In this document: positions 1-64,000 of the stretch, piece after piece
How the letters are laid out: every line of letters begins with the position of its first letter
How positions within the stretch are numbered: position 1 is the stretch's first letter
NCBI GenBank assembly: GCA_964450805.1
Contig: CAYVDD010000001.1
Coordinates: 457,288 to 521,287, forward strand
Reading direction: 5' to 3'
From: an uncultured Candidatus Saccharibacteria bacterium
GTDB lineage: Bacteria; Patescibacteriota; Minisyncoccia; Minisyncoccales; JANBVM01
DNA length: 64,000 nucleotides
The notes under the pieces: model-generated
What the model was told of the DNA's origin: nothing
What the model saw: only the letters and a program-made list of their open reading frames with translations
Databases searched by the model: none
Program-made: the position numbers and the translations under genes

Positions 1-74
1 TCATTCACTTTTTTATTGATAATTTCTTTTAGTGTTTTTTGAAAAGATATTTTAAGTTTTTCTATGTTTTTCAT
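1..74 (-). CDS. hypothetical protein, N-terminal fragment (gene runs off the left edge)
   Basis: ATG at 74-72 on the minus strand opens MKNIEKLKISFQKTLKEIINKKVN. It lies 4 nt after the stop of ORF 79-648 on the same strand, so it looks like an operon continuation. Confidence 0.3.
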   Translation of the reverse strand, partial: MKNIEKLKISFQKTLKEIINKKVN

Positions 75-78
75 ATAT

Positions 79-648
79 TTAACTTATGACATTTAAAAAT
101 TTTTTAAAGCGTTTCTTTATTAAATGCAACTTCATGGGTCTTGGAAGATTTCTTTCTCCTCCTAACTTAATCTTGGTTAAAACAAAGAAAGGACCTTTAT
201 TTCTTCTTAAGGCTTCTTTGATTATTTTTTTTAAATCCTTTAAGGTTGTAACTCTCCTAATCGTGTTATAGCCAACGAGTCTTGAAAGTTTGTCTAACTT
301 TGATGTTTTAGAAATTGAAGGTTCTCCACTGCAAGAGCCATAGGCTTCATTATCTAATACTATATGAATAAGGTTCTTGGGTCTAAAGTGTCCTATAGTT
401 GCTAAAGATCCGAGATTCATTAATAAACTCGCATCTCCGTCAATAATGACGACTTTCTTCTTTGGTTTACTTATTGCAACTCCTAATCCCAATGAAGAAG
501 CTAGACCCATTGAACCAACCATATAAAAATTCTGAGGACTATCGTTCAAATTAAAAAGTTCCCGACTTATAAGTCCTGTTGAGGATATAACCGCTTCTTT
601 TCCTTTCAAGCTATCAATAATTATTTTGATTGCTTCTTTCCTTTTCAT
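79..648 (-). CDS. ThDP-dependent decarboxylase beta subunit (sulfopyruvate/phosphonopyruvate decarboxylase ComE-like)
   Basis: 189 aa with the ThDP-binding motif GDASLLMNLGSL...NEAYGS. Its length and its pairing with a roughly 170-aa partner match the split ComD/ComE layout. Confidence 0.65.
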   Translation of the reverse strand: MKRKEAIKIIIDSLKGKEAVISSTGLISRELFNLNDSPQNFYMVGSMGLASSLGLGVAISKPKKKVVIIDGDASLLMNLGSLATIGHFRPKNLIHIVLDNEAYGSCSGEPSISKTSKLDKLSRLVGYNTIRRVTTLKDLKKIIKEALRRNKGPFFVLTKIKLGGERNLPRPMKLHLIKKRFKKFLNVIS

Positions 649-1154
649 CTTAAAACACCTCTTTTAATTAGAATAACTGCTGGAGTTTGTTTTTTACTTA
701 AGTGCCCCTTTGCTCTAGCAATGATTGATTTCATATTTTTACTATTTAATAAAAAAGACGGAACTCCAATGTTTGTTAACACCTTTTTGGTATTTTTACC
801 GTTTATTAAATGTTGAGGAGCATCTTCTCCAGGCGCTCCCCTCCATGAAACCAATAAAAGTAAAGGAATTTTATAAGGGATTAACAAGGAAGTTAAATCA
901 TTTATTGAATCCATTAATCCTGAGTTCTGCATATATACTAAAGGTCTCTTTCCCGCTAAGTATGCACCTGCTGTTATTCCTATTGCCTCTGGTTCTCTAA
1001 TCGCTGGGATATGTTTTATTTTAGAGTTGTCTTGAAAATTCCTAATAATATATTTTTGAACACCACATGGTACCCCAGAAACAAAATCAAAACCTGATTC
1101 TATCAAGATCTTAACAAATTCTTTTTCTAGTTTTTTTCTCTTTTCTTCACCCAT
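645..1154 (-). CDS. ThDP-dependent decarboxylase alpha subunit (ComD-like, pyrimidine-binding half)
   Basis: 169 aa with VSGVPCG...EPEAIGITAGAYLAG...MQNSGL, typical of the N-terminal ThDP Pyr domain. It overlaps the beta subunit by 4 nt. Confidence 0.65.
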   Translation of the reverse strand: MGEEKRKKLEKEFVKILIESGFDFVSGVPCGVQKYIIRNFQDNSKIKHIPAIREPEAIGITAGAYLAGKRPLVYMQNSGLMDSINDLTSLLIPYKIPLLLLVSWRGAPGEDAPQHLINGKNTKKVLTNIGVPSFLLNSKNMKSIIARAKGHLSKKQTPAVILIKRGVLR

Positions 1155-1156
1155 AA

Positions 1157-2239
1157 TTATATTCTAATATCACTTATTTTTTCTTTATCAAATTTTAAAT
1201 ACCATAAAGGTCGATAATTTTCCCAAGGCCTTATTCTTAAGTTAGAATCTTTATAAATCTTTTCTATTTCTTTTCTTATTTTTAAGTAATACTCAATACT
1301 TCTTGCTTCTGGATGTCTTAATAATTCATGCTCTGGTAAATAGTTCTGAAACACATCAATAATTGGAAACCTAGTCATATAAGGTAAAAATTCCTGAAAA
1401 TTTTTAATTACAACCTCTGGCGATTCTAAGCCTAAAATATAGAGAATTGAAGTATCGAATCCTTTATCAGTTGCAGATTTAAGAATTCTTTTTATGTCTG
1501 GAATCTTGACAGCTGCTTTATTATGACGCAACAATTCCTCTCTTCGTGTAAAACACTCCACTGTAAAGTATAAAGCAAACGGTTTTGCATTAGCTTGTAT
1601 ATCCTTTAAGTTAGTTTCTGTTGTAATCTGAGAGCCGATATACTTAAGTTCTCTATTAAAACCAAATTTATTTAACGTTCTCCTTACCATTAAAATATGA
1701 TCTAACGCCTCTTTTTCGTCTTCGAAGCAACCAGTACAAATACTTACGTCGATAAAGCCAGATAAGTCTTTAATATTATTCTGCACGAGAATTTCATTCA
1801 AGCGTTTACCTAATCTCTCCTCAGTTAATAAATTATTTATGTCTTCAGCATCCTGATTATAAGTTCCACAGAATTTACACCCTCTACATTTACTACGAGA
1901 ATTTGAATTTAATGTCAGGACTGTTTTGTTTCTTCGGAAATAAGTAGAATCACAAGTATCGTTTTCTCTATCTGTTATATGGCCTATAAGATCTTGATTA
2001 AAAAATAGTTTATTACCTCTCAGAGAAAAAGGAGTATTTTTTGTGTTAACACATAAAGCAAAATAGAATAGCTCATCAAATGTATTCAATTTTAATTTAA
2101 ACCTAATCCTTTTGTCGGGAAGATCAGCCTTGATACCACAACAATTAAGAGTAATTAAAATTATATCCTCTACTGGAATACAGTATTTTTTGGAAAACTG
2201 ATAAGCTTGTTTAATGTCTCGAATCATAATAATATCCAT
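1157..2239 (-). CDS. Fe-S / radical-SAM-like enzyme with non-canonical CxxCxxC motif
   Basis: 360 aa with LNSNSRSKCRGCKFCGT (CX2CX2C rather than CX3CX2C), a second CTGC pair, and a TIM-barrel-like ILGLES segment. It is the first gene of the operon with the ComDE-like genes. Confidence 0.4.
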   Translation of the reverse strand: MDIIMIRDIKQAYQFSKKYCIPVEDIILITLNCCGIKADLPDKRIRFKLKLNTFDELFYFALCVNTKNTPFSLRGNKLFFNQDLIGHITDRENDTCDSTYFRRNKTVLTLNSNSRSKCRGCKFCGTYNQDAEDINNLLTEERLGKRLNEILVQNNIKDLSGFIDVSICTGCFEDEKEALDHILMVRRTLNKFGFNRELKYIGSQITTETNLKDIQANAKPFALYFTVECFTRREELLRHNKAAVKIPDIKRILKSATDKGFDTSILYILGLESPEVVIKNFQEFLPYMTRFPIIDVFQNYLPEHELLRHPEARSIEYYLKIRKEIEKIYKDSNLRIRPWENYRPLWYLKFDKEKISDIRI

Positions 2240-2255
2240 AAATCATTTCCCTATT

Positions 2256-2286
2256 ATTTTAAACCATAATTCCATCTATCTGTCAA
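2256..2286 (-). promoter_or_regulatory. candidate sigma70-type promoter for the 2239-1 operon
   Basis: The minus strand reads TTGACA (2286-2281), then N17, then TTTAAA (or TAAAAT at N19), about 15-20 nt before the ATG at 2239. Confidence 0.35.
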
Positions 2287-2290
2287 TCAC

Positions 2291-2310
2291 TAAAATCCGC
2301 CCATCGGCGG
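2291..2310 (-). terminator. intrinsic terminator-like hairpin
   Basis: The minus strand reads CCGCC-GATG-GGCGG followed by ATTTTA, immediately upstream of the 2286 promoter. Confidence 0.45.
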
Positions 2311-2782
2311 AGCTAATACCTTTCCTTATTAATAAACAGCACTATTAAGCTTTTTCAATAAGCTCGTTTACCACCTTATCAAAACCACTTTCTTTTACAT
2401 CCATGTCCTTATTCTAACAGAAAAATCGCTCTCTTGGCGATTAAAGGTTCTAACCATCCTGCTTTGGTGTTAAATTTAAGTTCAAGATTAGTTGCTCCGC
2501 GGGCTGGACGAGGTTAGAACCTGTTTAATACAGGTTCTGGAATAAAAAAGAGGGACAAGAATTATTCTTCATCCCATATTGTTTTGATAGAACTTTATTT
2601 TCTCTGCTTTTATTTTTTGAAGGACGTCTTGAATTCTGAACAAATACCGTATTTTTAATAAATTAAGTATTGATAATATCTTTACGCTTATAATAAAAAA
2701 AGGTCAAGGCTGAAATCGGGTCTTAATGCCACTTGTTCTCTTGAGCCAATCGCAATCGGGCTCCGGCGGTAGGACTCGAACT
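2311..2782 (-). other. long structured non-coding region downstream of glyQS
   Basis: There is no ORF of 60 aa or more on either strand across about 470 nt of an otherwise tightly packed genome. Two further hairpin-plus-U-run elements occur on the minus strand, at about 2545-2580 and 2419-2442. Two mutually exclusive helices share nt 2516-2521: 2516-2523/2531-2538 versus 2446-2455/2512-2521. Confidence 0.4.
2759..2781 (-). other. tRNA 3'-end-like fragment (T-loop, T-stem 3' strand and acceptor 3' strand) without a 5' half
   Basis: The minus strand reads GTTCGAGTCCTACCGCCGGAGCC starting 2 nt after the glyQS stop. The sequence that should form the T-stem 5' strand, D-arm and anticodon arm is AT-rich glyQS coding sequence. 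Confidence 0.4.
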
Positions 2783-4183
2783 TTAATGTTCAATCTTTTC
2801 TTTTAAAAATTCAATCAGTTCTTCTATTTTTATCCTAATCTGCTTTATTGTATCTCTGTCTCTAATAGTGATGTCATTTTGCTTTAATGAATCAAAATCA
2901 ATTGTTATACAAAATGGCGTTCCTATTTCATCCTGAGAATAATATCTTTTCCCAATATTACCCCTGTCATCCCAGACAGTAGAAAATTCAGGTCTTAATA
3001 TTTCATAAACTTCCTTTGCTTTTTTAACCAATTCTTCCTTATTAGCAAGCAACGGAAATACTGCTACTTTATAGGGGGCTAAATAAGGCTTTAATTTTAA
3101 AACAACACGTTCTTCTTTTTTTCCTTTTTCCTCAGAATAAGCATCTAGCAAGACTGCTAAAAAAGACCTGTCTATTCCAAACGTTGGCTCTACAACATGA
3201 GGAATGAATTTTTCTTTTGTTTCTTTATCTGTATAACGCAAGTCAACTCCTGATTTTTCCATATGGTTTTTAAGGTCAAAGTCAGTGCGGTAAGCTAATC
3301 CGTAAAGTTCTTTAAAACTTCCAAATGGAAAATTGTATTCCAAATCTTCTGTCCTCTTAGAATAATGAGATCTCTCTTGCTCTTTTTGCAGCCTCCATCT
3401 AAGATTCTTTTTATTAATGCCCAATATTTCAGTAGTCCATGTCCACATTTCTTTTTTCCAATAATCAAATAATTTTTCCCATTTATTTTTTTTAGGATTA
3501 AAGAAATATTCAAATTCAGAAAGATTAAACTGAAGAGTGCGGAAAATAAAATTACCCAGAGTAATTTCGTTTCTAAAAGCGGGACCTGATTGAGCCAAAC
3601 CAAAAGGAAGGTCAGGAGATAAAGAATCAAGAACATTTTTAAAATTAACAAACATGCCTTGAGCAATCTCTCCTCTTAAATAAGTTAAAGACTTATTCTC
3701 AGGAACAATACCTATATGTGTTTCAAATAAAAGATTGAATTTTCTTGGCTTTGTCCAATCAAAAGCTTTACAGGATGGACAGGGAATCTTTTCTTTATCA
3801 ATAATCTCCTTGATTTTTTCAACATCAAAACCTTCAACTTTTATCTCTTTACCTTTTTTATTAAAATAATCTTCAACTAATTGATCTGCCCTGTTTCTGT
3901 TTTTACATTTTTTACAATCAATCAGAAGATCACTAAAGCTGTCAGTATGACCTGAAGTTTTCCAGACCTGAGGACTCATAATAATTGCTGAATCAAGGCC
4001 ATAAATATCCTCCCTGTCATTAACAAAATGTTTCCACCATATACTCTTAATATTACGTAGAAGTTCTACCCCTAAAGGACCATAATCATAAGTATTAGCC
4101 AAGCCTCCATATATTTCAGAGCCAGGGAAGATAAATCCCCGTCTTTTTGCCAATGATGTAATTTTTTTCATTTTATCAGCCAT
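2783..4183 (-). CDS. glyQS: glycyl-tRNA synthetase (class II, alpha2 type)
   Basis: 466 aa with RRGFIFPGSEIYGGLANTYDYGPLGVEL... and a C-terminal anticodon-binding domain. Confidence 0.95.
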   Translation of the reverse strand: MADKMKKITSLAKRRGFIFPGSEIYGGLANTYDYGPLGVELLRNIKSIWWKHFVNDREDIYGLDSAIIMSPQVWKTSGHTDSFSDLLIDCKKCKNRNRADQLVEDYFNKKGKEIKVEGFDVEKIKEIIDKEKIPCPSCKAFDWTKPRKFNLLFETHIGIVPENKSLTYLRGEIAQGMFVNFKNVLDSLSPDLPFGLAQSGPAFRNEITLGNFIFRTLQFNLSEFEYFFNPKKNKWEKLFDYWKKEMWTWTTEILGINKKNLRWRLQKEQERSHYSKRTEDLEYNFPFGSFKELYGLAYRTDFDLKNHMEKSGVDLRYTDKETKEKFIPHVVEPTFGIDRSFLAVLLDAYSEEKGKKEERVVLKLKPYLAPYKVAVFPLLANKEELVKKAKEVYEILRPEFSTVWDDRGNIGKRYYSQDEIGTPFCITIDFDSLKQNDITIRDRDTIKQIRIKIEELIEFLKEKIEH

Positions 4184-4185
4184 AT

Positions 4186-5847
4186 TTATTGAATTGTTCC
4201 ATTAGTTACTGTTGAATCATCAGGCAAGGTGGTATTAATAGCTGAAGCTGAACCTTGTATAATTGTTCCTGTCCAGCTGTCTTCAGCCGTAATCTGTGCT
4301 TCATTAATTATATTTGGAATCTGACCTCTTTGATAGGCAGATGGAGTAAAAGTGATTTGAAAAGCAATTGTTAAAGGCTGCTTGTTAACCCCAATGCCTT
4401 TTTCTAGGTCTCCTGCCAACCAAACAATTTCTCTTGACTGAGAATCAAAGGTAAACTTCTTAAGTTCTGGTTCTGGAAAAACCCTGCCAGTTAATTCTAT
4501 ATTTTGAGGCAAGATTGCTTTTACTTTTGCATTTTTTACATCTGAATAATGATTCCTAACGTGCCACATAATTGTATAAGTAGTAGCTTGTCCTACCTGA
4601 GGTGGAACAGGACCAGAATTACCAAAAACTTCATCCTGAAAATATGCTTTTTGGTCTATTCCAAGTTTTGAACCAATTTTTGTAACGAATTCTTCTTTAA
4701 CCTGTCCAATAAATACTTTGTTTTTTAAAACAGGGTTTTTAACATTACCTAAATCATCTTTTAATCTTATGAAAAAATCAACCTTTCCTTCTTCTGTTGG
4801 AATCAAATACTGAAGATCTGGAACTCTTCTCCAGTCAAAAACAATAGAATTATCTCCTGCCTGAAAAGTTCCATAATCAGATTTTATTGTTTGAAAATCA
4901 AAAGCTTCTCCTTCCAACTGATTAATCATAAATAAATTACTGGCACTGTCATCTCCCACATTTTTAAAGTAAACCTCATAATGAAGCCAATCACCAGGCA
5001 CAGCAACATATTGAGGGTTTCCATTGATTTCCTGTCTGATATAAAGAGAGTGTCTGACCATCTCTACTCCTTTTGTAGCTTCTTTTAAAACAATGAATTC
5101 ACCATCTTTCCAAACACCTAATTTTGCTTTAAAAATCTTTGCCTCACCTAAATTTCCTGAAAGCCTGCCAGAAATTTCGATTCTTCCTCCTTCTGATTTA
5201 TTTAAAAGAGGGATTTCCCATTCTGTCTGCTCAATTGATTTAGGAGTAGCACTGATAAACTCAAAACCAAAAGGATAATCAATCTGGCACCTTAAATTAG
5301 TTAAAAGATGATTAATATTTGAAAAATAATTAATACGGAAAATGAAATCCTTTTCTGAAGCAACTTTAGAAGGCAAATCAAAATCAAAAGTAATTGGAGC
5401 TGATTTAATCTGACTGGTGAAATCTGACGATGATTCATATCTTGCTTTTAAATCTTTAGGACGATAGCTTAACGAAGCTTTAGTAATTTTAATATCTCCT
5501 TCTTTTCCCAGCACACTTATTTTAAATGAAAATGTTTTTTCTTCTCCTGGATATATTGCTTCGCCCAACTCTTCCTGACCAAAAACCTGTCTTTCATAAA
5601 ACTCACCGTCTTTTAATGAATACTCAGGCGGCTCAAAAACAAGCTCAGGATCATCCAAACGAAAATCTCCTTTGTTCTTATAGCTAACAACATATTCCAC
5701 TTCTTCACCCAAAGTAATTTCAGATGGTCCGAATATATCCAATCTTAAAATCTCTTTGGAGTAAACATTTTTCTGCCAGTTCCAGACAAAACCAGCTATC
5801 CCTGCTAAAACAGCTGTGATTATTAAAAAATTGAAAATCTTTTTCAT
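4186..5847 (-). CDS. membrane-anchored extracytoplasmic protein with repeated beta-sandwich (CARDB/DUF11-like) domains
   Basis: 553 aa with an N-terminal TM helix (FNFLIITAVLAGIAGFVW) and repeated EV.Y.V.YKN.G-type segments. Confidence 0.5.
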   Translation of the reverse strand: MKKIFNFLIITAVLAGIAGFVWNWQKNVYSKEILRLDIFGPSEITLGEEVEYVVSYKNKGDFRLDDPELVFEPPEYSLKDGEFYERQVFGQEELGEAIYPGEEKTFSFKISVLGKEGDIKITKASLSYRPKDLKARYESSSDFTSQIKSAPITFDFDLPSKVASEKDFIFRINYFSNINHLLTNLRCQIDYPFGFEFISATPKSIEQTEWEIPLLNKSEGGRIEISGRLSGNLGEAKIFKAKLGVWKDGEFIVLKEATKGVEMVRHSLYIRQEINGNPQYVAVPGDWLHYEVYFKNVGDDSASNLFMINQLEGEAFDFQTIKSDYGTFQAGDNSIVFDWRRVPDLQYLIPTEEGKVDFFIRLKDDLGNVKNPVLKNKVFIGQVKEEFVTKIGSKLGIDQKAYFQDEVFGNSGPVPPQVGQATTYTIMWHVRNHYSDVKNAKVKAILPQNIELTGRVFPEPELKKFTFDSQSREIVWLAGDLEKGIGVNKQPLTIAFQITFTPSAYQRGQIPNIINEAQITAEDSWTGTIIQGSASAINTTLPDDSTVTNGTIQ

Positions 5848-5852
5848 ATTAA

Positions 5853-6581
5853 TTACTTTTGAACACTTATTTCTAAAAGAAAAGAATAATAATTATCAGA
5901 AATCTCTTTTAAGCATTTAATCTGTTCTTTATCTATTTTCAGGCGCGAGATTATTTTAATCTTATTATTAATAATAATTCTTATTATCTTAACTATTTCT
6001 GGTTTAATTTCTATATCAGATTTTTCATCCTTAAAACAATTCTTGCAAATCACCCCTCCCTGACTGGGATTAAAGTAAAGCTTCTCTGGTTTTAACTTAT
6101 TTCCGCAAACAGGACAAGAATACATTTCAGGTCTGTATCCTAAAAAAGACAAAAAGTTCCAAAAAAAATAATAATAAATTAATTCTGGATTTTTGAAATC
6201 AGTATCATTTAATTTATTAAAAACCTCTGTCAGTAAATCCCAAATTCTTTTATCTTTTTCTTCTCCTTTTATCAAATCATCTAAATTTCCGGCAATTCTA
6301 TAAGTAATATTAAGTTTTTTTAAATCTTTTCTTAAATCTTTAAACTTTTCAATAGCAACAGCATCTGTCAATGTTTTATAGCTTTTTCCCTGAATAAATT
6401 CAATTTCTGATAAATAAAAAGTTTCTATTCCTGCTCTTAATTTTGAAGAAATTTTTCTTATCCCTTTTCCTAATATTTTTAATTTCCCAAAATCTTTTGT
6501 ATAAACGCTAAATAACTGAGCAGACTCACCTCTATCAATTTTCTTAAAAACAAAACCTTTGGTTCTATAATGGACAAACAT
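5853..6581 (-). CDS. recO: DNA repair protein RecO
   Basis: 242 aa with an N-terminal OB-fold pattern (GFVFKKIDRGESAQLFSVYTKDFGKL) and a CPVCG...CKNC zinc finger. Confidence 0.85.
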   Translation of the reverse strand: MFVHYRTKGFVFKKIDRGESAQLFSVYTKDFGKLKILGKGIRKISSKLRAGIETFYLSEIEFIQGKSYKTLTDAVAIEKFKDLRKDLKKLNITYRIAGNLDDLIKGEEKDKRIWDLLTEVFNKLNDTDFKNPELIYYYFFWNFLSFLGYRPEMYSCPVCGNKLKPEKLYFNPSQGGVICKNCFKDEKSDIEIKPEIVKIIRIIINNKIKIISRLKIDKEQIKCLKEISDNYYSFLLEISVQK

Positions 6582-6584
6582 TTA

Positions 6585-7025
6585 TTACTTAAGACCAGAA
6601 ATTTTTTTTAACGCTGCACGCTGTCTCTTTATTTCAAATTCTTTCGGCGTACCCCTTACTGAAGATTCTTCTTGTGCTAATTTTTTATCTACACGCTTAA
6701 CATCTTCAGGATTGAAAGTAGTTTTATTTCCAGGCAGCAATCCCTCAAGTTTTTTTGAGAATCTTGCTCTTTGATCTCTGCCCATTTTAATATTAGGGTC
6801 TGTGAAAAGATCTTGCATGCCTTCCAATTTCCCTCTTAAAGATCTTTTTTCTAAATATCCTTCTTTTCCAAAAACGCTTTTTTCAACTGAATCCTTTTTG
6901 GGGTCTACCCTTTTAACTTCTGACTTTGTGGGTGTTGATGGCGGCACATATTTTCTTTCAGATGGGGGCGTTGATGGCGTTCCTCCGCTCTGTATTCCTG
7001 GTCTAAATAGTGGTTTATTTTCCAT
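6585..7025 (-). CDS. hypothetical low-complexity (P/K/E-rich, probably disordered) protein
   Basis: 146-aa ORF packed between ileS and recO. No motif recognised. Confidence 0.4.
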   Translation of the reverse strand: MENKPLFRPGIQSGGTPSTPPSERKYVPPSTPTKSEVKRVDPKKDSVEKSVFGKEGYLEKRSLRGKLEGMQDLFTDPNIKMGRDQRARFSKKLEGLLPGNKTTFNPEDVKRVDKKLAQEESSVRGTPKEFEIKRQRAALKKISGLK

Positions 7026-7037
7026 AAAATTACTTAA

Positions 7038-10000
7038 TTAAATTATTTTTTTGACCTTTTTAATAAATAATTGCAGTTTTTGGCCATTAATACCAACTTG
7101 CTTTCCTTTTTTCAATCCTTTAACTAAATCTATATCCTTTGCCTTTGTTTCTTTGTTAATCATTTTCTCTTTTTTTAGCAACAGCTCGCTCATATCACGC
7201 TCTGCACTAAACTGAATTATAACAACATCTTTTGGAGTTAGTTTCTTGCTCTTTCTCATTTCCTGAATATTTCTAATCACCTCTCTTATTATTCCTTGCT
7301 CTTTTAATGATTTAGTAATTTCTGTATTTAGCTTTATCTGTTTTCCAAAACCAATGTCTAAAACATTAACTTCTTGTTTAATTAACTCTAACAAATCTTT
7401 TTCATCTTTTAACGTCTTGTCCTTAATTATTAACTCCTGCAAAGCTTGTCTTACTTTTATTTGAGCTTTCGCCCTTTCTGCCAAAGCCTGGGTAACAATC
7501 TCTCTTGCTTTTTCCATTTTTTTATTAAGTTGATTATCAATTGATTTTTCAGTTTTTTCAGGCCAGTCTTCTAAATGAACTGATTCTTTGGTTTTTAATC
7601 CTGATTTTTTAAAATCCTGATATATATATTCAGTAAAAAATGGAACAAATGGAGCTGATAATTTTATTATTTGAAAAATCACAAAGCTTAAAGTTCCAGC
7701 AGCATCTTTTAATTCTTTTTCATTTTCAGGCTGCTGAAACCTTTTTCTAGATCTTCTAATATACCACAAAGAAAGCTCATTCATAACAAACTTTTCAATA
7801 CTTCTGGCTGCACCAGTTATATCATAATTTTCCAATAATTTAGTGGTTTTTACAATCAGGTCATTAAGTTTAGAAACAATCCATTTATCTAAAATATGCT
7901 TAGAAGATGGATTTTCAAAACTTAAGAATCTGCTGTCAGCATAAGTTTTTAAAAACACATAAGAATTCCACAAAGGAAGAATAAACTTTCTTAAAGAATT
8001 TTCCGGCTCTTTTTCAGAAAATAACTTTGGGTCACCAGGTTGATTAACAGTGTAAAAGGACCACCTAACAGCATCAGCTGAATATTTTTCAACAATATAC
8101 CATGGGTCAATAATATTGCCTTTTGATTTGGACATTTTCTCTCCTTTTTCATCTAAAATATGACCTAAAGAAATAACATTTTTATAAGCTGCTCCTTTTT
8201 CAAGCAGAGTTGAAACAGCTAGAAGAGTATAGAACCAGCCTCTTGTTTGATCTATTGCCTCACAGATATAATCTGCTGGAAACTGTTTATTATTATCAAT
8301 TAGTTTTTTATTCTCAAAAGGATAATGATATTGAGCAAAAGGCATTGCTCCTGAATCAAACCAGCAGTCAATTACTTCTTCAACTCTTTCCATTAAAGCA
8401 TTGCACTTTGAACATTGAAATTTAACCTCATCAACATAGGGACGATGAAGGTCAAGCTCTATTTTTTTATTGAAAGGCAAATCAGTAAATTTAACTTCAC
8501 AGAACTGACCAGTTTTAACTTCTTCATTCTCTGTTCTCCATTCAATAATTTCTTTAAGCGACCAAGCTTCTAAAGTCTTTTGCAGGATTGTTAAAGGAAG
8601 CCCGTGAGAAACTATTAAAATGTTTTTATTTTTATGTTTTTTATTAATTTCTTTAATAAAACTATACATTCTTTTTCTTATTGCTATTAGGCTTTCTCCT
8701 TTTTCAGGCTTTGCTTCAAATAAGTTCTTTTGCTTATTTGCATATTCCCAGAACAGCCTTGTTTCCTTACCATTAAAAATGCCTGTATTAAACTCTCTTA
8801 ATCTTTTATCAAAAACAAGCTGGGTTTTTAATGCTTTGGTAATAATTTCTGCAGTTTGTTTTGTTCTTAATAGGTCAGAAGAAAAAATTAAATCAATTTT
8901 TTTGTCCGCTAATTTTTTGACTGATTTTTTTACTTCCTCTTTTCCTTTTTCTGTTAAAGGACAATTTATTTTCTCTGGCCAGCATATTGATATTTCTTTA
9001 TCCATTTTCTGCTTTAAAGATTCTCCATGGCGCATAATAAAATAATTATTACTGCCAAACTTCTTGCTTAGAATATCGTTTAAACTACCAATAACTTCAG
9101 TGTTTTTACATTCCTTGCACTGCCAGACAGGAAGCGGTGTTCCCCAATATCTCTCTCTTGCAACAGCCCAATCTCTCACTTCTTTGAGCCAGTTTCCAAA
9201 TCTTCCTTTTTTAAGATATAAAGGAAACCAATTGATTTTTGAATTGTTTTTAATCAATTCTTTTTTAACTTTTGTCATTTCAATGAACCAGCTTTTTTTA
9301 GCATAGTAAAGCAGAGGAGTGTTGCATCTCCAGCAAAAAGGATAATCATGTTCATACAATTCTTGTTTAAATAGCAATCCTCTTTCTTTTAAATCTTCAA
9401 TTATTAAAGGGTCAGCTTCTTTAAAATACATTCTTGCCCATTTTTCTACGTTTAATCTGAATCTTCCCTGTTCATCAATATTCAGTATAATTGGAAATTT
9501 ATTCTTTTTCCCTGCTTCCATATCTTCTACTCCATAAGCTGGTGCAATATGAACAATGCCTGTTCCCTCATCTAAAGAAACGAAATCAGCGCCTATGACT
9601 TTGTAAGCACTTCTTGAAACCTCATCTTCAGGATAAAGCGCTTCATATCTTAAATTTAAAAACTCTCTGCCTTTAAACTCCTGAATAATTTCACCTTCAA
9701 TTTCACAAGCTTTAATTCTTTGTTTTGCTAAAATCAAATATTCGCCATTTATTTTTACTTTAACGTAAGTATTCTTAGGATTTACGGCTATAGCTACATT
9801 TCCAGGCAAAGTCCAGGGCGTTGTAGTCCAGACCAAAAAAGAAGTATTTTCAAAACCAGGACTTATAATTTTAAGTTTAATATAAATAGCTGGTTCTTTT
9901 ACTTTCTTATATCCTTGAGCCACCTCATGAGAAGAAAGAGGAGTTCCGCATCTTGGGCAATAAGGGACAACTTTAAAATCCTGAATTAAAAGCTTTTTGT

Positions 10001-10484
10001 TCCAGATTTGTTTTAAAATCCACCATAAAGATTCAACGTATTCAGTATTGTAAGTGATATAAGGATTATCTAAATCCACCCAATAAGCAATCCTTTTTGT
10101 TAAATCTCTCCAGCTTTGTGTGAATTTCCAGACAGATGTTTTGCATTTTTCGTTAAATTTGGAAATACTATATCTTTCAATGTCTTTTTTTGATTTCAAA
10201 TCCAGTTTTTTCTCAATCTGAAGTTCTACTGGTAAACCATGAGTGTCCCAACCAGCTTTTCTTAAAACCCTAAAACCTTTCATTGTTTTGTACCGACAAA
10301 TTATATCTTTAAAAACTCTGGCTAGAACATGATGAAGGCCAGGAGGCGCATTAGCAGTAGGAGGTCCCTCATAAAAAACGAAATCCCGAGCCTTTACTCG
10401 TTGTTTTATGCTTTTTTCAAATATTTTATTATCTTTCCAAAGCTTTAAAACTTTCTTCTCTGTTTTAGGAAGATTAAAATTCAT
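7038..10484 (-). CDS. ileS: isoleucyl-tRNA synthetase carrying an internal histidine-phosphatase domain
   Basis: 1148 aa with PPGLHHVLAR (HIGH-type), KMSKS, editing-domain WTTTPWTLP, and DLHRPYVD. An internal RHGES...SHG phosphatase-like block spans aa 481-665. Confidence 0.95.
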   Translation of the reverse strand: MNFNLPKTEKKVLKLWKDNKIFEKSIKQRVKARDFVFYEGPPTANAPPGLHHVLARVFKDIICRYKTMKGFRVLRKAGWDTHGLPVELQIEKKLDLKSKKDIERYSISKFNEKCKTSVWKFTQSWRDLTKRIAYWVDLDNPYITYNTEYVESLWWILKQIWNKKLLIQDFKVVPYCPRCGTPLSSHEVAQGYKKVKEPAIYIKLKIISPGFENTSFLVWTTTPWTLPGNVAIAVNPKNTYVKVKINGEYLILAKQRIKACEIEGEIIQEFKGREFLNLRYEALYPEDEVSRSAYKVIGADFVSLDEGTGIVHIAPAYGVEDMEAGKKNKFPIILNIDEQGRFRLNVEKWARMYFKEADPLIIEDLKERGLLFKQELYEHDYPFCWRCNTPLLYYAKKSWFIEMTKVKKELIKNNSKINWFPLYLKKGRFGNWLKEVRDWAVARERYWGTPLPVWQCKECKNTEVIGSLNDILSKKFGSNNYFIMRHGESLKQKMDKEISICWPEKINCPLTEKGKEEVKKSVKKLADKKIDLIFSSDLLRTKQTAEIITKALKTQLVFDKRLREFNTGIFNGKETRLFWEYANKQKNLFEAKPEKGESLIAIRKRMYSFIKEINKKHKNKNILIVSHGLPLTILQKTLEAWSLKEIIEWRTENEEVKTGQFCEVKFTDLPFNKKIELDLHRPYVDEVKFQCSKCNALMERVEEVIDCWFDSGAMPFAQYHYPFENKKLIDNNKQFPADYICEAIDQTRGWFYTLLAVSTLLEKGAAYKNVISLGHILDEKGEKMSKSKGNIIDPWYIVEKYSADAVRWSFYTVNQPGDPKLFSEKEPENSLRKFILPLWNSYVFLKTYADSRFLSFENPSSKHILDKWIVSKLNDLIVKTTKLLENYDITGAARSIEKFVMNELSLWYIRRSRKRFQQPENEKELKDAAGTLSFVIFQIIKLSAPFVPFFTEYIYQDFKKSGLKTKESVHLEDWPEKTEKSIDNQLNKKMEKAREIVTQALAERAKAQIKVRQALQELIIKDKTLKDEKDLLELIKQEVNVLDIGFGKQIKLNTEITKSLKEQGIIREVIRNIQEMRKSKKLTPKDVVIIQFSAERDMSELLLKKEKMINKETKAKDIDLVKGLKKGKQVGINGQKLQLFIKKVKKII

Positions 10485-10522
10485 ACATATCTTAAAATAT
10501 CATTTTAAGAGTAAAAATGCAA

Positions 10523-10530
10523 TTAAAATT
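10523..10530. repeat. 8-bp direct repeat TTAAAATT (left target-site duplication)
   Basis: Identical octamer directly abuts the outer end of each inverted repeat (10523-10530 and 12433-12440). Confidence 0.6.
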
Positions 10531-10556
10531 GGGAATTATATACAACTAAACACTAA
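10531..10556. repeat. left terminal inverted repeat (26 bp, perfect)
   Basis: GGGAATTATATACAACTAAACACTAA is the exact reverse complement of 12407-12432. Confidence 0.9.
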
Positions 10557-10619
10557 GATAACAAAAAACAACCTCCTTTAGAAGGGGGTGTTTTTATAGT
10601 AGTTTATATATTAAATTTG

Positions 10620-10874
10620 TTATAAACCTACCCACTCTTTATTTGTCTTAGCAGACTTTCGGATTATATTTTTAATCACCTCCTTGCCACGAGGTTTTGG
10701 ATGATGGTGAACTTCTACCGCTTTTCTCTTTCCATCTTTTATGTGGGAGAAAATATAACGATTTCCTTTTGTTGCTTCTAACTTAAATCCGTTCTTTTTT
10801 AGTTTTCTTATAATTTCTTCTGCTTTTTCTGGAGAAAGTTTAGGTTTCTCGCCTGTTTTCTTTTTAGGCATCAA
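10620..10874 (-). CDS. HicA-like toxin (YcfA family mRNA interferase-like)
   Basis: 84 aa with SPEKAEEIIRKLKKNGFKL...VEVHHHPKPRGKEVIKNIIRKS, matching the HicA layout. It overlaps the upstream HicB-like gene by 11 nt. Confidence 0.55.
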   Translation of the reverse strand: MMPKKKTGEKPKLSPEKAEEIIRKLKKNGFKLEATKGNRYIFSHIKDGKRKAVEVHHHPKPRGKEVIKNIIRKSAKTNKEWVGL

Positions 10875-11226
10875 CTTTTTGTTTTATATCTTTTAAAGGA
10901 TAAAACACTTGCTGAATAGCAAAATTCCAATAACATTCTCTTTTATCCTCTTTTTTACTTGACTCTTTTATTTCTTTCTTCAAATAATTTCTATATTTTT
11001 CCCAGTATTCTTCAGGAGCTAATTCATTAAGTAATTCATCTGACCAATTTTTCTTAATTATAGTTTCTAAATAAAAATCAGAGGCTTCCCAAATAGTTTT
11101 TAAAGTTTCTTGAACAGTTTCGCCTTCTTCTATAAGGTCAAACTCTAAACAAACACCAATAAAATAATTAGGTTTTTCTGGATAGACAAATAAAGTAAAT
11201 TTTCCTTGTTCTTTTGTATTTTTCAT
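10864..11226 (-). CDS. HicB-like antitoxin
   Basis: 120 aa with FTLFVYPEKPNYFIGVCLEFDLIEEGETVQETLKTIWEA, matching the HicB N-terminal fold pattern. Confidence 0.5.
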   Translation of the reverse strand: MKNTKEQGKFTLFVYPEKPNYFIGVCLEFDLIEEGETVQETLKTIWEASDFYLETIIKKNWSDELLNELAPEEYWEKYRNYLKKEIKESSKKEDKRECYWNFAIQQVFYPLKDIKQKVDA

Positions 11227-11589
11227 ATTCTTAAATTAAAAATACAACAAGTTCAAATAATTATTGTTGCATTAAATTTTTTAAAAAAGAAACCCCCATC
11301 TTGCTTTATGATACCACTCTTGACAAGTTAAGTTTTCCACAGGTTCGTTAAAAAGTCAAGCCTCTCTATACTATGACGAAAAAAGAGGTGACTTATTACC
11401 GAATAAGAGGAGAATTACTACAAAAAAACAACCTTTAGCAGAGGTCGTTTTATTTCTTCTTCCCCCTCTTTTTTTAGACGACTGCGAGTTCTTTGATAGC
11501 TGGAAATCTGACTTTTTGTATTTTGCCACCGCTTTTACTACCTTTTTGAATGGCAGGTTTAACGGCTCTATAATTTGTTTTTTTCGCAT

Positions 11590-12220
11590 TTTTTCTTATT
11601 AGTTTTCTGTATTTTAACCCATTCTGACGATTTTGACAAAGTCTTTTCCTGTAGTGTTGTCAAGTACTTGGAAACACTTGACACCGAATCTTCCTCTGAC
11701 ATACAATTTAAATAGATAGACAAAATTCCAGCAAACGTGGAGGCACTTAGATGCCTCTACCTACAACGTTGTGATTGAAGACTTTGGCCAAAGTCACTTG
11801 TGATTTTAGTTGGGTCATAAATCCCAACCTCACCCGTTTTTGAGAACGGCAAGACCAGTAGAAGTAATCCAAATGCCCCCAAATTTAATGGGATTTTTTT
11901 GTTTACATTGTTAATGTGCTTTGAAGCTGTGGTAATTAAAAAAGCTCCAAAGGGCGGAACTTGTGGGCTATGATTTTTGAAATCAATACCCCGCATTTTT
12001 GGTTTGCAGAGCTTTTCGCCCCGCAAGTACCACCCCTTAGAGCCTTTATCTTAATCAAAACTTGTTATTAAGTTTTAAATTGTGATATGCGTTTAGTTCG
12101 CGCCCACTTCTGTTTTACCCCAGAAGCTAGGGGTTTAATATTTAATTATTAGATTTTCGCATTTCCAAAAATCCTTGTCAAGGGTTTGCCAACTTTCTTT
12201 TGATTTTTTAAGATGAAAAT
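11590..12220 (-). other. G+C-elevated non-coding core of the cassette (candidate structured RNA or decayed gene)
   Basis: It holds no credible ORF and is visibly more G+C-rich than other intergenic DNA. It contains many hairpins, for example GAGGCA-N6-TGCCTC at about 11741-11758, the GACTTTGGCCAAAGTC palindrome, GTTGGGTCATAAATCCCAAC, and CCCC-N8-GGGG at about 12117-12132. A minus-strand TTGACA-N17-GAAAAT promoter lies at about 12150-12180. Confidence 0.35.
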
Positions 12221-12406
12221 ATGAAAGAAACATTTGGATTTTTTTTATTTGGAGCAGGATTGGTTATTTTAATATATTGCGTATATAAAGATTTGAGTCC
12301 TTGGTACTGGTTCTTAGCGACGATTGGAATTGGAGGAGGTTTAGACTTGTTGATTAGTGGTAAAATAGAAAAAGCAAAAGAAGAAATAATAAGAGAAATA
12401 GAATAA
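12221..12406 (+). CDS. small two-TM membrane protein
   Basis: 61 aa with two hydrophobic helices (FGFFLFGAGLVILIYCVY and WYWFLATIGIGGGLDLLI). It ends immediately before the right TIR (12407). Confidence 0.45.
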   Translation: MKETFGFFLFGAGLVILIYCVYKDLSPWYWFLATIGIGGGLDLLISGKIEKAKEEIIREIE

Positions 12407-12432
12407 TTAGTGTTTAGTTGTATATAATTCCC
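12407..12432. repeat. right terminal inverted repeat (26 bp, perfect)
   Basis: TTAGTGTTTAGTTGTATATAATTCCC is the reverse complement of 10531-10556. Confidence 0.9.
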
Positions 12433-12440
12433 TTAAAATT
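12433..12440. repeat. 8-bp direct repeat TTAAAATT (right target-site duplication)
   Basis: Same octamer as 10523-10530, directly outside the TIR. Confidence 0.6.
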
Positions 12441-12536
12441 AATATTGATTTTTTAAAAAAATAAGTGTATTATAAAAATAGGGAATTTGTAATACTATTT
12501 GCAATTCACTGACTAAGAATTGCTTTTTGTTTAAGA

Positions 12537-12761
12537 ATGAGTAAAAAAGAACAATTTTTATCAGAACATAATAGATTATCTCCTCCAAATCTAAAAGCTA
12601 CAAAATCTTTACTTTCTCGTTTTAGAGCAGAAAGGGCTTCTCTTTTTAAAGATAAAAGCTGGTCTATAGAAAAACTTCGAAGACCATTTATTCTATGGCT
12701 TACTTCTTTAACATTAAAAGAAAAGCAGGATATTAATAAAAACGAAAAAAAAATAAGTTAA
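12537..12761 (+). CDS. hypothetical basic protein
   Basis: 74-aa ORF followed by a hairpin/U-run at about 12783-12808. No motif recognised. Confidence 0.35.
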   Translation: MSKKEQFLSEHNRLSPPNLKATKSLLSRFRAERASLFKDKSWSIEKLRRPFILWLTSLTLKEKQDINKNEKKIS

Positions 12762-12829
12762 TCGGATCTATGAGTTAAAATTAAAAAACCTCCTTTTAGG
12801 CGGTTTTTTAATTCTCCTGATTATAAGGT

Positions 12830-14416
12830 TTACATTTTTTCAGGTGCTGAGATTCCCATCAAATCAAAGGTGTTTTTGAATACAGTTTTTGTGGCCAGAA
12901 TTAAAGCTATTCTAGCCTGTTTTAGTTTTTTATCATCAGTTAAAACCTTGCAATCCTGATAAAACTTATGAAATATAGTTGCCAAATCAATAGTATACTG
13001 AGGTAGCTTTTGAACCTGATAATCTCTACTAATATCTTCGATGATTTCTGAAAATTTCAAAAGTTGTTTTATTAAAGAAACTTCAGAAGCATGACTTAGT
13101 AAAGAATACTCAAAGCCTGTTGTCTTTACTTTTGATTTTTTTAAAATACTGCAAATTCTGGCATGAGCATACTGAATATAATAAACAGGATTTTTCTCTG
13201 ACTGTTCTTTTGCTAAATCTAAATTAAAATTTAAATGAGTATCTGCTGATCTTTGAAGAAAAAAGAATCTGACAGCGTCTCTGCCCACCATATCAATTAA
13301 ATCATCCATTGTTACATAAAGACCTGCTCTTTTTGACATTCTTATTTTTTTTCCTTTTTCAAAAAGAGTAATGAACTGCAGAATCACTATTTCAAGTCTG
13401 TTTTTATAACCAAGAGCTTCAATAATTGCTTTAAGCCCAGCTATGTCTCCATAATGATCAGCTCCCCAAACATTAATCACCTTATCAAATTTCTTGTTTT
13501 TAAATTTATATTCATGAAGAGCTGCATCTCCTGCTAAATAGGTTTTCCATTTATCTGATTTAACTATTACCCTGTCTCTGTCATCTCCATACTGTTTTGA
13601 CTTAAACCACAAAGCACCATCTTTTTCATACAAAAAACCAGTCTTGTTTAATTTATCTATTACTTTATCAACTAGCCCAGATTGATGAAAACTAGATTCT
13701 GAAATCCATTCATCATATTTAATGGACATCTTATCAGTGGTTTTTTTAATCATTTCTTTAATAATAATCTCAGCTGCCTTTTCCCCTGCCTTATACACGT
13801 CTTTTTCTTTTATTTTTTTATTTAAATAATCAATATAACTACCTTTGTATTTTGCTTGTTCGTCTTTTAAAACAGAGTGTCCCAAAGTCATAATCTGCAT
13901 ACCATAATCATTGATATAATATGCTTTCTCTGTTTTATAACCTGCTTTCTGAAAAACATTTGCTAAAACATCACCAAATGGCCCTCCTCTTGCATTACCA
14001 ATAGTCAAAGGCCCTGTTGGATTAGCAGAAATGAACTCAACTTGAACTTTTTTGTTTTTACCTATTTTAAGCTGGCCAAATTTGTTTTTTTCTTTTAAAA
14101 TCTTTGCAACCTGTTTTTGTAAATAAGTTTTTGAAATAAAAAAATTAATAAATCCTGGTTTCACTATTTTAATTCTTTCAAACAAATCTGGTATTTTATT
14201 TTTTAAGTTTTCAGTCAATAATTCCGCTGTTTCTACCGGGTCTTCCTTTATTTTTTTTGCAATTATCATTGCAATATTACTAGAATAATCACCATGAATT
14301 TCTTGTTCAGGATGTTCAACTTTAATTTCTTCAACATCAAAAACAGGAATTTTTTTCTGTTTTTGAAGTTTAGTTATTGATTCTTTTATTAATTTTTTAA
14401 TTTCTTCTCTAATCAT
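12830..14416 (-). CDS. argS: arginyl-tRNA synthetase
   Basis: 528 aa with FISANPTGPLTIGNARGG (HIGH region), MSKR, and a C-terminal DALR-type anticodon-binding domain. Confidence 0.95.
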   Translation of the reverse strand: MIREEIKKLIKESITKLQKQKKIPVFDVEEIKVEHPEQEIHGDYSSNIAMIIAKKIKEDPVETAELLTENLKNKIPDLFERIKIVKPGFINFFISKTYLQKQVAKILKEKNKFGQLKIGKNKKVQVEFISANPTGPLTIGNARGGPFGDVLANVFQKAGYKTEKAYYINDYGMQIMTLGHSVLKDEQAKYKGSYIDYLNKKIKEKDVYKAGEKAAEIIIKEMIKKTTDKMSIKYDEWISESSFHQSGLVDKVIDKLNKTGFLYEKDGALWFKSKQYGDDRDRVIVKSDKWKTYLAGDAALHEYKFKNKKFDKVINVWGADHYGDIAGLKAIIEALGYKNRLEIVILQFITLFEKGKKIRMSKRAGLYVTMDDLIDMVGRDAVRFFFLQRSADTHLNFNLDLAKEQSEKNPVYYIQYAHARICSILKKSKVKTTGFEYSLLSHASEVSLIKQLLKFSEIIEDISRDYQVQKLPQYTIDLATIFHKFYQDCKVLTDDKKLKQARIALILATKTVFKNTFDLMGISAPEKM

Positions 14417-15593
14417 TTATTTTTTTTATTCTATTGTGCAGTCTCATATGACCTTCTTGAATTCCTTCTGAAACCAAAGCTCTTAAAGCTGCTAGATTCT
14501 GAGCCAGACCAACACTAGCCATTACACAAGCCATTTCTTGGGCTGATTTTACATTTAATATCTTTAAAGAAGCTCTGGCTGTTGGACAAACTGATATTGT
14601 TCCTCCGGTTGTTCCAACTGCTATTGGAACTGTCATCTCCCCAATTAAATCTCCACTGCTAGCCTTTGTCCATTTAGTTAATGGCAAGTATTTCCCTGAT
14701 TTTGCTGCATATCCATGAGCACCTGCTTCAAGCGCTCTCCAATCATTTGAAACAGCTAAAGCAACTGCTCCCATTCCATTTAAAATGCCTTTGTTATTGG
14801 TAACAGCTCTGTAAATATCAGTTTCAGCTATAGCTTGAGCTTTAATAATATCTTCAACTACTTGTTTTCCTTTAAAGCCTTTTGTTGTTAAAGATTCTTT
14901 TAAAACTTTCCCTTTAACTTTCACTAATCTTCTGTCAGCTAAATTGGAAATAATCTTAAGAATTGCTTTTTTATTTACAATCTTTTCAATTAAAGGAGAA
15001 ATATCTTCAAGCATTGTATTTACTGTATTAGCTCCCATAGCATCTTTAGTATCTACCAATAAATGAATTCTTAAAATTTCCCCTATGTTTTTATTTTTTA
15101 AAACAGTTATCTCTAAATCTTTTGCACCAGCTCCCATTTTTATTAAATCAGGTTGTTTGGAATTAGCCAGTTTAATAATCTCTTTTTTCTTTTCTAAAAT
15201 CTTTTCTTTAGTTTTTTGAACATTTTCTATTTCCGTCAAATAAATTTGTCCTATCATTTGATTGCCTAGATTTTCAGCCTCAATTCCTCCATTTTCTCTT
15301 AAAAGTTTTGCTCCATAGCAGGCTGCAGCAACCACAGAAGGCTCTTCAGTTACCATTGGCACAAGATAATCTTTTTTATTTATTAAAAAGTTTACAGCAA
15401 TACTATAAGGAAAAGGAAAAGTGCCAATCACATTCTCAGCCATTCTGTCTCTTGCTTCTGGTTTTAATGTGCCTTTTTTAATAATTTCAATTTCTTTATC
15501 AGTTAAATCAGCGAATTCCTTTACTTTTTTTAATTTTTGTTTTTTGCTTAACTTAAAAAAACCAGGGATTCTGCTGTTTTTTTTCTCATTCAT
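14409..15593 (-). CDS. mvaA: HMG-CoA reductase, class II
   Basis: Contains ENVIGTFPFPYSIAVNFLINKKDYLVPMVTEEPSVVAA, DAMGANTVNT, and GTTGG...VGLAQNLAALRAL. The start is trimmed to MNEKK (ATG at 15593) because the longer ORF overlaps smpB on the other strand. Confidence 0.85.
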   Translation of the reverse strand: MNEKKNSRIPGFFKLSKKQKLKKVKEFADLTDKEIEIIKKGTLKPEARDRMAENVIGTFPFPYSIAVNFLINKKDYLVPMVTEEPSVVAAACYGAKLLRENGGIEAENLGNQMIGQIYLTEIENVQKTKEKILEKKKEIIKLANSKQPDLIKMGAGAKDLEITVLKNKNIGEILRIHLLVDTKDAMGANTVNTMLEDISPLIEKIVNKKAILKIISNLADRRLVKVKGKVLKESLTTKGFKGKQVVEDIIKAQAIAETDIYRAVTNNKGILNGMGAVALAVSNDWRALEAGAHGYAAKSGKYLPLTKWTKASSGDLIGEMTVPIAVGTTGGTISVCPTARASLKILNVKSAQEMACVMASVGLAQNLAALRALVSEGIQEGHMRLHNRIKKIND

Positions 15594-15632
15594 TAATTTA
15601 AGCTTATCCGATTTTTCTGTTAAAATCAAAGT

Positions 15633-16073
15633 ATGAAAGTAATTACTGAGAATAAAAAAGCATATTTTAATTACCAAATCCTGGAGAAATTTGAAGCAGG
15701 CATTTCTTTGACTGGGCAAGAAGTAAAATCAATTAAACTGGGGAGAATTAACCTGGCTGGAGCTTATGTTGTTTTAAAAGATGGAGAGGTGTATTTAGTT
15801 GGAGCCAATATTCCTCCTTATCAACCCAAAAACGCACCGAAAGACTATAATTCTAAAAGACCAAGAAAGCTACTTCTCACTAAAAAAGAAATTAAGTATT
15901 TAATAGGGAAATCAAGACAAAAAGGTTTGACAATGATACCCTTAATAATTTATACTAGGAAAGGTAAAATAAAGCTGGAATTCGGTTTAGCTAAAGGAAA
16001 AAAGAAGTTTGATAAAAGAGAAGCTATTAAAAAAAGAGAAACTCAAAAAGAAATCAAAAGAATATTGGGATAA
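15633..16073 (+). CDS. smpB: SsrA-binding protein SmpB
   Basis: 146 aa with NKKAYFNYQILEKFEAGISLTGQEVKS, the canonical SmpB N-terminus. Confidence 0.95.
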   Translation: MKVITENKKAYFNYQILEKFEAGISLTGQEVKSIKLGRINLAGAYVVLKDGEVYLVGANIPPYQPKNAPKDYNSKRPRKLLLTKKEIKYLIGKSRQKGLTMIPLIIYTRKGKIKLEFGLAKGKKKFDKREAIKKRETQKEIKRILG

Positions 16074-16080
16074 AGTATAA

Positions 16081-16421
16081 GGGGATGTAAAGATTCGACA
16101 GGAATTTGAATAAAAAATGCAAGTCGAGCTTCGAATCTCGTAAATCTTCGAAAACAAAATTAAGTGCCAATAATTTATTTGCACCCGCATTAGCTACTGC
16201 TTAATGCCGTTTACTTTGCTGATTCTCGATAGGCAAAAGTAAGCGTTATATCATCGAGATAGATAGTTTTTTGGAAACTGGGAAAGCTATTAAAAATCAA
16301 CAGAATAAAAGTCAGAAAAATTTTGCCCAGTTTAAATTTTCTGAGTTCAACCAATTGGGCTAAACTTGTAGAATTATTTTAGAATAATTTCTGGACAAGG
16401 GTTCGCCCCCTTCATCTCCAC
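16081..16421 (+). ncRNA. ssrA: tmRNA (SsrA)
   Basis: The 5' end GGGGATGTAAAGATTCGACAGGAATTTG pairs with the 3' end GGGTTCGCCCCCTTCATCTCCA, forming the tRNA-like acceptor and T-arm. The tag reading frame is GCC AAT AAT TTA TTT GCA CCC GCA TTA GCT ACT GCT TAA (16166-16204), giving ANNLFAPALATA*. Confidence 0.9.
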
Positions 16422-16428
16422 TAAAAAA

Positions 16429-16956
16429 TTGATTAAAAAACCATTAGCAAACAATAGAATAAGGGCTCGTGAAGTAAGATTAATTGATGAGACCGGAAAA
16501 CAATTCGGGGTTGTTCCATTGGGGAAAGCTCTTCAGATAGCTCAAGAACGCAATTTAGATTTAGTTCAGGTTACAGATAAAGTTGAGCCACCTGTCTGCA
16601 AGATTACAGATTATGGAAAATATCTTTACCAGCTCCAGAAAAAGGAGAAAAAGGAGAAAAAAACCAGTGAAATAAAAGGGATAAGATTAAGGTTTAATAT
16701 TTCTCCTCATGATTTAGAAATAAGAGCTAATCAGGCAGAAAAATTCTTAAAAAAAGGAAATCTGGTAAAAATAGAAATGCTGCTAAGAGGAAGAGAAAAA
16801 GGGCTTGGTCATTTTGCTAAAGAAAAAATAAATAATTTTGTACAGAATCTAAATGAAAAAATTCCTTTAAAGATTGAAAGTGATTTGAAAAGAACTCCCA
16901 ATAAGTTCCTGATGATTATTTCAAAAGACCAAAAACAAGAGAAAAAAAATACATAA
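16429..16956 (+). CDS. infC: translation initiation factor IF-3 (non-AUG start: TTG 16429 or ATT 16432)
   Basis: Contains NNRIRAREVRLIDETGKQFGVV and the C-terminal IF-3 domain. There is no in-frame ATG or GTG upstream of the conserved N-terminus. Confidence 0.9.
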   Translation: MIKKPLANNRIRAREVRLIDETGKQFGVVPLGKALQIAQERNLDLVQVTDKVEPPVCKITDYGKYLYQLQKKEKKEKKTSEIKGIRLRFNISPHDLEIRANQAEKFLKKGNLVKIEMLLRGREKGLGHFAKEKINNFVQNLNEKIPLKIESDLKRTPNKFLMIISKDQKQEKKNT

Positions 16957-16957
16957 C

Positions 16958-17149
16958 ATGAAAACAAGAAAATCAATAGCAAAACGTTTCAAGATAACAA
17001 AAACTGGCAAGGTTTTAAGAAGAGCAGTTGGTCTTTGCCATTACAGAGCAAAAAAAACAGGCAAGCAAATAAGAAAAAAAAGAAAACTTGTTCCTTTAGC
17101 ACCTGCTGAAGCAAAAAAAATAAAAAAAATTCTTAAATATCAAAGATAA
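16958..17149 (+). CDS. rpmI: 50S ribosomal protein L35
   Basis: 63 aa reading MKTRKSIAKRFKITKTGKVLRR, in the infC-rpmI-rplT order. Confidence 0.9.
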   Translation: MKTRKSIAKRFKITKTGKVLRRAVGLCHYRAKKTGKQIRKKRKLVPLAPAEAKKIKKILKYQR

Positions 17150-17151
17150 TT

Positions 17152-17523
17152 ATGACAAGAGTAAAAAGAGGAAAAACTGCACACAGAAGAAGAAAGCGTG
17201 TTTTAAAACTTGCCAAAGGTTATCGCTGGGGAAGAAAATCAAAATACAGACTGGCAAAAGACGCCCTGTTTCATGCTTGGACTCATGCCTACAAGCACAG
17301 AAGAACTAAAAAAAGAACTTTTAGAGCTTTGTGGCAGACTCAAATCAATGCTTTTGTCCGACAAAAAGGAATTTCATACAGTAAATTTATTCATGCTTTA
17401 AAGAAAAATAAAATTGAAATTGACAGAAAAATCCTATCAGAATTAGCTAGAAAACATCCTAAAATATTTGAGAAAATTCTTGAAAAAGTAATTATTAAAA
17501 AGCCAGTTAAAAAAACCGCCTAA
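17152..17523 (+). CDS. rplT: 50S ribosomal protein L20
   Basis: Reads MTRVKRGKTAHRRRKRVLKLAKGYRWGRK. Confidence 0.95.
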   Translation: MTRVKRGKTAHRRRKRVLKLAKGYRWGRKSKYRLAKDALFHAWTHAYKHRRTKKRTFRALWQTQINAFVRQKGISYSKFIHALKKNKIEIDRKILSELARKHPKIFEKILEKVIIKKPVKKTA

Positions 17524-17536
17524 AAGGCGGTTTTAA
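17512..17536. terminator. bidirectional intrinsic terminator
   Basis: AAAAAA-CCGCC-TAAAA-GGCGG-TTTT sits between the convergent rplT and Nudix genes. The rplT stop codon lies in the loop. Confidence 0.7.
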
Positions 17537-17541
17537 AATAC

Positions 17542-17964
17542 CTATAATTTGCTTTTAATAATGAAATTATTAGCCTTTTTTAAAACTCTTTTAGCATTTT
17601 CAAACGTCAATTGCTCCATGGCTTTGTTATAAGGAAGCCATTTAAAACCAATGTGCTCATCAGAAAGTTTGATTTCTTTTGTCCTGGTTTCAGCTAAGAA
17701 AAATATTACTGTTTTAAAAATTGTTTTACCTTGTTTTTTAAAAAAATAATCTATTTTTTCTTTAAACTCTCCAATAAATCTTAAATCATCAATTCCAGAT
17801 TCTTCTTTGGTCTCTCTTATAATTGTTTGTTTTAATTGTTCATTATTTTCAATCTTGCCTTTAACAAAATCCCAATGCCCAAGCTCATAATGCAAAACAA
17901 GGTAATAAATACTACCTTTGTCTTTTCTAAAAATTACTGCACCAGCTGATTTTTCTGTTGGCAC
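17542..17964 (-). CDS. Nudix hydrolase (Ap4A hydrolase/NUDT2-like)
   Basis: Carries the Nudix box GKIENNEQLKQTIIRETKEESGI. HWDFVKGKIE resembles asymmetric Ap4A hydrolases. Confidence 0.7.
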   Translation of the reverse strand: MPTEKSAGAVIFRKDKGSIYYLVLHYELGHWDFVKGKIENNEQLKQTIIRETKEESGIDDLRFIGEFKEKIDYFFKKQGKTIFKTVIFFLAETRTKEIKLSDEHIGFKWLPYNKAMEQLTFENAKRVLKKANNFIIKSKL

Positions 17965-17965
17965 G

Positions 17966-19690
17966 CTATTTAAAATATTTTAACAATTTACTTAAAGGCT
18001 GAGTGTTTATAATATCTTTTTTCTCTGCCCAGCCCCTACGAGCCTGAGCAACACCAAATTTCATATATTTCATCTGCTCTTTAGAGTGTGCATCTGTACC
18101 AATAATCATTTTTACACCGGATTCTCTGCACCTTCTGATATTTGAATCATTTAAATCCAGTCTAACAGGATTAGCATTTATTTCTAAGACTGTTCCAAAC
18201 TGCTTTGCAGCTTTTAGAATTTTATCAAAATCAATCTTATACCCTTCTCTTTGTTTAAGTAATCTTCCTGTTGGATGAGAAATAATATTAACATATTTGT
18301 TTTTCATTGCTTTTATTAATCTTCTTGTCATTTCAGATTTTCCCATTTTAAAGTTTGAATGAATTCCAGCAATAACATAATCCAGTTTCTTTAAAGCCTC
18401 GTCTTTAATATCAATTGAACCGTCTTTTAAAATATTTGTCTCAGCGCCCTGAAGTATTCTGAAATTTTTCTTAGCAAGTTTTTTATTCAACTTATCAATT
18501 TCTTTTCTCTGTTCTGACAATTCTTTTTCGTTTAGCCCATGCTCAATCCTTAAAAACTTTGTATGGTCTGAAATACCAATATAATCATGACCTAATTCCA
18601 TTGCTTTTTCAGCCATTTCCAAAATAGAATCTCCACCTCCATTCCAGTCTGAATGACAGTGCAAATTTCCTTTAATATCTTTTAACTGAACTAATACAGG
18701 AAGTTTGCCTTTTAAAGCTGCTTCAATTTCTCCTTGATTTTCTCTAATCTCTGGCGGAACCCAGTCCATGCCCAACAACCTATAAATTTCTTTTTCATTT
18801 TCTCCTGCAATTTTTCTTTTTCCTTTAAACAAACCATATTCGTTTAATTTTAATTTTTTACTCATAGCAACTCTTCTTACAGCAATATTGTGCTCTTTTG
18901 AACCAATAAAATACTGTAGGGCTGCTCCATAGCTTTGTTTTGGAACAACCCTAATATCAATATCAAAACCAGTTCTCATTCTTACTGATGCCCTGGTAGT
19001 TCCTTTACTCCAGACTTTTTCAATCCCATTTAAAGAAACAAAAAAATCCATTACTTTTTTAGGTTTTTTAGAAGCCATCAAAATATCAACGTCCCTTATT
19101 GTTTCCCTCATTCTTTTTAAAGAACCAACTATATCAATTTTTTCAACTTCTTTTAATTTTTTTAATTTTTCATAAACCTCTTGAGCTGCTGGTAGAATTT
19201 CTCCTAATAAGAACCTGCCTTTTTCTTTTTTAAGAAACTCAATGCCTTGTAAAATATTTTTCTCTGTTTTTTCTCCAAAACCAAAAAGAGACGCAATTTT
19301 ATGTGCCTTAGCTGCTTTTTCTAATTGTTTAACATTTTTAATTCCCAGTTTCTGGTATAAAGTTTTGATTCTTTTAGGACCTAATCCTTCAACAGCAGTT
19401 AAAGCACTCAAATCAACTGGAGATCTTTTTTTAAGCTTCTCATATTCTTTAATCTTTCCAGTTTTCAAATATTCCTCAATTTTTAAAGCAATATTCTTAC
19501 CTACACCAGATATTTTCTCAAGACCTTTTAATCCTTCTTTAAAATAAATCTCAGAAACATCTCTTTCTAAATTCTCCAATGCTAAAGCAACTCTCTGATA
19601 AGCATAGGGTTTAAAAGGAACTTCTTCCATTTCTAAATATTCTGAAATTTCGTAAAATATTTTAGCAATTTCTTGGTTTTTCATAACCAA
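17966..19690 (-). CDS. polX: DNA polymerase X family protein with C-terminal PHP domain
   Basis: 574 aa with an N-terminal HhH/8-kDa region (NQEIAKIFYEISEYLEME), the palm segment RDVDIL, and a PHP region (LHCHSDWNGG...GTDAHS). Confidence 0.85.
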   Translation of the reverse strand: MVMKNQEIAKIFYEISEYLEMEEVPFKPYAYQRVALALENLERDVSEIYFKEGLKGLEKISGVGKNIALKIEEYLKTGKIKEYEKLKKRSPVDLSALTAVEGLGPKRIKTLYQKLGIKNVKQLEKAAKAHKIASLFGFGEKTEKNILQGIEFLKKEKGRFLLGEILPAAQEVYEKLKKLKEVEKIDIVGSLKRMRETIRDVDILMASKKPKKVMDFFVSLNGIEKVWSKGTTRASVRMRTGFDIDIRVVPKQSYGAALQYFIGSKEHNIAVRRVAMSKKLKLNEYGLFKGKRKIAGENEKEIYRLLGMDWVPPEIRENQGEIEAALKGKLPVLVQLKDIKGNLHCHSDWNGGGDSILEMAEKAMELGHDYIGISDHTKFLRIEHGLNEKELSEQRKEIDKLNKKLAKKNFRILQGAETNILKDGSIDIKDEALKKLDYVIAGIHSNFKMGKSEMTRRLIKAMKNKYVNIISHPTGRLLKQREGYKIDFDKILKAAKQFGTVLEINANPVRLDLNDSNIRRCRESGVKMIIGTDAHSKEQMKYMKFGVAQARRGWAEKKDIINTQPLSKLLKYFK

Positions 19691-19699
19691 TAAAGAATC

Positions 19700-20359
19700 T
19701 TAAAATGGCAGCCTGGAACGGGGAACTCTTGGAAGGGTTTTATCGTGAGGAACTACTTCTTTGCGGATTAAAAGAAGCAACAGGGCTGAAACAAAAGTAA
19801 AAGCGCTTACAAAAATAAAAACAATTTTAAAGCCGAATATTGCAACTAAAATTCCACCAGTAGCACCTGCAATTCCTGAACCAAAACCCAGTCCAGTACT
19901 CCTTAATCCCCACTCATATGCCTCCTCACCCTTATCAATATGTCTTGTAAACACAGCTGACCAAGAAGGTATTACCATAGCCATAGCAATAGCTTGAACA
20001 CATTGAGCAATATAGATATGCAAGGCTTCGGATGAAACCATAAATATGAAAGGAACAAAAGCGCTTAAAAAGGTTCCAAAAAACATAAACCAAAAATCAT
20101 CCTGCTCACCATGGTTCTTATCTAAATACCTGCCAATTGGAATTTGCAAGATTGATTTTAATACCCAATAAGTTAAAGAAGCAAAACCAGCCACCTGGGC
20201 AGCATGAGCAATACTGTCAACTGCAATGTTTTGAACAATAAATATTGCAAAAACAGGCCCAATAAATCCCCAACCAGTAGCCATTATAAGATCACTTGTT
20301 ATTAAAACTCTGATGATTTTATTTATAGGTTTTGGCATATTGTTTATTATACAGCTCAA
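19700..20359 (-). CDS. six-TM MFS-like half-transporter
   Basis: 219 aa with about 6 hydrophobic helices and an IPIGRYLDK loop resembling MFS motif A. Confidence 0.45.
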   Translation of the reverse strand: MSCIINNMPKPINKIIRVLITSDLIMATGWGFIGPVFAIFIVQNIAVDSIAHAAQVAGFASLTYWVLKSILQIPIGRYLDKNHGEQDDFWFMFFGTFLSAFVPFIFMVSSEALHIYIAQCVQAIAMAMVIPSWSAVFTRHIDKGEEAYEWGLRSTGLGFGSGIAGATGGILVAIFGFKIVFIFVSAFTFVSALLLLLIRKEVVPHDKTLPRVPRSRLPF

Positions 20360-20360
20360 T

Positions 20361-21389
20361 TTAAAAACTGTCTCTATTAATAATATTTTTTAATTTTTCA
20401 ATTTTTTTCAAAAACAGATTTTTTATAAACATTACTCCTGTCTTCAATATAATCACAAGCCCTGCTAATGCAAATAACAATTCAGCTGCCCTAATAATCA
20501 TAGTAAAAGCAGTAGCAGCAGAAACATTCAACCCTAAAGAATTAAAAGCAAAGGATTGTATTGCCTCATGAGAACCTAAGGCAGTTGGAATTGGAATCAT
20601 TGCTGCCAGATATGTAAAACCTAAAATAGATAATGATGATAAAAATTCAATGTTTTTTCCTAAAAAAAGAATCAAAACCCAAGCCCTTAAACACATTACT
20701 CCTGCCCGTAAGAATGAAATTGCAAAGCTTTTTTTTATGGATCTATTTTCCCATTTAAAGAAATCAAAAATCTCCTTTTCAGCTTCAAAAAGAAGATTAT
20801 TCTGATTGTATTCTTTAAAACCAGTAATTTTAAAAAGAAATTTAACAATGCTTTCTTTTTTTGAAACTTTAAAATAGAAGTATGCAATTGCTAAAAAGAA
20901 AGACAAGAATACACCGCCAAAAATCATTGACAAGTTTTTAGAAGGCAGACCTATTTTATAAAGAAAATAAAAGCTTCCCAAAACAATTACTATTAAGTTA
21001 ATTGTCCACTCTAAGATTCTGTCAATAAAAACAGAAGCCATTATTTTTGACCAAGCAACTTTGTTTTTTCTTCTTATCACATAGCCTCTTAAAATCTCTC
21101 CAGCCCAGACAAGTACAGGAGCTAAAAACATTACAGAAAAACCGGCTAAAAACGCTTTAAAAAGTTCGAAAAATGAAATCTTGACGTTTTGGGCTTTTAA
21201 GATTTCCTGCCATTTTCTATTACCAATAAGCAGTACAAGAAGTGTTAAAGAAAAAATAATTATACCGTGAATACCAGTAAAAAGTAGAAAAGCAGAACTT
21301 ATCTCACTCCAGCCAACAGTTTTTCCAATCCATAAAAAGATTCCAATTCCAATAAAAAGAGAAATTAAAAAAAGAAATAGTTTTTTCAT
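20361..21389 (-). CDS. polytopic membrane protein, LPG-synthase-TM/UPF0104 (flippase-like) family
   Basis: 342 aa with about 8 TM helices and an N-terminal pattern typical of PF03706-type proteins. Confidence 0.45.
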   Translation of the reverse strand: MKKLFLFLISLFIGIGIFLWIGKTVGWSEISSAFLLFTGIHGIIIFSLTLLVLLIGNRKWQEILKAQNVKISFFELFKAFLAGFSVMFLAPVLVWAGEILRGYVIRRKNKVAWSKIMASVFIDRILEWTINLIVIVLGSFYFLYKIGLPSKNLSMIFGGVFLSFFLAIAYFYFKVSKKESIVKFLFKITGFKEYNQNNLLFEAEKEIFDFFKWENRSIKKSFAISFLRAGVMCLRAWVLILFLGKNIEFLSSLSILGFTYLAAMIPIPTALGSHEAIQSFAFNSLGLNVSAATAFTMIIRAAELLFALAGLVIILKTGVMFIKNLFLKKIEKLKNIINRDSF

Positions 21390-21422
21390 TATTATGAATT
21401 ATATCAGAAACATTGTTTGTTT

Positions 21423-22403
21423 TTAAAATTTTTCAATACTCACCCCTTTAGCTGGGATTTTCGCACTAATAATTTCTCCTCCAGCTTTTTGAATTGCCTC
21501 TCTAAGCTTATTTAAATTATTTTTATCAACTATCGCAATCATACAGTCACCGCCACCAGCTCCTGATAGTTTAGCACCATAAGCGCCAGCATCTAAACAT
21601 GTTTTTATTAAATTCTCTAATTCTTCAGAGCTTACATCCAGTTCTCTTAATAATTCCTGGTTTTTATTCATAAGTTTTCCAATCTCTCTCCAGTTTTTAT
21701 TTTTCATTTGAATTTCTGTCAAATTAACAATATCTTCAATCTCATTGAAAATATTATTAATTCTCTTAGGCTCCTGTTTTAATTTTTCAGCTACCATTTT
21801 CACTAAAGTTGGTGTATCTGCTTTTATTCCTGTATAACCAACAGCTAAAGGGATTTCTTTAATATCAATAAGTTTAATAATTTCCCCTCCTGTTTTAAAA
21901 AACAAGACACCACCATAAACCGCAGCTGCCACATCAAAACCAGAGCCCAATCCCTGAACATCTAAAACAGTTTTATATGAAAGGTTGAAGATTTCTTTTT
22001 CATTTATTTTTATTTTGAACAATTCTGATAGTCCTTTGATAGCTGCCACAACAACAGCAGAAGAACTACCCAGACCAATCTTATCTGAAAATTCACTTTT
22101 AGTTTTAATATCTAAACCAGATTTTACATTGTATTTTTTAAAAAAGTTCTTTATAGCAGCTAAAATAAAGCTCACCTTTTTAAGATGAGTTTTTTCTAAA
22201 TTAGATATATTTTCATTCTCAATATTGAGCTCTGGTGCAGTTAGAATAAGGTTGTTGTCATTTCTTTTTTCAATGAAAACACTGATTCTATGTTCAACAG
22301 AAGCCACAATACATGGCCTATTATAAATAACAGCGTGTTCGCCAAATAACATTAGTTTTCCTGGCGCTGAAGTTTTAATCATTTTAAAATAAATGTTTTT
22401 CAA
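21423..22403 (-). CDS. GHMP kinase, probable phosphomevalonate kinase
   Basis: Contains APGKLMLFGEHAV, GLGSSSA, GLGSGFDVAAAVYGG (a PMK-like motif) and KLSGAGGGDC. It occupies the third position of an mvk-mvaD-pmk operon. Confidence 0.6.
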   Translation of the reverse strand: MKNIYFKMIKTSAPGKLMLFGEHAVIYNRPCIVASVEHRISVFIEKRNDNNLILTAPELNIENENISNLEKTHLKKVSFILAAIKNFFKKYNVKSGLDIKTKSEFSDKIGLGSSSAVVVAAIKGLSELFKIKINEKEIFNLSYKTVLDVQGLGSGFDVAAAVYGGVLFFKTGGEIIKLIDIKEIPLAVGYTGIKADTPTLVKMVAEKLKQEPKRINNIFNEIEDIVNLTEIQMKNKNWREIGKLMNKNQELLRELDVSSEELENLIKTCLDAGAYGAKLSGAGGGDCMIAIVDKNNLNKLREAIQKAGGEIISAKIPAKGVSIEKF

Positions 22404-23376
22404 TCAATCCTGAACCTTGTCCGGGTTTACAAACAATAACTTGTTTGACACCATCAAGAGATTGTAATCTTTTCTCAAGCTCTTTAGATTGATCTTCTAA
22501 ACAGATAACCTTAACCTGAGGACCAGCATCTATAGTGAAATAACACTTCAAACCTTGTTCTCTCCATTCTAATACTGAGTGTATTATTTCCAATGTTGCT
22601 GGTTGCCAATAAATTATTGAAGGGTTTGTTGTAATCATTGTTGAGTGCATTTTTAAACAATTCATTTCAGCTGTGCTTCCAACCAAATCAATATCTTTTT
22701 TAAGAATGCCTTGTCTTATATTATTCAAATCTCTTTCTATTGTATCAAGCCAGGCTTTATACATTGGAGAAGTTTCAATGGTTTTGGCCATACCAACACG
22801 ACTGGAAATTTTCTTGGCTCTAGTTGAAACAACAGTGACAATTATTCGGAATTCTGGCCAATGATTAGGAAAAGCAATTTGTTGAGCATAACTGTCAGTC
22901 CCGTCTTGCTTTTCTCCTTTAGTCCATTCCACAAATCCGCCTAAACAGCTTCTTGTAGAAGAGCCGCTTCCCTGGCGGGAAACAATAGACAATTCTTTTA
23001 CATCTAAATTCATTCCAAGCGCTTTTGTTGTAGCAAGGGTTAGGGCTGCAAATCCTGAAGCTGAACTTGCCAGTCCTGCTGCTCTTGGAAAGTTGTTTTC
23101 GCTGACAATTTTTGCTTTTTTATTAATTCCTGCTATTTTTCTAATCAAATCCAGATGTTGGATCAACTTTTCCAATTCTTTCCCTTTTTTAATTTCTTGA
23201 TTGTCTAGAATAAAAATATCCTGATCATATCCATTAAACTCAACAGTTGTAGTGGTGCTTAATTTATCCAAAGTTAAAGAAATAGAACCGTTATAAGGTA
23301 AAAATAAGTCTGGATCTCTTTTGCCCCAGTATTTTACAAGAGCAATATTTGCATTAGCTATAGCTGTTTTTTTCAT
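22384..23376 (-). CDS. mvaD: diphosphomevalonate decarboxylase
   Basis: Contains ANIALVKYWGKRD and AGLASSASGFAAL. Confidence 0.85.
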   Translation of the reverse strand: MKKTAIANANIALVKYWGKRDPDLFLPYNGSISLTLDKLSTTTTVEFNGYDQDIFILDNQEIKKGKELEKLIQHLDLIRKIAGINKKAKIVSENNFPRAAGLASSASGFAALTLATTKALGMNLDVKELSIVSRQGSGSSTRSCLGGFVEWTKGEKQDGTDSYAQQIAFPNHWPEFRIIVTVVSTRAKKISSRVGMAKTIETSPMYKAWLDTIERDLNNIRQGILKKDIDLVGSTAEMNCLKMHSTMITTNPSIIYWQPATLEIIHSVLEWREQGLKCYFTIDAGPQVKVICLEDQSKELEKRLQSLDGVKQVIVCKPGQGSGLIEKHLF

Positions 23377-24386
23377 ATAATTTTAACTCCTTTTACTCCA
23401 ATTTTTGCCTGAAAAGAGCTGAAGCCATTATTATTAAAAATATTTTTTAAGTTAAACATGTTTTCTTTATCTTTTGTCAAAACTAAACAACATCCCCCTC
23501 CCCATGCTCCAGTCGGCTTAGCACCAAGAGCTTTATTCTTTAAAGCAATGTTAATGATTTTATCTAATTTTGGAGTTGAGATGTTTAAATTTTTTAATTC
23601 CTTATAATATGCTGTCATTAAGATTCCTAAATCATCAAGCTTTTTTAAATTTAAGACTTTTAATGCTCTTTTAGAAATATTGTCTAAATTATTTAAAACA
23701 GAATTTACAAATTCAGGGTTTTCTTTTTTTTGATTCCTTACATAAGAAACCAATTCTCCGGTTTTAACTTTCTCTCCACTATCAACTACTAATAAAGGAA
23801 TTTTAAAATCAATTATTAAAGGATTAATGCCTTTTGACTTTTGATATTCCACATAGCCGCCGTAAACAACAGTGCTATTATCTATCCCAGAAGGAGTTCC
23901 TCCATGAGCTACAATATCGCCCTGATAAGCAAAATCAGAAACTTCTTTTTTAGAAGCATCTTTGTTTAGAAATTTTAAAACCCCAAAAGCTATTGCAGAA
24001 AAAAGAGATGAACTTGAACCCAAGTTTTTAGGAACGCTTGAATCAACTTCTATTTTTAACGGCCTAAATCCATATCTTTTAAAAATATTAGCAACAACAA
24101 AAAAACTAGAGATTAAATCATTTTGTTTTGCAATCTTTGTTATATCCTCAAACCTATTTTGTTCTTTAAGATTATTAATCCTGTCATACAAAGAAAACAA
24201 GGCCTTTTCTTCCAAAAACCCGCTCAAATTAAGATTTTTTGAGTTTATAAAAACAGCCTTCTTTAAAGAAGGAAGAACTTTTAATTCACATCTTTTATCA
24301 ATAGCACAAGCAATGCCTAATTTATCGTAAACAACTGCGTGTTCGCCAAATAGAATGATTTTACCAGGAGAAGAAACATTTATCAT
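23373..24386 (-). CDS. mvk: mevalonate kinase
   Basis: Contains SPGKIILFGEHAVVY, NLGSSSS, HGGTPSGIDNSTVVYGG and GAKPTGAWGGGC. Confidence 0.75.
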   Translation of the reverse strand: MINVSSPGKIILFGEHAVVYDKLGIACAIDKRCELKVLPSLKKAVFINSKNLNLSGFLEEKALFSLYDRINNLKEQNRFEDITKIAKQNDLISSFFVVANIFKRYGFRPLKIEVDSSVPKNLGSSSSLFSAIAFGVLKFLNKDASKKEVSDFAYQGDIVAHGGTPSGIDNSTVVYGGYVEYQKSKGINPLIIDFKIPLLVVDSGEKVKTGELVSYVRNQKKENPEFVNSVLNNLDNISKRALKVLNLKKLDDLGILMTAYYKELKNLNISTPKLDKIINIALKNKALGAKPTGAWGGGCCLVLTKDKENMFNLKNIFNNNGFSSFQAKIGVKGVKII

Positions 24387-24387
24387 T

Positions 24388-25140
24388 CTAAAGTTTTAAC
24401 ACAAATTTTTCTTTAAGAAAAGACTCTACTTCTGGGGCAACTTCATCCCAATTATAATAATGGTTTTGAATTTTTAAAGCATTCCCAAAAGCAAGTTCCT
24501 TGCCTGAAATTTTTGCCAGACTCCATCTAAAAGGAGCTTTAATTAAAGAGGAAAGCAGTATCCCTAAATCCATATTAGAAAGCGAATCCTGACCATTATT
24601 GTCTAATAAAAGAACATTATCAGAATCCAAAACAGTTTCCCAGAATGGCGTACCAATCTCAATAGCAAAAACATTGCTTTTTTTGTCTTTTGGTATTTCT
24701 TTTATTACCCTATTCACAAAAGTTGCTCCATTAGACAAACCCACTACAATCACTTTATTTTTAGGGTTGTTTTCAATAAAATATTCCATTTCAGAAGCTA
24801 ATTTTTGTGATTGTTTCTTAAAAGAAGTTAAGACTTCTTTTACTCCTTCAATTATTCCAAGAAAATTCTCCTTAGTCCTGTTGTAAGGAGCAATCACTGA
24901 GCTGTAACCTAACTCATTTAATGTATGTTGAATCCCTTCAATAATTGGCCTGAGGTCATCAGCTTTTTCAAAAGGAGTATTACCCCAGCCACCAGAGTTA
25001 AATACAATAACTATATTGTTTTCTGAAACTGAATTTAAAACAGTTGTAAATCTTGAATTATCAGGGACTTCTCCCAATAGAAAAAACAATCCTATTAAAA
25101 GGACTATAAAAGTAATTAATTTTTTATTTTTTTTGTTCAT
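24388..25140 (-). CDS. membrane-anchored putative alpha/beta hydrolase (GxSxG)
   Basis: 250 aa with an N-terminal TM helix and a VVGLSNGA nucleophile-elbow-like motif. Confidence 0.35.
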   Translation of the reverse strand: MNKKNKKLITFIVLLIGLFFLLGEVPDNSRFTTVLNSVSENNIVIVFNSGGWGNTPFEKADDLRPIIEGIQHTLNELGYSSVIAPYNRTKENFLGIIEGVKEVLTSFKKQSQKLASEMEYFIENNPKNKVIVVGLSNGATFVNRVIKEIPKDKKSNVFAIEIGTPFWETVLDSDNVLLLDNNGQDSLSNMDLGILLSSLIKAPFRWSLAKISGKELAFGNALKIQNHYYNWDEVAPEVESFLKEKFVLKL

Positions 25141-25147
25141 TGGTTAT

Positions 25148-26452
25148 TTATAGAACTTTTTTTTTCATTTCGTCCATAAGCTTGAAATTTATCTCATTAT
25201 CAGAAACCTCAAGAGCCCATTCCCAGATTGGAGCAGCAGAAAGCTTTTTTTTCTTCTCATACAAAAGTGCTTGAAGTAAAACTGCCATAACATTTAATTG
25301 GGAAAGGAAACGCCCTTCAGCACTGCTTTTAGTTCTGTATTCGTGCCAGAGGTCAAGTATTTCTTTTTTAGAAGGACCTCTAAGTCTCCTACTAAGCCTT
25401 TTAAAAGCCTTTCTTTCTTTTTTAAAATCTTCAATATATTTTCTCATCTTTTCTTTCTTTGAAAGACGCGGCCATTTTTTTAGAACCTTTTTTTCCTTTC
25501 CCTTTGATTTACTTAAAATTCTGTCATAAGGAGTTGAATCCCCGGTATAAACAGCAGAAATCTCATGAACTAAAGCCATTTTGAGAAGTTTTTCTGTATC
25601 ATAAATTCTTTTTTTAGGACCTCCAAAAAGCCAGGCCATCAAGGTCACTGTAAAAATATGTCCAGCAACTGTTTCAGGTTGTTTTACATCCCTGACTGTC
25701 CAGTACAAACGAGGCATATGTTTTAACTTTCCCATTTCTAAAAGAAACTCTAAAATGTCTGTTAATTCTTTCTCTCTTTTTTTAAAAGTTTTTGAAACTT
25801 TAATTTTTTCTCCAAATATTTTCCTGTAGCGGCGATAAAGTCTTTTCTTAATAACAGCTAAGAAATCTAAAAGCAGGGGGTCTTCTATTATCTCTTCAGT
25901 CCCTTCCCACCAGCTAGTTCCTCCGGTATTATTATCGCTGCCAAAATATTCAATTGATTGAAGGAGAGTCTCAATTCTATCTAACTGTTTAACAAACTTT
26001 GCCTCTTTACTCATTCTTTTTTCATAATCATACCAATGAGAGTAAATCTCATTCTTTAGTCTTGTTTCAAAAGAGCCAATTAGTTTTAACATTGCTTTTT
26101 TTTCTCTGCTGAACTTTGTCTTAGCTCTTTTTTCTTTTTCTTTTTTTGAAAGACGCACCCATCTCATTAGTAATTTTTCATCTTTTTTCTTTTTCCTTGA
26201 GAGCCCTTTATAGTAACTGAAAGGAGTTGAATCACCTGCGTAAACTTCAGCAAGGTCATGAAAAAGAGCAATTTTAATTGCTCTTTCTATATTCAGATTT
26301 GCTTTTTCAGCCATTAACCAAGCAATAGTTGTGACTCTAAAAGTGTGGTCTGCAATTGATTCTGGATTTCTAACTCCCATTAAAACCCAACCTGTTCGAG
26401 GCATTTCTTTTAGTTTGTTCACCTCAATTAAAAACTTGAGATTGTTTTTCAT
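25148..26452 (-). CDS. tandem HD-domain phosphohydrolase (two YfbR-like 5'-nucleotidase repeats)
   Basis: Repeat 1 reads IADHTFRV...FHDLAEVYAGDSTP. Repeat 2 reads VAGHIFTV...VHEISAVYTGDSTP. Each repeat carries a lysine-rich RLSKKEK insert. Confidence 0.65.
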   Translation of the reverse strand: MKNNLKFLIEVNKLKEMPRTGWVLMGVRNPESIADHTFRVTTIAWLMAEKANLNIERAIKIALFHDLAEVYAGDSTPFSYYKGLSRKKKKDEKLLMRWVRLSKKEKEKRAKTKFSREKKAMLKLIGSFETRLKNEIYSHWYDYEKRMSKEAKFVKQLDRIETLLQSIEYFGSDNNTGGTSWWEGTEEIIEDPLLLDFLAVIKKRLYRRYRKIFGEKIKVSKTFKKREKELTDILEFLLEMGKLKHMPRLYWTVRDVKQPETVAGHIFTVTLMAWLFGGPKKRIYDTEKLLKMALVHEISAVYTGDSTPYDRILSKSKGKEKKVLKKWPRLSKKEKMRKYIEDFKKERKAFKRLSRRLRGPSKKEILDLWHEYRTKSSAEGRFLSQLNVMAVLLQALLYEKKKKLSAAPIWEWALEVSDNEINFKLMDEMKKKVL

Positions 26453-26455
26453 TAA

Positions 26456-26929
26456 TTAGATCGAAAAATACTTAATTCGTTTAATTCTATAGACTACTTT
26501 AATAGGCGAAGAAACTTCTATTGTTTCGTTAATTTTATGGCCTAATAAAATCTTTCCTATCGGAGATTCTGAAGAAATTTTACCTTCATTAGGATTAGCC
26601 TCTAATGTGCCAACAATCGTGAATTCATTAATCTGACCGTCAGACTCCTCTAAAGTTACTGTTGCACCTAAATGAACAATATTCCTTTTATCTTTGGCAG
26701 GCAGTTTGATTAATTCAATATTTTTTAAAATATGTTCTAATTCAATAAGTCTGCTTTCTAAAAAACTTAAATCTTCCCTGAAAACAATATATTCAGGATT
26801 TAAATCATCAGACTGTAAAAGCTGGGGAGATTCTCCCTTTGTTTTTGCCATCCTGATTCTTTTTAAATCTTCGTATTCTTTTTTTATCTTTTTTAATCCC
26901 TGTTTTGTAAGATAATATTTTTCAGCCAT
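26456..26929 (-). CDS. greA: transcription elongation factor GreA
   Basis: 157 aa with YLTKQGLKKIKKEYEDL (coiled coil) and a C-terminal ISSESPIGKILLGHK. Confidence 0.9.
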   Translation of the reverse strand: MAEKYYLTKQGLKKIKKEYEDLKRIRMAKTKGESPQLLQSDDLNPEYIVFREDLSFLESRLIELEHILKNIELIKLPAKDKRNIVHLGATVTLEESDGQINEFTIVGTLEANPNEGKISSESPIGKILLGHKINETIEVSSPIKVVYRIKRIKYFSI

Positions 26930-27001
26930 ATAAACATAAAAGGGCCTCTTGCTTTAGAGGTCCAGTAGATTTTTAATATATCTTCTAAATTCAGGCCTTT
27001 G

Positions 27002-27121
27002 TCATTCTACTGAACCCGCCGTTGTTTTTGTTTTGTAAATTGCAGTCAAAAAACAAACAATAAAATCAACGGAAACAATTGTTTTAGAAAAAAAAAGATT
27101 CAGTTTTCTTTTAGTCATCAT
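27002..27121 (-). CDS. possible 39-aa small hydrophobic protein in the greA leader
   Basis: Reads ATGATG...TGA, giving MMTKRKLNLFFSKTIVSVDFIVCFLTAIYKTKTTAGSVE. It starts about 6 nt after the predicted TSS of the 27134-27161 promoter. It is below the ORF-track cutoff. Confidence 0.25.
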   Translation of the reverse strand: MMTKRKLNLFFSKTIVSVDFIVCFLTAIYKTKTTAGSVE

Positions 27122-27133
27122 ATTAACACCTTC

Positions 27134-27161
27134 ATTATATCTAGACATAAAACTGTGTCAA
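27134..27161 (-). promoter_or_regulatory. consensus sigma70-type promoter
   Basis: The minus strand reads TTGACA (27161-27156), N16, TATAAT (27139-27134), about 200 nt upstream of greA. Confidence 0.6.
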
Positions 27162-27213
27162 GTTTTTATAACCGTAAACAATAAATACAAGCATCTGTCA
27201 GAAAAATAAATAA

Positions 27214-28188
27214 TTAAACAGGGTCTTCTGCTCCTAAATTTGACCATTTACCGCACCTATCGCCCCAACGAGCAATTACTTTTCCGTCTATTCTTGCTTC
27301 AATTACCTCGCACTGATTTGGGCAACCTTTGCATTCAAATGAAGTGCATTTAATATCCTTGTTAGAAATTTCAAAACCTAAAAATTTTGTCTTGGAAGGA
27401 GGATTTTCTTTAATTAACAAAGCCACTCCAAATGCTCCCATTACAGTATTGTACTCTGGAACAATAATTTTCTGTTTTAATGCATCCTCAAAAGCTTTTC
27501 TCATGCCAATATTTTCAGAAACTCCTCCTAGAAAAACAATTGGCGGCTGAATATTTTTCCCTCTCGCTAAATTATTTAAAAAATTTCTAACTAATCCCTG
27601 ACAAAGTCCAGCCACAATATCTTCAGTAGAATGTCCGATTTGTTGCTTATGAATCATATCTGATTCACAAAATACAGTGCAACGCGCTCCTAATTGGACA
27701 GGTTTGTTCGACCTTAAAGATAGCTGACCAAACTTCTCAATTGGTACACCTAAACGAAAAGCTTGAGCATCCAAAAAAGCTCCAGTACCAGCTGCACAAA
27801 TAAGATTGAGTCCAAAGTCAACTGCTACTCCATTTTCTAAAATAATAATTTTTGAATCCTGGCCACCAATCTCTATTACTGTCCTAGTATCAGGAATAAA
27901 AAAAGATACACCCTTTGCATGGGCAGTAATTTCGTTTTTAACTAAGTCAGCCCCAGTAATTGTTCCTGTTAAATAACGAGCTGAACCTGTCGTTGCTACC
28001 CCAGCAATCTCAATATCTAGATTGTCTTTATTAATTTTGTCTTTTAATTTCTCAAGTCCTGTTTGAATAGCTTTAATTGGGTTTCCTCCGGTTCGAAAAT
28101 AAAAATTAGTTAAAATCTGGGTCTTCTCATTAATCAAAACCAATTTAGTAGAAATAGAACCAATATCAATGCCTAAATATGTTTTCAT
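27214..28188 (-). CDS. BcrAD/BadFG/HgdC-type ATPase (radical-enzyme activase) with C-terminal Cys-rich tail
   Basis: Contains YLGIDIGSISTKLVL, TGSARY, IEIGGQDSK and CAAGTGAFLD. The tail reads CTSFECKGCPNQC...CGKW. Confidence 0.75.
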   Translation of the reverse strand: MKTYLGIDIGSISTKLVLINEKTQILTNFYFRTGGNPIKAIQTGLEKLKDKINKDNLDIEIAGVATTGSARYLTGTITGADLVKNEITAHAKGVSFFIPDTRTVIEIGGQDSKIIILENGVAVDFGLNLICAAGTGAFLDAQAFRLGVPIEKFGQLSLRSNKPVQLGARCTVFCESDMIHKQQIGHSTEDIVAGLCQGLVRNFLNNLARGKNIQPPIVFLGGVSENIGMRKAFEDALKQKIIVPEYNTVMGAFGVALLIKENPPSKTKFLGFEISNKDIKCTSFECKGCPNQCEVIEARIDGKVIARWGDRCGKWSNLGAEDPV

Positions 28189-29255
28189 ATTTTTTTGTTT
28201 TTAAAATGATTTAATACTACGTCAACAAAAGCTTCAATCCTGGTATTAATTCCAGCTTCAGCCACTTGTTCGTCTAATGATAATGATAAAAATGGAATTC
28301 CTTTCTCCTGATGAATTTTTTCCAAAATTGGTCTAACAGTGATCTCTGGCATACAAAAGGCAGGGAGTAAATGAATTACTCCATTAAAACCTTTTTTTAT
28401 ATAATCCAACATTTCATAAATTGCATCTCTTCCATGACCGCCAACTGTTGATTTTAAATAAGGGTTTATTTTCCTTTGTATTACCCAGTCTTTCCAGGGA
28501 AAAATTCTTTTCTTTAAATGATAAGTTAAATCCATTTCACGATAAACTTCTATTCCTTCCTGTCCTAATTTTCTTTCAATTTCAAAATTGATTATTGAGT
28601 CAGAAACAGTAAAAATTTCTCCGATCAGTCCCACTTTTGGTATATTTTTATTCTTTTTAAGTTTAATTTCTGAAAATTTTCTTAAGATTTCTCTCTTAAT
28701 TTTGGAGAAATCTTTCTCTTTCTCTGTTTTCTCAAGTGATGCAAGAGCTTCTATTAATAAATTATCAGTCATTCCTCGTTTAACTTCCCTTGGTCTGGAA
28801 TAATGAGCTGTTTTTTCTAGTTTCTCAATAAGCCTTAATTTTTTGAAAAAAAATCTAGCTGCCTTTAAAATTTGCCAGAAAGAAGTTCCAGAAATTTCTT
28901 TTATTTTAGAAACAATATCTTTTGGGCTTTGGTCGAAAGTAACAAAATTAACTTTATAACCTGCTTCTTTTAAAACCTTATCTTGAACCGCACTATAATA
29001 TCTCAAACGGCAAGAACCGCCAAGAGCAGTGGCCATAAAAATCGTATCAGCTCCTTTTCTTATTGTTTCTAAATAATTTCCAATATTCACTTTTAAGGGG
29101 AAGCAATACATTTCAGGAGCTAATTTTGCCCCTTCAGCAATTGTCTGGGAGGTTGTCTTCTCAGGAGAAATAACTTGCAAACCTAACTCTTCAAAAAGAG
29201 TTTTGAAGGCAATGGTATAGTTTCCCCATCTGGCAAATGTTATTTTTGGTTTCAT
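28185..29255 (-). CDS. 2-hydroxyacyl-CoA dehydratase/BCR-family component (HgdB/D-component-like)
   Basis: 356 aa with PEMYCFPLKVNIGN, GGSCRLRYY and LPAFCMPEI cysteine motifs. It overlaps the activase gene by 4 nt. Confidence 0.55.
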   Translation of the reverse strand: MKPKITFARWGNYTIAFKTLFEELGLQVISPEKTTSQTIAEGAKLAPEMYCFPLKVNIGNYLETIRKGADTIFMATALGGSCRLRYYSAVQDKVLKEAGYKVNFVTFDQSPKDIVSKIKEISGTSFWQILKAARFFFKKLRLIEKLEKTAHYSRPREVKRGMTDNLLIEALASLEKTEKEKDFSKIKREILRKFSEIKLKKNKNIPKVGLIGEIFTVSDSIINFEIERKLGQEGIEVYREMDLTYHLKKRIFPWKDWVIQRKINPYLKSTVGGHGRDAIYEMLDYIKKGFNGVIHLLPAFCMPEITVRPILEKIHQEKGIPFLSLSLDEQVAEAGINTRIEAFVDVVLNHFKNKKI

Positions 29256-29288
29256 AAAAATTTAATCAACTTAAAATTATATAAATTA

Positions 29289-30188
29289 TTAAAGGGTATC
29301 AATAAAAGCCTCTAATCGTGTTTGAAAGCCTGCTTCACCTGTCTGTTCATCAATTATTAAGTATAAAAAAGGAATTTTCTTACTTTTAAATTCTTTTTCA
29401 ACAAACTCTTTTAATACTGCATCGCAACCACAGGCAAAAGAAGAAATCTCAATCGCTCCTGTAATATCGTATTTTAATATTTCCTGAATCTTTTTAAATA
29501 TTTCTTTTCCAAATTCCCAGTGGAACTTGGGGATAGAGGTAAATTCCTGTGAAGAGTCATTCAGAGTTGTACTAACTGGAACTGCATCAATAAAAACTAC
29601 CTCCACTCCTAATTTCTCCAATTTCTCTTTTGTTTTTAAGTTAACATAATCATCAAAAAGATTATAGGGATGAGATATTAAGACAATCTTTTGCTTTTCC
29701 AAAGACATTTTGTTTAAAAAAATCTGTTTTTCTTTTTTCTTCAAATCATTTTCTTTTAAACAAGCTGCTTTAAATGCCTGTTCTATTTCCTGGCTATTTT
29801 TACCGAGCTTTTTACCAAGTTTTTCAAGACTTTTTTCAAATGATTCTTTTTTCTCATCAAAAGTTTCTGTTAAAATTGGAGTCTTAACCAAAATTTTTGC
29901 CAAATCAGGCAAAGCAAAAAACTTAGGGCAATACTCTAATTTTTCTTTATTTGTTTTAAGCCTTGGAACAAAAATTAAATCACACTTTTCATCAAGCCAC
30001 ACTAAATGACCCCAGTAAACCTTGTTTGAAAAACAGGTTTCAGGGTCAGCTACTTTCACTCCTTTAGCAACAATCTGTTTATTCGTTAAAGGAGAAAGCA
30101 GAACCTTAAAACCAAGATTTTTAAAAAAATCTTCCCAAAAATATGGTTTTTTAAAATAAATTAAAGATCGAGGAATGCCTATCTTCAT
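29289..30188 (-). CDS. BCR/HAD-associated component (DUF2229-like)
   Basis: 299 aa with PETCFSNKVYWGH, EYCPKF and SSFACGCDAV. Its C-terminus GEAGFQTRLEAFIDTL parallels AEAGINTRIEAFVDVV of the neighbouring protein. Confidence 0.5.
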   Translation of the reverse strand: MKIGIPRSLIYFKKPYFWEDFFKNLGFKVLLSPLTNKQIVAKGVKVADPETCFSNKVYWGHLVWLDEKCDLIFVPRLKTNKEKLEYCPKFFALPDLAKILVKTPILTETFDEKKESFEKSLEKLGKKLGKNSQEIEQAFKAACLKENDLKKKEKQIFLNKMSLEKQKIVLISHPYNLFDDYVNLKTKEKLEKLGVEVVFIDAVPVSTTLNDSSQEFTSIPKFHWEFGKEIFKKIQEILKYDITGAIEISSFACGCDAVLKEFVEKEFKSKKIPFLYLIIDEQTGEAGFQTRLEAFIDTL

Positions 30189-30190
30189 AA

Positions 30191-31438
30191 TTAAAAAAGT
30201 GTTGTCTGTTTTGATAATTTTCTTGGCTCTTGCTGGGAAAAAATCTTTACCGTGCCATAAACACCATCATAGCCTGGCTCAATAAAAACCTTTCCCTCTC
30301 TTACTCTTGATATTCCTTCAGCAATTTCAGGCCCAGCAACTTCTTCTATATCATTCCGGGAAATATCAAGTAAAATTTTAAGCTCACTGCCAAGTTTCTC
30401 CAGTAAATTATTATACTCTCCTTCAACTTTCTTTGAAGCAACAGTCATTCTTAGTGCTTCAGCAATAATCTCTTTCAAAGGAACAAGACTTTTAAAAGGA
30501 ATGCTATTTTCTGGCTTAAACTTTTCTGGCTTTACTGCGATTTGTTCAATTCTGTTCAGAACTCCAACTGTTAACCCTTTGCCGCAATTAGGACAAATAT
30601 TATTATACTTCTTTGTTTCGTTAGGTGAAAGCCTCATTTGACAAGCCCTGTGTCCATCAAAATGGTACTTTCCTTCTTGCGGAAAAAATTCAATTGTATA
30701 AAGAAATTTTTTAGAGTCTTTTGATTTTATAGCTTCAAAAATAGCAGGATAACTTATCTCTGTGTCAAAAACATTTGCTTCTCTACCAATTTTCTCAGGC
30801 GAATGGGCATCTGAATTTGAGATAAGGGTTAATCTCTGACCTTCAGGTATACGCCAGAGCATTGAAGGATCAGCAGAAAGTCCTGTTTCTAATGCATAAA
30901 TATATTTTGTATATTCTTCAAAGCACTCTTCAATTGAATCAAATCCTGATTTTGAACCAAATAAAGAAAACCAAGGAGTCATCACATGAGCTGGGATAAC
31001 TAAACAGTTTTCTGAAACAGCTAAAACAATTTTTGCCAGCTCCTTTACATCTAACCCTAAAATCGGTCTGCCATCAGCTTTCAGATTTCCAATAAAATCC
31101 AGACGGCTATTAATTTTTTCAACAATCTCAAAAGAAGGAGCAAGAATAACAGTATGGATTTTTCTAACCTTGCCTTTTTTTGAGTAAATAGAGCTGATTT
31201 CAGCGCTTAAAATAAACCTGGTTTCTTTATTATTGTTTTTAATCTTAAAAAGCCCGCTCTCAGCAGGTTCTAATTTTTCTTTTAATTCTTTGAGCCAAAC
31301 AGGATGTGTAAAATCACCTGTTCCTAAAAGCTTAATCCCTTTAACTCGTCCCCATTTATCAAGATTCTCTAAATCCATTCGAGGAGAGGTGGCTCGTGAA
31401 AACTTAGAATGCAAGTGAAAATCAGCAATAAACTTCAT
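30191..31438 (-). CDS. PHP-domain nuclease with Zn ribbon, endonuclease Q (EndoQ/COG1379)-like
   Basis: Contains DFHLHSKFSRATS, LGTGDFTHPVW, ETGLSADPSM, ISNSDAHSPEKIGREANVF, EGKYHFDGHRAC...CPNCG and PGYDGVYG. Confidence 0.65.
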   Translation of the reverse strand: MKFIADFHLHSKFSRATSPRMDLENLDKWGRVKGIKLLGTGDFTHPVWLKELKEKLEPAESGLFKIKNNNKETRFILSAEISSIYSKKGKVRKIHTVILAPSFEIVEKINSRLDFIGNLKADGRPILGLDVKELAKIVLAVSENCLVIPAHVMTPWFSLFGSKSGFDSIEECFEEYTKYIYALETGLSADPSMLWRIPEGQRLTLISNSDAHSPEKIGREANVFDTEISYPAIFEAIKSKDSKKFLYTIEFFPQEGKYHFDGHRACQMRLSPNETKKYNNICPNCGKGLTVGVLNRIEQIAVKPEKFKPENSIPFKSLVPLKEIIAEALRMTVASKKVEGEYNNLLEKLGSELKILLDISRNDIEEVAGPEIAEGISRVREGKVFIEPGYDGVYGTVKIFSQQEPRKLSKQTTLF

Positions 31439-31860
31439 TAATCTTCTTTAAAAAGTTTGACTTCTAACAAACCGAAACCGACAAAAACTATGAGTGCTAA
31501 AACTGTAGCAAAAATAGCCATTGAATAAAGACCGACTCCTATAGCTATTCCTACTGCAGAAGCAACCCATAAACCAGCAGCAGTAGTTAAACCTATCACA
31601 CCTGATGACTGTTGGAAAATAACTCCTGCACCAATAAAACCAATTCCAATTGCAACAGCTTGAATTATTCTTAAAATATCAAAATCCCCTAGAAAGATAT
31701 CATTCATTTCCAAAGCCACAATTGTAAAAAGACAAGTGCCCAAACATACCAGACTATAGGTTTGGAGCCCAGCTTCTTTCTTTTTACGTTTCCTTTCTAT
31801 ACCAAGCAGACCTCCTAAAAAAACAGATAAAAGTAATTGATAGATAATTTGAATATCCAT
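31438..31860 (-). CDS. MgtC/SapB family membrane protein
   Basis: 140 aa with LSVFLGGLLGIERKRKKKEAGLQTYSLVCLG, typical of the MgtC N-terminal domain. Confidence 0.7.
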   Translation of the reverse strand: MDIQIIYQLLLSVFLGGLLGIERKRKKKEAGLQTYSLVCLGTCLFTIVALEMNDIFLGDFDILRIIQAVAIGIGFIGAGVIFQQSSGVIGLTTAAGLWVASAVGIAIGVGLYSMAIFATVLALIVFVGFGLLEVKLFKED

Positions 31861-31916
31861 GGTTTATAAAATAAATTATTAATATTTATAACGGGTTCTG
31901 CCCGCTATGTACTCTT

Positions 31917-32186
31917 TCAGAGCTTATAGACTTTATAACCGTCTCTTACTTTTTGTTCAACTTTCAATCCCACTGAGTCTCCTGACTTAGCTTGTTCTAT
32001 TTTTTTTCCATCAACCTCCATTGAGCCAACTTTCTGGGTATAATCAACATCTCCTCCACTTATCCTTATTTCATCTCCAACTTTCAAAACGTCTGTTAAT
32101 TTAATAACTGCGACTGAAATTTTGCCGAAATAATGAGTAACTTTTCCTATTAATTTTCCTTCTTCTGAAGGCATTTCATTTGGCAT
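31917..32186 (-). CDS. small EF-Tu domain-II-like beta-barrel protein
   Basis: 89 aa with VTHYFGKISVAVIKL...LKVGDEIRI...GDSVGLKV, resembling translation-factor domain 2. Confidence 0.4.
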   Translation of the reverse strand: MPNEMPSEEGKLIGKVTHYFGKISVAVIKLTDVLKVGDEIRISGGDVDYTQKVGSMEVDGKKIEQAKSGDSVGLKVEQKVRDGYKVYKL

Positions 32187-32256
32187 ATGTTAATACCACG
32201 AATATTTATGAATATTAATTTTTTAAATTTTTTTATTCGTGATAATTAGTGAAAAA

Positions 32257-32832
32257 TTAGCGCTTTATTGGTGGTTTCATTTTCCGACCTTTGGTTTTTG
32301 TTTCTTTAATACCTTTTATCAAGTTATCAACCAAAATTTTAGGTTCTCTTTCATAAAAAACTCTCCTGTATCCTCTGAAAGGACCTTTAGTGATTTGTTT
32401 TATTTTATCAGCTATTCCTCCTGTCCCTTCTAAAACACCGACAGATTTTTCAATTTCAAAAGCAGTAACAAATTCATGCAAAGTTCCCATTCTACCGCAA
32501 ATAACAATTACTCCATCAGCAGCTTTTGTCATTATCATGTTTCTGCCAGTATAATCAGCCCCTGTATAAATCATTACGTCAAAAGGTTTTATAGGAAGCT
32601 TATAGGTTTTCACGTGAGCTGTTTCAGAAATAGCAGGAGAAAAACCAATTGAGATTCCTCCCACCTCCTTAAAACCTAAAGCAGTAAAATAAGGAACACC
32701 TGTTGTTCCTCCTGTTACTAAGACACATTTGCGACGGGCAATTTCCCTTCCAACTTCTTTGCAGATTTCTTCAATCTCCTCGCAACAATGATTGGTTTTA
32801 GCTGCGCCTGAAACTACTATTTTATAAGCCAT
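32257..32832 (-). CDS. LOG/TIGR00725-family Rossmann-fold protein
   Basis: Contains KIVVSGAA, VLVTGGTTGVP and VIVICGRMGTLHEF. Confidence 0.5.
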   Translation of the reverse strand: MAYKIVVSGAAKTNHCCEEIEEICKEVGREIARRKCVLVTGGTTGVPYFTALGFKEVGGISIGFSPAISETAHVKTYKLPIKPFDVMIYTGADYTGRNMIMTKAADGVIVICGRMGTLHEFVTAFEIEKSVGVLEGTGGIADKIKQITKGPFRGYRRVFYEREPKILVDNLIKGIKETKTKGRKMKPPIKR

Positions 32833-32871
32833 GATAATTATATTTTATCTCTGTTTCAACTAAAAATCAAA

Positions 32872-33035
32872 CTAAAAACAGCAACGCTTATACGTTGTTG
32901 TTTTAAGTGAAGAGGGAACAATCTTTTATGAAATTGGTTATTGCCTGACAGGGCTGGACACGCCCCGGAATTCCTTAAAACCTCCTCCGCAAAAAACTGT
33001 TTGTCCTACGCGAATTTATCACGTACCCCCCTCAA
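32872..33035 (-). ncRNA. candidate ~165-nt structured sRNA (family unknown)
   Basis: It is bounded by the 33042-33069 promoter and a terminator (CAACAACG-TATAAG-CGTTGCTG-TTTTT at 32900-32874). The core is G+C-rich (GAGGGGGGTACG...GCGGAGGAGG...CCGGGGCGTGTCCAGCCC). The ends (GAGGG/CCCTC) can pair. Confidence 0.4.
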
Positions 33036-33041
33036 CTTTTA

Positions 33042-33069
33042 ATTCTAATTTAGAAAAAAGTGTTGTCAA
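33042..33069 (-). promoter_or_regulatory. sigma70-type promoter
   Basis: The minus strand reads TTGACA (33069-33064), N16, TAGAAT (33047-33042). Confidence 0.5.
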
Positions 33070-33073
33070 GTAG

Positions 33074-33835
33074 CTAGACATTTCTGAAATCATTATTTGC
33101 TCCAGATCTAACAGGAATCGGAGGAGTTTCTTTTTGAAGCTCCATCTTCTTTGCCACTATGAAAATATTCTGACGATTCCTTTTTCTGTTTTTAACAATC
33201 CCTGATTTTTTAATTTCAAACCCGGCTTCTTTAATTAATTCTTCTAATTCTTTTTTTGAAAACCAGTGATAATATCTTTCAGACTTTTTTCCCCAAGGCT
33301 CAAAAAAATCTTTCCAGTCTAACTTTGATTTTCCAATTATCTTTAAAAGTGTATATTTAAGTAATAAAAGCCATTCTTTTATCTGATGAAATCTCCAGAC
33401 AGTTAAAATTAGTAAACCGCCTGATTTTAAAACCCTTTTTGATTCATTTAAAAATTTAAGTCTTAATTCTTTGGAAGGAATATGGTGCAATACTGCAATG
33501 CTGTAAATATCATTGAAATAATTATCAGAAAAAGAAAGATTTAAAGCATCTTCAACTCTAAAATCTGCTTCAGGATACATGTCTTTTGAAATTTCAATTA
33601 AATCTTTAGAACTGTCAACGCCAATATATTCAACAGACTTTTCTTTAAAAAGAGGATAATATCTTGCGTTACCACAGCCCAAATCTAATACCTTGTCTCC
33701 TGGAATCAAATAATTGTCAAATAAAAACCTGGTTTCCTGCCAAATATTTTGTCTTGTTGTTGAAAAGTCATCAGCAATCAGGTTATAATCTTCTCTAGTT
33801 TTAACTAGTAAATAATTAGCGTATTCTGGTTTCAT
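33074..33835 (-). CDS. class I SAM-dependent methyltransferase, Trm9/ALKBH8-MT-like
   Basis: Contains DDFSTTRQNIW, VLDLGCGNARY, SIAVLHHIP and GGLLILTVW, all Trm9-like. The start is trimmed to MKPEY (ATG at 33835) because the longer ORF overlaps the elp3 start. Confidence 0.6.
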   Translation of the reverse strand: MKPEYANYLLVKTREDYNLIADDFSTTRQNIWQETRFLFDNYLIPGDKVLDLGCGNARYYPLFKEKSVEYIGVDSSKDLIEISKDMYPEADFRVEDALNLSFSDNYFNDIYSIAVLHHIPSKELRLKFLNESKRVLKSGGLLILTVWRFHQIKEWLLLLKYTLLKIIGKSKLDWKDFFEPWGKKSERYYHWFSKKELEELIKEAGFEIKKSGIVKNRKRNRQNIFIVAKKMELQKETPPIPVRSGANNDFRNV

Positions 33836-33836
33836 A

Positions 33837-35414
33837 ATGAAATATAATAAACTAACAATGAAAAAATTAATAATTAAAGATTTAATTAAAAAGGGGATTA
33901 AAAATTCTTCTGATTTAGCTGCCTTTAAAAGACAGGTTTCAAAAAAATACAAAATTCCCTGCCCAAGCAATATCCAATTATTACAAGTTTATCATGAACT
34001 ATTAAAGAAAAAAAGTATTAAAAAATCAGCCCAAATTGAATATTTTTTAAAAACCAGGCCAGTACGCTCTCTTTCAGGAATTGTAAATATTTCACTTTTA
34101 ACAAAACCATATCCTTGTCCAGGAGAATGTGTTTATTGTCCTTTAGAGCAAGGTTTTCCAAAAAGTTATTTATCAGGAGAACCAGCAGCAGAAAGAGCTA
34201 AAAACTTAAATTATAATCCTTATACTCAAGTACAACAGCGTATAAAAATGCTTGAATCTGGAGGTCATCCAACTGATAAAATTGATTTAAGAATAATTGG
34301 TGGAACCTGGTCATATTATCAAACAAGTTATCAAACCAGATTTATAAAAAGGTGTTTTGATGCCTGCAATAATAAAACAAGTAAAAACCTGATTGAAGCT
34401 CAAAAAAGAAATGAAAAAGTAAAACACAGGATTATTGGAATATCAATCGAAACAAGGCCTGATTTTATAAATGAACTTGAGATAAAAAGACTGAGAAATC
34501 TAGGAGTTACAAAAGTAGAGCTTGGAGTCCAAAGCATTTATAATAATGTTTTAAAAATGAATTTAAGAGGGCATAAAGTTGAAACTACTATTAAAGCTAC
34601 TAAACTTTTAAAAAACGCTGGTTTTAAAATATCTTATCAAATAATGCCTAACTTACTTGGTTCAACCCCTAAAAAAGACATTGAAATGATTAAAACTATT
34701 TTTTCTGATGAGAACTTCAAACCAGATTTAATTAAAATATATCCCTGTGCTTTAGTAAAAGAAGCTCCTTTGTATAAATTATATTTGAAAGGAAAATACA
34801 AGCCATATTCTTTAAAAGTTTTAATTAAAGTGCTCTCTGAATCTAAAAAGAAAATTCCATACTATGTTAGAGTTGAAAGAATCATTAGAGATATTCCCTC
34901 CCCAAGAATTATTAAAGGACCCGTTAAAATGTCTAATTTAAGGGAAATTGTTAAAAAAGAAATGAAAGAAAAAAAATGGAAGTGTAAATGCATTAGGTGC
35001 AGGGAAATTAAAGAAAAGTATGATTCTAAAGAAAAAATATATCTTTTTAGAGAAGATTATAATGCTTCAGGCGGGAAAGAAATATTTTTAAGTTTTGAGA
35101 ATAAAAAAAGAAATAAGCTATACAGTTTATTGAGATTAAGAATTCCCTCAAAGGATAAGCCTGTTTTTAATATCTTAAAAAACTCTGCGATTATAAGAGA
35201 AATCCATACTTATGGACAGCTTGTTCCAATCTCAGAGAAAAAAACAGCGCCACAGCATAAAGGTTTAGGAAAAAAATTAATAAAAGAAGCTGAAAAAATA
35301 GCTGAAAAAGAATTTGGCATAAAAAAAATCGCTGTTATTTCAGGCGTGGGCGCAAGAAATTACTGGCGCAAGCTCAATTATAAATTAAAAGATAATTATA
35401 TGGTTTTCCGGTAA
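33837..35414 (+). CDS. elp3: Elp3-family radical SAM/GNAT tRNA U34 carboxymethyl-uridine synthase homologue
   Basis: 525 aa with the radical SAM motif CPGECVYCP, IIGGTWS, RVELGVQS-like VELGVQSIY, and a C-terminal GNAT region (HKGLGKKLIKEAEKIA). Confidence 0.85.
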   Translation: MKYNKLTMKKLIIKDLIKKGIKNSSDLAAFKRQVSKKYKIPCPSNIQLLQVYHELLKKKSIKKSAQIEYFLKTRPVRSLSGIVNISLLTKPYPCPGECVYCPLEQGFPKSYLSGEPAAERAKNLNYNPYTQVQQRIKMLESGGHPTDKIDLRIIGGTWSYYQTSYQTRFIKRCFDACNNKTSKNLIEAQKRNEKVKHRIIGISIETRPDFINELEIKRLRNLGVTKVELGVQSIYNNVLKMNLRGHKVETTIKATKLLKNAGFKISYQIMPNLLGSTPKKDIEMIKTIFSDENFKPDLIKIYPCALVKEAPLYKLYLKGKYKPYSLKVLIKVLSESKKKIPYYVRVERIIRDIPSPRIIKGPVKMSNLREIVKKEMKEKKWKCKCIRCREIKEKYDSKEKIYLFREDYNASGGKEIFLSFENKKRNKLYSLLRLRIPSKDKPVFNILKNSAIIREIHTYGQLVPISEKKTAPQHKGLGKKLIKEAEKIAEKEFGIKKIAVISGVGARNYWRKLNYKLKDNYMVFR

Positions 35415-35506
35415 GTAATTATAGCAAATAAGACAAACTTGCTATAACTATCTACTTATCATAATTTTACTCTTTACAGAATTTTTAATTTTGAGTATTC
35501 TGAATT

Positions 35507-36262
35507 ATGTTTTTAATATTATTTATCAATAAAATACTTTCTTTTTTCAAATTTAAATTATCAAGAGTCAAAAATCCTATTCCAAAGGAATTTGTTGAAA
35601 AATTTCAAAAAGACTTTATTTATTTGAAAAAGAACAATTCTGATTTAATCATTTTAAAAAAGCTTCGATATGAAATAGGGGATCATCCAGAAAATATCCA
35701 TAATTATGAATGCAGTTTTGCATCTTGTCTTATTAATCAATTAAAGCCCCAAAAAATTCTGGATATCGGCTCATATAGAAAATTTATTTTGGGAATGTTA
35801 TCTCATTATCAGGTAACAACAATAGATATAAGAAAAAGGAAAATAACCTTGCCTAATGAGACTATAATTACTTGTGATGCTAAAAGTTTAAATCTTCCTG
35901 ATGATGAATTTGATATTGTAATATCCTTATGTTCAATAGAACATTTTGGTCTTGGCAGGTATGGGGATGAAATTGATTTGAATGCTGATAAAAAGGCTTT
36001 TAAAGAATTGATTAGGGTTTTAAAACCAAATGGGCATATTATTTTCACTGTTCCAATAACGAATGATAAATCATTTCTTCTTTTTAATGCCTCAAGAGTT
36101 TATGATTATAAGACGATAAAGAATCTTTGCAATAATTTAACTTTAGTAGAAGAAAAGTTTTATAATTATCGTACTAAAAATTTCTGTTCCTTTAACGGTT
36201 TATCTGCTTCTTCAAAAGAATATCGCAATGTATATTTTGGTTGTTGGAAAAAAAAGAGGTAA
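35507..36262 (+). CDS. SAM-dependent methyltransferase-like protein (DUF268-like)
   Basis: 251 aa with ILDIGSY..., DIVISLCSIEHFGLGRYGD and LKPNGHIIFTVP. Confidence 0.45.
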   Translation: MFLILFINKILSFFKFKLSRVKNPIPKEFVEKFQKDFIYLKKNNSDLIILKKLRYEIGDHPENIHNYECSFASCLINQLKPQKILDIGSYRKFILGMLSHYQVTTIDIRKRKITLPNETIITCDAKSLNLPDDEFDIVISLCSIEHFGLGRYGDEIDLNADKKAFKELIRVLKPNGHIIFTVPITNDKSFLLFNASRVYDYKTIKNLCNNLTLVEEKFYNYRTKNFCSFNGLSASSKEYRNVYFGCWKKKR

Positions 36263-36268
36263 GTATAT

Positions 36269-36291
36269 GGTTCGAATCCCTTCACGCCCGA
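36269..36291 (+). other. tRNA 3'-end-like fragment without a 5' half
   Basis: GGTTCGAATCCCTTCACGCCCGA starts 7 nt after the stop at 36260-36262. It is enclosed by the inverted repeat GTAAGT (36259-36264) / ACTTAC (36292-36297). The upstream sequence cannot form acceptor, D or anticodon arms. Confidence 0.4.
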
Positions 36292-36314
36292 ACTTACATT
36301 TTTTTGAATACTGC

Positions 36315-36342
36315 TTAACACAAGACCTTGTAGTGTTATAAT
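36315..36342 (+). promoter_or_regulatory. sigma70-type promoter with extended -10
   Basis: Reads TTAACA (36315-36320), N16, with TGtTATAAT at 36334-36342. Confidence 0.5.
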
Positions 36343-36348
36343 GAAACT

Positions 36349-36520
36349 GTAGCTAACAGTTATAAGTTCATAAACCATTGAACTTGGAACTTTCCGTAGT
36401 AGTCTTCTTTGAGGTTCTTCGAAGGCCTCAAGGTTTCTCGACCTTTTCTTAAAGTCTGTTTCTTTATTCAGACAAGACTATTACAACTCGTCAAAATCCC
36501 CTTTGAAGGATTTTGTTTTA
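36349..36520 (+). ncRNA. candidate ~170-nt structured sRNA (family unknown)
   Basis: It lies between the promoter above and the terminator AAAATCC-N8-GGATTTT-GTTTT (36493-36520). Hairpins include AACTGT/ACAGTT, AAGTTCA/TGAACTT, TTGAGG/CCTCAA and GTCTG/CAGAC. A long-range helix GTAGTAGTCTT/AAGACTATTAC is also possible. Confidence 0.4.
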
Positions 36521-36597
36521 CTTGGTTTGCTTATACAGTCGCAGGTTTTCCACTTTCCATTAAATCAAGCAAATATAATCTAGAAAAACTCTTAATA

Positions 36598-36627
36598 ATA
36601 AAAACTTTCCACGTTGAAACAGGAAAG
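36598..36627 (-). terminator. intrinsic terminator of the minus-strand NIF3 operon
   Basis: The minus strand reads CTTTCC-N11-GGAAAG-TTTTT about 15 nt after the stop at 36645. Confidence 0.5.
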
Positions 36628-36644
36628 AAGTAGAGTCGGACAAG

Positions 36645-36842
36645 TTATTTTTCCTTGCTTAACTTCAATATCTCTTTGTCTGGATAATGAGGAGCTATTT
36701 TTTTAATTTTTTTAAAAATCTCTTCCTTATCTTGCTTGTTTTTTGCTTCAAGATATTTTGCTTTTAGATTTTTAATCTTTTGTTTTCTTTTTCTCTTAGC
36801 CATTATTCGAAATTGTCTTCTTTTACTAGAAACTTTACTCAT
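36645..36842 (-). CDS. small lysine-rich basic protein
   Basis: 65 aa. It overlaps the NIF3 3' end by 8 nt, suggesting translational coupling. Confidence 0.4.
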   Translation of the reverse strand: MSKVSSKRRQFRIMAKRKRKQKIKNLKAKYLEAKNKQDKEEIFKKIKKIAPHYPDKEILKLSKEK

Positions 36843-37794
36843 ATTTATTAATTCGTGAAATCCTTACTAAACCTGAACAAGGAACCACTTCAATCCCTTT
36901 TTCTTCTAATTTATCTAAAAACAAATTAATACCCAAAGAATCTGAACTCATATGACCAGCAATAACAACATTAACATTAGCTGCTTCAGCTTCTTTTTTA
37001 TGTTCTTCTGAAATATGCATTCCAATTACTGTTCCAATTCCAACTATAGCCATTTTTTCGTAAAGTTTAGGCGAGCCTTCAGTGCCGCCAGTTATTTCAG
37101 TAAGAGCTATTTTCCCACAACGATTTTCCTTATTTCCAGCAAAAATTTTAGGTCCTGCTCCTATTTTAACTGCCTCTCTGTATTCTGGAATCATTTTTAG
37201 AAACTCAATCAAATCTTCTATTCTTGTTAAATCGCTTCTTGCTTCAATTTTATCTTTCAAAAATCTAGCTGCTAAATTATCGCAGGCTGTATGAAGACAT
37301 ATTAAATTAAAACCTAAAAGTTTAGCAGTATCAATTGTTCTTTGGTGATTTAGTTTATTAACGCCACGGGCAACTTCTGAAATTTTTTCTTTCATTAAAC
37401 CTTCAGCAATATTAATCGGCACTCCATACATATTTAAAATATCGCACTGGAGACTCATTACATCGTGCAAATTAACCAAAGCTTTGCCTAAAGGATGATG
37501 AGAAATAATTAAATCAATATTGCCGAGCTCTTTAGCTAATAAAATCTCGGCTGGTTCAATATCAATACCAATTAAAATTCTTTTTATTTCTTTGTCCTGG
37601 CTGATATTTAAGATTCGGGAGTCAGAATAAGGATTTTTCAGAATTTCTTTGTCAAAAAACTCTTTTTCTTTTTCCGATAATTTTTCATATTTTCTTTTTT
37701 TTCTCTCTAAAAGATTTTCAACAGCTTTTCTGCCCCTAAAATCAGCATCTATACCCATATTAATTGCCAGATTATATATTTCTTGAATTTTCAT
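36835..37794 (-). CDS. NIF3-family dinuclear-metal-centre protein
   Basis: 319 aa with DLIISHHPL and ICLHTACDN..., plus a C-terminal VIAGHMSSD. Confidence 0.7.
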   Translation of the reverse strand: MKIQEIYNLAINMGIDADFRGRKAVENLLERKKRKYEKLSEKEKEFFDKEILKNPYSDSRILNISQDKEIKRILIGIDIEPAEILLAKELGNIDLIISHHPLGKALVNLHDVMSLQCDILNMYGVPINIAEGLMKEKISEVARGVNKLNHQRTIDTAKLLGFNLICLHTACDNLAARFLKDKIEARSDLTRIEDLIEFLKMIPEYREAVKIGAGPKIFAGNKENRCGKIALTEITGGTEGSPKLYEKMAIVGIGTVIGMHISEEHKKEAEAANVNVVIAGHMSSDSLGINLFLDKLEEKGIEVVPCSGLVRISRINKYE

Positions 37795-37961
37795 AATTTA
37801 TTATTTTTTGAATTTTCCTTTGAAATATTGTTTTTAAAAAATTGCTGGTATAACTTTTTAATCAATTCTTCCTGCTTTTTAATATCAAAAAACTGGCGCC
37901 GAATCCTGGCTTTTTCTCTCCGAATATATTTCTTTACTGACTTTGGCAACTTGCTTTTCAT
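37791..37961 (-). CDS. small basic protein (56 aa, below ORF-track cutoff)
   Basis: ATG at 37961-37959 gives MKSKLPKSVKKYIRREKARIRRQFFDIKKQEELIKKLYQQFFKNNISKENSKNNKL. Its TGA overlaps the NIF3 ATG (an ATGA junction). Confidence 0.4.
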   Translation of the reverse strand: MKSKLPKSVKKYIRREKARIRRQFFDIKKQEELIKKLYQQFFKNNISKENSKNNKL

Positions 37962-38022
37962 AAAACAAAAAACAATTTAACAATTCAAAAATATTAGAAT
38001 TTAGTGTTTTTCCCATTTTTAG

Positions 38023-39462
38023 CTATTCACCTTTAATTACAGCTAAAGGCACTAATTTTGCTACTTTCTTTGACAAACCAGCATTGTGGACTACATCAAC
38101 AACACTATGTATGTCTTTATAGGCCAAAGGAGCTTCTTCAGCAATTCCTCTTGAGCTCCAGCATTTAACAGTAATTCCTTTTTGTTTTAACTCTTTTACT
38201 ACATTTTGTCCAGAAACAGTTCTTGTTGCCTGTTTTCTTGACATTATTCTGCCAGCGCCATGACAAACACTGTGCCAAGCTTCTCTAGAATCTCTGGTTC
38301 CGGCTAAAATATATGATGATGTTCCCATACTCCCTGGCACTAATACAGGCTGTCCGCTCTCTTGATATATCTTAGGAATTTCAGGATGATTCGGGGGGAA
38401 AGCTCTGGTTGCTCCTTTTCGATGCATAATTAATTTTGTTTTTTTACCATTAATTTTGTGCTCCTCAATCTTGGCAATATTATGAGCAACATCATAAAGA
38501 AGACGCAGATTTTGTTTTTCTCCCAATATCTTTTTCCATACCTCTCTTATATGAAAAGTTATCATCTGACGATTAGCCCAAGCATAATTTGCGCCAGCGC
38601 ACATTGCTTTAAAAAATCTCTGTCCTTCTGGAGAATTGAAAGGAACGCATGATAACTCTTTATCTGGAACCTTAATGTTATACTTTGACATGGCTTGAGC
38701 TGTTACTCTTAAATAATCAGAACAATTTTGATGACCAAGTCCTCTTGAGCCAGTGTGAATCATTACTACTACTTGATTTTTAAACAATCCAAAGGTTTTA
38801 GCTATTTGTTTGTCAAAAATTTCTATTACTCTCTGCACTTCACAAAAATGATTGCCACTACCAAGAGTGCCAACCTGATTTCTTCCTCTGTTTTTAGCCC
38901 TGTCAGAAACAAAAGAAGAATCTGCTTGTTCTAATTTCCCTCTAGATTCGCAATTTTCAATATCTTGTTTATTACCATGTCCTTGTTCAACTAAATATTG
39001 AACCCCTCCTTCTAAAATTTTATTAATTTGAGCAATACTTAATTTAATTTTCCTCCCTTGTCCCAAACCTGACGGAATCTGCATTTGAATTTCTACAGCA
39101 ATCTTTTCTAAATGATCTTTTACTTCTTCGTAAGTTAAATTAGATATCAATAATCTAACGCCGCAGTTCTGGTCGAAACCTATTCCAGAAGGTGAAATTA
39201 CTCCGTCTGGAAACTTAGTTGCAGCCACACCACCAATAACAAACCCATAGCCAGTATGAATGTCAGGCATAGCTAAAGAATATTTAACGATTCCAGGTAA
39301 AGATGCGACGTTAATAACTTGTTCTAAAGCACCAGGCTCTACAGTTTTTAATATCTCTTTTGAGATATAAATTCTAGCTGGAACACGCATGTCAGATCTA
39401 AAATTTTTAGGTATCTCCCATATCCAGTCTGATATCTTTTTAAAATTATCTTTTAATACCAT
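38023..39462 (-). CDS. rtcB: RNA 3'-phosphate/2',3'-cyclic phosphate ligase RtcB
   Basis: 479 aa with MPDIHTGYGF, GFDQNCGVR, GSGNHF, HTGSRGLGHQ and HGAGR. Confidence 0.95.
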   Translation of the reverse strand: MVLKDNFKKISDWIWEIPKNFRSDMRVPARIYISKEILKTVEPGALEQVINVASLPGIVKYSLAMPDIHTGYGFVIGGVAATKFPDGVISPSGIGFDQNCGVRLLISNLTYEEVKDHLEKIAVEIQMQIPSGLGQGRKIKLSIAQINKILEGGVQYLVEQGHGNKQDIENCESRGKLEQADSSFVSDRAKNRGRNQVGTLGSGNHFCEVQRVIEIFDKQIAKTFGLFKNQVVVMIHTGSRGLGHQNCSDYLRVTAQAMSKYNIKVPDKELSCVPFNSPEGQRFFKAMCAGANYAWANRQMITFHIREVWKKILGEKQNLRLLYDVAHNIAKIEEHKINGKKTKLIMHRKGATRAFPPNHPEIPKIYQESGQPVLVPGSMGTSSYILAGTRDSREAWHSVCHGAGRIMSRKQATRTVSGQNVVKELKQKGITVKCWSSRGIAEEAPLAYKDIHSVVDVVHNAGLSKKVAKLVPLAVIKGE

Positions 39463-40723
39463 AATTTAATTTTTCAAACTCCTCTTTTACTATTTTTCTA
39501 TCATCCCAAGGAATCTTCTTGCCTTTCTCTATACATATCCATGGTTCACAACCTTTGCCAGTAATTATAACTAAATCATTAGACTCTGCTTGTTTTAAGG
39601 CTTCACTAATGGCTTTTCTTCTATCTAATATTTTCTTCACTTTTTTATCTGCACCCTCTGCCACCTGGCTAATAATCTCTTCTGGGTTCTCATCATAAGG
39701 GTCTTCATTTGTAATGATAATATTATCACAATATTTTGCTGCAATTTCCCCTAAAATAGGTCTTTTCCACTTATCTCTTCCTCCGCCAGCTGCACCTAGA
39801 ATACAAATCATTTTAAGAGGATTAAAATTGTTTTTAATTGAACTGTAAACCTTTTCAAGAGCATTAGGAGTAAAAGCATAATCAACAATAACCCTAAAAG
39901 GTGATGCAACAACTATTTCCATTCTGCCTGGTATATATTTTATCTTTTCTAAAGCTTTTTTACACACTTTTAAACTAATATCCTCTGACAAACCAACACA
40001 GATTGCTGCTAGGGCGTTATAGATATTGAACTTACCAATAAGATTAAGTTTAAAATCAATATTATTAACTTTAAAAATAGTGCTGTTTGAATTGGCTTCA
40101 TAGTTTGTAGCAACCAACTGACGATCAATATCCTTATTAGCTGTCAGACCATAGCCGTATTTTTTATCAGATTTATACTTTAAAAAATAATTAATATTTT
40201 CATCATCAGTGTTCAGAATATGTACGCCTTTTGTAATCTTGAAAAGTTCTTCTTTTGCTTGACGATATTTTTCGAAAGAGCCGTGCGCTTCAATATGTTC
40301 TGGGCTAAGATTTGTAAAAACTGCTGAGCTGAAATCAATAAATCTGTGGCGGTGCTGTTTTATACCTTCTGAAGTAACCTCTATAACAGCATACTGACAC
40401 TTTGAATCAACTGCTTGTTTTAAAAGTTTCTGCAAAGTAAAACGCCCTGGCATTGTCATTTTAAGCATGTTTGTTTCTTCTTTGCCAGCTATTCTGAATT
40501 TAATTGATGACAAAGCAGCTGTTTTGAAACCAGCTTCTTCTAAAATACTGGATGTCATCTCAACCACAGTTGACTTGCCGTTAGTCCCTGTAACTCCAAC
40601 TATTTTTAGTTTCTTAGAAGGAAAACCATAAATCAAAGCTGCTAAAAAAGCAAGGGAAAAGTGATACCAATTTAATAGAAAGGAAGGAATGATTTTTTTA
40701 ATAATTTGCTTCATTTTTCTCAT
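39446..40723 (-). CDS. Mur ligase family protein (MurE-like, short N-terminus)
   Basis: Contains VGVTGTNGKSTV, FTNLSPEHIEAHGS, GKFNIYNALAAICVG, and the C-terminal domain segment DYAFTPNALE. Confidence 0.7.
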   Translation of the reverse strand: MRKMKQIIKKIIPSFLLNWYHFSLAFLAALIYGFPSKKLKIVGVTGTNGKSTVVEMTSSILEEAGFKTAALSSIKFRIAGKEETNMLKMTMPGRFTLQKLLKQAVDSKCQYAVIEVTSEGIKQHRHRFIDFSSAVFTNLSPEHIEAHGSFEKYRQAKEELFKITKGVHILNTDDENINYFLKYKSDKKYGYGLTANKDIDRQLVATNYEANSNSTIFKVNNIDFKLNLIGKFNIYNALAAICVGLSEDISLKVCKKALEKIKYIPGRMEIVVASPFRVIVDYAFTPNALEKVYSSIKNNFNPLKMICILGAAGGGRDKWKRPILGEIAAKYCDNIIITNEDPYDENPEEIISQVAEGADKKVKKILDRRKAISEALKQAESNDLVIITGKGCEPWICIEKGKKIPWDDRKIVKEEFEKLNYGIKR

Positions 40724-40810
40724 TTTTACATAAATTTAAGAAATTACAACAAATATTGAAAGCCTTGATTTAATAATAAAAATAATTTAGAATACACATA
40801 CTCTAATATT

Positions 40811-41080
40811 ATGCCGATCAAAAAAGCTGCTAAAAAAGCTCTGAGACAGAGCGAAAAAAGAAGAGTGAGAAATAGGGCTCAAAAACAAAAAATGAGAAGT
40901 CTTTTAAAAAAGATTAAGCTTTTAATTTCTGAGAATAAGAATGATGAAGCTAAAAAAGCTCTGCCCAAAGTATATAAAGCTTTAGACAAAGCAGCTAAAG
41001 TTAATTTAATCAAAAAAAACACTGCCTCAAGAATTAAATCAAGAATTACAAAATCACTTGCCAAACCTAAATCTCAGTAA
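40811..41080 (+). CDS. rpsT: 30S ribosomal protein S20
   Basis: 89 aa with PIKKAAKKALRQSEKRRVRNRAQK...HKNTASR-like IKKNTASRIKSR. Confidence 0.9.
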   Translation: MPIKKAAKKALRQSEKRRVRNRAQKQKMRSLLKKIKLLISENKNDEAKKALPKVYKALDKAAKVNLIKKNTASRIKSRITKSLAKPKSQ

Positions 41081-42011
41081 TTAATAAATCTAAAGATGTT
41101 TCAGGGTCAGACTTTCCTGTTTTAATGCTAAAATCTATCTTGAATGTTTTCTGGTAGATTTTTTTTAGTTCTGAAAATTCAAATTTCCCCGCTAAAACAC
41201 AGCTTTTTCTGACAACAAAAGGATGAAGCCCTGATAAATTACAAGGAAGGTTTTTAATCAACAAATCTTTAATAACCAGCAAATTCCTGAATTGGTAATT
41301 AATCATTGAGAATAAATAAAATGGATTATCTCCTTTTTCCAGATGTTCTCTTAAAAGCTTTAATGCTCTTTTTTTATCTTTTGAAGCTATAGCATCAATT
41401 GTTTTAAAGATATTTGGCTCAACTTTTGGCTTTATCAAAAGCTCAATATCAGCTGTTGTAATTATCCCGCCATTCTTGTAATGAACGAGTTTCTGAATCT
41501 CATTAACTATCTGCCAGGGATTATTATCAACAAAACTAATAAATTTATCTAAAGCTTGCCTTTCGATTTTAGCCCTGCGAGACTTAAACTCCTTTTCCAT
41601 CCAATTTTTTAATTCCAATCCCTCTAAAAGATTGAATTCTTGAGATTTGGCATTTTTTATTAAAAATTTAAACAAAGCATCTTTTTTTAGAATTTTAGCT
41701 CTTTCATAAAAAACAAAAATACTGTCAAAATCAACAAAGTCTTTCCCTTTTTTAATAAAATCTTTCTTAAAATCAGTATTTAGAAAAGCATCCATTAAAA
41801 CTAGTAATTTCTTTTCTTTAAAAATAGAGGTTTGTTTTGTTTCATCTTCAATGCTTTTAAGAGTTATTTTTTTTGCATCAATATATTTTAAACTCAATCC
41901 AGTTTTATGGATCTTTCTATACTCATTAATAATCTGCTTTAATTTCTTGGAAGACCTATAAGTATCTAAACCGTAAAGAAAAATAATCATAGTTTTTGAC
42001 ATTTTGGACAA
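41067..42011 (-). CDS. holA: DNA polymerase III delta subunit
   Basis: 314 aa with the layout typical of HolA (IFLYGLDTY..., C-terminal helical domain). It lies next to mutM and rpsT. Confidence 0.65.
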   Translation of the reverse strand: MSKMSKTMIIFLYGLDTYRSSKKLKQIINEYRKIHKTGLSLKYIDAKKITLKSIEDETKQTSIFKEKKLLVLMDAFLNTDFKKDFIKKGKDFVDFDSIFVFYERAKILKKDALFKFLIKNAKSQEFNLLEGLELKNWMEKEFKSRRAKIERQALDKFISFVDNNPWQIVNEIQKLVHYKNGGIITTADIELLIKPKVEPNIFKTIDAIASKDKKRALKLLREHLEKGDNPFYLFSMINYQFRNLLVIKDLLIKNLPCNLSGLHPFVVRKSCVLAGKFEFSELKKIYQKTFKIDFSIKTGKSDPETSLDLLITEI

Positions 42012-42868
42012 AAATGAGCTGACCTGCCAGCTATTTTTTTTCTTTTGATTTTACTACCACACCTTGAACACTTTTCTCCTTGTCTTTGATAGGCTTTTCT
42101 TTCAAATTCGTAATATCCTTTACTGCCATCGAGTAATCTAAAATCAGAAATACTTGTCCCTTTAAGTTTAACTGCTTTTTTTAGAATTGCTTTCATTGAC
42201 TGGTAAATTCTTTTAAGCTCTAGATTTGACAGGTTTGAAATATCTTTAAAAGGATGAATTTTCGAGTACCATAAAATCTCGTCAGAATAAATATTTCCAA
42301 TTCCAACAATAATATTCTGGTCCATTAAAACCTGCTTGATTTTGCCTCTGGATTTCCTGGCAAGTGCTTGTTTGAATTTTTTAAAAGTAAAGCTTTTCTC
42401 TAACGGCTCAGGGCCTAATTTCTTAAAACCTTCAGAAACTTTTAATTCATCTTTATTCCAAAGTTCAATTTTAGCAAATTTCCTTAAATCTGATAGAGCT
42501 AATTGTTTACTGCTTTTAAAGGAAATAATTAAATGCAAATAATCATTTCTTGAATCATCCAACAATGGCCCTTTTATTTCAGAAACCCATTTTCCCTTTT
42601 TCCTTTGCCACTTGCCGAAAAGCAAATGTCCAGTCATTTTCTGATGAATAAGAAGGATTTTATCATTATATAAATCAATTAATATGTTTTTTCCTCTTCT
42701 TCTTACAGCTTTTATTCTTGCTCCTTTTAAGTTCTTTTTAAAAACATTGAAACTCTTTGGTCTTTTTATTGATTTTTTACTATCTGACCAAATATCAATG
42801 ATTTTTTCATCAATAATTTTCCTCCTTAAATCCCTGACTATTGATTCTACTTCTGGCAGTTCAGGCAT
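41987..42868 (-). CDS. mutM: formamidopyrimidine-DNA glycosylase
   Basis: Begins MPELPEVE, has the H2TH segment, and carries a C-terminal CSRCG...CPKC zinc finger. It ends in TGA. Confidence 0.9.
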   Translation of the reverse strand: MPELPEVESIVRDLRRKIIDEKIIDIWSDSKKSIKRPKSFNVFKKNLKGARIKAVRRRGKNILIDLYNDKILLIHQKMTGHLLFGKWQRKKGKWVSEIKGPLLDDSRNDYLHLIISFKSSKQLALSDLRKFAKIELWNKDELKVSEGFKKLGPEPLEKSFTFKKFKQALARKSRGKIKQVLMDQNIIVGIGNIYSDEILWYSKIHPFKDISNLSNLELKRIYQSMKAILKKAVKLKGTSISDFRLLDGSKGYYEFERKAYQRQGEKCSRCGSKIKRKKIAGRSAHFCPKCQKL

Positions 42869-42946
42869 ATTATCTTTCTAATATTAACAAATCCACCTGT
42901 TTAGACAAATATGGGTGGACTAAAAAAATATTTATTAAAACAAAAA

Positions 42947-43357
42947 TTATTTTAAATTGTTTTTTATCTTTTCAGTAATCTCGCCAGGAGTAAAATGAGC
43001 CTTTATTAAATAATCAACTGCTCCCATTTTCAATCCTTTTTCAACCTCTTCTTTCTGGCCAAGATTAGATAAAATAATAACTGGAATGGATTTTAATTTT
43101 TCATCTTCTTTCATTTGTGACAAAACCTCAAAACCATCGATACTGGGAAGAATTAAATCAAGCAAAACCAAATCAGGCTTTATCTCTCTTACCATTTTTA
43201 AACCCTCTTCTCCATCCATTGCTTCAGTAACTACAAAACCTTCGTCTGAAAGCTTGCGGGCAATAAGTTCTCTTAAAAATCTATCATCTTCAATTATTAA
43301 TATCTTCTTTCTTGAAGAAGAAGTTTGATTCTTTGAATTTAAGATTTTTTTTGCCAT
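42947..43357 (-). CDS. receiver-only response regulator
   Basis: Contains ILIIEDD, DLVLLDLILP and ILSNLGQ...K, with no output domain. Confidence 0.85.
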   Translation of the reverse strand: MAKKILNSKNQTSSSRKKILIIEDDRFLRELIARKLSDEGFVVTEAMDGEEGLKMVREIKPDLVLLDLILPSIDGFEVLSQMKEDEKLKSIPVIILSNLGQKEEVEKGLKMGAVDYLIKAHFTPGEITEKIKNNLK

Positions 43358-43376
43358 ATTTTATCAATTAACGTAA

Positions 43377-43760
43377 TTATTCGCCGATCTGTTTTCTTAC
43401 TTTTTCAACCACTTCATCAGGGTTAAACTCTGTTTTAATTAACCAATCTCTTGCTCCTAGATCTTTAGCCTTGTCAAGTTCTACTGGTTGACCGGAATTT
43501 GAAATAATAATAATTGGAATTCTATTTAATTCCGGATCTTTGCTCATCTCCTCCATAACTTCATAACCGCTTTTCTTAGGCATTATAATATCCAATAAAA
43601 TAATATCAGGCTTTATCTCTTTTACCATTTTTAAACCCTCTTCTCCATCATGAGCTGTTGAAACCTCATAACCTTCCTGGACTAGTTTTTTCTCTAAAAG
43701 GTCAATGATTATATCTTCATCTTCAACTATTAAAATCTTCTTCATAACAACTATTGTCAT
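43377..43760 (-). CDS. receiver-only response regulator (paralogue of 42947-43357)
   Basis: Contains ILIVEDE and DIILLDIIMP. The likely start is MKKILIV at 43745. It shares an identical 26-nt stretch with its neighbour. Confidence 0.85.
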   Translation of the reverse strand: MTIVVMKKILIVEDEDIIIDLLEKKLVQEGYEVSTAHDGEEGLKMVKEIKPDIILLDIIMPKKSGYEVMEEMSKDPELNRIPIIIISNSGQPVELDKAKDLGARDWLIKTEFNPDEVVEKVRKQIGE

Positions 43761-43849
43761 CCTCCTGCTAATAAGTATTATACTCTCAGCAAGCAGGATT
43801 ATTTAATATTAGTTATTATAACAAATTAATAAAATCAAACCAACAGGAG

Positions 43850-45406
43850 TCATTTCTTTTTTATATTCTTTTTAGCTATTTTCTTAATGGGCACAGTAAA
43901 AGAAAAAGTGGTTCCTTTCCCTTGAATAGATTCAAACCAGATTCTCCCGCCATGGGATTCAATAATATTTTTAGTTATAAAAAGCCCAAGACCTGAACCA
44001 TCAGTTTCCATTTTTATAACATTTGTTCCTCTGAAAAATTTTGTAAATATTCTCTTTTGCTGTTTGGCTGGAATACCCACACCACTGTCTTTTACTGAAA
44101 CAACAACTTCTTTGTTATTTCTATTTAAAGAAACTAATATTTTGCCTTTAACAGAAGTATATTTTAGGGCATTATCTACAAGGTTTTGGAAAGCTAGTTT
44201 CATTTTTTCAACATCTAGTAAAACTTTTGGAATTTTTTTCTTAATTTGTTTAAATTCAATATTGATTTGTCTTTTTTTCGCCTCTTCCTTATAAGAATTA
44301 ATCACAAACTGAAGAACCGGAACAATATCAATTAAAACAGGCCTGTGTAAATATCTTCCCTCTTCAATCCTTGTTACGTTTAAAAGATCATTAATCAAAA
44401 CTATCATTCTTTCGTTTGAACGATAGGTTTTGTTTAAAAACTCACGTTGTTCTGTTGATATTTCTCCTAAATCTCCGTCCAACATCATTTTTAATGTCCA
44501 CTTTATTGCAGAAAGAGGAGTTCTTAATTGATGAGCAGCAATAGAAACAAATTCAGTTTTCATACGCTCAATTACTTTCTCACGACTGACATCGTGGAGT
44601 ATTACCAAAGAACCAATTCTTGTTTCGTTGGTTGTCAAAGGAACTGTAGAAACTTCCAGGATAAAATCCTTTGTTAATTTCAATTCTCTTCTAAATAAAC
44701 CTTCTTTAATTTCTCCACTAATTAAATCTGCTAAATTCTTTAATGATTCAATCTCGAAAAAATCTACAGCTCTTTGTCCAATTAACTCTTCTTTTTTAAC
44801 TGTCAGGAGTTTTTCAGCTCGTGGATTCATCAGAGCTAAATAATTTTTTTTGTCGAAAACCAGCAAACCATCAGTAAGACTGTTGATAATTTCCTGAGTT
44901 TTACCTCTTTCTTCCTCAGCTGTTTTTCTTGCAGCCTCGGTATCTTCTAAAATATTCATCAAAGCCAATTGAGCTTCTTTTAATTCGCTTTCACTTTCTT
45001 TGATCTTTGTTAAGTCAAAAAGGCCTAAAAAATAACCAACTATCTCTCCCTTCTCATCTTTTCTTACTCTTGTAAAGGCATGAACAAATATCTTTTCTTT
45101 TCCTCTAGGAGAAAAAGTCATTTCCTTTCCCTTAATTACCCCTTTCTCTAAAGTATCTTTTGTTAATTTTTCAGCTTCATTTTTCTTGAATACTTTTTCA
45201 ATTGGTTCCCCAATAATTTCATAAGATTTAAATCCTGAAATACTTTCAAAAGCAGGATTAATTTCTAAAACCACGCTAATAGGACTAACAAAACATATTG
45301 GCAGAGGAGAAAAACTAAAAAGATCGTGAATATAATTTTCAAGTGACGATAAATCATCAGCTAAAAGAGATAGTTTTTTTCTTTCTGATGGTTCAGTTAC
45401 TGCCAT
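43850..45406 (-). CDS. soluble PAS-domain sensor histidine kinase
   Basis: 518 aa with no TM segment and two PAS-like regions. It has the H-box FVSIAAHQLRTPL, N-box NLVDNALKYT, G1 DSGVGI and G2 GSGLGL. Confidence 0.85.
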   Translation of the reverse strand: MAVTEPSERKKLSLLADDLSSLENYIHDLFSFSPLPICFVSPISVVLEINPAFESISGFKSYEIIGEPIEKVFKKNEAEKLTKDTLEKGVIKGKEMTFSPRGKEKIFVHAFTRVRKDEKGEIVGYFLGLFDLTKIKESESELKEAQLALMNILEDTEAARKTAEEERGKTQEIINSLTDGLLVFDKKNYLALMNPRAEKLLTVKKEELIGQRAVDFFEIESLKNLADLISGEIKEGLFRRELKLTKDFILEVSTVPLTTNETRIGSLVILHDVSREKVIERMKTEFVSIAAHQLRTPLSAIKWTLKMMLDGDLGEISTEQREFLNKTYRSNERMIVLINDLLNVTRIEEGRYLHRPVLIDIVPVLQFVINSYKEEAKKRQINIEFKQIKKKIPKVLLDVEKMKLAFQNLVDNALKYTSVKGKILVSLNRNNKEVVVSVKDSGVGIPAKQQKRIFTKFFRGTNVIKMETDGSGLGLFITKNIIESHGGRIWFESIQGKGTTFSFTVPIKKIAKKNIKKK

Positions 45407-46005
45407 TTTATTATAAATTCATGATAGGACTCTCCTTTAAGAGCGCACTTTGTTTCTTTAGAAGTTACCCTGGGAGATTTAACCAGCATCTGAACAATCC
45501 CTGCAAAATATCCTTCTAAATAAGTACAGTACACAGGATGAAGGTCAAACCCCTCTACTCTTACAACAGCATATTTTTGCTTTTCATCAAGCTCTACTGG
45601 AACCAGTTTTCCAACTGTCCAGTGTTTGCTCCACATTTTTGGAGACTCTTTCATTACAACCCTTTTCATTGAAAGAAAATATTTAGTAAAAAGTTTGATA
45701 ATTAAAGACATTTTTGTTGCAAAGATTCCTATTTTCCTAATATCTTCATCATCAAAATTAAAAACTTCTTTAATTGCTAAAAGAGAAAGGGCTCTTAATC
45801 CAACTGGATAAAATTCCATAGTTCTTATCTGGTCGTATTTAATTGGGTAACCAGTATCTTTTAGTTTCTTTTCCAGCTGTATTATTCCTTTTTTCCCTTT
45901 TTCTTTAAGAATATATTCCTCATCAGTTTTTAAAACAACCCCTCTTACTTCACCTTTAATTTTCATTAGATGGTCAATTGTTTCCTTATTAATTAGTTCG
46001 CTCAT
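45397..46005 (-). CDS. putative ligand-binding protein, V4R/DUF2378-like
   Basis: 202 aa with the C-terminal segment CTYLEGYFAGIVQMLVKSPRVTSKETKCALKGESYHEFIIKW, resembling the V4R motif. It overlaps the kinase gene by 10 nt. Confidence 0.4.
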   Translation of the reverse strand: MSELINKETIDHLMKIKGEVRGVVLKTDEEYILKEKGKKGIIQLEKKLKDTGYPIKYDQIRTMEFYPVGLRALSLLAIKEVFNFDDEDIRKIGIFATKMSLIIKLFTKYFLSMKRVVMKESPKMWSKHWTVGKLVPVELDEKQKYAVVRVEGFDLHPVYCTYLEGYFAGIVQMLVKSPRVTSKETKCALKGESYHEFIIKWQ

Positions 46006-46022
46006 AATTAATGTTGTTAATG

Positions 46023-46850
46023 TTATTTATTATTTTTTTTAAGTTCTTTTAATTTTTTCTTTAATTCTACCATCTTTATTTCTCTTCCCACAGTAAATTT
46101 TTGGAATTTCTCCATTTCTTTCACTTTTCCTTCAAGTTCTTTTGTTCGCTTGGCAATTTTTTGTTCTAGACTTTGAGTAAACTCCTCTAATTCCTTTGTT
46201 CTTGCCTTTACTCTAATTTCTAAGGTTTCTTTTGCATCTTTTAGTTCTGTATAGGTTTTAACTAACTGTTCAGTTCTTTTCTTAAGTAAATCTGAAAACA
46301 TGCTAACTGCATATGCAATGTAAGGAAAAACAAGCAATGATCCCACTGTTAAAGTAATTAATACATAAAAAGGGTCTTGATAAACCTCTGGACTAACATG
46401 AAAAAAACCCTGGTAAGGAATAATGCCAAAATATTCCAACAAACCAAAACCAGCATAACAAAAACTAGCATATATTGCTAAAAAGAATCCTTTTTTTTGA
46501 GAAAGCCAGATATTAGAATGCATTACAGGAAGCATTAAAACAGCAATGCCAATCCACCAGATATTTCCAAGGAAATAGACCGCTAAAGCAACAAGATTTA
46601 TAGTAATCAACCAGTGAATAAAACAAACCAAGTCTACTCTCTCTATATCTTTTTGTTTTTTTACAAAATAATTACTGATAAAAGTCAATAAAAATAAAAG
46701 AGCTATCACAACAAAAACAACATTAGAAAGCGGGACATTAAATATCAATTTAAAGGCTAGACTAAAGATTAAAAATGCGCATTCAATCTTTCTTTCCGTT
46801 TTTAAAATCGTATCCAGCTTATTTATAAGTTCTTGTACTCCTAGCTTCAT
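46023..46850 (-). CDS. polytopic membrane protein with C-terminal coiled coil (sensor-input-like)
   Basis: 275 aa with about 6 TM helices. These are followed by RTKELEEF...RTKELEGK...VGREIKMVELKKKL, a coiled-coil signature seen at sensor-kinase junctions. Confidence 0.45.
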   Translation of the reverse strand: MKLGVQELINKLDTILKTERKIECAFLIFSLAFKLIFNVPLSNVVFVVIALLFLLTFISNYFVKKQKDIERVDLVCFIHWLITINLVALAVYFLGNIWWIGIAVLMLPVMHSNIWLSQKKGFFLAIYASFCYAGFGLLEYFGIIPYQGFFHVSPEVYQDPFYVLITLTVGSLLVFPYIAYAVSMFSDLLKKRTEQLVKTYTELKDAKETLEIRVKARTKELEEFTQSLEQKIAKRTKELEGKVKEMEKFQKFTVGREIKMVELKKKLKELKKNNK

Positions 46851-46863
46851 ATTGTCTTTTATT

Positions 46864-47808
46864 TTACCACAATGTTAATTCTTTAACATTTTTTTTCTTT
46901 TCTGGCTCTTTAATCCTTTTAATCAAGCTATAAAATTCAAACCTCTCAAGCATTGAAATCGCTTTGTTCTTGTTATAATTCTCCCATTTATACTTTTTAA
47001 GAGTAACTTCAATTGGAACATTTTTATAAATTGTAGCCAGCTCCTGGCTAAAAAAAGATTGCTCCTTGTATTTAGTTAAAAGCTCTTTTATTTTTGGCTT
47101 TATTTTCTCTGATTCTTTTGTTTTGCCTTCCAGTTGTTTGTATAAATTTTCCAGTGTACCAAACTCTTTTAAGAGATTGATTGCAGTTTTTTCTCCTATT
47201 CCTGTTATTCCTGGAATATTATCTGAAGGATCACCCTTTAAAGCCCTTAAATCAATTAACTGGTCAAAACTTAAACCTTCATATCTCTCCTTAACTAATC
47301 TCTCGTCATATAGTACAGTATTTTTAACTCCTCTTTTTAGAAGATAAACTTTTGTATGTTTATCAACCAACTGAAGAATATCTAGGTCTCCAGTTAAAAT
47401 AATTGTTTCAATTTCAGGAAAAACTTGTTTTTTAGAGAATTTTTTACTGATTGTCCCTATGATGTCATCAGCTTCAAATCCTTGCTTTTCTAAAATCAAA
47501 ACATCAAAAGCTTTTAAAACCTGTTTTACTTTTGGAATTTGTTCATAAAGTTCATCCGGTGCTTTTACCCTTTTTGCTTTATATTCTTTGAATTTCTTAT
47601 GGCGAAAAGTAGGAGCAGGAACATCAAAGCAAGCTGCAATATAGTTTGGCTCAAATTCTTTAATTGCTTTTAGAAATACAAGTAAAAAACCATAAATTGC
47701 ATTAACTATTTCCCCTTTTTTAGTTGTTAAGGGAGGTAAAGCATGAAAAGCTCTATGAATTACTGAATTACTGTCAATAATAATTAAACGTTTTTTTTCT
47801 TTGGCCAT
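46864..47808 (-). CDS. 5'-3' exonuclease (FEN/Pol I N-terminal domain type)
   Basis: Contains LIIIDSNSVIHRAFHALP, FEADDIIGT, SDNIPGITGIGEKTA. Confidence 0.85.
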   Translation of the reverse strand: MAKEKKRLIIIDSNSVIHRAFHALPPLTTKKGEIVNAIYGFLLVFLKAIKEFEPNYIAACFDVPAPTFRHKKFKEYKAKRVKAPDELYEQIPKVKQVLKAFDVLILEKQGFEADDIIGTISKKFSKKQVFPEIETIILTGDLDILQLVDKHTKVYLLKRGVKNTVLYDERLVKERYEGLSFDQLIDLRALKGDPSDNIPGITGIGEKTAINLLKEFGTLENLYKQLEGKTKESEKIKPKIKELLTKYKEQSFFSQELATIYKNVPIEVTLKKYKWENYNKNKAISMLERFEFYSLIKRIKEPEKKKNVKELTLW

Positions 47809-48251
47809 TTAATTGTTATTTTTCTTTTATTTTTATTATAAAATTCAAAATCAATAAAAATTGTGTTTTGAGGCAGTATTTTTTTAATATGCTTAGCCCA
47901 TTCAACAGCAACAATATTTCTAGGATCAGCAATAATTTCTTTAAACCCTAAATCTGAAACCTCTTTTGGTTTTTTGATACGGTAGCAATCAATATGAAAA
48001 AAAAATTTAAAGTTTGGGCGTTTAATCTTGAATTTTTTCAGAATAACAAAAGTTGGGCTTAAAACTTTTTCTCTTGTTCCTATGCCCCTGGCAAAACCCT
48101 GCAGAAATGTGGTTTTTCCTCCACCTAATTCACCCTCTAAAGCTAAAACATGTGCTTTTTTATTATTTTTTGCTTTTAGAATTTTTTCTGCCAGATCTTT
48201 GCCCAAATCTCTTGTTTCTTTGGCATTATTAGTAATGTATTGAGATTTCAT
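47784..48251 (-). CDS. tsaE: tRNA t6A37 biosynthesis ATPase TsaE
   Basis: Contains LEGELGGGKTTFLQGFARG, SPTFVI and HIDCYR. Confidence 0.85.
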   Translation of the reverse strand: MKSQYITNNAKETRDLGKDLAEKILKAKNNKKAHVLALEGELGGGKTTFLQGFARGIGTREKVLSPTFVILKKFKIKRPNFKFFFHIDCYRIKKPKEVSDLGFKEIIADPRNIVAVEWAKHIKKILPQNTIFIDFEFYNKNKRKITIKWPKKKNV

Positions 48252-48354
48252 TTTTGAATTAAAAGTCAGTGAAATTGACTTTTTAAAGAAGATGAGATAA
48301 ATTCAATTAATACTGATTATTAATTGTTTCTCGCTTTATCTATTTTAGATTTTT

Positions 48355-49683
48355 ATGCAAGAAATTTCAAAAAAAATAACTGGAGAGACGAAAATAACTG
48401 AAGCAATCTTTTCTGAAATTAAAAAAGAAGTAAATAATATTTCTGGTTTCAAGAAAAAAGTTGAAACATCATTAGAGGGAAAATTAACAGAAATCTTGGA
48501 AATTATTTTAGGAGGAGCAATATATCTAAACGTTTCTGATATCCACTTTGAACCAAAAGAAGAAAATACAAACCTTCGCGTCAGAATTGACGGACTCTTA
48601 CAAGATGTTTTGTTATTTGATAAAAAAACTTATAAATCAATAATATCGCGAGTAAAACTTCTTTCAAAACTGCAATTAAACATTACAGATCGACCTCAGG
48701 ATGGTCGTTTTTCTATTTTAATGCCGCCTAAAAAGCCAGAAGAAAAACCTTTGCTGATAGAAATTAGAACTTCAATCCTTCCATCTGAATACGGAGAAAC
48801 AATAGTTTTAAGGATTCTAAATCCGAAAAGTTTAATTGATCTTGAGGCACTGGGATTGAGAAAAGATTTATTCGACTTGTTTCAGAAAGAAATTAAAAAA
48901 CCAAATGGAATGATTGTTATTACTGGACCAACCGGTTCTGGTAAAACTACAACCCTGTATGCATTTTTAAAAAAAATTCAGAGTCCAGAGACAAAGATTA
49001 TCACTATTGAGGATCCAATTGAATATCATCTGGCTGGTATCTCTCAAACCCAGGTTAATCCCAAAAAAGGGTATGATTTTGCCAATGGATTACGTTCCAT
49101 TATGAGGCAAGACCCTGATGTGGTTTTAGTGGGAGAGATAAGAGATTTAAAAACTGCAAGTATTGCTCTTCAGGCTGCTTTAACAGGGCACTTAGTTTTT
49201 ACAACGCTTCATACAAATGATGCTGCTGGAACAATAGTAAGGCTGCAGGCATTGGGAGAAAAAGCAATCAATATTGCTCCTGCTATTAATATGGCTGTAG
49301 CTCAGAGATTAATAAGAAGAGTTTGTAAAAAATGCTCTAAAACAAAAACAATTTCTTCACAAGAATTAGAGAAATTTAAAAAAGAACTTGAAAAACTGCC
49401 GAAAAACGTGGAAACACCAAAGTTTAATAAAAATTCAAAGATTCCAGTTATTGCTGGATGTAAAGACTGTAATAATACTGGATATAAAGGAAGAACAGGT
49501 ATTTATGAGACCTTTTTGATTGATGATGATATAGAAAGGTTTGTCCTAACCTCACCATCTATTGCTGCTTTAAAAGAAAAAGCAATTGAAAAAGGAATGG
49601 TAACAATGTATCAGGATGGCCTAATAAAGGTTTTAAAGGGGATAACAACAATTGAAGAAGTAAAAAAAGCAACTGGGGAATAA
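48355..49683 (+). CDS. type II/IV secretion (type IV pilus assembly) ATPase, GspE/PilB family
   Basis: Has Walker A GPTGSGKTTT, an Asp box, Walker B VVLVGEIRD, His box GHLVFTTLHTNDA, and the tetracysteine pair CKKC...CKDC. Confidence 0.85.
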   Translation: MQEISKKITGETKITEAIFSEIKKEVNNISGFKKKVETSLEGKLTEILEIILGGAIYLNVSDIHFEPKEENTNLRVRIDGLLQDVLLFDKKTYKSIISRVKLLSKLQLNITDRPQDGRFSILMPPKKPEEKPLLIEIRTSILPSEYGETIVLRILNPKSLIDLEALGLRKDLFDLFQKEIKKPNGMIVITGPTGSGKTTTLYAFLKKIQSPETKIITIEDPIEYHLAGISQTQVNPKKGYDFANGLRSIMRQDPDVVLVGEIRDLKTASIALQAALTGHLVFTTLHTNDAAGTIVRLQALGEKAINIAPAINMAVAQRLIRRVCKKCSKTKTISSQELEKFKKELEKLPKNVETPKFNKNSKIPVIAGCKDCNNTGYKGRTGIYETFLIDDDIERFVLTSPSIAALKEKAIEKGMVTMYQDGLIKVLKGITTIEEVKKATGE

Positions 49684-49818
49684 AAAAAACCCAGAGCTGG
49701 GGGTTACTCAGGTTTACACATAAGCTCAGAATTTTTCCGAGGAACAGGTTCGCCGAAGCCAACCTGTCCAACTAAGAAAAACTCCTAACCCCCAACTCTG
49801 GGTTTTTTATCATATTTA
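49682..49818 (-). ncRNA. candidate ~135-nt sRNA / extended bidirectional terminator
   Basis: A 17-bp closing helix forms between 49690-49706 and 49786-49802 (one G-U), flanked by A8/T6 runs. It encloses about 80 nt with an inner hairpin at 49741-49769 (UUCG loop on the minus strand). A dedicated minus-strand promoter lies at 49825-49853. Confidence 0.4.
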
Positions 49819-49824
49819 CTCTCT

Positions 49825-49853
49825 ACTCTAATATATTTGATAGAATTTGTCAA
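49825..49853 (-). promoter_or_regulatory. sigma70-type promoter facing the 49682-49818 element
   Basis: The minus strand reads TTGACA (49853-49848), N17, TAGAGT (49830-49825). Confidence 0.45.
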
Positions 49854-49936
49854 GTTTTTAAAAACAAGACCTACTGATAGTCCTCTATTATTAAAAATAG
49901 ATTCAATCGAAACTCGTTTCACAAAAATCTTGAGAT

Positions 49937-51196
49937 TTGTTAGATTTAAAGAAGACTATGAAGTTAAAAATTCTATTGTTTATTATTTTGTTCTCTCTGG
50001 TCCTGCCTCAAAAATTTGTCCTATCTGCTGATCATTCAGATATAATTATTAATGAAATTGCATGGATGGGGACAAATACTTCTTATAACGACGAATGGAT
50101 TGAATTATATAACAATACTAATTCTTCTATTAATCTTGATAATTGGGACATTAAAGCTGTTGACGGAACGCCAGAAATAAATCTTTCAGGAACCATTCAA
50201 GCGAATGGTTTTTATCTTTTAGAAAGAACTAATGATGATACTGTGCCAAATATTGCTGCAGACCAGATTTATACTGGAGCTTTAAGTAACAATGGAGAAC
50301 ATTTACAGCTTTTTGATGATCAAAATAATTTAATTGATGAAATAAATTGTACAGACAGCTGGTTGGCTGGAGACAATACAACCAAACAAACAATGGAAAG
50401 GATTGAACCAACTTCATCAAATTGGCAAACAAGTAAAAACCCAGAAGGAACTCCTAAATCAAAAAACAGTGTTTTTATTGAGGAGGAACCTGAGCCAACA
50501 CCTGAACCAGCACCTGAGCCAACACCTGAACCAGCACCTGAGCCAGAACAAGAAATTGAAGAACAAGTTGAAGAAAAAACTTATGCTGCAGGAGTAATAT
50601 TTAATGAAATCCTTCCTTCACCTGAAGGACGAGATTCAGAAAACGAATGGATTGAAATTTTTAATAAAAATAATTTTAACGTTGATTTGTCTGATTGGAA
50701 AATTAAAGACAGCATTGGCAGCATAACCACATATGTCTTACCAAAAAACTCAATCATAAAAAGCAAAGATTATTTAGTTGTCTTTAGACCTGAAACAAAA
50801 ATCATACTTAATAATGATGCTGACAGCCTAAATCTAATTCAACCTGATAACGCTGTAATTGACGCTGTAAGCTATGAAAAAGCGAACAAAGGCCAATCAT
50901 ATAACTTAACAGGTTCTGGATGGGTCTGGAGCCTGGAACCAACGCCCGGCAAAGCCAACTTTATAAAGAGGGAAAATGATTTTGAGGACAAAAAAGTTAT
51001 CATAAAAGAAAAAACCGATGAAATAAAACAAAATGAGAAAATACTGGCAAGTGCTTCAAGTCAAATTCCTAAAAACAATAATGGCCTTTCAGATCTTTTT
51101 TTAATGGCTTTAACTATATCAATATTTTCAGCTGTAATAATTTTGCTTCTTAAAAAAGCGATGAGAAAAATTGATTTTTGGAAAATAATAGGCTAA
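49937..51196 (+). CDS. secreted/anchored protein with two lamin-tail (LTD) domains
   Basis: Has a signal-like segment KLKILLFIILFSLVL. Two LTD signatures are present (IIINEIAWMG...DEWIELYN...NLDNWDIK and VIFNEILPSP...NEWIEIFN...DLSDWKIKD). A PEPTPEPAPEP linker and a C-terminal TM anchor complete the protein. The true start may be the ATG at 49958. Confidence 0.65.
   Translation: MLDLKKTMKLKILLFIILFSLVLPQKFVLSADHSDIIINEIAWMGTNTSYNDEWIELYNNTNSSINLDNWDIKAVDGTPEINLSGTIQANGFYLLERTNDDTVPNIAADQIYTGALSNNGEHLQLFDDQNNLIDEINCTDSWLAGDNTTKQTMERIEPTSSNWQTSKNPEGTPKSKNSVFIEEEPEPTPEPAPEPTPEPAPEPEQEIEEQVEEKTYAAGVIFNEILPSPEGRDSENEWIEIFNKNNFNVDLSDWKIKDSIGSITTYVLPKNSIIKSKDYLVVFRPETKIILNNDADSLNLIQPDNAVIDAVSYEKANKGQSYNLTGSGWVWSLEPTPGKANFIKRENDFEDKKVIIKEKTDEIKQNEKILASASSQIPKNNNGLSDLFLMALTISIFSAVIILLLKKAMRKIDFWKIIG
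50489..50545 (+). repeat. 24-bp tandem repeat x2.4 inside the LTD gene
   Basis: CCTGAGCCAACACCTGAACCAGCA is repeated head-to-tail and encodes the PEPTPEPA linker. Confidence 0.85.
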
Positions 51197-51239
51197 CATT
51201 TAAACATACCAATCTTCAACAAGATAATAGGATAATATT

Positions 51240-51974
51240 ATGTCAGGTCATTCGCACGCTAAAACCGTAAAAAGCAAAAAAGAAGCTGGCGCTAAACAAA
51301 GAAGTCAGATTTTTTCTAAAATGAACCGCTTAATTACTGTTGCTGTAAGAGCAGGCGGTCCTAATCCTGAAATTAATTCTAAATTAAGAATGGCAATTGA
51401 ATCTGCCCGTTCTTTTAATATGCCCAATGACAATATTGAGAGAGCAATCAAAAGAGCTAGCGGAGAAGGCGGAGAAGGCAAATTAGAAGAGTTTATTTTT
51501 GAAGCTTATGGTCCAGGAAATATAGCCTTGTTGATTGAAGCAATTACTGACAATAAAAACAGGGCATTAGGAGAGGTTAAAAAAATCTTAAGCCAGTATA
51601 ATGGCAAACTGGTTCAGGAGGGAGCAATAAAATGGATGTTTGAAAGAAAAGGATATGTGGGTGTTGAATTTGAAGCGCAGAGCCAAGAGCTAAAAGACAA
51701 GGAAAAATTAGAGCTTATAGCAATTGAAGCTGAGGCTGAAGATATTGTTTGGAACAATAATAATCTGGATATTTATACAAGAGTAGAAAATCTAGAAAAA
51801 GTTAAAAAGAACTTAGAAGGAAAAGGAATAAAAATTGCATCAGCTGGACTAGAATGGAAACCGAAAGAGGAAGTTGAATTAGATGAAAAACAAAAAGCAA
51901 CCTGCCAAAAACTTTTTGAAGCTCTAGATGAAAATGATAACGTTCAAGATATTTACTCTAATTTAAAAATATGA
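51240..51974 (+). CDS. YebC/PmpR family DNA-binding regulator
   Basis: Begins MSGHSHAKTVKSKKEAGAKQRSQIFSK and contains ARSFNMPNDNIERAIKRA. Confidence 0.9.
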   Translation: MSGHSHAKTVKSKKEAGAKQRSQIFSKMNRLITVAVRAGGPNPEINSKLRMAIESARSFNMPNDNIERAIKRASGEGGEGKLEEFIFEAYGPGNIALLIEAITDNKNRALGEVKKILSQYNGKLVQEGAIKWMFERKGYVGVEFEAQSQELKDKEKLELIAIEAEAEDIVWNNNNLDIYTRVENLEKVKKNLEGKGIKIASAGLEWKPKEEVELDEKQKATCQKLFEALDENDNVQDIYSNLKI

Positions 51975-52438
51975 TTGTTCTAGGCATTGATCCGGGAACA
52001 GCAAGCACAGGATATGGAATTATTAAAAAATCAAAATCTTTAAGATGCCTGGATTATAACGTAATCCGAACTGCTCCTGGTGTAAAACCAGGAGAACGAT
52101 TAAGATTTATAAACAACGAAATTTCAAAAGTAATCAAACAATTTCAGCCAGATATTTTAGCTATAGAAAAGATTTATTTCTTTAAAAACTTAAAAACCGC
52201 TATTCCAGTTTCCCAGGCTAAAGGCTCAATTCTTTTAACAGCAGCCAGAAAAAAAATTCCTGTCTGGGAATACACTCCTTTACAGGTTAAATTAACTGTT
52301 ACTGGCAATGGCAAGGCAGACAAAAAACAAGTACAGGAAAGCCTAAAAAAGATGCTTAAGTTAGAAAAAATACCAAAACCAGACGATGCTGCTGATGCTT
52401 TAGCTATTGCTGCCACTTATCTTTTAAAAGAAATTTAA
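51971..52438 (+). CDS. ruvC: Holliday junction resolvase RuvC
   Basis: Contains VLGIDPGTASTGYGII, LAIEKIYF and PDDAADALAIA. Confidence 0.9.
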   Translation: MIVLGIDPGTASTGYGIIKKSKSLRCLDYNVIRTAPGVKPGERLRFINNEISKVIKQFQPDILAIEKIYFFKNLKTAIPVSQAKGSILLTAARKKIPVWEYTPLQVKLTVTGNGKADKKQVQESLKKMLKLEKIPKPDDAADALAIAATYLLKEI

Positions 52439-52446
52439 TCCACACT

Positions 52447-52474
52447 TGACAAGACCTGTCCGCAACCTATAATA
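52447..52474 (+). promoter_or_regulatory. consensus sigma70-type promoter
   Basis: Reads TTGACA (52447-52452), N16, TATAAT (52469-52474). Confidence 0.6.
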
Positions 52475-52536
52475 TTCTTTAAGATTTCTAAAAAAGAAAT
52501 TAAAGGTCGCGGACTATAACCTGATATTAAAAAAAT

Positions 52537-52668
52537 ATGGTCTACGAAGAGAAATTCTACACTATTTTTACTGATGAAGAAGAGATGGAAAACGAAGAAA
52601 CAGAAGAAGAAGATGAAGATGATGAAGAAGAAGAAGAGAAATTCAACGACGAATTCGACGAAGAATAA
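52537..52668 (+). CDS. 43-aa extremely acidic protein (below ORF-track cutoff)
   Basis: ATG 52537 to TAA 52666-52668 gives MVYEEKFYTIFTDEEEMENEETEEEDEDDEEEEEKFNDEFDEE. It has its own consensus promoter and a perfect terminator. Confidence 0.45.
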   Translation: MVYEEKFYTIFTDEEEMENEETEEEDEDDEEEEEKFNDEFDEE

Positions 52669-52684
52669 ATTATACTTTTTTTAA

Positions 52685-52718
52685 AAATACAAAAACCCTG
52701 AAAAGGGTTTTTGTATTT
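52685..52718. terminator. bidirectional intrinsic terminator
   Basis: A perfect helix of 14 bp or more, AAATACAAAAACCC-TGAAA-GGGTTTTTGTATTT, lies between the acidic ORF (+) and tyrS (-). Confidence 0.75.
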
Positions 52719-52729
52719 TAAATAAGTTT

Positions 52730-53962
52730 CTAAGCTATTTTTATAAATTTTCTCTTCCCGACCTTAACTACCATTCCTTTTTTAATCTTAACAATTTCTT
52801 TCCAATCCTGTTTAACAACTCCATTAATCCTGACCGCATTTTGTTCAATCAGTCTTTTTGCTTCTGACTTTGATAAAGCTAATCTTGTTTTAACCAATAA
52901 TTCTAAAATATCAATTTCTTCTTCATTTATTTTAATTTCTTTAATTTTTGATGGAAGTTTTTTCTCTTTAAAAACTCTGTTAAATTCCTGTTCAGATTTT
53001 CGGGCTAATTGTTCGTTATAATAAATTGCAACAATTTCTTTTGCTAATCTGGCTTTCATATCTTTTGGATTAACTTTTTTTAATTTTAAATCACTTTCTA
53101 TTTTTTTAATTTCATTTATTGGCTCGTCAGTACATAATTCAAAGTAATGAACAATTAAATCATCTTTTAAGGACATAATTTTACCAAACATATCATTAGG
53201 GTTGTCTGTTAGATTAACCATATTACCATAAGTCTTGCTCATCTCTCTTCCATCTAGACCAGTAAGCATTGGAATTGTTAAAACAAACTTTTCCTTATTA
53301 TTGTAGATTTTTTGAAGTTTTCTGCCCACTAACATATTAAATACCTGGTCAGTGCCCCCTATCTCCAAATCAACATCCATAACAACTGAATCATAGCCCT
53401 GCATTAAAGGATAAAGCAGTTCATTCAACCACACTTCTCCTCCTTTTTTTAGCCTGTTCTGAAACATATTTCTTTCCAGCAATTGTGAACTGGTAAAATT
53501 AGAGCTTATTTTTACCAAATCATTAAAGTTAAGTTTTTCTAACCAGTGATGATTTTGTTTAATTTTTATTTTAGACATGTCTAAAATCTTTGAAGCTTGT
53601 TTTTTATAGGTAGATATATTTTTTTTCACCTGCTTTAAAGTTAAAGGTTTTCTTTTTTTATCTCTTTCTGAAGGGTCGCCGATCTGGGCAGTAAAAGTGC
53701 CGAAAAGCAAAATAACCTCATGACCTAAATCTTGAAAATCTTTTAATTTTCTTAAAGGGACTGCGTGTCCAATATGAATATTGGGACTTGTTGGGTCAAT
53801 GCCAAAATAAAGCCTTATTTTCCGTTTTTTCATCAACTCTGCCAAATCTTTTTTAGTTGGCAAAACCTGTTCTGTTCCTTTAGTTAGTACTTTTTCAATT
53901 TTTTTAGAATCAGCAATCATATTTTCATCATAAATTGAAAATCTTAAAATTTCAAACTGCAT
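52730..53962 (-). CDS. tyrS: tyrosyl-tRNA synthetase
   Basis: Contains YFGIDPTSPNIHIGH (HIGH) and KMSKTYGN (KMSKS), plus a C-terminal S4 domain. The true start may be an internal Met. Confidence 0.9.
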   Translation of the reverse strand: MQFEILRFSIYDENMIADSKKIEKVLTKGTEQVLPTKKDLAELMKKRKIRLYFGIDPTSPNIHIGHAVPLRKLKDFQDLGHEVILLFGTFTAQIGDPSERDKKRKPLTLKQVKKNISTYKKQASKILDMSKIKIKQNHHWLEKLNFNDLVKISSNFTSSQLLERNMFQNRLKKGGEVWLNELLYPLMQGYDSVVMDVDLEIGGTDQVFNMLVGRKLQKIYNNKEKFVLTIPMLTGLDGREMSKTYGNMVNLTDNPNDMFGKIMSLKDDLIVHYFELCTDEPINEIKKIESDLKLKKVNPKDMKARLAKEIVAIYYNEQLARKSEQEFNRVFKEKKLPSKIKEIKINEEEIDILELLVKTRLALSKSEAKRLIEQNAVRINGVVKQDWKEIVKIKKGMVVKVGKRKFIKIA

Positions 53963-54002
53963 TGTTTGAAAAAATGTATTATTATGATATATAACAAAGA
54001 TT

Positions 54003-55952
54003 ATGGCAAAAAGAAAATACTATAGAAAGAAATATAGAAAAAGGAAGAAAGACAAAAAAAAAGACAGCTTTTTTTTAAAGCCTTTTGTAATTTGTTTATT
54101 TTTCATTTTCTGTTCTCTATTTTTATTTTTCTACTATGTTAAAGAATTTCCAAGACCGGAAATATTCAACGAAAGGCAACTTGCCCAGTCAACTAAAATT
54201 TATGACAGGACAGGACAGGTTCTTTTATATGAAATTTATGGAGAGGAAAAAAGAACCTGGGTTCCTTTGGACTTTATTCCTGAACAATTAAAAAAGGCTG
54301 TAATTGCAGCTGAAGATGCAAACTTCTATAATCATTTTGGCATTGATATTAAAGGAATTGTAAGAGCAATTCTGTCTGATTTAAAAATGGGACAGTTTAT
54401 TTACGGCGGCTCCACTATCCCTCAACAATTAATAAGGTCAACTTTTTTGTCTCCCGAAAAAACAGCTGAAAGGAAAATCAGAGAAATTGTTTTAGCTCTG
54501 GAACTAGATAGACGATATTCAAAAGACCAAATTCTTGAATGGTATTTAAATCAAGTTCCTTTTGGCCAAAACGCTTATGGGGTTGAGGCTGCCAGCCAGA
54601 CTTATTTTGACAAGTCTGTGTCTGAAATATCTTTAGCTGAATCAACTATTTTAGCTGCTTTGGTCCAGGCTCCATCCCGATTATCGCCTTATGGAGAGAA
54701 TAAAGACCAGCTTTTAGAGAGAAAAGACTATATTTTAGATAGAATGGCGAATGAAAATTTCATAGATAAAGAAACAGCTCAGAGAACCAAAAAAGAAGAA
54801 ATAGTTTTTGTTGAAAAACCAATCCGTATTAAAGCTCCTTATTTTGTTTTATGGGTTAAACAACAACTAGAAGAAAACTACGGAGAAGATTATTTAAGAA
54901 GAATGGGACTGAAAGTTTATACATCTTTAAATTGGGAAATTCAAGAAAGCACTGAAAATATTGTTAGACAAGGAATTGAAATAAATAAAGCATATAACGC
55001 TCATAATGCAGGAGCAGTAGTTATTAACACCAAGAGCGGTGAAGTTCTGGCTATGGCAGTAGGAACAGGTGATTATAATGACTCTCCTTTCCCTGAAGGA
55101 TGTATACCAGGTAAAGATTGTTTATTTGACCCGAAATTTAATGTTGTAATTGGAACAAAAAACAATCCTGGCCGTCAACCTGGGTCAGCATTTAAACCAT
55201 TCATCTATGCTACTGCTTTTAAACAAGGCTATGATGATAAAAGTATTGTTATTGATGAACCAACTAATTTTGGTGTCTGGGGAGAAGAAGAATACGAACC
55301 TCAAAACTATGATGAAATTTTCAGGGGAGAAGTAACTCTAAGACAGGCCTTATCGCAGTCTTTAAATGTGCCTTCAGTTAAAGTTCTTCTTGATTTAGCA
55401 GGATTGGAAAACAGTATTAAAACTGCTCAAAGTTTGGGAATTAAAACTTTAAATCCACCTTATGGTCCTTCAATTGTATTAGGAGGATGGGAAGTAAAAT
55501 TAATAGAAATGGCTTCTGCTTATGGAGTTTTTGCAAATGACGGTTTAAAAGTTCCACCAGTTTCTATTTTAAGAATAGAAGATTTAAAGGGAAATATTAT
55601 TGAAGAAAATAAAAAAACCCCTATGAGGGTTTTAGAAAGCGAAATTACTAGACTAATAAATAATATTTTATCAGACAATAATGCAAGAGCTCCAATGTTC
55701 GGCTCATCATCTTTATTATATTTTAAAAACTTTGATGTAGCTGCTAAAACAGGAACAACTCAAGATTATCGTGATGCATGGACAATAGGCTACTCTCCTT
55801 CTGTAGTGATTGGAGTTTGGGCAGGAAATAATAACAACGAATCAATGAGAGAAGAACCAGGAGTTGTTATTGCTGGTCCAATTTTCTACAGGATCATGAA
55901 TAAAGTTTTATTAATTTTCCCTAAAGAAGAATTTATAGATCCAGAGATATAA
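54003..55952 (+). CDS. bifunctional class A penicillin-binding protein (glycosyltransferase + transpeptidase)
   Basis: The GT51 motifs are EDANFYNHFGID, GGSTIPQQL and RKIRE. The transpeptidase motifs are SAFKPF (SxxK), SLN and KTGT. Confidence 0.9.
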   Translation: MAKRKYYRKKYRKRKKDKKKDSFFLKPFVICLFFIFCSLFLFFYYVKEFPRPEIFNERQLAQSTKIYDRTGQVLLYEIYGEEKRTWVPLDFIPEQLKKAVIAAEDANFYNHFGIDIKGIVRAILSDLKMGQFIYGGSTIPQQLIRSTFLSPEKTAERKIREIVLALELDRRYSKDQILEWYLNQVPFGQNAYGVEAASQTYFDKSVSEISLAESTILAALVQAPSRLSPYGENKDQLLERKDYILDRMANENFIDKETAQRTKKEEIVFVEKPIRIKAPYFVLWVKQQLEENYGEDYLRRMGLKVYTSLNWEIQESTENIVRQGIEINKAYNAHNAGAVVINTKSGEVLAMAVGTGDYNDSPFPEGCIPGKDCLFDPKFNVVIGTKNNPGRQPGSAFKPFIYATAFKQGYDDKSIVIDEPTNFGVWGEEEYEPQNYDEIFRGEVTLRQALSQSLNVPSVKVLLDLAGLENSIKTAQSLGIKTLNPPYGPSIVLGGWEVKLIEMASAYGVFANDGLKVPPVSILRIEDLKGNIIEENKKTPMRVLESEITRLINNILSDNNARAPMFGSSSLLYFKNFDVAAKTGTTQDYRDAWTIGYSPSVVIGVWAGNNNNESMREEPGVVIAGPIFYRIMNKVLLIFPKEEFIDPEI

Positions 55953-55963
55953 GAAGACGAATT

Positions 55964-57088
55964 TTAAGTAGCCTTGATCGGCATTATTATATAAAGATAA
56001 TCTTCGTCCCCTAACGGCTTTAAAGCTGCTGGGCCATCCTTGTCTGTTAACTCAAAACTTATTTTATCTTTTTTAATTTCAGAAATTCCCTCAATTAAAA
56101 ATCTGTGATTAAAAGAAACAGAAAGTTCGTCTCCTTTAATGTTTCCAGTGAAAAAACTTTCATATTCTCCAAGATCAGGACTTTGACTAAATACCTCAAT
56201 TTTATTATTTTTAGGGCTAATTTTTAATTTAACCTCGTTTATTTTACCACTAAAAAGGCTGGCACTCTTAATTTGATTAAGAAACTCTTTTTTTTGTACC
56301 TGAACCTGCGTCTTATATTTTTTAGGAATAATTTCTTTATAATTAGGATATTCTCCGCTAATTAATCTTGAAATAAACTGAATTTGAGGGTGGTCTGTTT
56401 CACTCATCATACATTCAAATAAAATCTGATTTGGGGAAAAACAAATTTTTAAATCTCCTTGTTTCTCCCCAAAAACACTGATGATTTCTTTAGCAGCAGA
56501 CTGGGGTAAAATTAAAGAATGTTTTTTAGAAATTTTAGTATTAATAAATATTTTTTTCTCAGCCAATCTAAAGCTATCAGTGGCAACCATTTTAATTAAA
56601 TTACTTTCAAAAACAAAATATATACCAGAAATCTCGGGTCTGACAGTAGAAGATGAAGGAATATTTAATATTTGAGATAAAGCCTGACAGAAACTAAAAT
56701 TATCAATTTTAATAATTTGTCCTTCTTTTAATTGAGGAATAATAGGGAATTCTTCCGAATTAATTCCTTTGATTTTTGTCTTATAATTATCACAAACTAA
56801 ATCCATAATAAAATTCTGTACTTTTAAATCAATAGTTTTATTAGGTAAGAAAGTTAAAAGATTGGAAAGAAATTTTGTTGGAATACAAATTTCACCCTGT
56901 TTTCCAACCTTAACTAAACCCCACCAATTAATAGCTGATTCTAAGTTAGTAGTTGATAATTTTAAAAAGTTTTTTTCAGTTTTAAAAAGAATATTTTGTA
57001 AAATTGGCAAAGTTAATGATTTGTGGGAAATTTTTTCAACAATGTCAATTCCTTCTTTTAATTTTTCTTTTAATATAATTATTTTCAT
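55964..57088 (-). CDS. dnaN: DNA polymerase III beta sliding clamp
   Basis: 374 aa immediately downstream of dnaA with a three-domain clamp pattern. Confidence 0.9.
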   Translation of the reverse strand: MKIIILKEKLKEGIDIVEKISHKSLTLPILQNILFKTEKNFLKLSTTNLESAINWWGLVKVGKQGEICIPTKFLSNLLTFLPNKTIDLKVQNFIMDLVCDNYKTKIKGINSEEFPIIPQLKEGQIIKIDNFSFCQALSQILNIPSSSTVRPEISGIYFVFESNLIKMVATDSFRLAEKKIFINTKISKKHSLILPQSAAKEIISVFGEKQGDLKICFSPNQILFECMMSETDHPQIQFISRLISGEYPNYKEIIPKKYKTQVQVQKKEFLNQIKSASLFSGKINEVKLKISPKNNKIEVFSQSPDLGEYESFFTGNIKGDELSVSFNHRFLIEGISEIKKDKISFELTDKDGPAALKPLGDEDYLYIIMPIKAT

Positions 57089-57238
57089 TGTTATTGTTGT
57101 ATTTATTTTTTTTAATTATTTTTAAAGTTAATTGATTTGGGGAAAACTAAGGTATTTTTTGTGGAATTTATTAAAGAAAATTTTGGAATTCTAATATTAT
57201 TTTTTTTATAGTTATTTTTTACAGACTTTTTCCACTGT
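57089..57238. other. dnaA-dnaN intergenic AT-rich region with DnaA-box-like sites
   Basis: TGTGGAATT (57160-57168) and TTTTCCACT (57227-57235) match TTATCCACA/TGTGGATAA at 6-7 of 9 positions. Long A/T tracts are present. Confidence 0.35.
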
Positions 57239-58588
57239 TTAAGTATATAAAAGACGTTGTTTTATTAACTCAATTTCCTCTCCTAAACTCTCATTTTTAT
57301 CAACTTCTTTTGTAATTTTCTCGTAAGCGTAAATAGCTGTTGTATGATCTTTACCTCCAAATCTTCTACCAATAAATGGGAAAGATGCTTTTAATTCACG
57401 TCTTAATAAAAACATAGCAATTTGTCTGGGCCTAACAATTTCTTTTTTTCTTGAAACTGATAATAAATCTTTTTCTTTCAAATCATAAAAATCAGCAACA
57501 ATCTGAATTATTTTTTTAGCATTAACAGTGCGCGAAGGCGATAAGGTTAAATTTTTAAGAAGTGTTTTAGTTATTTTTAAATCAGGGATATTATTATTTA
57601 GTTTTTGGTAGGCAATTAAAATATTTAGAGCTCCTTCTAATTCTCTGATATTTCTCTGAACCACTGAACCAATGTAATTTAGAACCTCATCTGAAAATTC
57701 AATTTTTCTTTCCTGACATTTTGATTTTAATATAGCAATTCTTGTTTCTAGATCTGGAAAGGATATATCAGTTATCATTCCTCCTTCAAAGCGTGATCTT
57801 AGTCTCTCAGCTAAGGCTGGAATTGATTTTGGTGTTCTGTCAGATGAAATGATTATTTGTTTATTTTTTTCATATAAACTATTAAAAACATAGAAAAATT
57901 CTTCTTGGGTTTTTTCTTTTCCTGTTAAAAACTGGACATCATCTATTATTAAAACATCAATTTTTTGATATTTAGCTTTTAATTTTTCAGTTTCTCTATT
58001 CCTTATTGACGATATTACTTCAGCAACAAACTTTTCTGTTGGTATATATTTTACTTTTTTATCTTCAAAATTTTTAATAACCTCATTACCAATAGCCTGT
58101 AATAAATGAGTTTTTCCAAGGCCTACTCCTCCATAAACAAAAAACGGATTATATACCTGGCCTGGTTTTTTTGTTACTGCCCATCCAGCTGCTTGGGCTA
58201 ATTCATTAAATGGGCCCACAATAAAGCTGTCAAAAGTATATCTAGGATTAAGGTTTGTATCTTTATCAACTTTGAATTCTTGAAATTCTAATTGTCTGTT
58301 TTCAATAGAAAAAGGAACGGCTTTTTTAAGAATCTCTGTTTTTGGCTTTCCAACTTCATATTTTATTTCTTTAGTTGTGCCGTCTAGTTCGCGTAATACT
58401 TTAAAAATAGTCTTATTGTATTTTTGTTCCAGCCACTCTTTAGCAAAGGAATTAGGCACAGATACAAAAATACAGCCTTCTTTCTGGGAAGCAATGCGCG
58501 TATTTTTAAACCAGGTAGCAAAGCTGGCTGGAGAGATTTGAATCTGGATTTGGGCTAGCACTGCTTGCCAGAGTTCTTCATTATTCAT
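57239..58588 (-). CDS. dnaA: chromosomal replication initiator DnaA
   Basis: Has Walker A GGVGLGKTHLL, LIIDDVQFL, and the domain IV segment HTTAIYAYEKI. Confidence 0.95.
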   Translation of the reverse strand: MNNEELWQAVLAQIQIQISPASFATWFKNTRIASQKEGCIFVSVPNSFAKEWLEQKYNKTIFKVLRELDGTTKEIKYEVGKPKTEILKKAVPFSIENRQLEFQEFKVDKDTNLNPRYTFDSFIVGPFNELAQAAGWAVTKKPGQVYNPFFVYGGVGLGKTHLLQAIGNEVIKNFEDKKVKYIPTEKFVAEVISSIRNRETEKLKAKYQKIDVLIIDDVQFLTGKEKTQEEFFYVFNSLYEKNKQIIISSDRTPKSIPALAERLRSRFEGGMITDISFPDLETRIAILKSKCQERKIEFSDEVLNYIGSVVQRNIRELEGALNILIAYQKLNNNIPDLKITKTLLKNLTLSPSRTVNAKKIIQIVADFYDLKEKDLLSVSRKKEIVRPRQIAMFLLRRELKASFPFIGRRFGGKDHTTAIYAYEKITKEVDKNESLGEEIELIKQRLLYT

Positions 58589-58806
58589 AAATGTTAAGTG
58601 TAAGTCTTTAATAAGTTATTATAACTATAAGTCAATGGAATGTAAAATAAATATAAAATTTCCATTTTTTCAAAAATATGGGTAAAAGCTGGGTAAAAAC
58701 TGTGGATTCTTCCTTGACATACAGCTTTTTTTGGGGTTTAATTAATGATTAAGTTTCTACTAAAATATTGACTTAAATCACTTTAAAATATAAAATAAAT
58801 GAAAAT
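58589..58806. other. candidate oriC / divergent dnaA-rpmH control region
   Basis: It holds the classical rpmH/dnaA divergent junction and a DnaA-box-like TGTGGATTC (58701-58709). A TTGACA-N17-TTTAAT promoter at about 58716-58744 faces rpmH. Strand bias of genes switches here. Confidence 0.45.
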
Positions 58807-58941
58807 ATGTCAGTTACCTATAAACCTAAAAAAAGAAGAAGAAAAAAAAGACATGGATTCATGAAAAGAAACAAGACTAAAGCAGGTAAGAGGGTTTTAA
58901 AGAGAAGGATGAAAAAAGGTCGTAAAAAACTCACTGTTTAA
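58807..58941 (+). CDS. rpmH: 50S ribosomal protein L34 (below ORF-track cutoff)
   Basis: Reads [44 protein letters not shown], followed directly by rnpA. Confidence 0.9.
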
Positions 58942-58942
58942 C

Positions 58943-59287
58943 TTGATGTTGCCTAAACTAAACCGTTTGAAAAAGAAAAAGGACTTTGAAAAGGTTTTTA
59001 AATTAGGAAAAGGCGCTAAGTTAAGCTTTATAGCATTGAAGTTTAATAAGAATGGATTGAAAAACTCACGTTTTGGTTTCATTGTTTCTTTAAAAGTTTC
59101 CAAAAAAGCTGTTGTGCGTAATAGAATTAAAAGAAGATTAAGAGAATCAGTCAAGAAAAAAATTAATAACGTAAAAAAAGGACTTGATATTGTGTTGATT
59201 AGTTTTCCTAGTTTAAAGAATAAGGACTTTCAAGAGACAGATAAAATAGTAGAAAAATTATTTAAAAAATCAGGAATTTTAATTTAA
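58943..59287 (+). CDS. rnpA: RNase P protein component
   Basis: Contains LPKLNRLKKKKDFEKVFK...RNRIKRRLRE (RNR motif), in the rpmH-rnpA-yidC order. Confidence 0.85.
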   Translation: MMLPKLNRLKKKKDFEKVFKLGKGAKLSFIALKFNKNGLKNSRFGFIVSLKVSKKAVVRNRIKRRLRESVKKKINNVKKGLDIVLISFPSLKNKDFQETDKIVEKLFKKSGILI

Positions 59288-59289
59288 AT

Positions 59290-60003
59290 ATGAATTTACT
59301 TGTTGAAGTATTTAATAAAGTGCTTTACCAGCCGTTATTCAACGCGCTAGTTTTGTTGTATAATTTTCTTCCTGGTAATGATTTTGGAATAGCAGTAATT
59401 GTTTTAACTATTTTAATCAGACTAGCGCTTCATCCTTTGATGTCTCAATCTTTGAAATCACAAAAAGTTTTTTCTGAACTTCAACCCAGAATAAAAGAAA
59501 TTCAAAATAGATTTAAAAATGACCAGCAAAAACAAGCTGAAGAAATGTTAAAACTTTATCAGACAGAAAAAATAAATCCGATTAGTGGTTTTTTGCCTTT
59601 ATTAATCCAGCTGCCTCTTTTAATCGCTCTTTATCAGGTTTTTTGGAGGGGGCTTCAACCAGGAGCAATGAGCAGTCTTTATAGTTTCATTCCTAATCTT
59701 GGAGATATAAATCCTAGTTTCCTGGGATTTGTAAATCTTTCGCAAAGCAGTATGTTTTTAGCACTCTTAGCAGGCAGTGTTCAGTTTATTCAGGCAAAAA
59801 CAATGAACCCAAAATCAAAAAAAGACCAGACAAATAAGGTTGCAGAAATAATGCAGAAACAAATGCTTTATTTTCTTCCATTTTTCACTGTTGTTATTCT
59901 TTTGCGTTTACCAGCAGCTATTGCTTTATACTGGATAGTTACTTCTTTGTTTTCAATAGGACAGCAATATAATATTAATAAAAATCATGTTAAAGCCAGC
60001 TGA
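59290..60003 (+). CDS. yidC: membrane protein insertase YidC (short form)
   Basis: 237 aa with GIAVIVLTILIRLALHPL..., GFLPLLIQLPLLIALY and LYWIVTSLFSIGQQ. Confidence 0.85.
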   Translation: MNLLVEVFNKVLYQPLFNALVLLYNFLPGNDFGIAVIVLTILIRLALHPLMSQSLKSQKVFSELQPRIKEIQNRFKNDQQKQAEEMLKLYQTEKINPISGFLPLLIQLPLLIALYQVFWRGLQPGAMSSLYSFIPNLGDINPSFLGFVNLSQSSMFLALLAGSVQFIQAKTMNPKSKKDQTNKVAEIMQKQMLYFLPFFTVVILLRLPAAIALYWIVTSLFSIGQQYNINKNHVKAS

Positions 60004-60448
60004 TTTAGAAACAATAAAGAGAATCACTAAAGAATTTTTTTTAAAAACTACATTTGATGTAGATATTGATTTTTTGTCTCAAAAAGAGTCAATTATTCAG
60101 ATTAATCTGAAAACAGAAGAGCCTAAAATTTTAATTGGTGAAAAAGGCCAAACTTTAGGTGAAATTCAAAGGCTTTTAAAAGTAATTTTAAGAAGGAAGA
60201 TCAACCAGGATTTTTATATTGATTTAGATATTAATGGTTATAAAAAGAAAAAAATAGAATATTTAAAAGAAGTGGCAAAATTAGTCGCTGATGAAGTTGC
60301 CTTGATGAAGGAAGAAAAAATACTTCCTTCAATGCCAGCTCATGAGAGAAGGATAATTCATATGGAATTATCAGGAAGAGAAGATATAGTAACTGATAGC
60401 ACAGGCAAAGAGCCGGAAAGAAAAATAATAATCAAACCTTGTCTTTAA
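59987..60448 (+). CDS. Jag/KhpB RNA-binding protein (KH + R3H)
   Basis: Has a KH-like segment (IGEKGQTLGEIQRLL) and the R3H segment ERRIIHMEL. It sits in the position after yidC. Confidence 0.8.
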   Translation: MLKPADLETIKRITKEFFLKTTFDVDIDFLSQKESIIQINLKTEEPKILIGEKGQTLGEIQRLLKVILRRKINQDFYIDLDINGYKKKKIEYLKEVAKLVADEVALMKEEKILPSMPAHERRIIHMELSGREDIVTDSTGKEPERKIIIKPCL

Positions 60449-60471
60449 ATATTGACATATATATAAGAGAA

Positions 60472-60498
60472 AGAGGTTAGTTTTTTAACCTCTTTTTC
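60472..60498. terminator. intrinsic terminator between jag and the VirB4-like gene
   Basis: Reads AGAGGTTA-N6-TAACCTCT-TTTT. Confidence 0.6.
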
Positions 60499-60522
60499 GA
60501 TTCTTGAAATATTAATTGTCAA

Positions 60523-62304
60523 CTACAGCCCTTTTTCTTTTCTTATTTTCAATATTTCTTCTGGAGAAGTGGTAATTATTTGGTCTTCAGTATAAGAAGC
60601 AACTGATTTAATGGCAACGTGTTTCTGACCAGCAAAGAATATTCCTTCGCCAACCTCTGCTTCTAAAAGCAGATATTTTTCTCCTTCTGTTAAATTAAAT
60701 ATTTTCTGTACTACATCAATTGTTGCTGAGGATTGTTTCATTATAACCTGCAAGGATGAGTTTGTAATAATTGGTTGTCCATAGGAAGATTTCATAAAGT
60801 CATTAACATCCTGTGTCACTGTAGTTACTCCAAGCCAGTATTTTCTGCCTCTTTTGCAGATTCCATAAAGAAATGAGGCGCCATCTTCGTTTTGCATTAT
60901 CCACCAGGCTTCATCAACCAATAAAATCCTTTTTTTCATTTCAGTTCTTACTTTGTTCCAGATATACCTCATAATAATAAACATTGCCATTGGTCTTAAT
61001 TCATCCTCCATATCTCTTATCCCAAAAGCCACAAGGGGTTTATCCATTGAAATATTTGTTGGCTGGTTGAAGAATTGGGCAAATGTTCCTTTTGTAAATT
61101 TTCTAACTCTTCTGACTAATGATTCTGCTCCCTCCATTCGTTGTAAAACCTGCTCAAAATCCTGCATTAGAGGGATTCTTCCCCGCCAGGTAGATGGGTC
61201 ACTTTCAGGTGTGATATCTTTTGCAGCATAAGTTTCAGTTAAAGCCTGGTCAATTATTGCATCCTCTTCAGAAGTTAATCCTCCCAGCATAATCCTTAAA
61301 AGCCCGACTAAATTGATAACGTTTGAACGTAGAACATCTTCTGGTTTTTCTCCCTCTCTTGGAGTGGGCAAGTCAAAAGGATTAATATGGTTTGGCGAAG
61401 CTAAAGAGATATTAAAAAAAGAACCATCTACTGACTCAGCTAAATATTTATACTCATTCTCAGGGTCTAAAATCATAACCTCAATTCCTGTCATTAAAGA
61501 CCTTAATATCTCCAATTTCACGAAATAACTCTTACCGCTTCCTGATTTTCCAAACAAAATCTCATTTGCATTCTCTAAGCTAAACCTGTCGAATAAAATC
61601 AAGGAATTATTATGTCTGTTGATTCCATAAAGTATTCCATCGTTTGAACTTAAATCAAAAGAAACAAAAGGAAAGATTGAAGACAAAGGACCAGTATTCA
61701 TAGTTGTATGAACCTGGAGCTGGTCTAATCCATAAGGAGCTGAAGTGTTGAATCCTTCACGTTGCTGGTAAAGAGAAGGTTTAATATATATCAATCGTGA
61801 TTCTAAAATTGACCTTAGATTGGTTTCAATTTCTCTTAACTGCTGAACAGTGTCTCCATAAACTGTTAAATAAATGCCGAATCTAAACATTCTTTCCTGA
61901 GCAGTTTGTAGACTATCTCTTAATGTTTCTAGGTCCTGATAAGCAACCTCTAGTGTTGGGTCTCTAATTAAGCCTTTTTCTTGTCTTTCAGAAAGTTCAG
62001 CTGCTACCTCTGTAACCTTTTTCCTTAATTGTTTTAAAACCATTCCAGTATCAATAGGATGGACGTGAATAGAAACACTCATAGGAGTGTCCATATTAAT
62101 AATTGGAGAAAACCAGCCTGTACTTAAATATCTTGGATAGGAAAAAATAAAGAAAGATTTGGCTAATTTTTTGCCCAGCTTCATATAATCTGGGGTTGTG
62201 GCAAGTGAAGAAGGCGCAATTATATCCTTAATGCTTATTGTTGGAGCTTCAAAAATTTGCGCTGGCAAATCTTCTTTTTTCTTTTTAAAAAATGGCAATT
62301 TCAT
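60523..62304 (-). CDS. VirB4/TraC-type type IV secretion ATPase
   Basis: 593 aa with Walker A FGKSGSGKSYF, Walker B ILLVDEAWWIM and a CagE/TrbE-like C-terminus. Confidence 0.75.
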   Translation of the reverse strand: MKLPFFKKKKEDLPAQIFEAPTISIKDIIAPSSLATTPDYMKLGKKLAKSFFIFSYPRYLSTGWFSPIINMDTPMSVSIHVHPIDTGMVLKQLRKKVTEVAAELSERQEKGLIRDPTLEVAYQDLETLRDSLQTAQERMFRFGIYLTVYGDTVQQLREIETNLRSILESRLIYIKPSLYQQREGFNTSAPYGLDQLQVHTTMNTGPLSSIFPFVSFDLSSNDGILYGINRHNNSLILFDRFSLENANEILFGKSGSGKSYFVKLEILRSLMTGIEVMILDPENEYKYLAESVDGSFFNISLASPNHINPFDLPTPREGEKPEDVLRSNVINLVGLLRIMLGGLTSEEDAIIDQALTETYAAKDITPESDPSTWRGRIPLMQDFEQVLQRMEGAESLVRRVRKFTKGTFAQFFNQPTNISMDKPLVAFGIRDMEDELRPMAMFIIMRYIWNKVRTEMKKRILLVDEAWWIMQNEDGASFLYGICKRGRKYWLGVTTVTQDVNDFMKSSYGQPIITNSSLQVIMKQSSATIDVVQKIFNLTEGEKYLLLEAEVGEGIFFAGQKHVAIKSVASYTEDQIITTSPEEILKIRKEKGL

Positions 62305-62330
62305 ATAAACAAAGTATAAGGTTTAGTTCA

Positions 62331-62966
62331 TTAAGTGGTTAGTTCTGGTGGTATTTCCGGATAATAACCAACTTCAGATTCTTCTGGATGGTATAAACTC
62401 CAGAAAAGCTCAATTAATTCAGTGGTATTTAAAGGAATAGATTGAAGCCCGCATCTTCTTAATCCTAAGGCAGCGAATTCCATTCTTTGCCAGAGCTGGG
62501 TTTTTGCTCTTTGAAATTTTTCCTCTGTTAAAGACGCAGCCTTTTTTCTCCTTGTTTCTTCAGCAGTTAATTTATGAAGCTCAAAAAGACTGAAAGGAAT
62601 TATTACAAAAAATTGTTTTGACATAATTCCTCCGCCTTTAATTATTTCTTTTATGAACTTCTGATATTCAGCAATTTGAATTTTTAAAAGCTCGGTTTTT
62701 TCTTTTCTTTCCAATTCCTTTAACTTATCCAAGTATCCTGTAATGTTTAGTTTTTTTGACTGGACAACTATTTCAATAGAAAAATCCAAAGAATTTAAAA
62801 AATTCTGAAACTGGAAGATAGTGGCATTTTGTTCTTCTTCTGATTTCAAGGCAAAATTAATAGATGAAACCATTAATACTCCTCTTAAGGTTTTGTTTTT
62901 TAAAATAATAACTCCTTCCTTAATTTGATCTATTTCTATGATTTGCTGTGTTGTTCCTTGAGCCAT
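62331..62966 (-). CDS. hypothetical protein, VirB4 N-terminal-domain-like
   Basis: 211 aa with IKEGVIILKNKTLRGVLMVSSINFALKSEEEQ, resembling the N-terminal module of Gram-positive VirB4/TraE proteins. Confidence 0.4.
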   Translation of the reverse strand: MAQGTTQQIIEIDQIKEGVIILKNKTLRGVLMVSSINFALKSEEEQNATIFQFQNFLNSLDFSIEIVVQSKKLNITGYLDKLKELERKEKTELLKIQIAEYQKFIKEIIKGGGIMSKQFFVIIPFSLFELHKLTAEETRRKKAASLTEEKFQRAKTQLWQRMEFAALGLRRCGLQSIPLNTTELIELFWSLYHPEESEVGYYPEIPPELTT

Positions 62967-62967
62967 A

Positions 62968-63372
62968 TTACTTTGTTTTTGTTTCTATTTCGGTTTGAAT
63001 ATTTTTTAATTGGCTTTTTTTAGCGATTTTTAAAGGAGTTTCTTCTTTTTTTTCTATTTTTACTTTTTTTTCCTCTAACATTGAAATTTTCCCTTGTTTT
63101 TTTTTCCAGAGATACATTTTTGGCGCAAGATTAAATTTTAAAAAACTTCCAATAACACTGGGAAGATCTCTTCCTCCTATTTTTAAAAAAGCTAAAGACA
63201 TAGCTCCTGAGCCTATAATAATACAGGCTATTATGAATATTGAAAAAGGAACGCTGAAATAAAGTATAAAACAGATTGCTCCTGCAATACCAATATATAC
63301 AAACTGTTTAAAAGTAAAAGGCCCTACTATTTTTGCCTCATGTTCAATAAATTGGGGGACAGTAAATCGCAT
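62968..63372 (-). CDS. PrgI/VirB3-like small membrane protein
   Basis: Reads MRFTVPQFIEHEAKIVGPFTFKQFVYIG, followed by two TM helices. Confidence 0.55.
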   Translation of the reverse strand: MRFTVPQFIEHEAKIVGPFTFKQFVYIGIAGAICFILYFSVPFSIFIIACIIIGSGAMSLAFLKIGGRDLPSVIGSFLKFNLAPKMYLWKKKQGKISMLEEKKVKIEKKEETPLKIAKKSQLKNIQTEIETKTK

Positions 63373-63375
63373 ACT

Positions 63376-63795
63376 TTATTCAATGACCTCTCTATAAGTG
63401 TCTTTCCTTTTAGGCGTGGTTGGTTTTTTATCTATCGCTGGTCCTGGTACTTTCATCTGCGCTGGAGGAGTAATTTCCATACTATGAAGTTCTTCCAAAC
63501 TGCTTTTAACAGGATAAAAAATAAATCGGTTGATTTCTTGAACTACTTTTTTCGCCACTTCTTTCTCCAATCCTAATTCTTGTTCTATGGTTTTTTCAAA
63601 CTCATCTGGTTTTAATATGCCCAACAAAACATCGCCAGTTATGCTGGCAAGTTGTGAAACTTGTTCTATTTCATATCTATCACAAATACTGATGATATTA
63701 TTTGCTGTTTCTTCAGATAAAATCTGGCTTTTTAACTCATCAGAGACTTTTTGAAAAAGATTCCAATATTGTTTTTTCGTTAATTTTTTAGCCAT
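63376..63795 (-). CDS. hypothetical protein (first gene of the PrgI/VirB4 operon)
   Basis: 139-aa ORF with a 3-nt spacing to the PrgI-like gene. No motif recognised. Confidence 0.45.
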   Translation of the reverse strand: MAKKLTKKQYWNLFQKVSDELKSQILSEETANNIISICDRYEIEQVSQLASITGDVLLGILKPDEFEKTIEQELGLEKEVAKKVVQEINRFIFYPVKSSLEELHSMEITPPAQMKVPGPAIDKKPTTPKRKDTYREVIE

Positions 63796-63943
63796 ATTAA
63801 TTTATTTTAACAAGATAATAATTTTAATGCAAAAACTATTTAAATAAGAAGCAAAGAATAAGTATTGACAAGCATTGCAGGGGAGCTTATAAAGAAAGTA
63901 GTATATAATATATATAAATAATTAATATTGGAGGTTGATAAGT

Positions 63944-64000
63944 TTGACCATATCTGAGACCGAAGAAGACGAAATTAGACGTCATATCCAAGAAATAAAA
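63944..64000 (+). CDS. possible 5' end of a CDS running off the right edge
   Basis: A TTGACA-N17-TATAAA promoter lies at about 63866-63894. GGAGGT is followed by TTG (63935 or 63944), then TISETEEDEIRRHIQEIK, which stays open to the window end. Confidence 0.25.
   Translation, partial: MTISETEEDEIRRHIQEIK

Follow-up and report, generated by a model that had tools for sequence, protein, structure and literature searches.

Structure of the element

The spacer between argS and ileS in the 64-kb window, the whole stretch of DNA that was analysed, holds a gene-carrying segment with repeated ends, and the question raised by this locus is what kind of element the segment represents and how it came to lie there. 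It comprises 1902 bp between the two copies of an octamer, includes three genes and occurs as one copy (Table 1). The two 26-nt arms at its ends are 100% complementary (26/26 nt), with the complementarity ending exactly at 26 nt. When the 26-mer was searched at up to three mismatches, these were the only 2 sites in 64 kb, as compared with 0.00 expected from 100 dinucleotide shuffles. The octamer TTAAAATT directly abuts both outer ends. Words of this type have 18 + 23 occurrences in 64 kb, and pairs of 8-mers taken at a fixed offset in this window show identity at a frequency of 3e-5 to 9e-5. The initial annotation had described perfect 26-bp terminal inverted repeats (TIRs) bordered by an 8-bp direct repeat, 46 nt upstream of ileS; this description was correct, the distance being that between the ileS ATG (10484) and the tip of the TIR (10531).

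Table 1. Features of the element and of the DNA that flanks it.
Feature	Position	Strand	Basis or remark
Target-site duplication, ileS-side copy, TTAAAATT	10523..10530	.	abuts left arm
Left terminal inverted repeat, GGGAATTATATACAACTAAACACTAA	10531..10556	+	pair search; 0 expected by chance
Right terminal inverted repeat, exact reverse complement of left	12407..12432	-	pair search
Target-site duplication, argS-side copy, TTAAAATT	12433..12440	.	abuts right arm
Outward-facing TATAAT inside left TIR	10540-10535	-	
Promoter-like TTGTTA-18-TATAAT at left end	10564..10535	-	consensus match only
Hairpin and T-run downstream of hicA, terminator-like on both strands	10572..10589	-	
hicA toxin gene, 83 aa from ATG	10620..10871	-	Pfam PF07927, PHROG 353, public gene calls
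hicB-like antitoxin gene, 120 aa	10864..11226	-	predicted fold and position upstream of hicA
72-aa ORF, probably not a gene	11371..11589	-	
Intrinsic-terminator-like hairpin, 10 pairs and T-run, upstream of hicB promoter region	11425..11451	-	
Promoter-like TTGACA-18-TACAAT (11/12) towards 61-aa ORF	11678..11707	+	consensus match only
Second, moderately structured segment; multi-branch fold closed by long stem	11700..11900	-	
Candidate small RNA, ~210 nt	11935..12146	-	fold statistics
Promoter-like site for small RNA, TTGACA-17-(TG)GAAAAT	12153..12181	-	consensus match only
Promoter-like TTGCCA-17-TAAGAT, 6 nt before 61-aa ATG; would give leaderless mRNA	12186..12214	+	consensus match only
61-aa two-TM protein gene	12221..12406	+	called in public assemblies; remote homologues
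Native ileS core promoter, TTGCAT-17-(TG)aTATTTT, flanking DNA outside element	10522-10494	-	conserved in relatives
Promoter of flanking 74-aa ORF, TTGATT-17-TATTAT, flanking DNA	12445..12473	+	in L018 TTGACT-17-TATTAT

The insertion site and the ileS promoter

The host belongs to the CPR and is related to Candidatus Nealsonbacteria genomes. In the related contigs L014/L015 and L016/L017 (ArgS 80% identical), the argS-ileS gap is ~90 nt and such DNA is absent from it, and L012 (ArgS 82%) and L018 (83%) have different DNA in the spacer, so that three relatives (window, L012, L018) carry three different inserts there. No TIRs were found around the L012 insert. As the spacer of the relatives is either short or filled with other DNA, the segment is an insertion. 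An empty site was reconstructed in silico with a single copy of the octamer (...AAAAAATCAATATTAATTTTAATTGCATTTTTAC...), and its sequence TATT-AATTTTAA-TTGCAT aligns gap-free to TATT-AAGTTTGA-TTGCAT of L012, the alignment continuing into ileS. A strain-level empty site was not found, as exact-protein look-ups with HicB, ArgS and the 74-aa ORF matched the source genome only; the empty-site comparison proposed in the initial annotation therefore succeeded at the level of species-level relatives, which have no element, but gave no otherwise identical empty genome.

The insertion point lies between two -35 boxes, that of ileS and that of the divergent 74-aa ORF, which are separated by 12 nt of AT-rich DNA. 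The native promoter of ileS lies directly outside the duplication and is intact, with its -35 box TTGCAT at 10522-10517, its TG-extended -10 box TATTTT at 10499-10494 and 9 nt from there to the ATG. It is conserved in relatives free of the element, almost base for base in L012 and also in L016 and L014. Hence, capture of a promoter from the element is unnecessary and, as judged by this conservation, the outward TATAAT is not needed for ileS expression, contrary to the earlier suggestion that ileS may be driven from the element end. Insertion between two divergent -35 boxes would have harmed neither ileS nor the 74-aa ORF, which is probably why the element has survived in a compact genome of ~0.64 Mb.

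A degenerate TIR at 12481-12495 had been taken as a hint of an older insertion at the same site. This sequence shares only GGGAATT with the TIR and lies within the upstream region of the 74-aa ORF. Given that the same upstream region is conserved in the relative L018 (there GAGAGTTTGTAATAC), it is not a relic of an older insertion, and look-alikes of the TIR tip occur in the window at chance frequency (30 found vs 23.6 expected).

Genes carried by the element

The presence of a HicB/HicA-like pair in the interior was verified. HicA matches Pfam PF07927 (1.4e-7, 31.9 bits vs a cut-off of 27) and PHROG 353 'toxin' (2e-8). Its gene is among those called in public assemblies, at 83 aa, and there is an 8-nt overlap with the stop of the hicB-like gene upstream. 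The product of the latter has no match in Pfam or NCBIfam, and no HicB sequence model matches it. In its AF2 model (pLDDT 82), the N-terminal domain has a beta-beta-beta-alpha arrangement, for which the best matches in the PDB are the HicB antitoxins 6g1n, 6g1c, 5yrz, 3k6q and 6u0i (probabilities of up to 0.98, an rmsd of 1.7 A for 56 residues, but E-values of only 0.1-1); HicB or HicB-like antitoxins account for seven of the ten top matches, with E-values of 0.1-1.6. The C-terminal half was modelled at lower confidence as helices and one strand, and neither an RHH nor an HTH DNA-binding domain was recognised there in the predicted model or by the fold search. A profile of the family compared with the sequences of solved structures gave noise only. 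The homologues of the HicB-like protein are always encoded upstream of a HicA gene. The pair thus resembles HicAB type II systems in the HicA domain, in the HicB N-terminal fold (partial RNase H-like) of the partner and in the overlap of the genes, and differs from them in that the partner matches no HicB sequence model and has no recognisable C-terminal RHH or HTH domain.

The contigs that encode homologues of the HicB-like protein (L003, L004-L007 and L008-L011) have no TIR-like flanks, and DNA similarity to the hicBA pairs of other CPR contigs ends at the operon borders (10612-11226). As homologous hicBA pairs occur without such ends and the similarity stops at these borders, the cargo is, on sequence comparison, assembled from modules.

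The stop codon of the 61-aa ORF abuts the right TIR. The two-TM protein noted at the outset was substantiated by gene calls in public assemblies and by 12 remote homologues (38-56% identity) with the common motif GxGLDLxIDGKI; among the named families of Pfam, NCBIfam and PHROG, no match was found. As judged by these homologues, it is a real protein that belongs to a small conserved family of predicted membrane proteins. The 72-aa ORF, regarded as doubtful from the beginning, has no family match, is not called in public assemblies and reads through the predicted terminator at 11451..11425, and on these features it is most likely not a gene.

Structured RNA in the gene-free part

About 1 kb of the element (11227-12220) is without a called gene. 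The initial annotation had assigned about 600 nt of structured non-coding DNA to the interior. Folding by region refined this assignment: strong structure is limited to ~11900-12150 on the minus strand (z -5 to -7.5), 11700-11900 is moderately structured, and 11415-11700 is unstructured. The minus strand of 11930-12150 has a minimum free energy of -78.8 kcal/mol (z = -8.0, 0/200 shuffles as good), as compared with -62.4 kcal/mol (z = -4.1) for the plus strand, and of all 150-nt windows in the 64 kb, the one with the strongest structure lies here. The candidate small RNA would consist of three short hairpins followed by a 120-nt hairpin (11935-12055), the base of which is a terminator (11962..11942) that is followed by a U-run. 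For the second segment, folded as 11690-11935, z was -3.85 on the minus strand vs -2.5 on the plus strand.

None of the covariance models of Rfam 15, those for T-box, 6S, riboswitches, ribozymes and omega/HEARO RNAs included, matched at gathering score; the weak matches were microRNA-type and rli24 noise only (E of at least 0.2), reflecting the long hairpin. A GGGUGGUAC string in the RNA resembles the T-box core. Assignment as a T-box on the basis of this GGGUGGUACUUGCGG core-like motif was rejected, since no Rfam T-box match was obtained even over 511 nt and an antiterminator cannot be drawn. One segment of the RNA had two 18-mer matches in IMG/VR, both within coding sequence of an unrelated phage and due to chance, and another segment of the RNA gave no match. 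Recoding of stop codons, considered for a run of TAG in one minus-strand frame, was dropped, as translation through these stops gives a product that neither looks like a protein nor matches one.

Search for a transposase and for further copies

No similarity to a transposase was found in the ORFs of the element, in agreement with the earlier statement that the interior has no transposase. The six frames of 11200-12260 contain 27 stop-to-stop fragments of at least 25 aa, and the ten longest of these show no such similarity either. Likewise, the 64-kb window has 60 ORFs of at least 100 aa, and a transposase is not among them.

A search with the TIR for a master copy or cargo variants had been recommended, and gave zero matches in genomes, metagenomes and viral contigs. 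With two exact queries, of 23 and 18 nt, and with a 14-mer combined with a 12-position purine/pyrimidine code, no second copy was detected in the rest of the window, in 185,579 representative genomes, in JGI metagenomes or in IMG/VR, and neither a cognate transposase nor a master insertion sequence (IS) was found in the collections searched. In blastn with the whole element, phages gave a single 4% low-complexity match and plasmids nothing.

Probable assignment as a mobile insertion cassette

Mobile insertion cassettes (MICs) are defined by two inverted repeats, the absence of a transposase and a target duplication (PMC3913671). The element has paired inverted repeats, a target duplication, no transposase inside it or in the window, and passengers unrelated to transposition. 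It is therefore probably a MIC, i.e. a transposase-less, cargo-carrying element that would have been moved in trans into the argS-ileS spacer. The earlier reading as a transposition-type insertion with cargo and no transposase is thus retained on the grounds of the TIRs, the duplication and the absence of the element from close relatives. The element fits a known kind and is not a new principle of mobility.

As a non-autonomous DNA transposon, it would consist of two 26-bp ends recognised by a transposase around the cargo. A DDE-type transposase supplied in trans would have moved it into the spacer, and an 8-bp staggered cut would have given rise to the TTAAAATT duplication. The insertion is apparently recent. 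In a Nealsonbacteria genome 39 transposases have been reported (bioRxiv 10.1101/2022.04.20.488981), and helper enzymes hence exist in the lineage. The cargo would comprise independent transcription units, namely hicB-hicA, the gene for the two-TM protein and the divergent ~210-nt minus-strand RNA. The hicB-hicA unit, as a translationally coupled type II toxin-antitoxin operon, would penalise loss of the cassette.

Similar to MIC231 of Bacillus cereus, mic-qnrD of Proteeae and mic-qnrS2 of Aeromonas, the element has inverted repeats, no transposase gene and a duplication (PMC3913671), and its passenger genes, like those of known MICs, span 1-2 kb and come with expression signals of their own (PMC3913671). 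Unlike MIC231, for which the cognate IS231A is known and trans-mobilisation has been shown, it has no cognate IS in the collections searched. The cargo of known MICs is an enzyme or resistance gene, whereas the element carries a toxin-antitoxin pair together with a small membrane protein and a structured RNA, and its host, a relative of Candidatus Nealsonbacteria within the CPR, is likewise unlike those of known MICs.

CPR genomes are very small and compact, and little is known about how accessory genes are acquired by them. A clean MIC, perfect at both ends and placed precisely between two promoters beside an essential tRNA synthetase gene, would show that transposase-less cut-and-paste cassettes operate in CPR bacteria and are able to take along toxin-antitoxin modules as well as non-coding RNAs. 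It also draws attention to a ~210-nt folded RNA without a known family and to a small conserved family of membrane proteins, both of which are testable.

Candidate transposase family and related element classes

An AT-rich duplication of 8 bp together with a tip of GGG is suggestive of an IS1595-type origin, and a transposase of this family is a tentative candidate for the source of the ends. Both features are shared with the IS1016 and ISNwi1 groups of the family, which have 8-bp, often AT-rich duplications and inverted repeats starting with GGG. The end consensus of the ISNwi1 group in the ISfinder table, which we take to be ggnnatTAT, fits the tip GGGAATTAT of the element, and some members of this group carry passenger genes. 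Duplications of 8 bp are also made by IS256, ISL3, IS6 and IS66. ISApl4 of the IS1595 family produces AT-rich 8-bp duplications such as TTAAAAAT and has the inverted repeat GGGGCTGTACTAGA, which begins with GGGG (PMC12561309); the IS1016-group tip GGGGCTG (PMC12561309) differs from that of the element after GGG. A DDE transposase of the IS1595 type (PF12762) is absent from both the element and the 64-kb window.

MITEs are also non-autonomous and have TIRs and a target duplication. They are typically well under 1 kb (under ~0.6 kb), non-coding and present in multiple copies, unlike the element, which at 1902 bp, with three genes and in single copy is not a MITE; it had rightly been described as much larger than a typical one. 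Many Tn3-family transposons contain a type II toxin-antitoxin pair within their ends, which may stabilise the transposon, and in this position of the pair the element is alike. Tn3-family transposons have inverted repeats of ~38 bp, 5-bp duplications, a transposase and a resolvase, none of which are present in the element.

Alternative origins

One alternative is that the element arrived as an autonomous IS or transposon whose transposase gene then decayed or was deleted in place, with 11227-12220 as the wreck. The size of this gene-free part, about that of a small transposase gene, and the single copy of the element agree with such a history. The ten longest of the 27 fragments, however, show no Pfam resemblance even at E up to 10, and a decaying ORF would not acquire the strongest fold of the window, a G-U strand asymmetry and promoter-like and terminator-like sites of its own. 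The perfect TIRs and duplication moreover argue for a young insertion, which would have left too little time for a transposase to erode beyond recognition, and decay in place is accordingly regarded as rather improbable.

Far less credible is an explanation without transposition, by which the 26-bp inverted repeat represents regulatory or structural sites, such as operators or recombination sites for inversion, and the octamers coincide by chance. A TATAAT is indeed present in each repeat and TTAAAATT-type words are common, but finding an exact 8-mer at both junctions by chance has a joint probability of less than 1e-4, a perfect 26-nt inverted repeat is expected 0.00 times and no further occurrence of the motif was seen in the window or the collections searched. 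Furthermore, the entire segment is missing from relatives, and no gene for an invertase or recombinase was found nearby. Acquisition as a genomic islet, by an integrase or by homologous recombination with foreign DNA, can be envisaged since the spacer, with its three different inserts, might be a general hotspot. This origin is equally hard to credit, as an integrase is lacking, as is any tRNA or att-like direct repeat of more than 8 nt, the L012 insert has no TIRs, and TIRs with an 8-bp duplication are the signature of DDE transposition and not of integrases.

Possible pairing of the 61-aa protein and the small RNA

Compatible with the assignment as a MIC, the 61-aa protein and the minus-strand RNA could form a type I-like pair of toxin and antisense RNA. 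Use of the promoter-like site at 11678-11707 would yield a plus-strand transcript that is antisense to the folded RNA of the minus strand; the peptide mRNA would then have a 5' leader of ~510 nt, to which the small RNA would be perfectly complementary over 11940-12146. The divergent layout with promoter-like sites on both strands, the folding of both strands better than shuffles and the reality of the small hydrophobic protein family are in favour of this arrangement. However, the promoter calls are consensus matches only, and a plus-strand terminator-like site at 12117-12134 together with the promoter-like site at 12186-12214 suggests that the mRNA is leaderless and has no overlap with the small RNA. 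Type I toxins do not typically combine two TM helices with a charged tail, and on balance such a pair is unlikely.

Slightly less likely still is that the MIC is a self-stabilising 'addiction' transposon of CPR bacteria with a mainly RNA payload, in which a type I-like pair is combined with hicBA between transposase ends that match nothing public. If so, it would represent a new class of TIR-mobilised cassettes of toxin-antitoxin genes and small RNAs.

Ends and insertion site of the element

The 1.9-kb cassette is bounded by 26-bp terminal inverted repeats (TIRs) that were recovered by inverted-repeat search, and complementarity of the arms stops precisely at 26 nt. In the AT-rich window (31% G+C), the 26-mer occurs with up to 3 mismatches at two sites only, as against none in 100 dinucleotide shuffles. 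The frequency of identity between two 8-mers at a fixed offset is 3e-5 to 9e-5 in the window. The perfect TIRs and the 8-bp target-site duplication reported in the initial annotation were confirmed, as was the distance of 46 nt from the TIR tip to the ATG of ileS.

Features of the element and its surroundings (window coordinates)
Feature	Position	Strand	Detail
ileS	7038-10484	minus	1148 aa
Native ileS promoter	10522-10484, including ATG		TTGCAT-17 nt-(TG)aTATTTT; ATG 9 nt further
Octamer (duplication)	10523-10530; 12433-12440		TTAAAATT, directly outside both TIRs
Left TIR	10531-10556		GGGAATTATATACAACTAAACACTAA
12-mer	10563-10574; 11423-11434		AAAAAACAACCT
hicA	10620-10871	minus	
HicB-like gene	upstream of hicA		120 aa; 8-nt overlap with hicA
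Promoter-like site	11678-11707	plus	strong, 11/12 matches
Predicted RNA terminator	11962..11942	minus	120-nt hairpin stem, U-run at end
Promoter-like site	12181..12153	minus	TTGACA-17-(TG)GAAAAT
61-aa ORF	12221-12406	plus	stop codon touches right TIR
Right TIR	12407-12432		exact reverse complement of left TIR
74-aa ORF promoter	12445-12473		TTGATT-17-TATTAT
74-aa ORF	12537-12761	plus	antisense to argS and ileS
smpB	15633-16073		
tmRNA gene	16081-16423	plus	Rfam, 140.8 bits

The source contig (636 kb at NCBI, also present as an 86-kb Logan contig) has Candidatus Nealsonbacteria genomes of ~0.65 Mb as its closest named relatives. The argS-ileS spacer was compared across the related loci L012, L014/L015, L016/L017 and L018, with ArgS identity noted for each. 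In two lineages, L014/L015 and L016/L017 (80%), the spacer is ~90 nt long and holds nothing else, L012 (82%) has a different 1.6-kb insert with an NYN-domain gene, and L018 (83%) shares the 74-aa ORF beside argS, followed by unrelated DNA. With the element and one octamer removed, the window reads ...TATTAATTTTAATTGCATTTTTACTC... and aligns without gaps to ...TATTAAGTTTGATTGCATTTTTACTC... of L012, on into ileS. As judged by this comparison, the element is an insertion into the argS-ileS spacer. Exact-protein look-ups found no otherwise identical genome with an empty site, and the empty site is therefore inferred at species level, from relatives with ~90-nt spacers lacking the element.

The spacer varies among close relatives (window, 10485-12829; L012, 9588-11224; L018, 3995-4444). 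The L012 insert also contains GC-rich structured DNA and two diverged 57-nt direct repeats (10736-10792 and 11112-11168), and no TIRs were found around it. Small Cys-rich ORFs are present in the L018 spacer.

Two -35 boxes stand back to back here, separated by 12 nt of AT-rich sequence, and the element sits in this gap. For the block just outside the duplication on the ileS side, L012 has a near-identical counterpart and L016 and L014 have recognisable ones; the block was therefore assigned as the native ileS promoter. On the other side, the -35 box of the 74-aa ORF, which is divergent from ileS, starts 4 nt past the octamer; the corresponding promoter of L018 is TTGACT-17-TATTAT, in the same position. 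The native ileS promoter is intact despite the insertion, which lies between two promoters, disrupts neither and is thus harmless to both.

Two proposals of the initial annotation were not upheld. Expression of ileS had been tentatively attributed to the element end, where an outward TTGTTA-18-TATAAT is present on the left; its -35 box is part of the hicA terminator T-tail, and with the native promoter intact and conserved ileS has no need of the outward TATAAT. This promoter-capture idea should be dropped. So should that of an older insertion at the same site, based on a degenerate TIR at 12481-12495: this sequence belongs to a conserved stretch upstream of the 74-aa ORF (L018 counterpart, GAGAGTTTGTAATAC), has only seven bases in common with the TIR, and look-alikes of this kind occur at chance frequency in the window.

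The 74-aa ORF is 85% identical at the amino acid level in L018 (3695-3994), where its promoter is conserved too, is absent from three other relatives, and had no family match in Pfam, NCBIfam or PHROGs. The catalytic domain of IleS is split in two by an embedded His_Phos_1 (PF00300) histidine-phosphatase domain, an architecture common to all Nealsonbacteria relatives fetched (L012, 11225-14662; L014, 9675-13112; L016, 9682-13128).

Genes carried by the element

HicA was identified by Pfam HicA_toxin, above cut-off, and by a PHROG 'toxin' family. The 120-aa protein had no sequence-model match in Pfam, NCBIfam or a profile search of solved-structure sequences. Its AF2 model, built from a family alignment (pLDDT 82), includes a beta-beta-beta-alpha N-terminal domain, and the best PDB matches of the model are HicB antitoxins (probability at most 0.98, rmsd 1.7 Å over 56 residues, E-values of only 0.1-1). 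Its homologues (46-64% identity) always have a HicA gene downstream and lie in unrelated neighbourhoods without TIRs. The annotated HicB/HicA-like pair stands, HicA by Pfam and its partner by the HicB-like fold predicted. DNA similarity to the nearest homologous operon (75%) stops at the operon borders (10612-11226), and hicBA is thus only one of several modules that make up the cassette. The same 12-mer opens both minus-strand terminator hairpins, after hicA and upstream of hicB, which suggests that these terminators are related copies.

The 61-aa ORF is a real gene. A word-indexed search matched only the protein itself, and a full HMMER scan retrieved 12 remote homologues (54-81 aa) sharing a two-TM pattern and the motif GxGLDLxIDGKI; a charged C-terminal tail is characteristic of the family. 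The protein defines a small, unnamed two-TM protein family. The 72-aa ORF, already considered doubtful, is probably not a gene: gene finders do not call it, no homologue turned up in Pfam, NCBIfam or PHROGs, and its reading frame runs across a predicted terminator.

A candidate structured RNA

Among the stop-to-stop fragments of 11200-12260, the ten longest showed no resemblance to Pfam families. The folding signal in this gene-free kilobase is strand-specific. Segment 11930-12150 reaches -78.8 kcal/mol on the minus strand (z = -8.0, 0/200 shuffles as good) and -62.4 kcal/mol on the plus strand (z = -4.1); the values for 11690-11935 are z = -3.85 and -2.5, and 11415-11700 is not significant on the minus strand (z = -0.7). 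In a sliding scan the signal peaks at 11900-12150 on the minus strand (z down to -7.5), the most structured spot among 512 windows sampled across the 64 kb. The core is a 120-nt hairpin, and the strand asymmetry is due to several G-U pairs in its basal stem. Together, the minus-strand promoter-like site, hairpin and terminator predict an RNA of ~210 nt. It matched no Rfam 15 family, giving only microRNA-like noise caused by the long hairpin. A T-box was considered given the string GGGUGGUAC, yet Rfam 15 yielded no T-box match.

From the plus-strand promoter-like site, an antisense transcript could run towards the 61-aa gene, which allows a type I-like toxin/antisense reading of the cargo, held with low confidence. 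The next most structured 150-nt windows, ~30001-30150 (minus, z = -4.5) and 14251-14400 (plus, z = -4.3), lie in coding regions or at their borders.

Classification of the element

The interior lacks a transposase, as annotated: none was detected in the ten gene-free fragments, nor any transposase or integrase among the 60 window ORFs of at least 100 aa; apart from a small number of type IV secretion-like genes, the content is housekeeping. A search for a master copy or cargo variants by the TIR, exact or in a transition-tolerant code, found none in representative genomes, JGI metagenomes and IMG/VR, and no DNA relatives of the element were found among phages or plasmids. In the window and the collections searched, the element thus appears as a singleton.

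A mobile insertion cassette (MIC) is defined by two inverted repeats, a duplicated target site and the lack of a transposase gene (PMC3913671), and in structure the cassette agrees with this throughout. For a MITE it would be too large and too rare, and it has too many genes. Its AT-rich 8-bp duplication and GGG tip fit the IS1595 family, and the tip GGGAATTAT fits 'ggnnatTAT', which we take to be the ISNwi1-group consensus. The ISNwi1 group includes members with passenger genes, and 8-bp duplications are also made by families other than IS1595. In ISApl4 (PMC12561309) the IR is GGGGCTGTACTAGA, and TTAAAAAT is one example of its duplications. Mobilisation in trans has been demonstrated for MIC231 by the IS231A transposase (PMC3913671). 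One Nealsonbacteria genome at least is reported to be rich in transposases (bioRxiv 10.1101/2022.04.20.488981), and helper enzymes are therefore plausible. The best explanation of the locus is a recent MIC insertion whose cargo comprises hicBA, a small membrane protein and a candidate structured small RNA. The observation is confirmed and its limits are clear. Elements of this kind were known before; what draws attention is that the host belongs to the CPR, that the ends found no match and that the very stable candidate RNA falls in no known family.

Other features of the region

The tmRNA gene, directly after smpB, was not reported by ARAGORN. In L012 (CP179890.1, 5495-5995), a LAGLIDADG homing-endonuclease ORF, absent from the window and other relatives, lies between infC and smpB. 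At 55964-58588 and 60523-63372 the window includes dnaN and dnaA, likely the origin region, then rnpA, yidC and a KH/R3H protein gene, and after these some type IV secretion-like genes, among them those for a TraG/VirB4-type P-loop ATPase and a PrgI-family protein.
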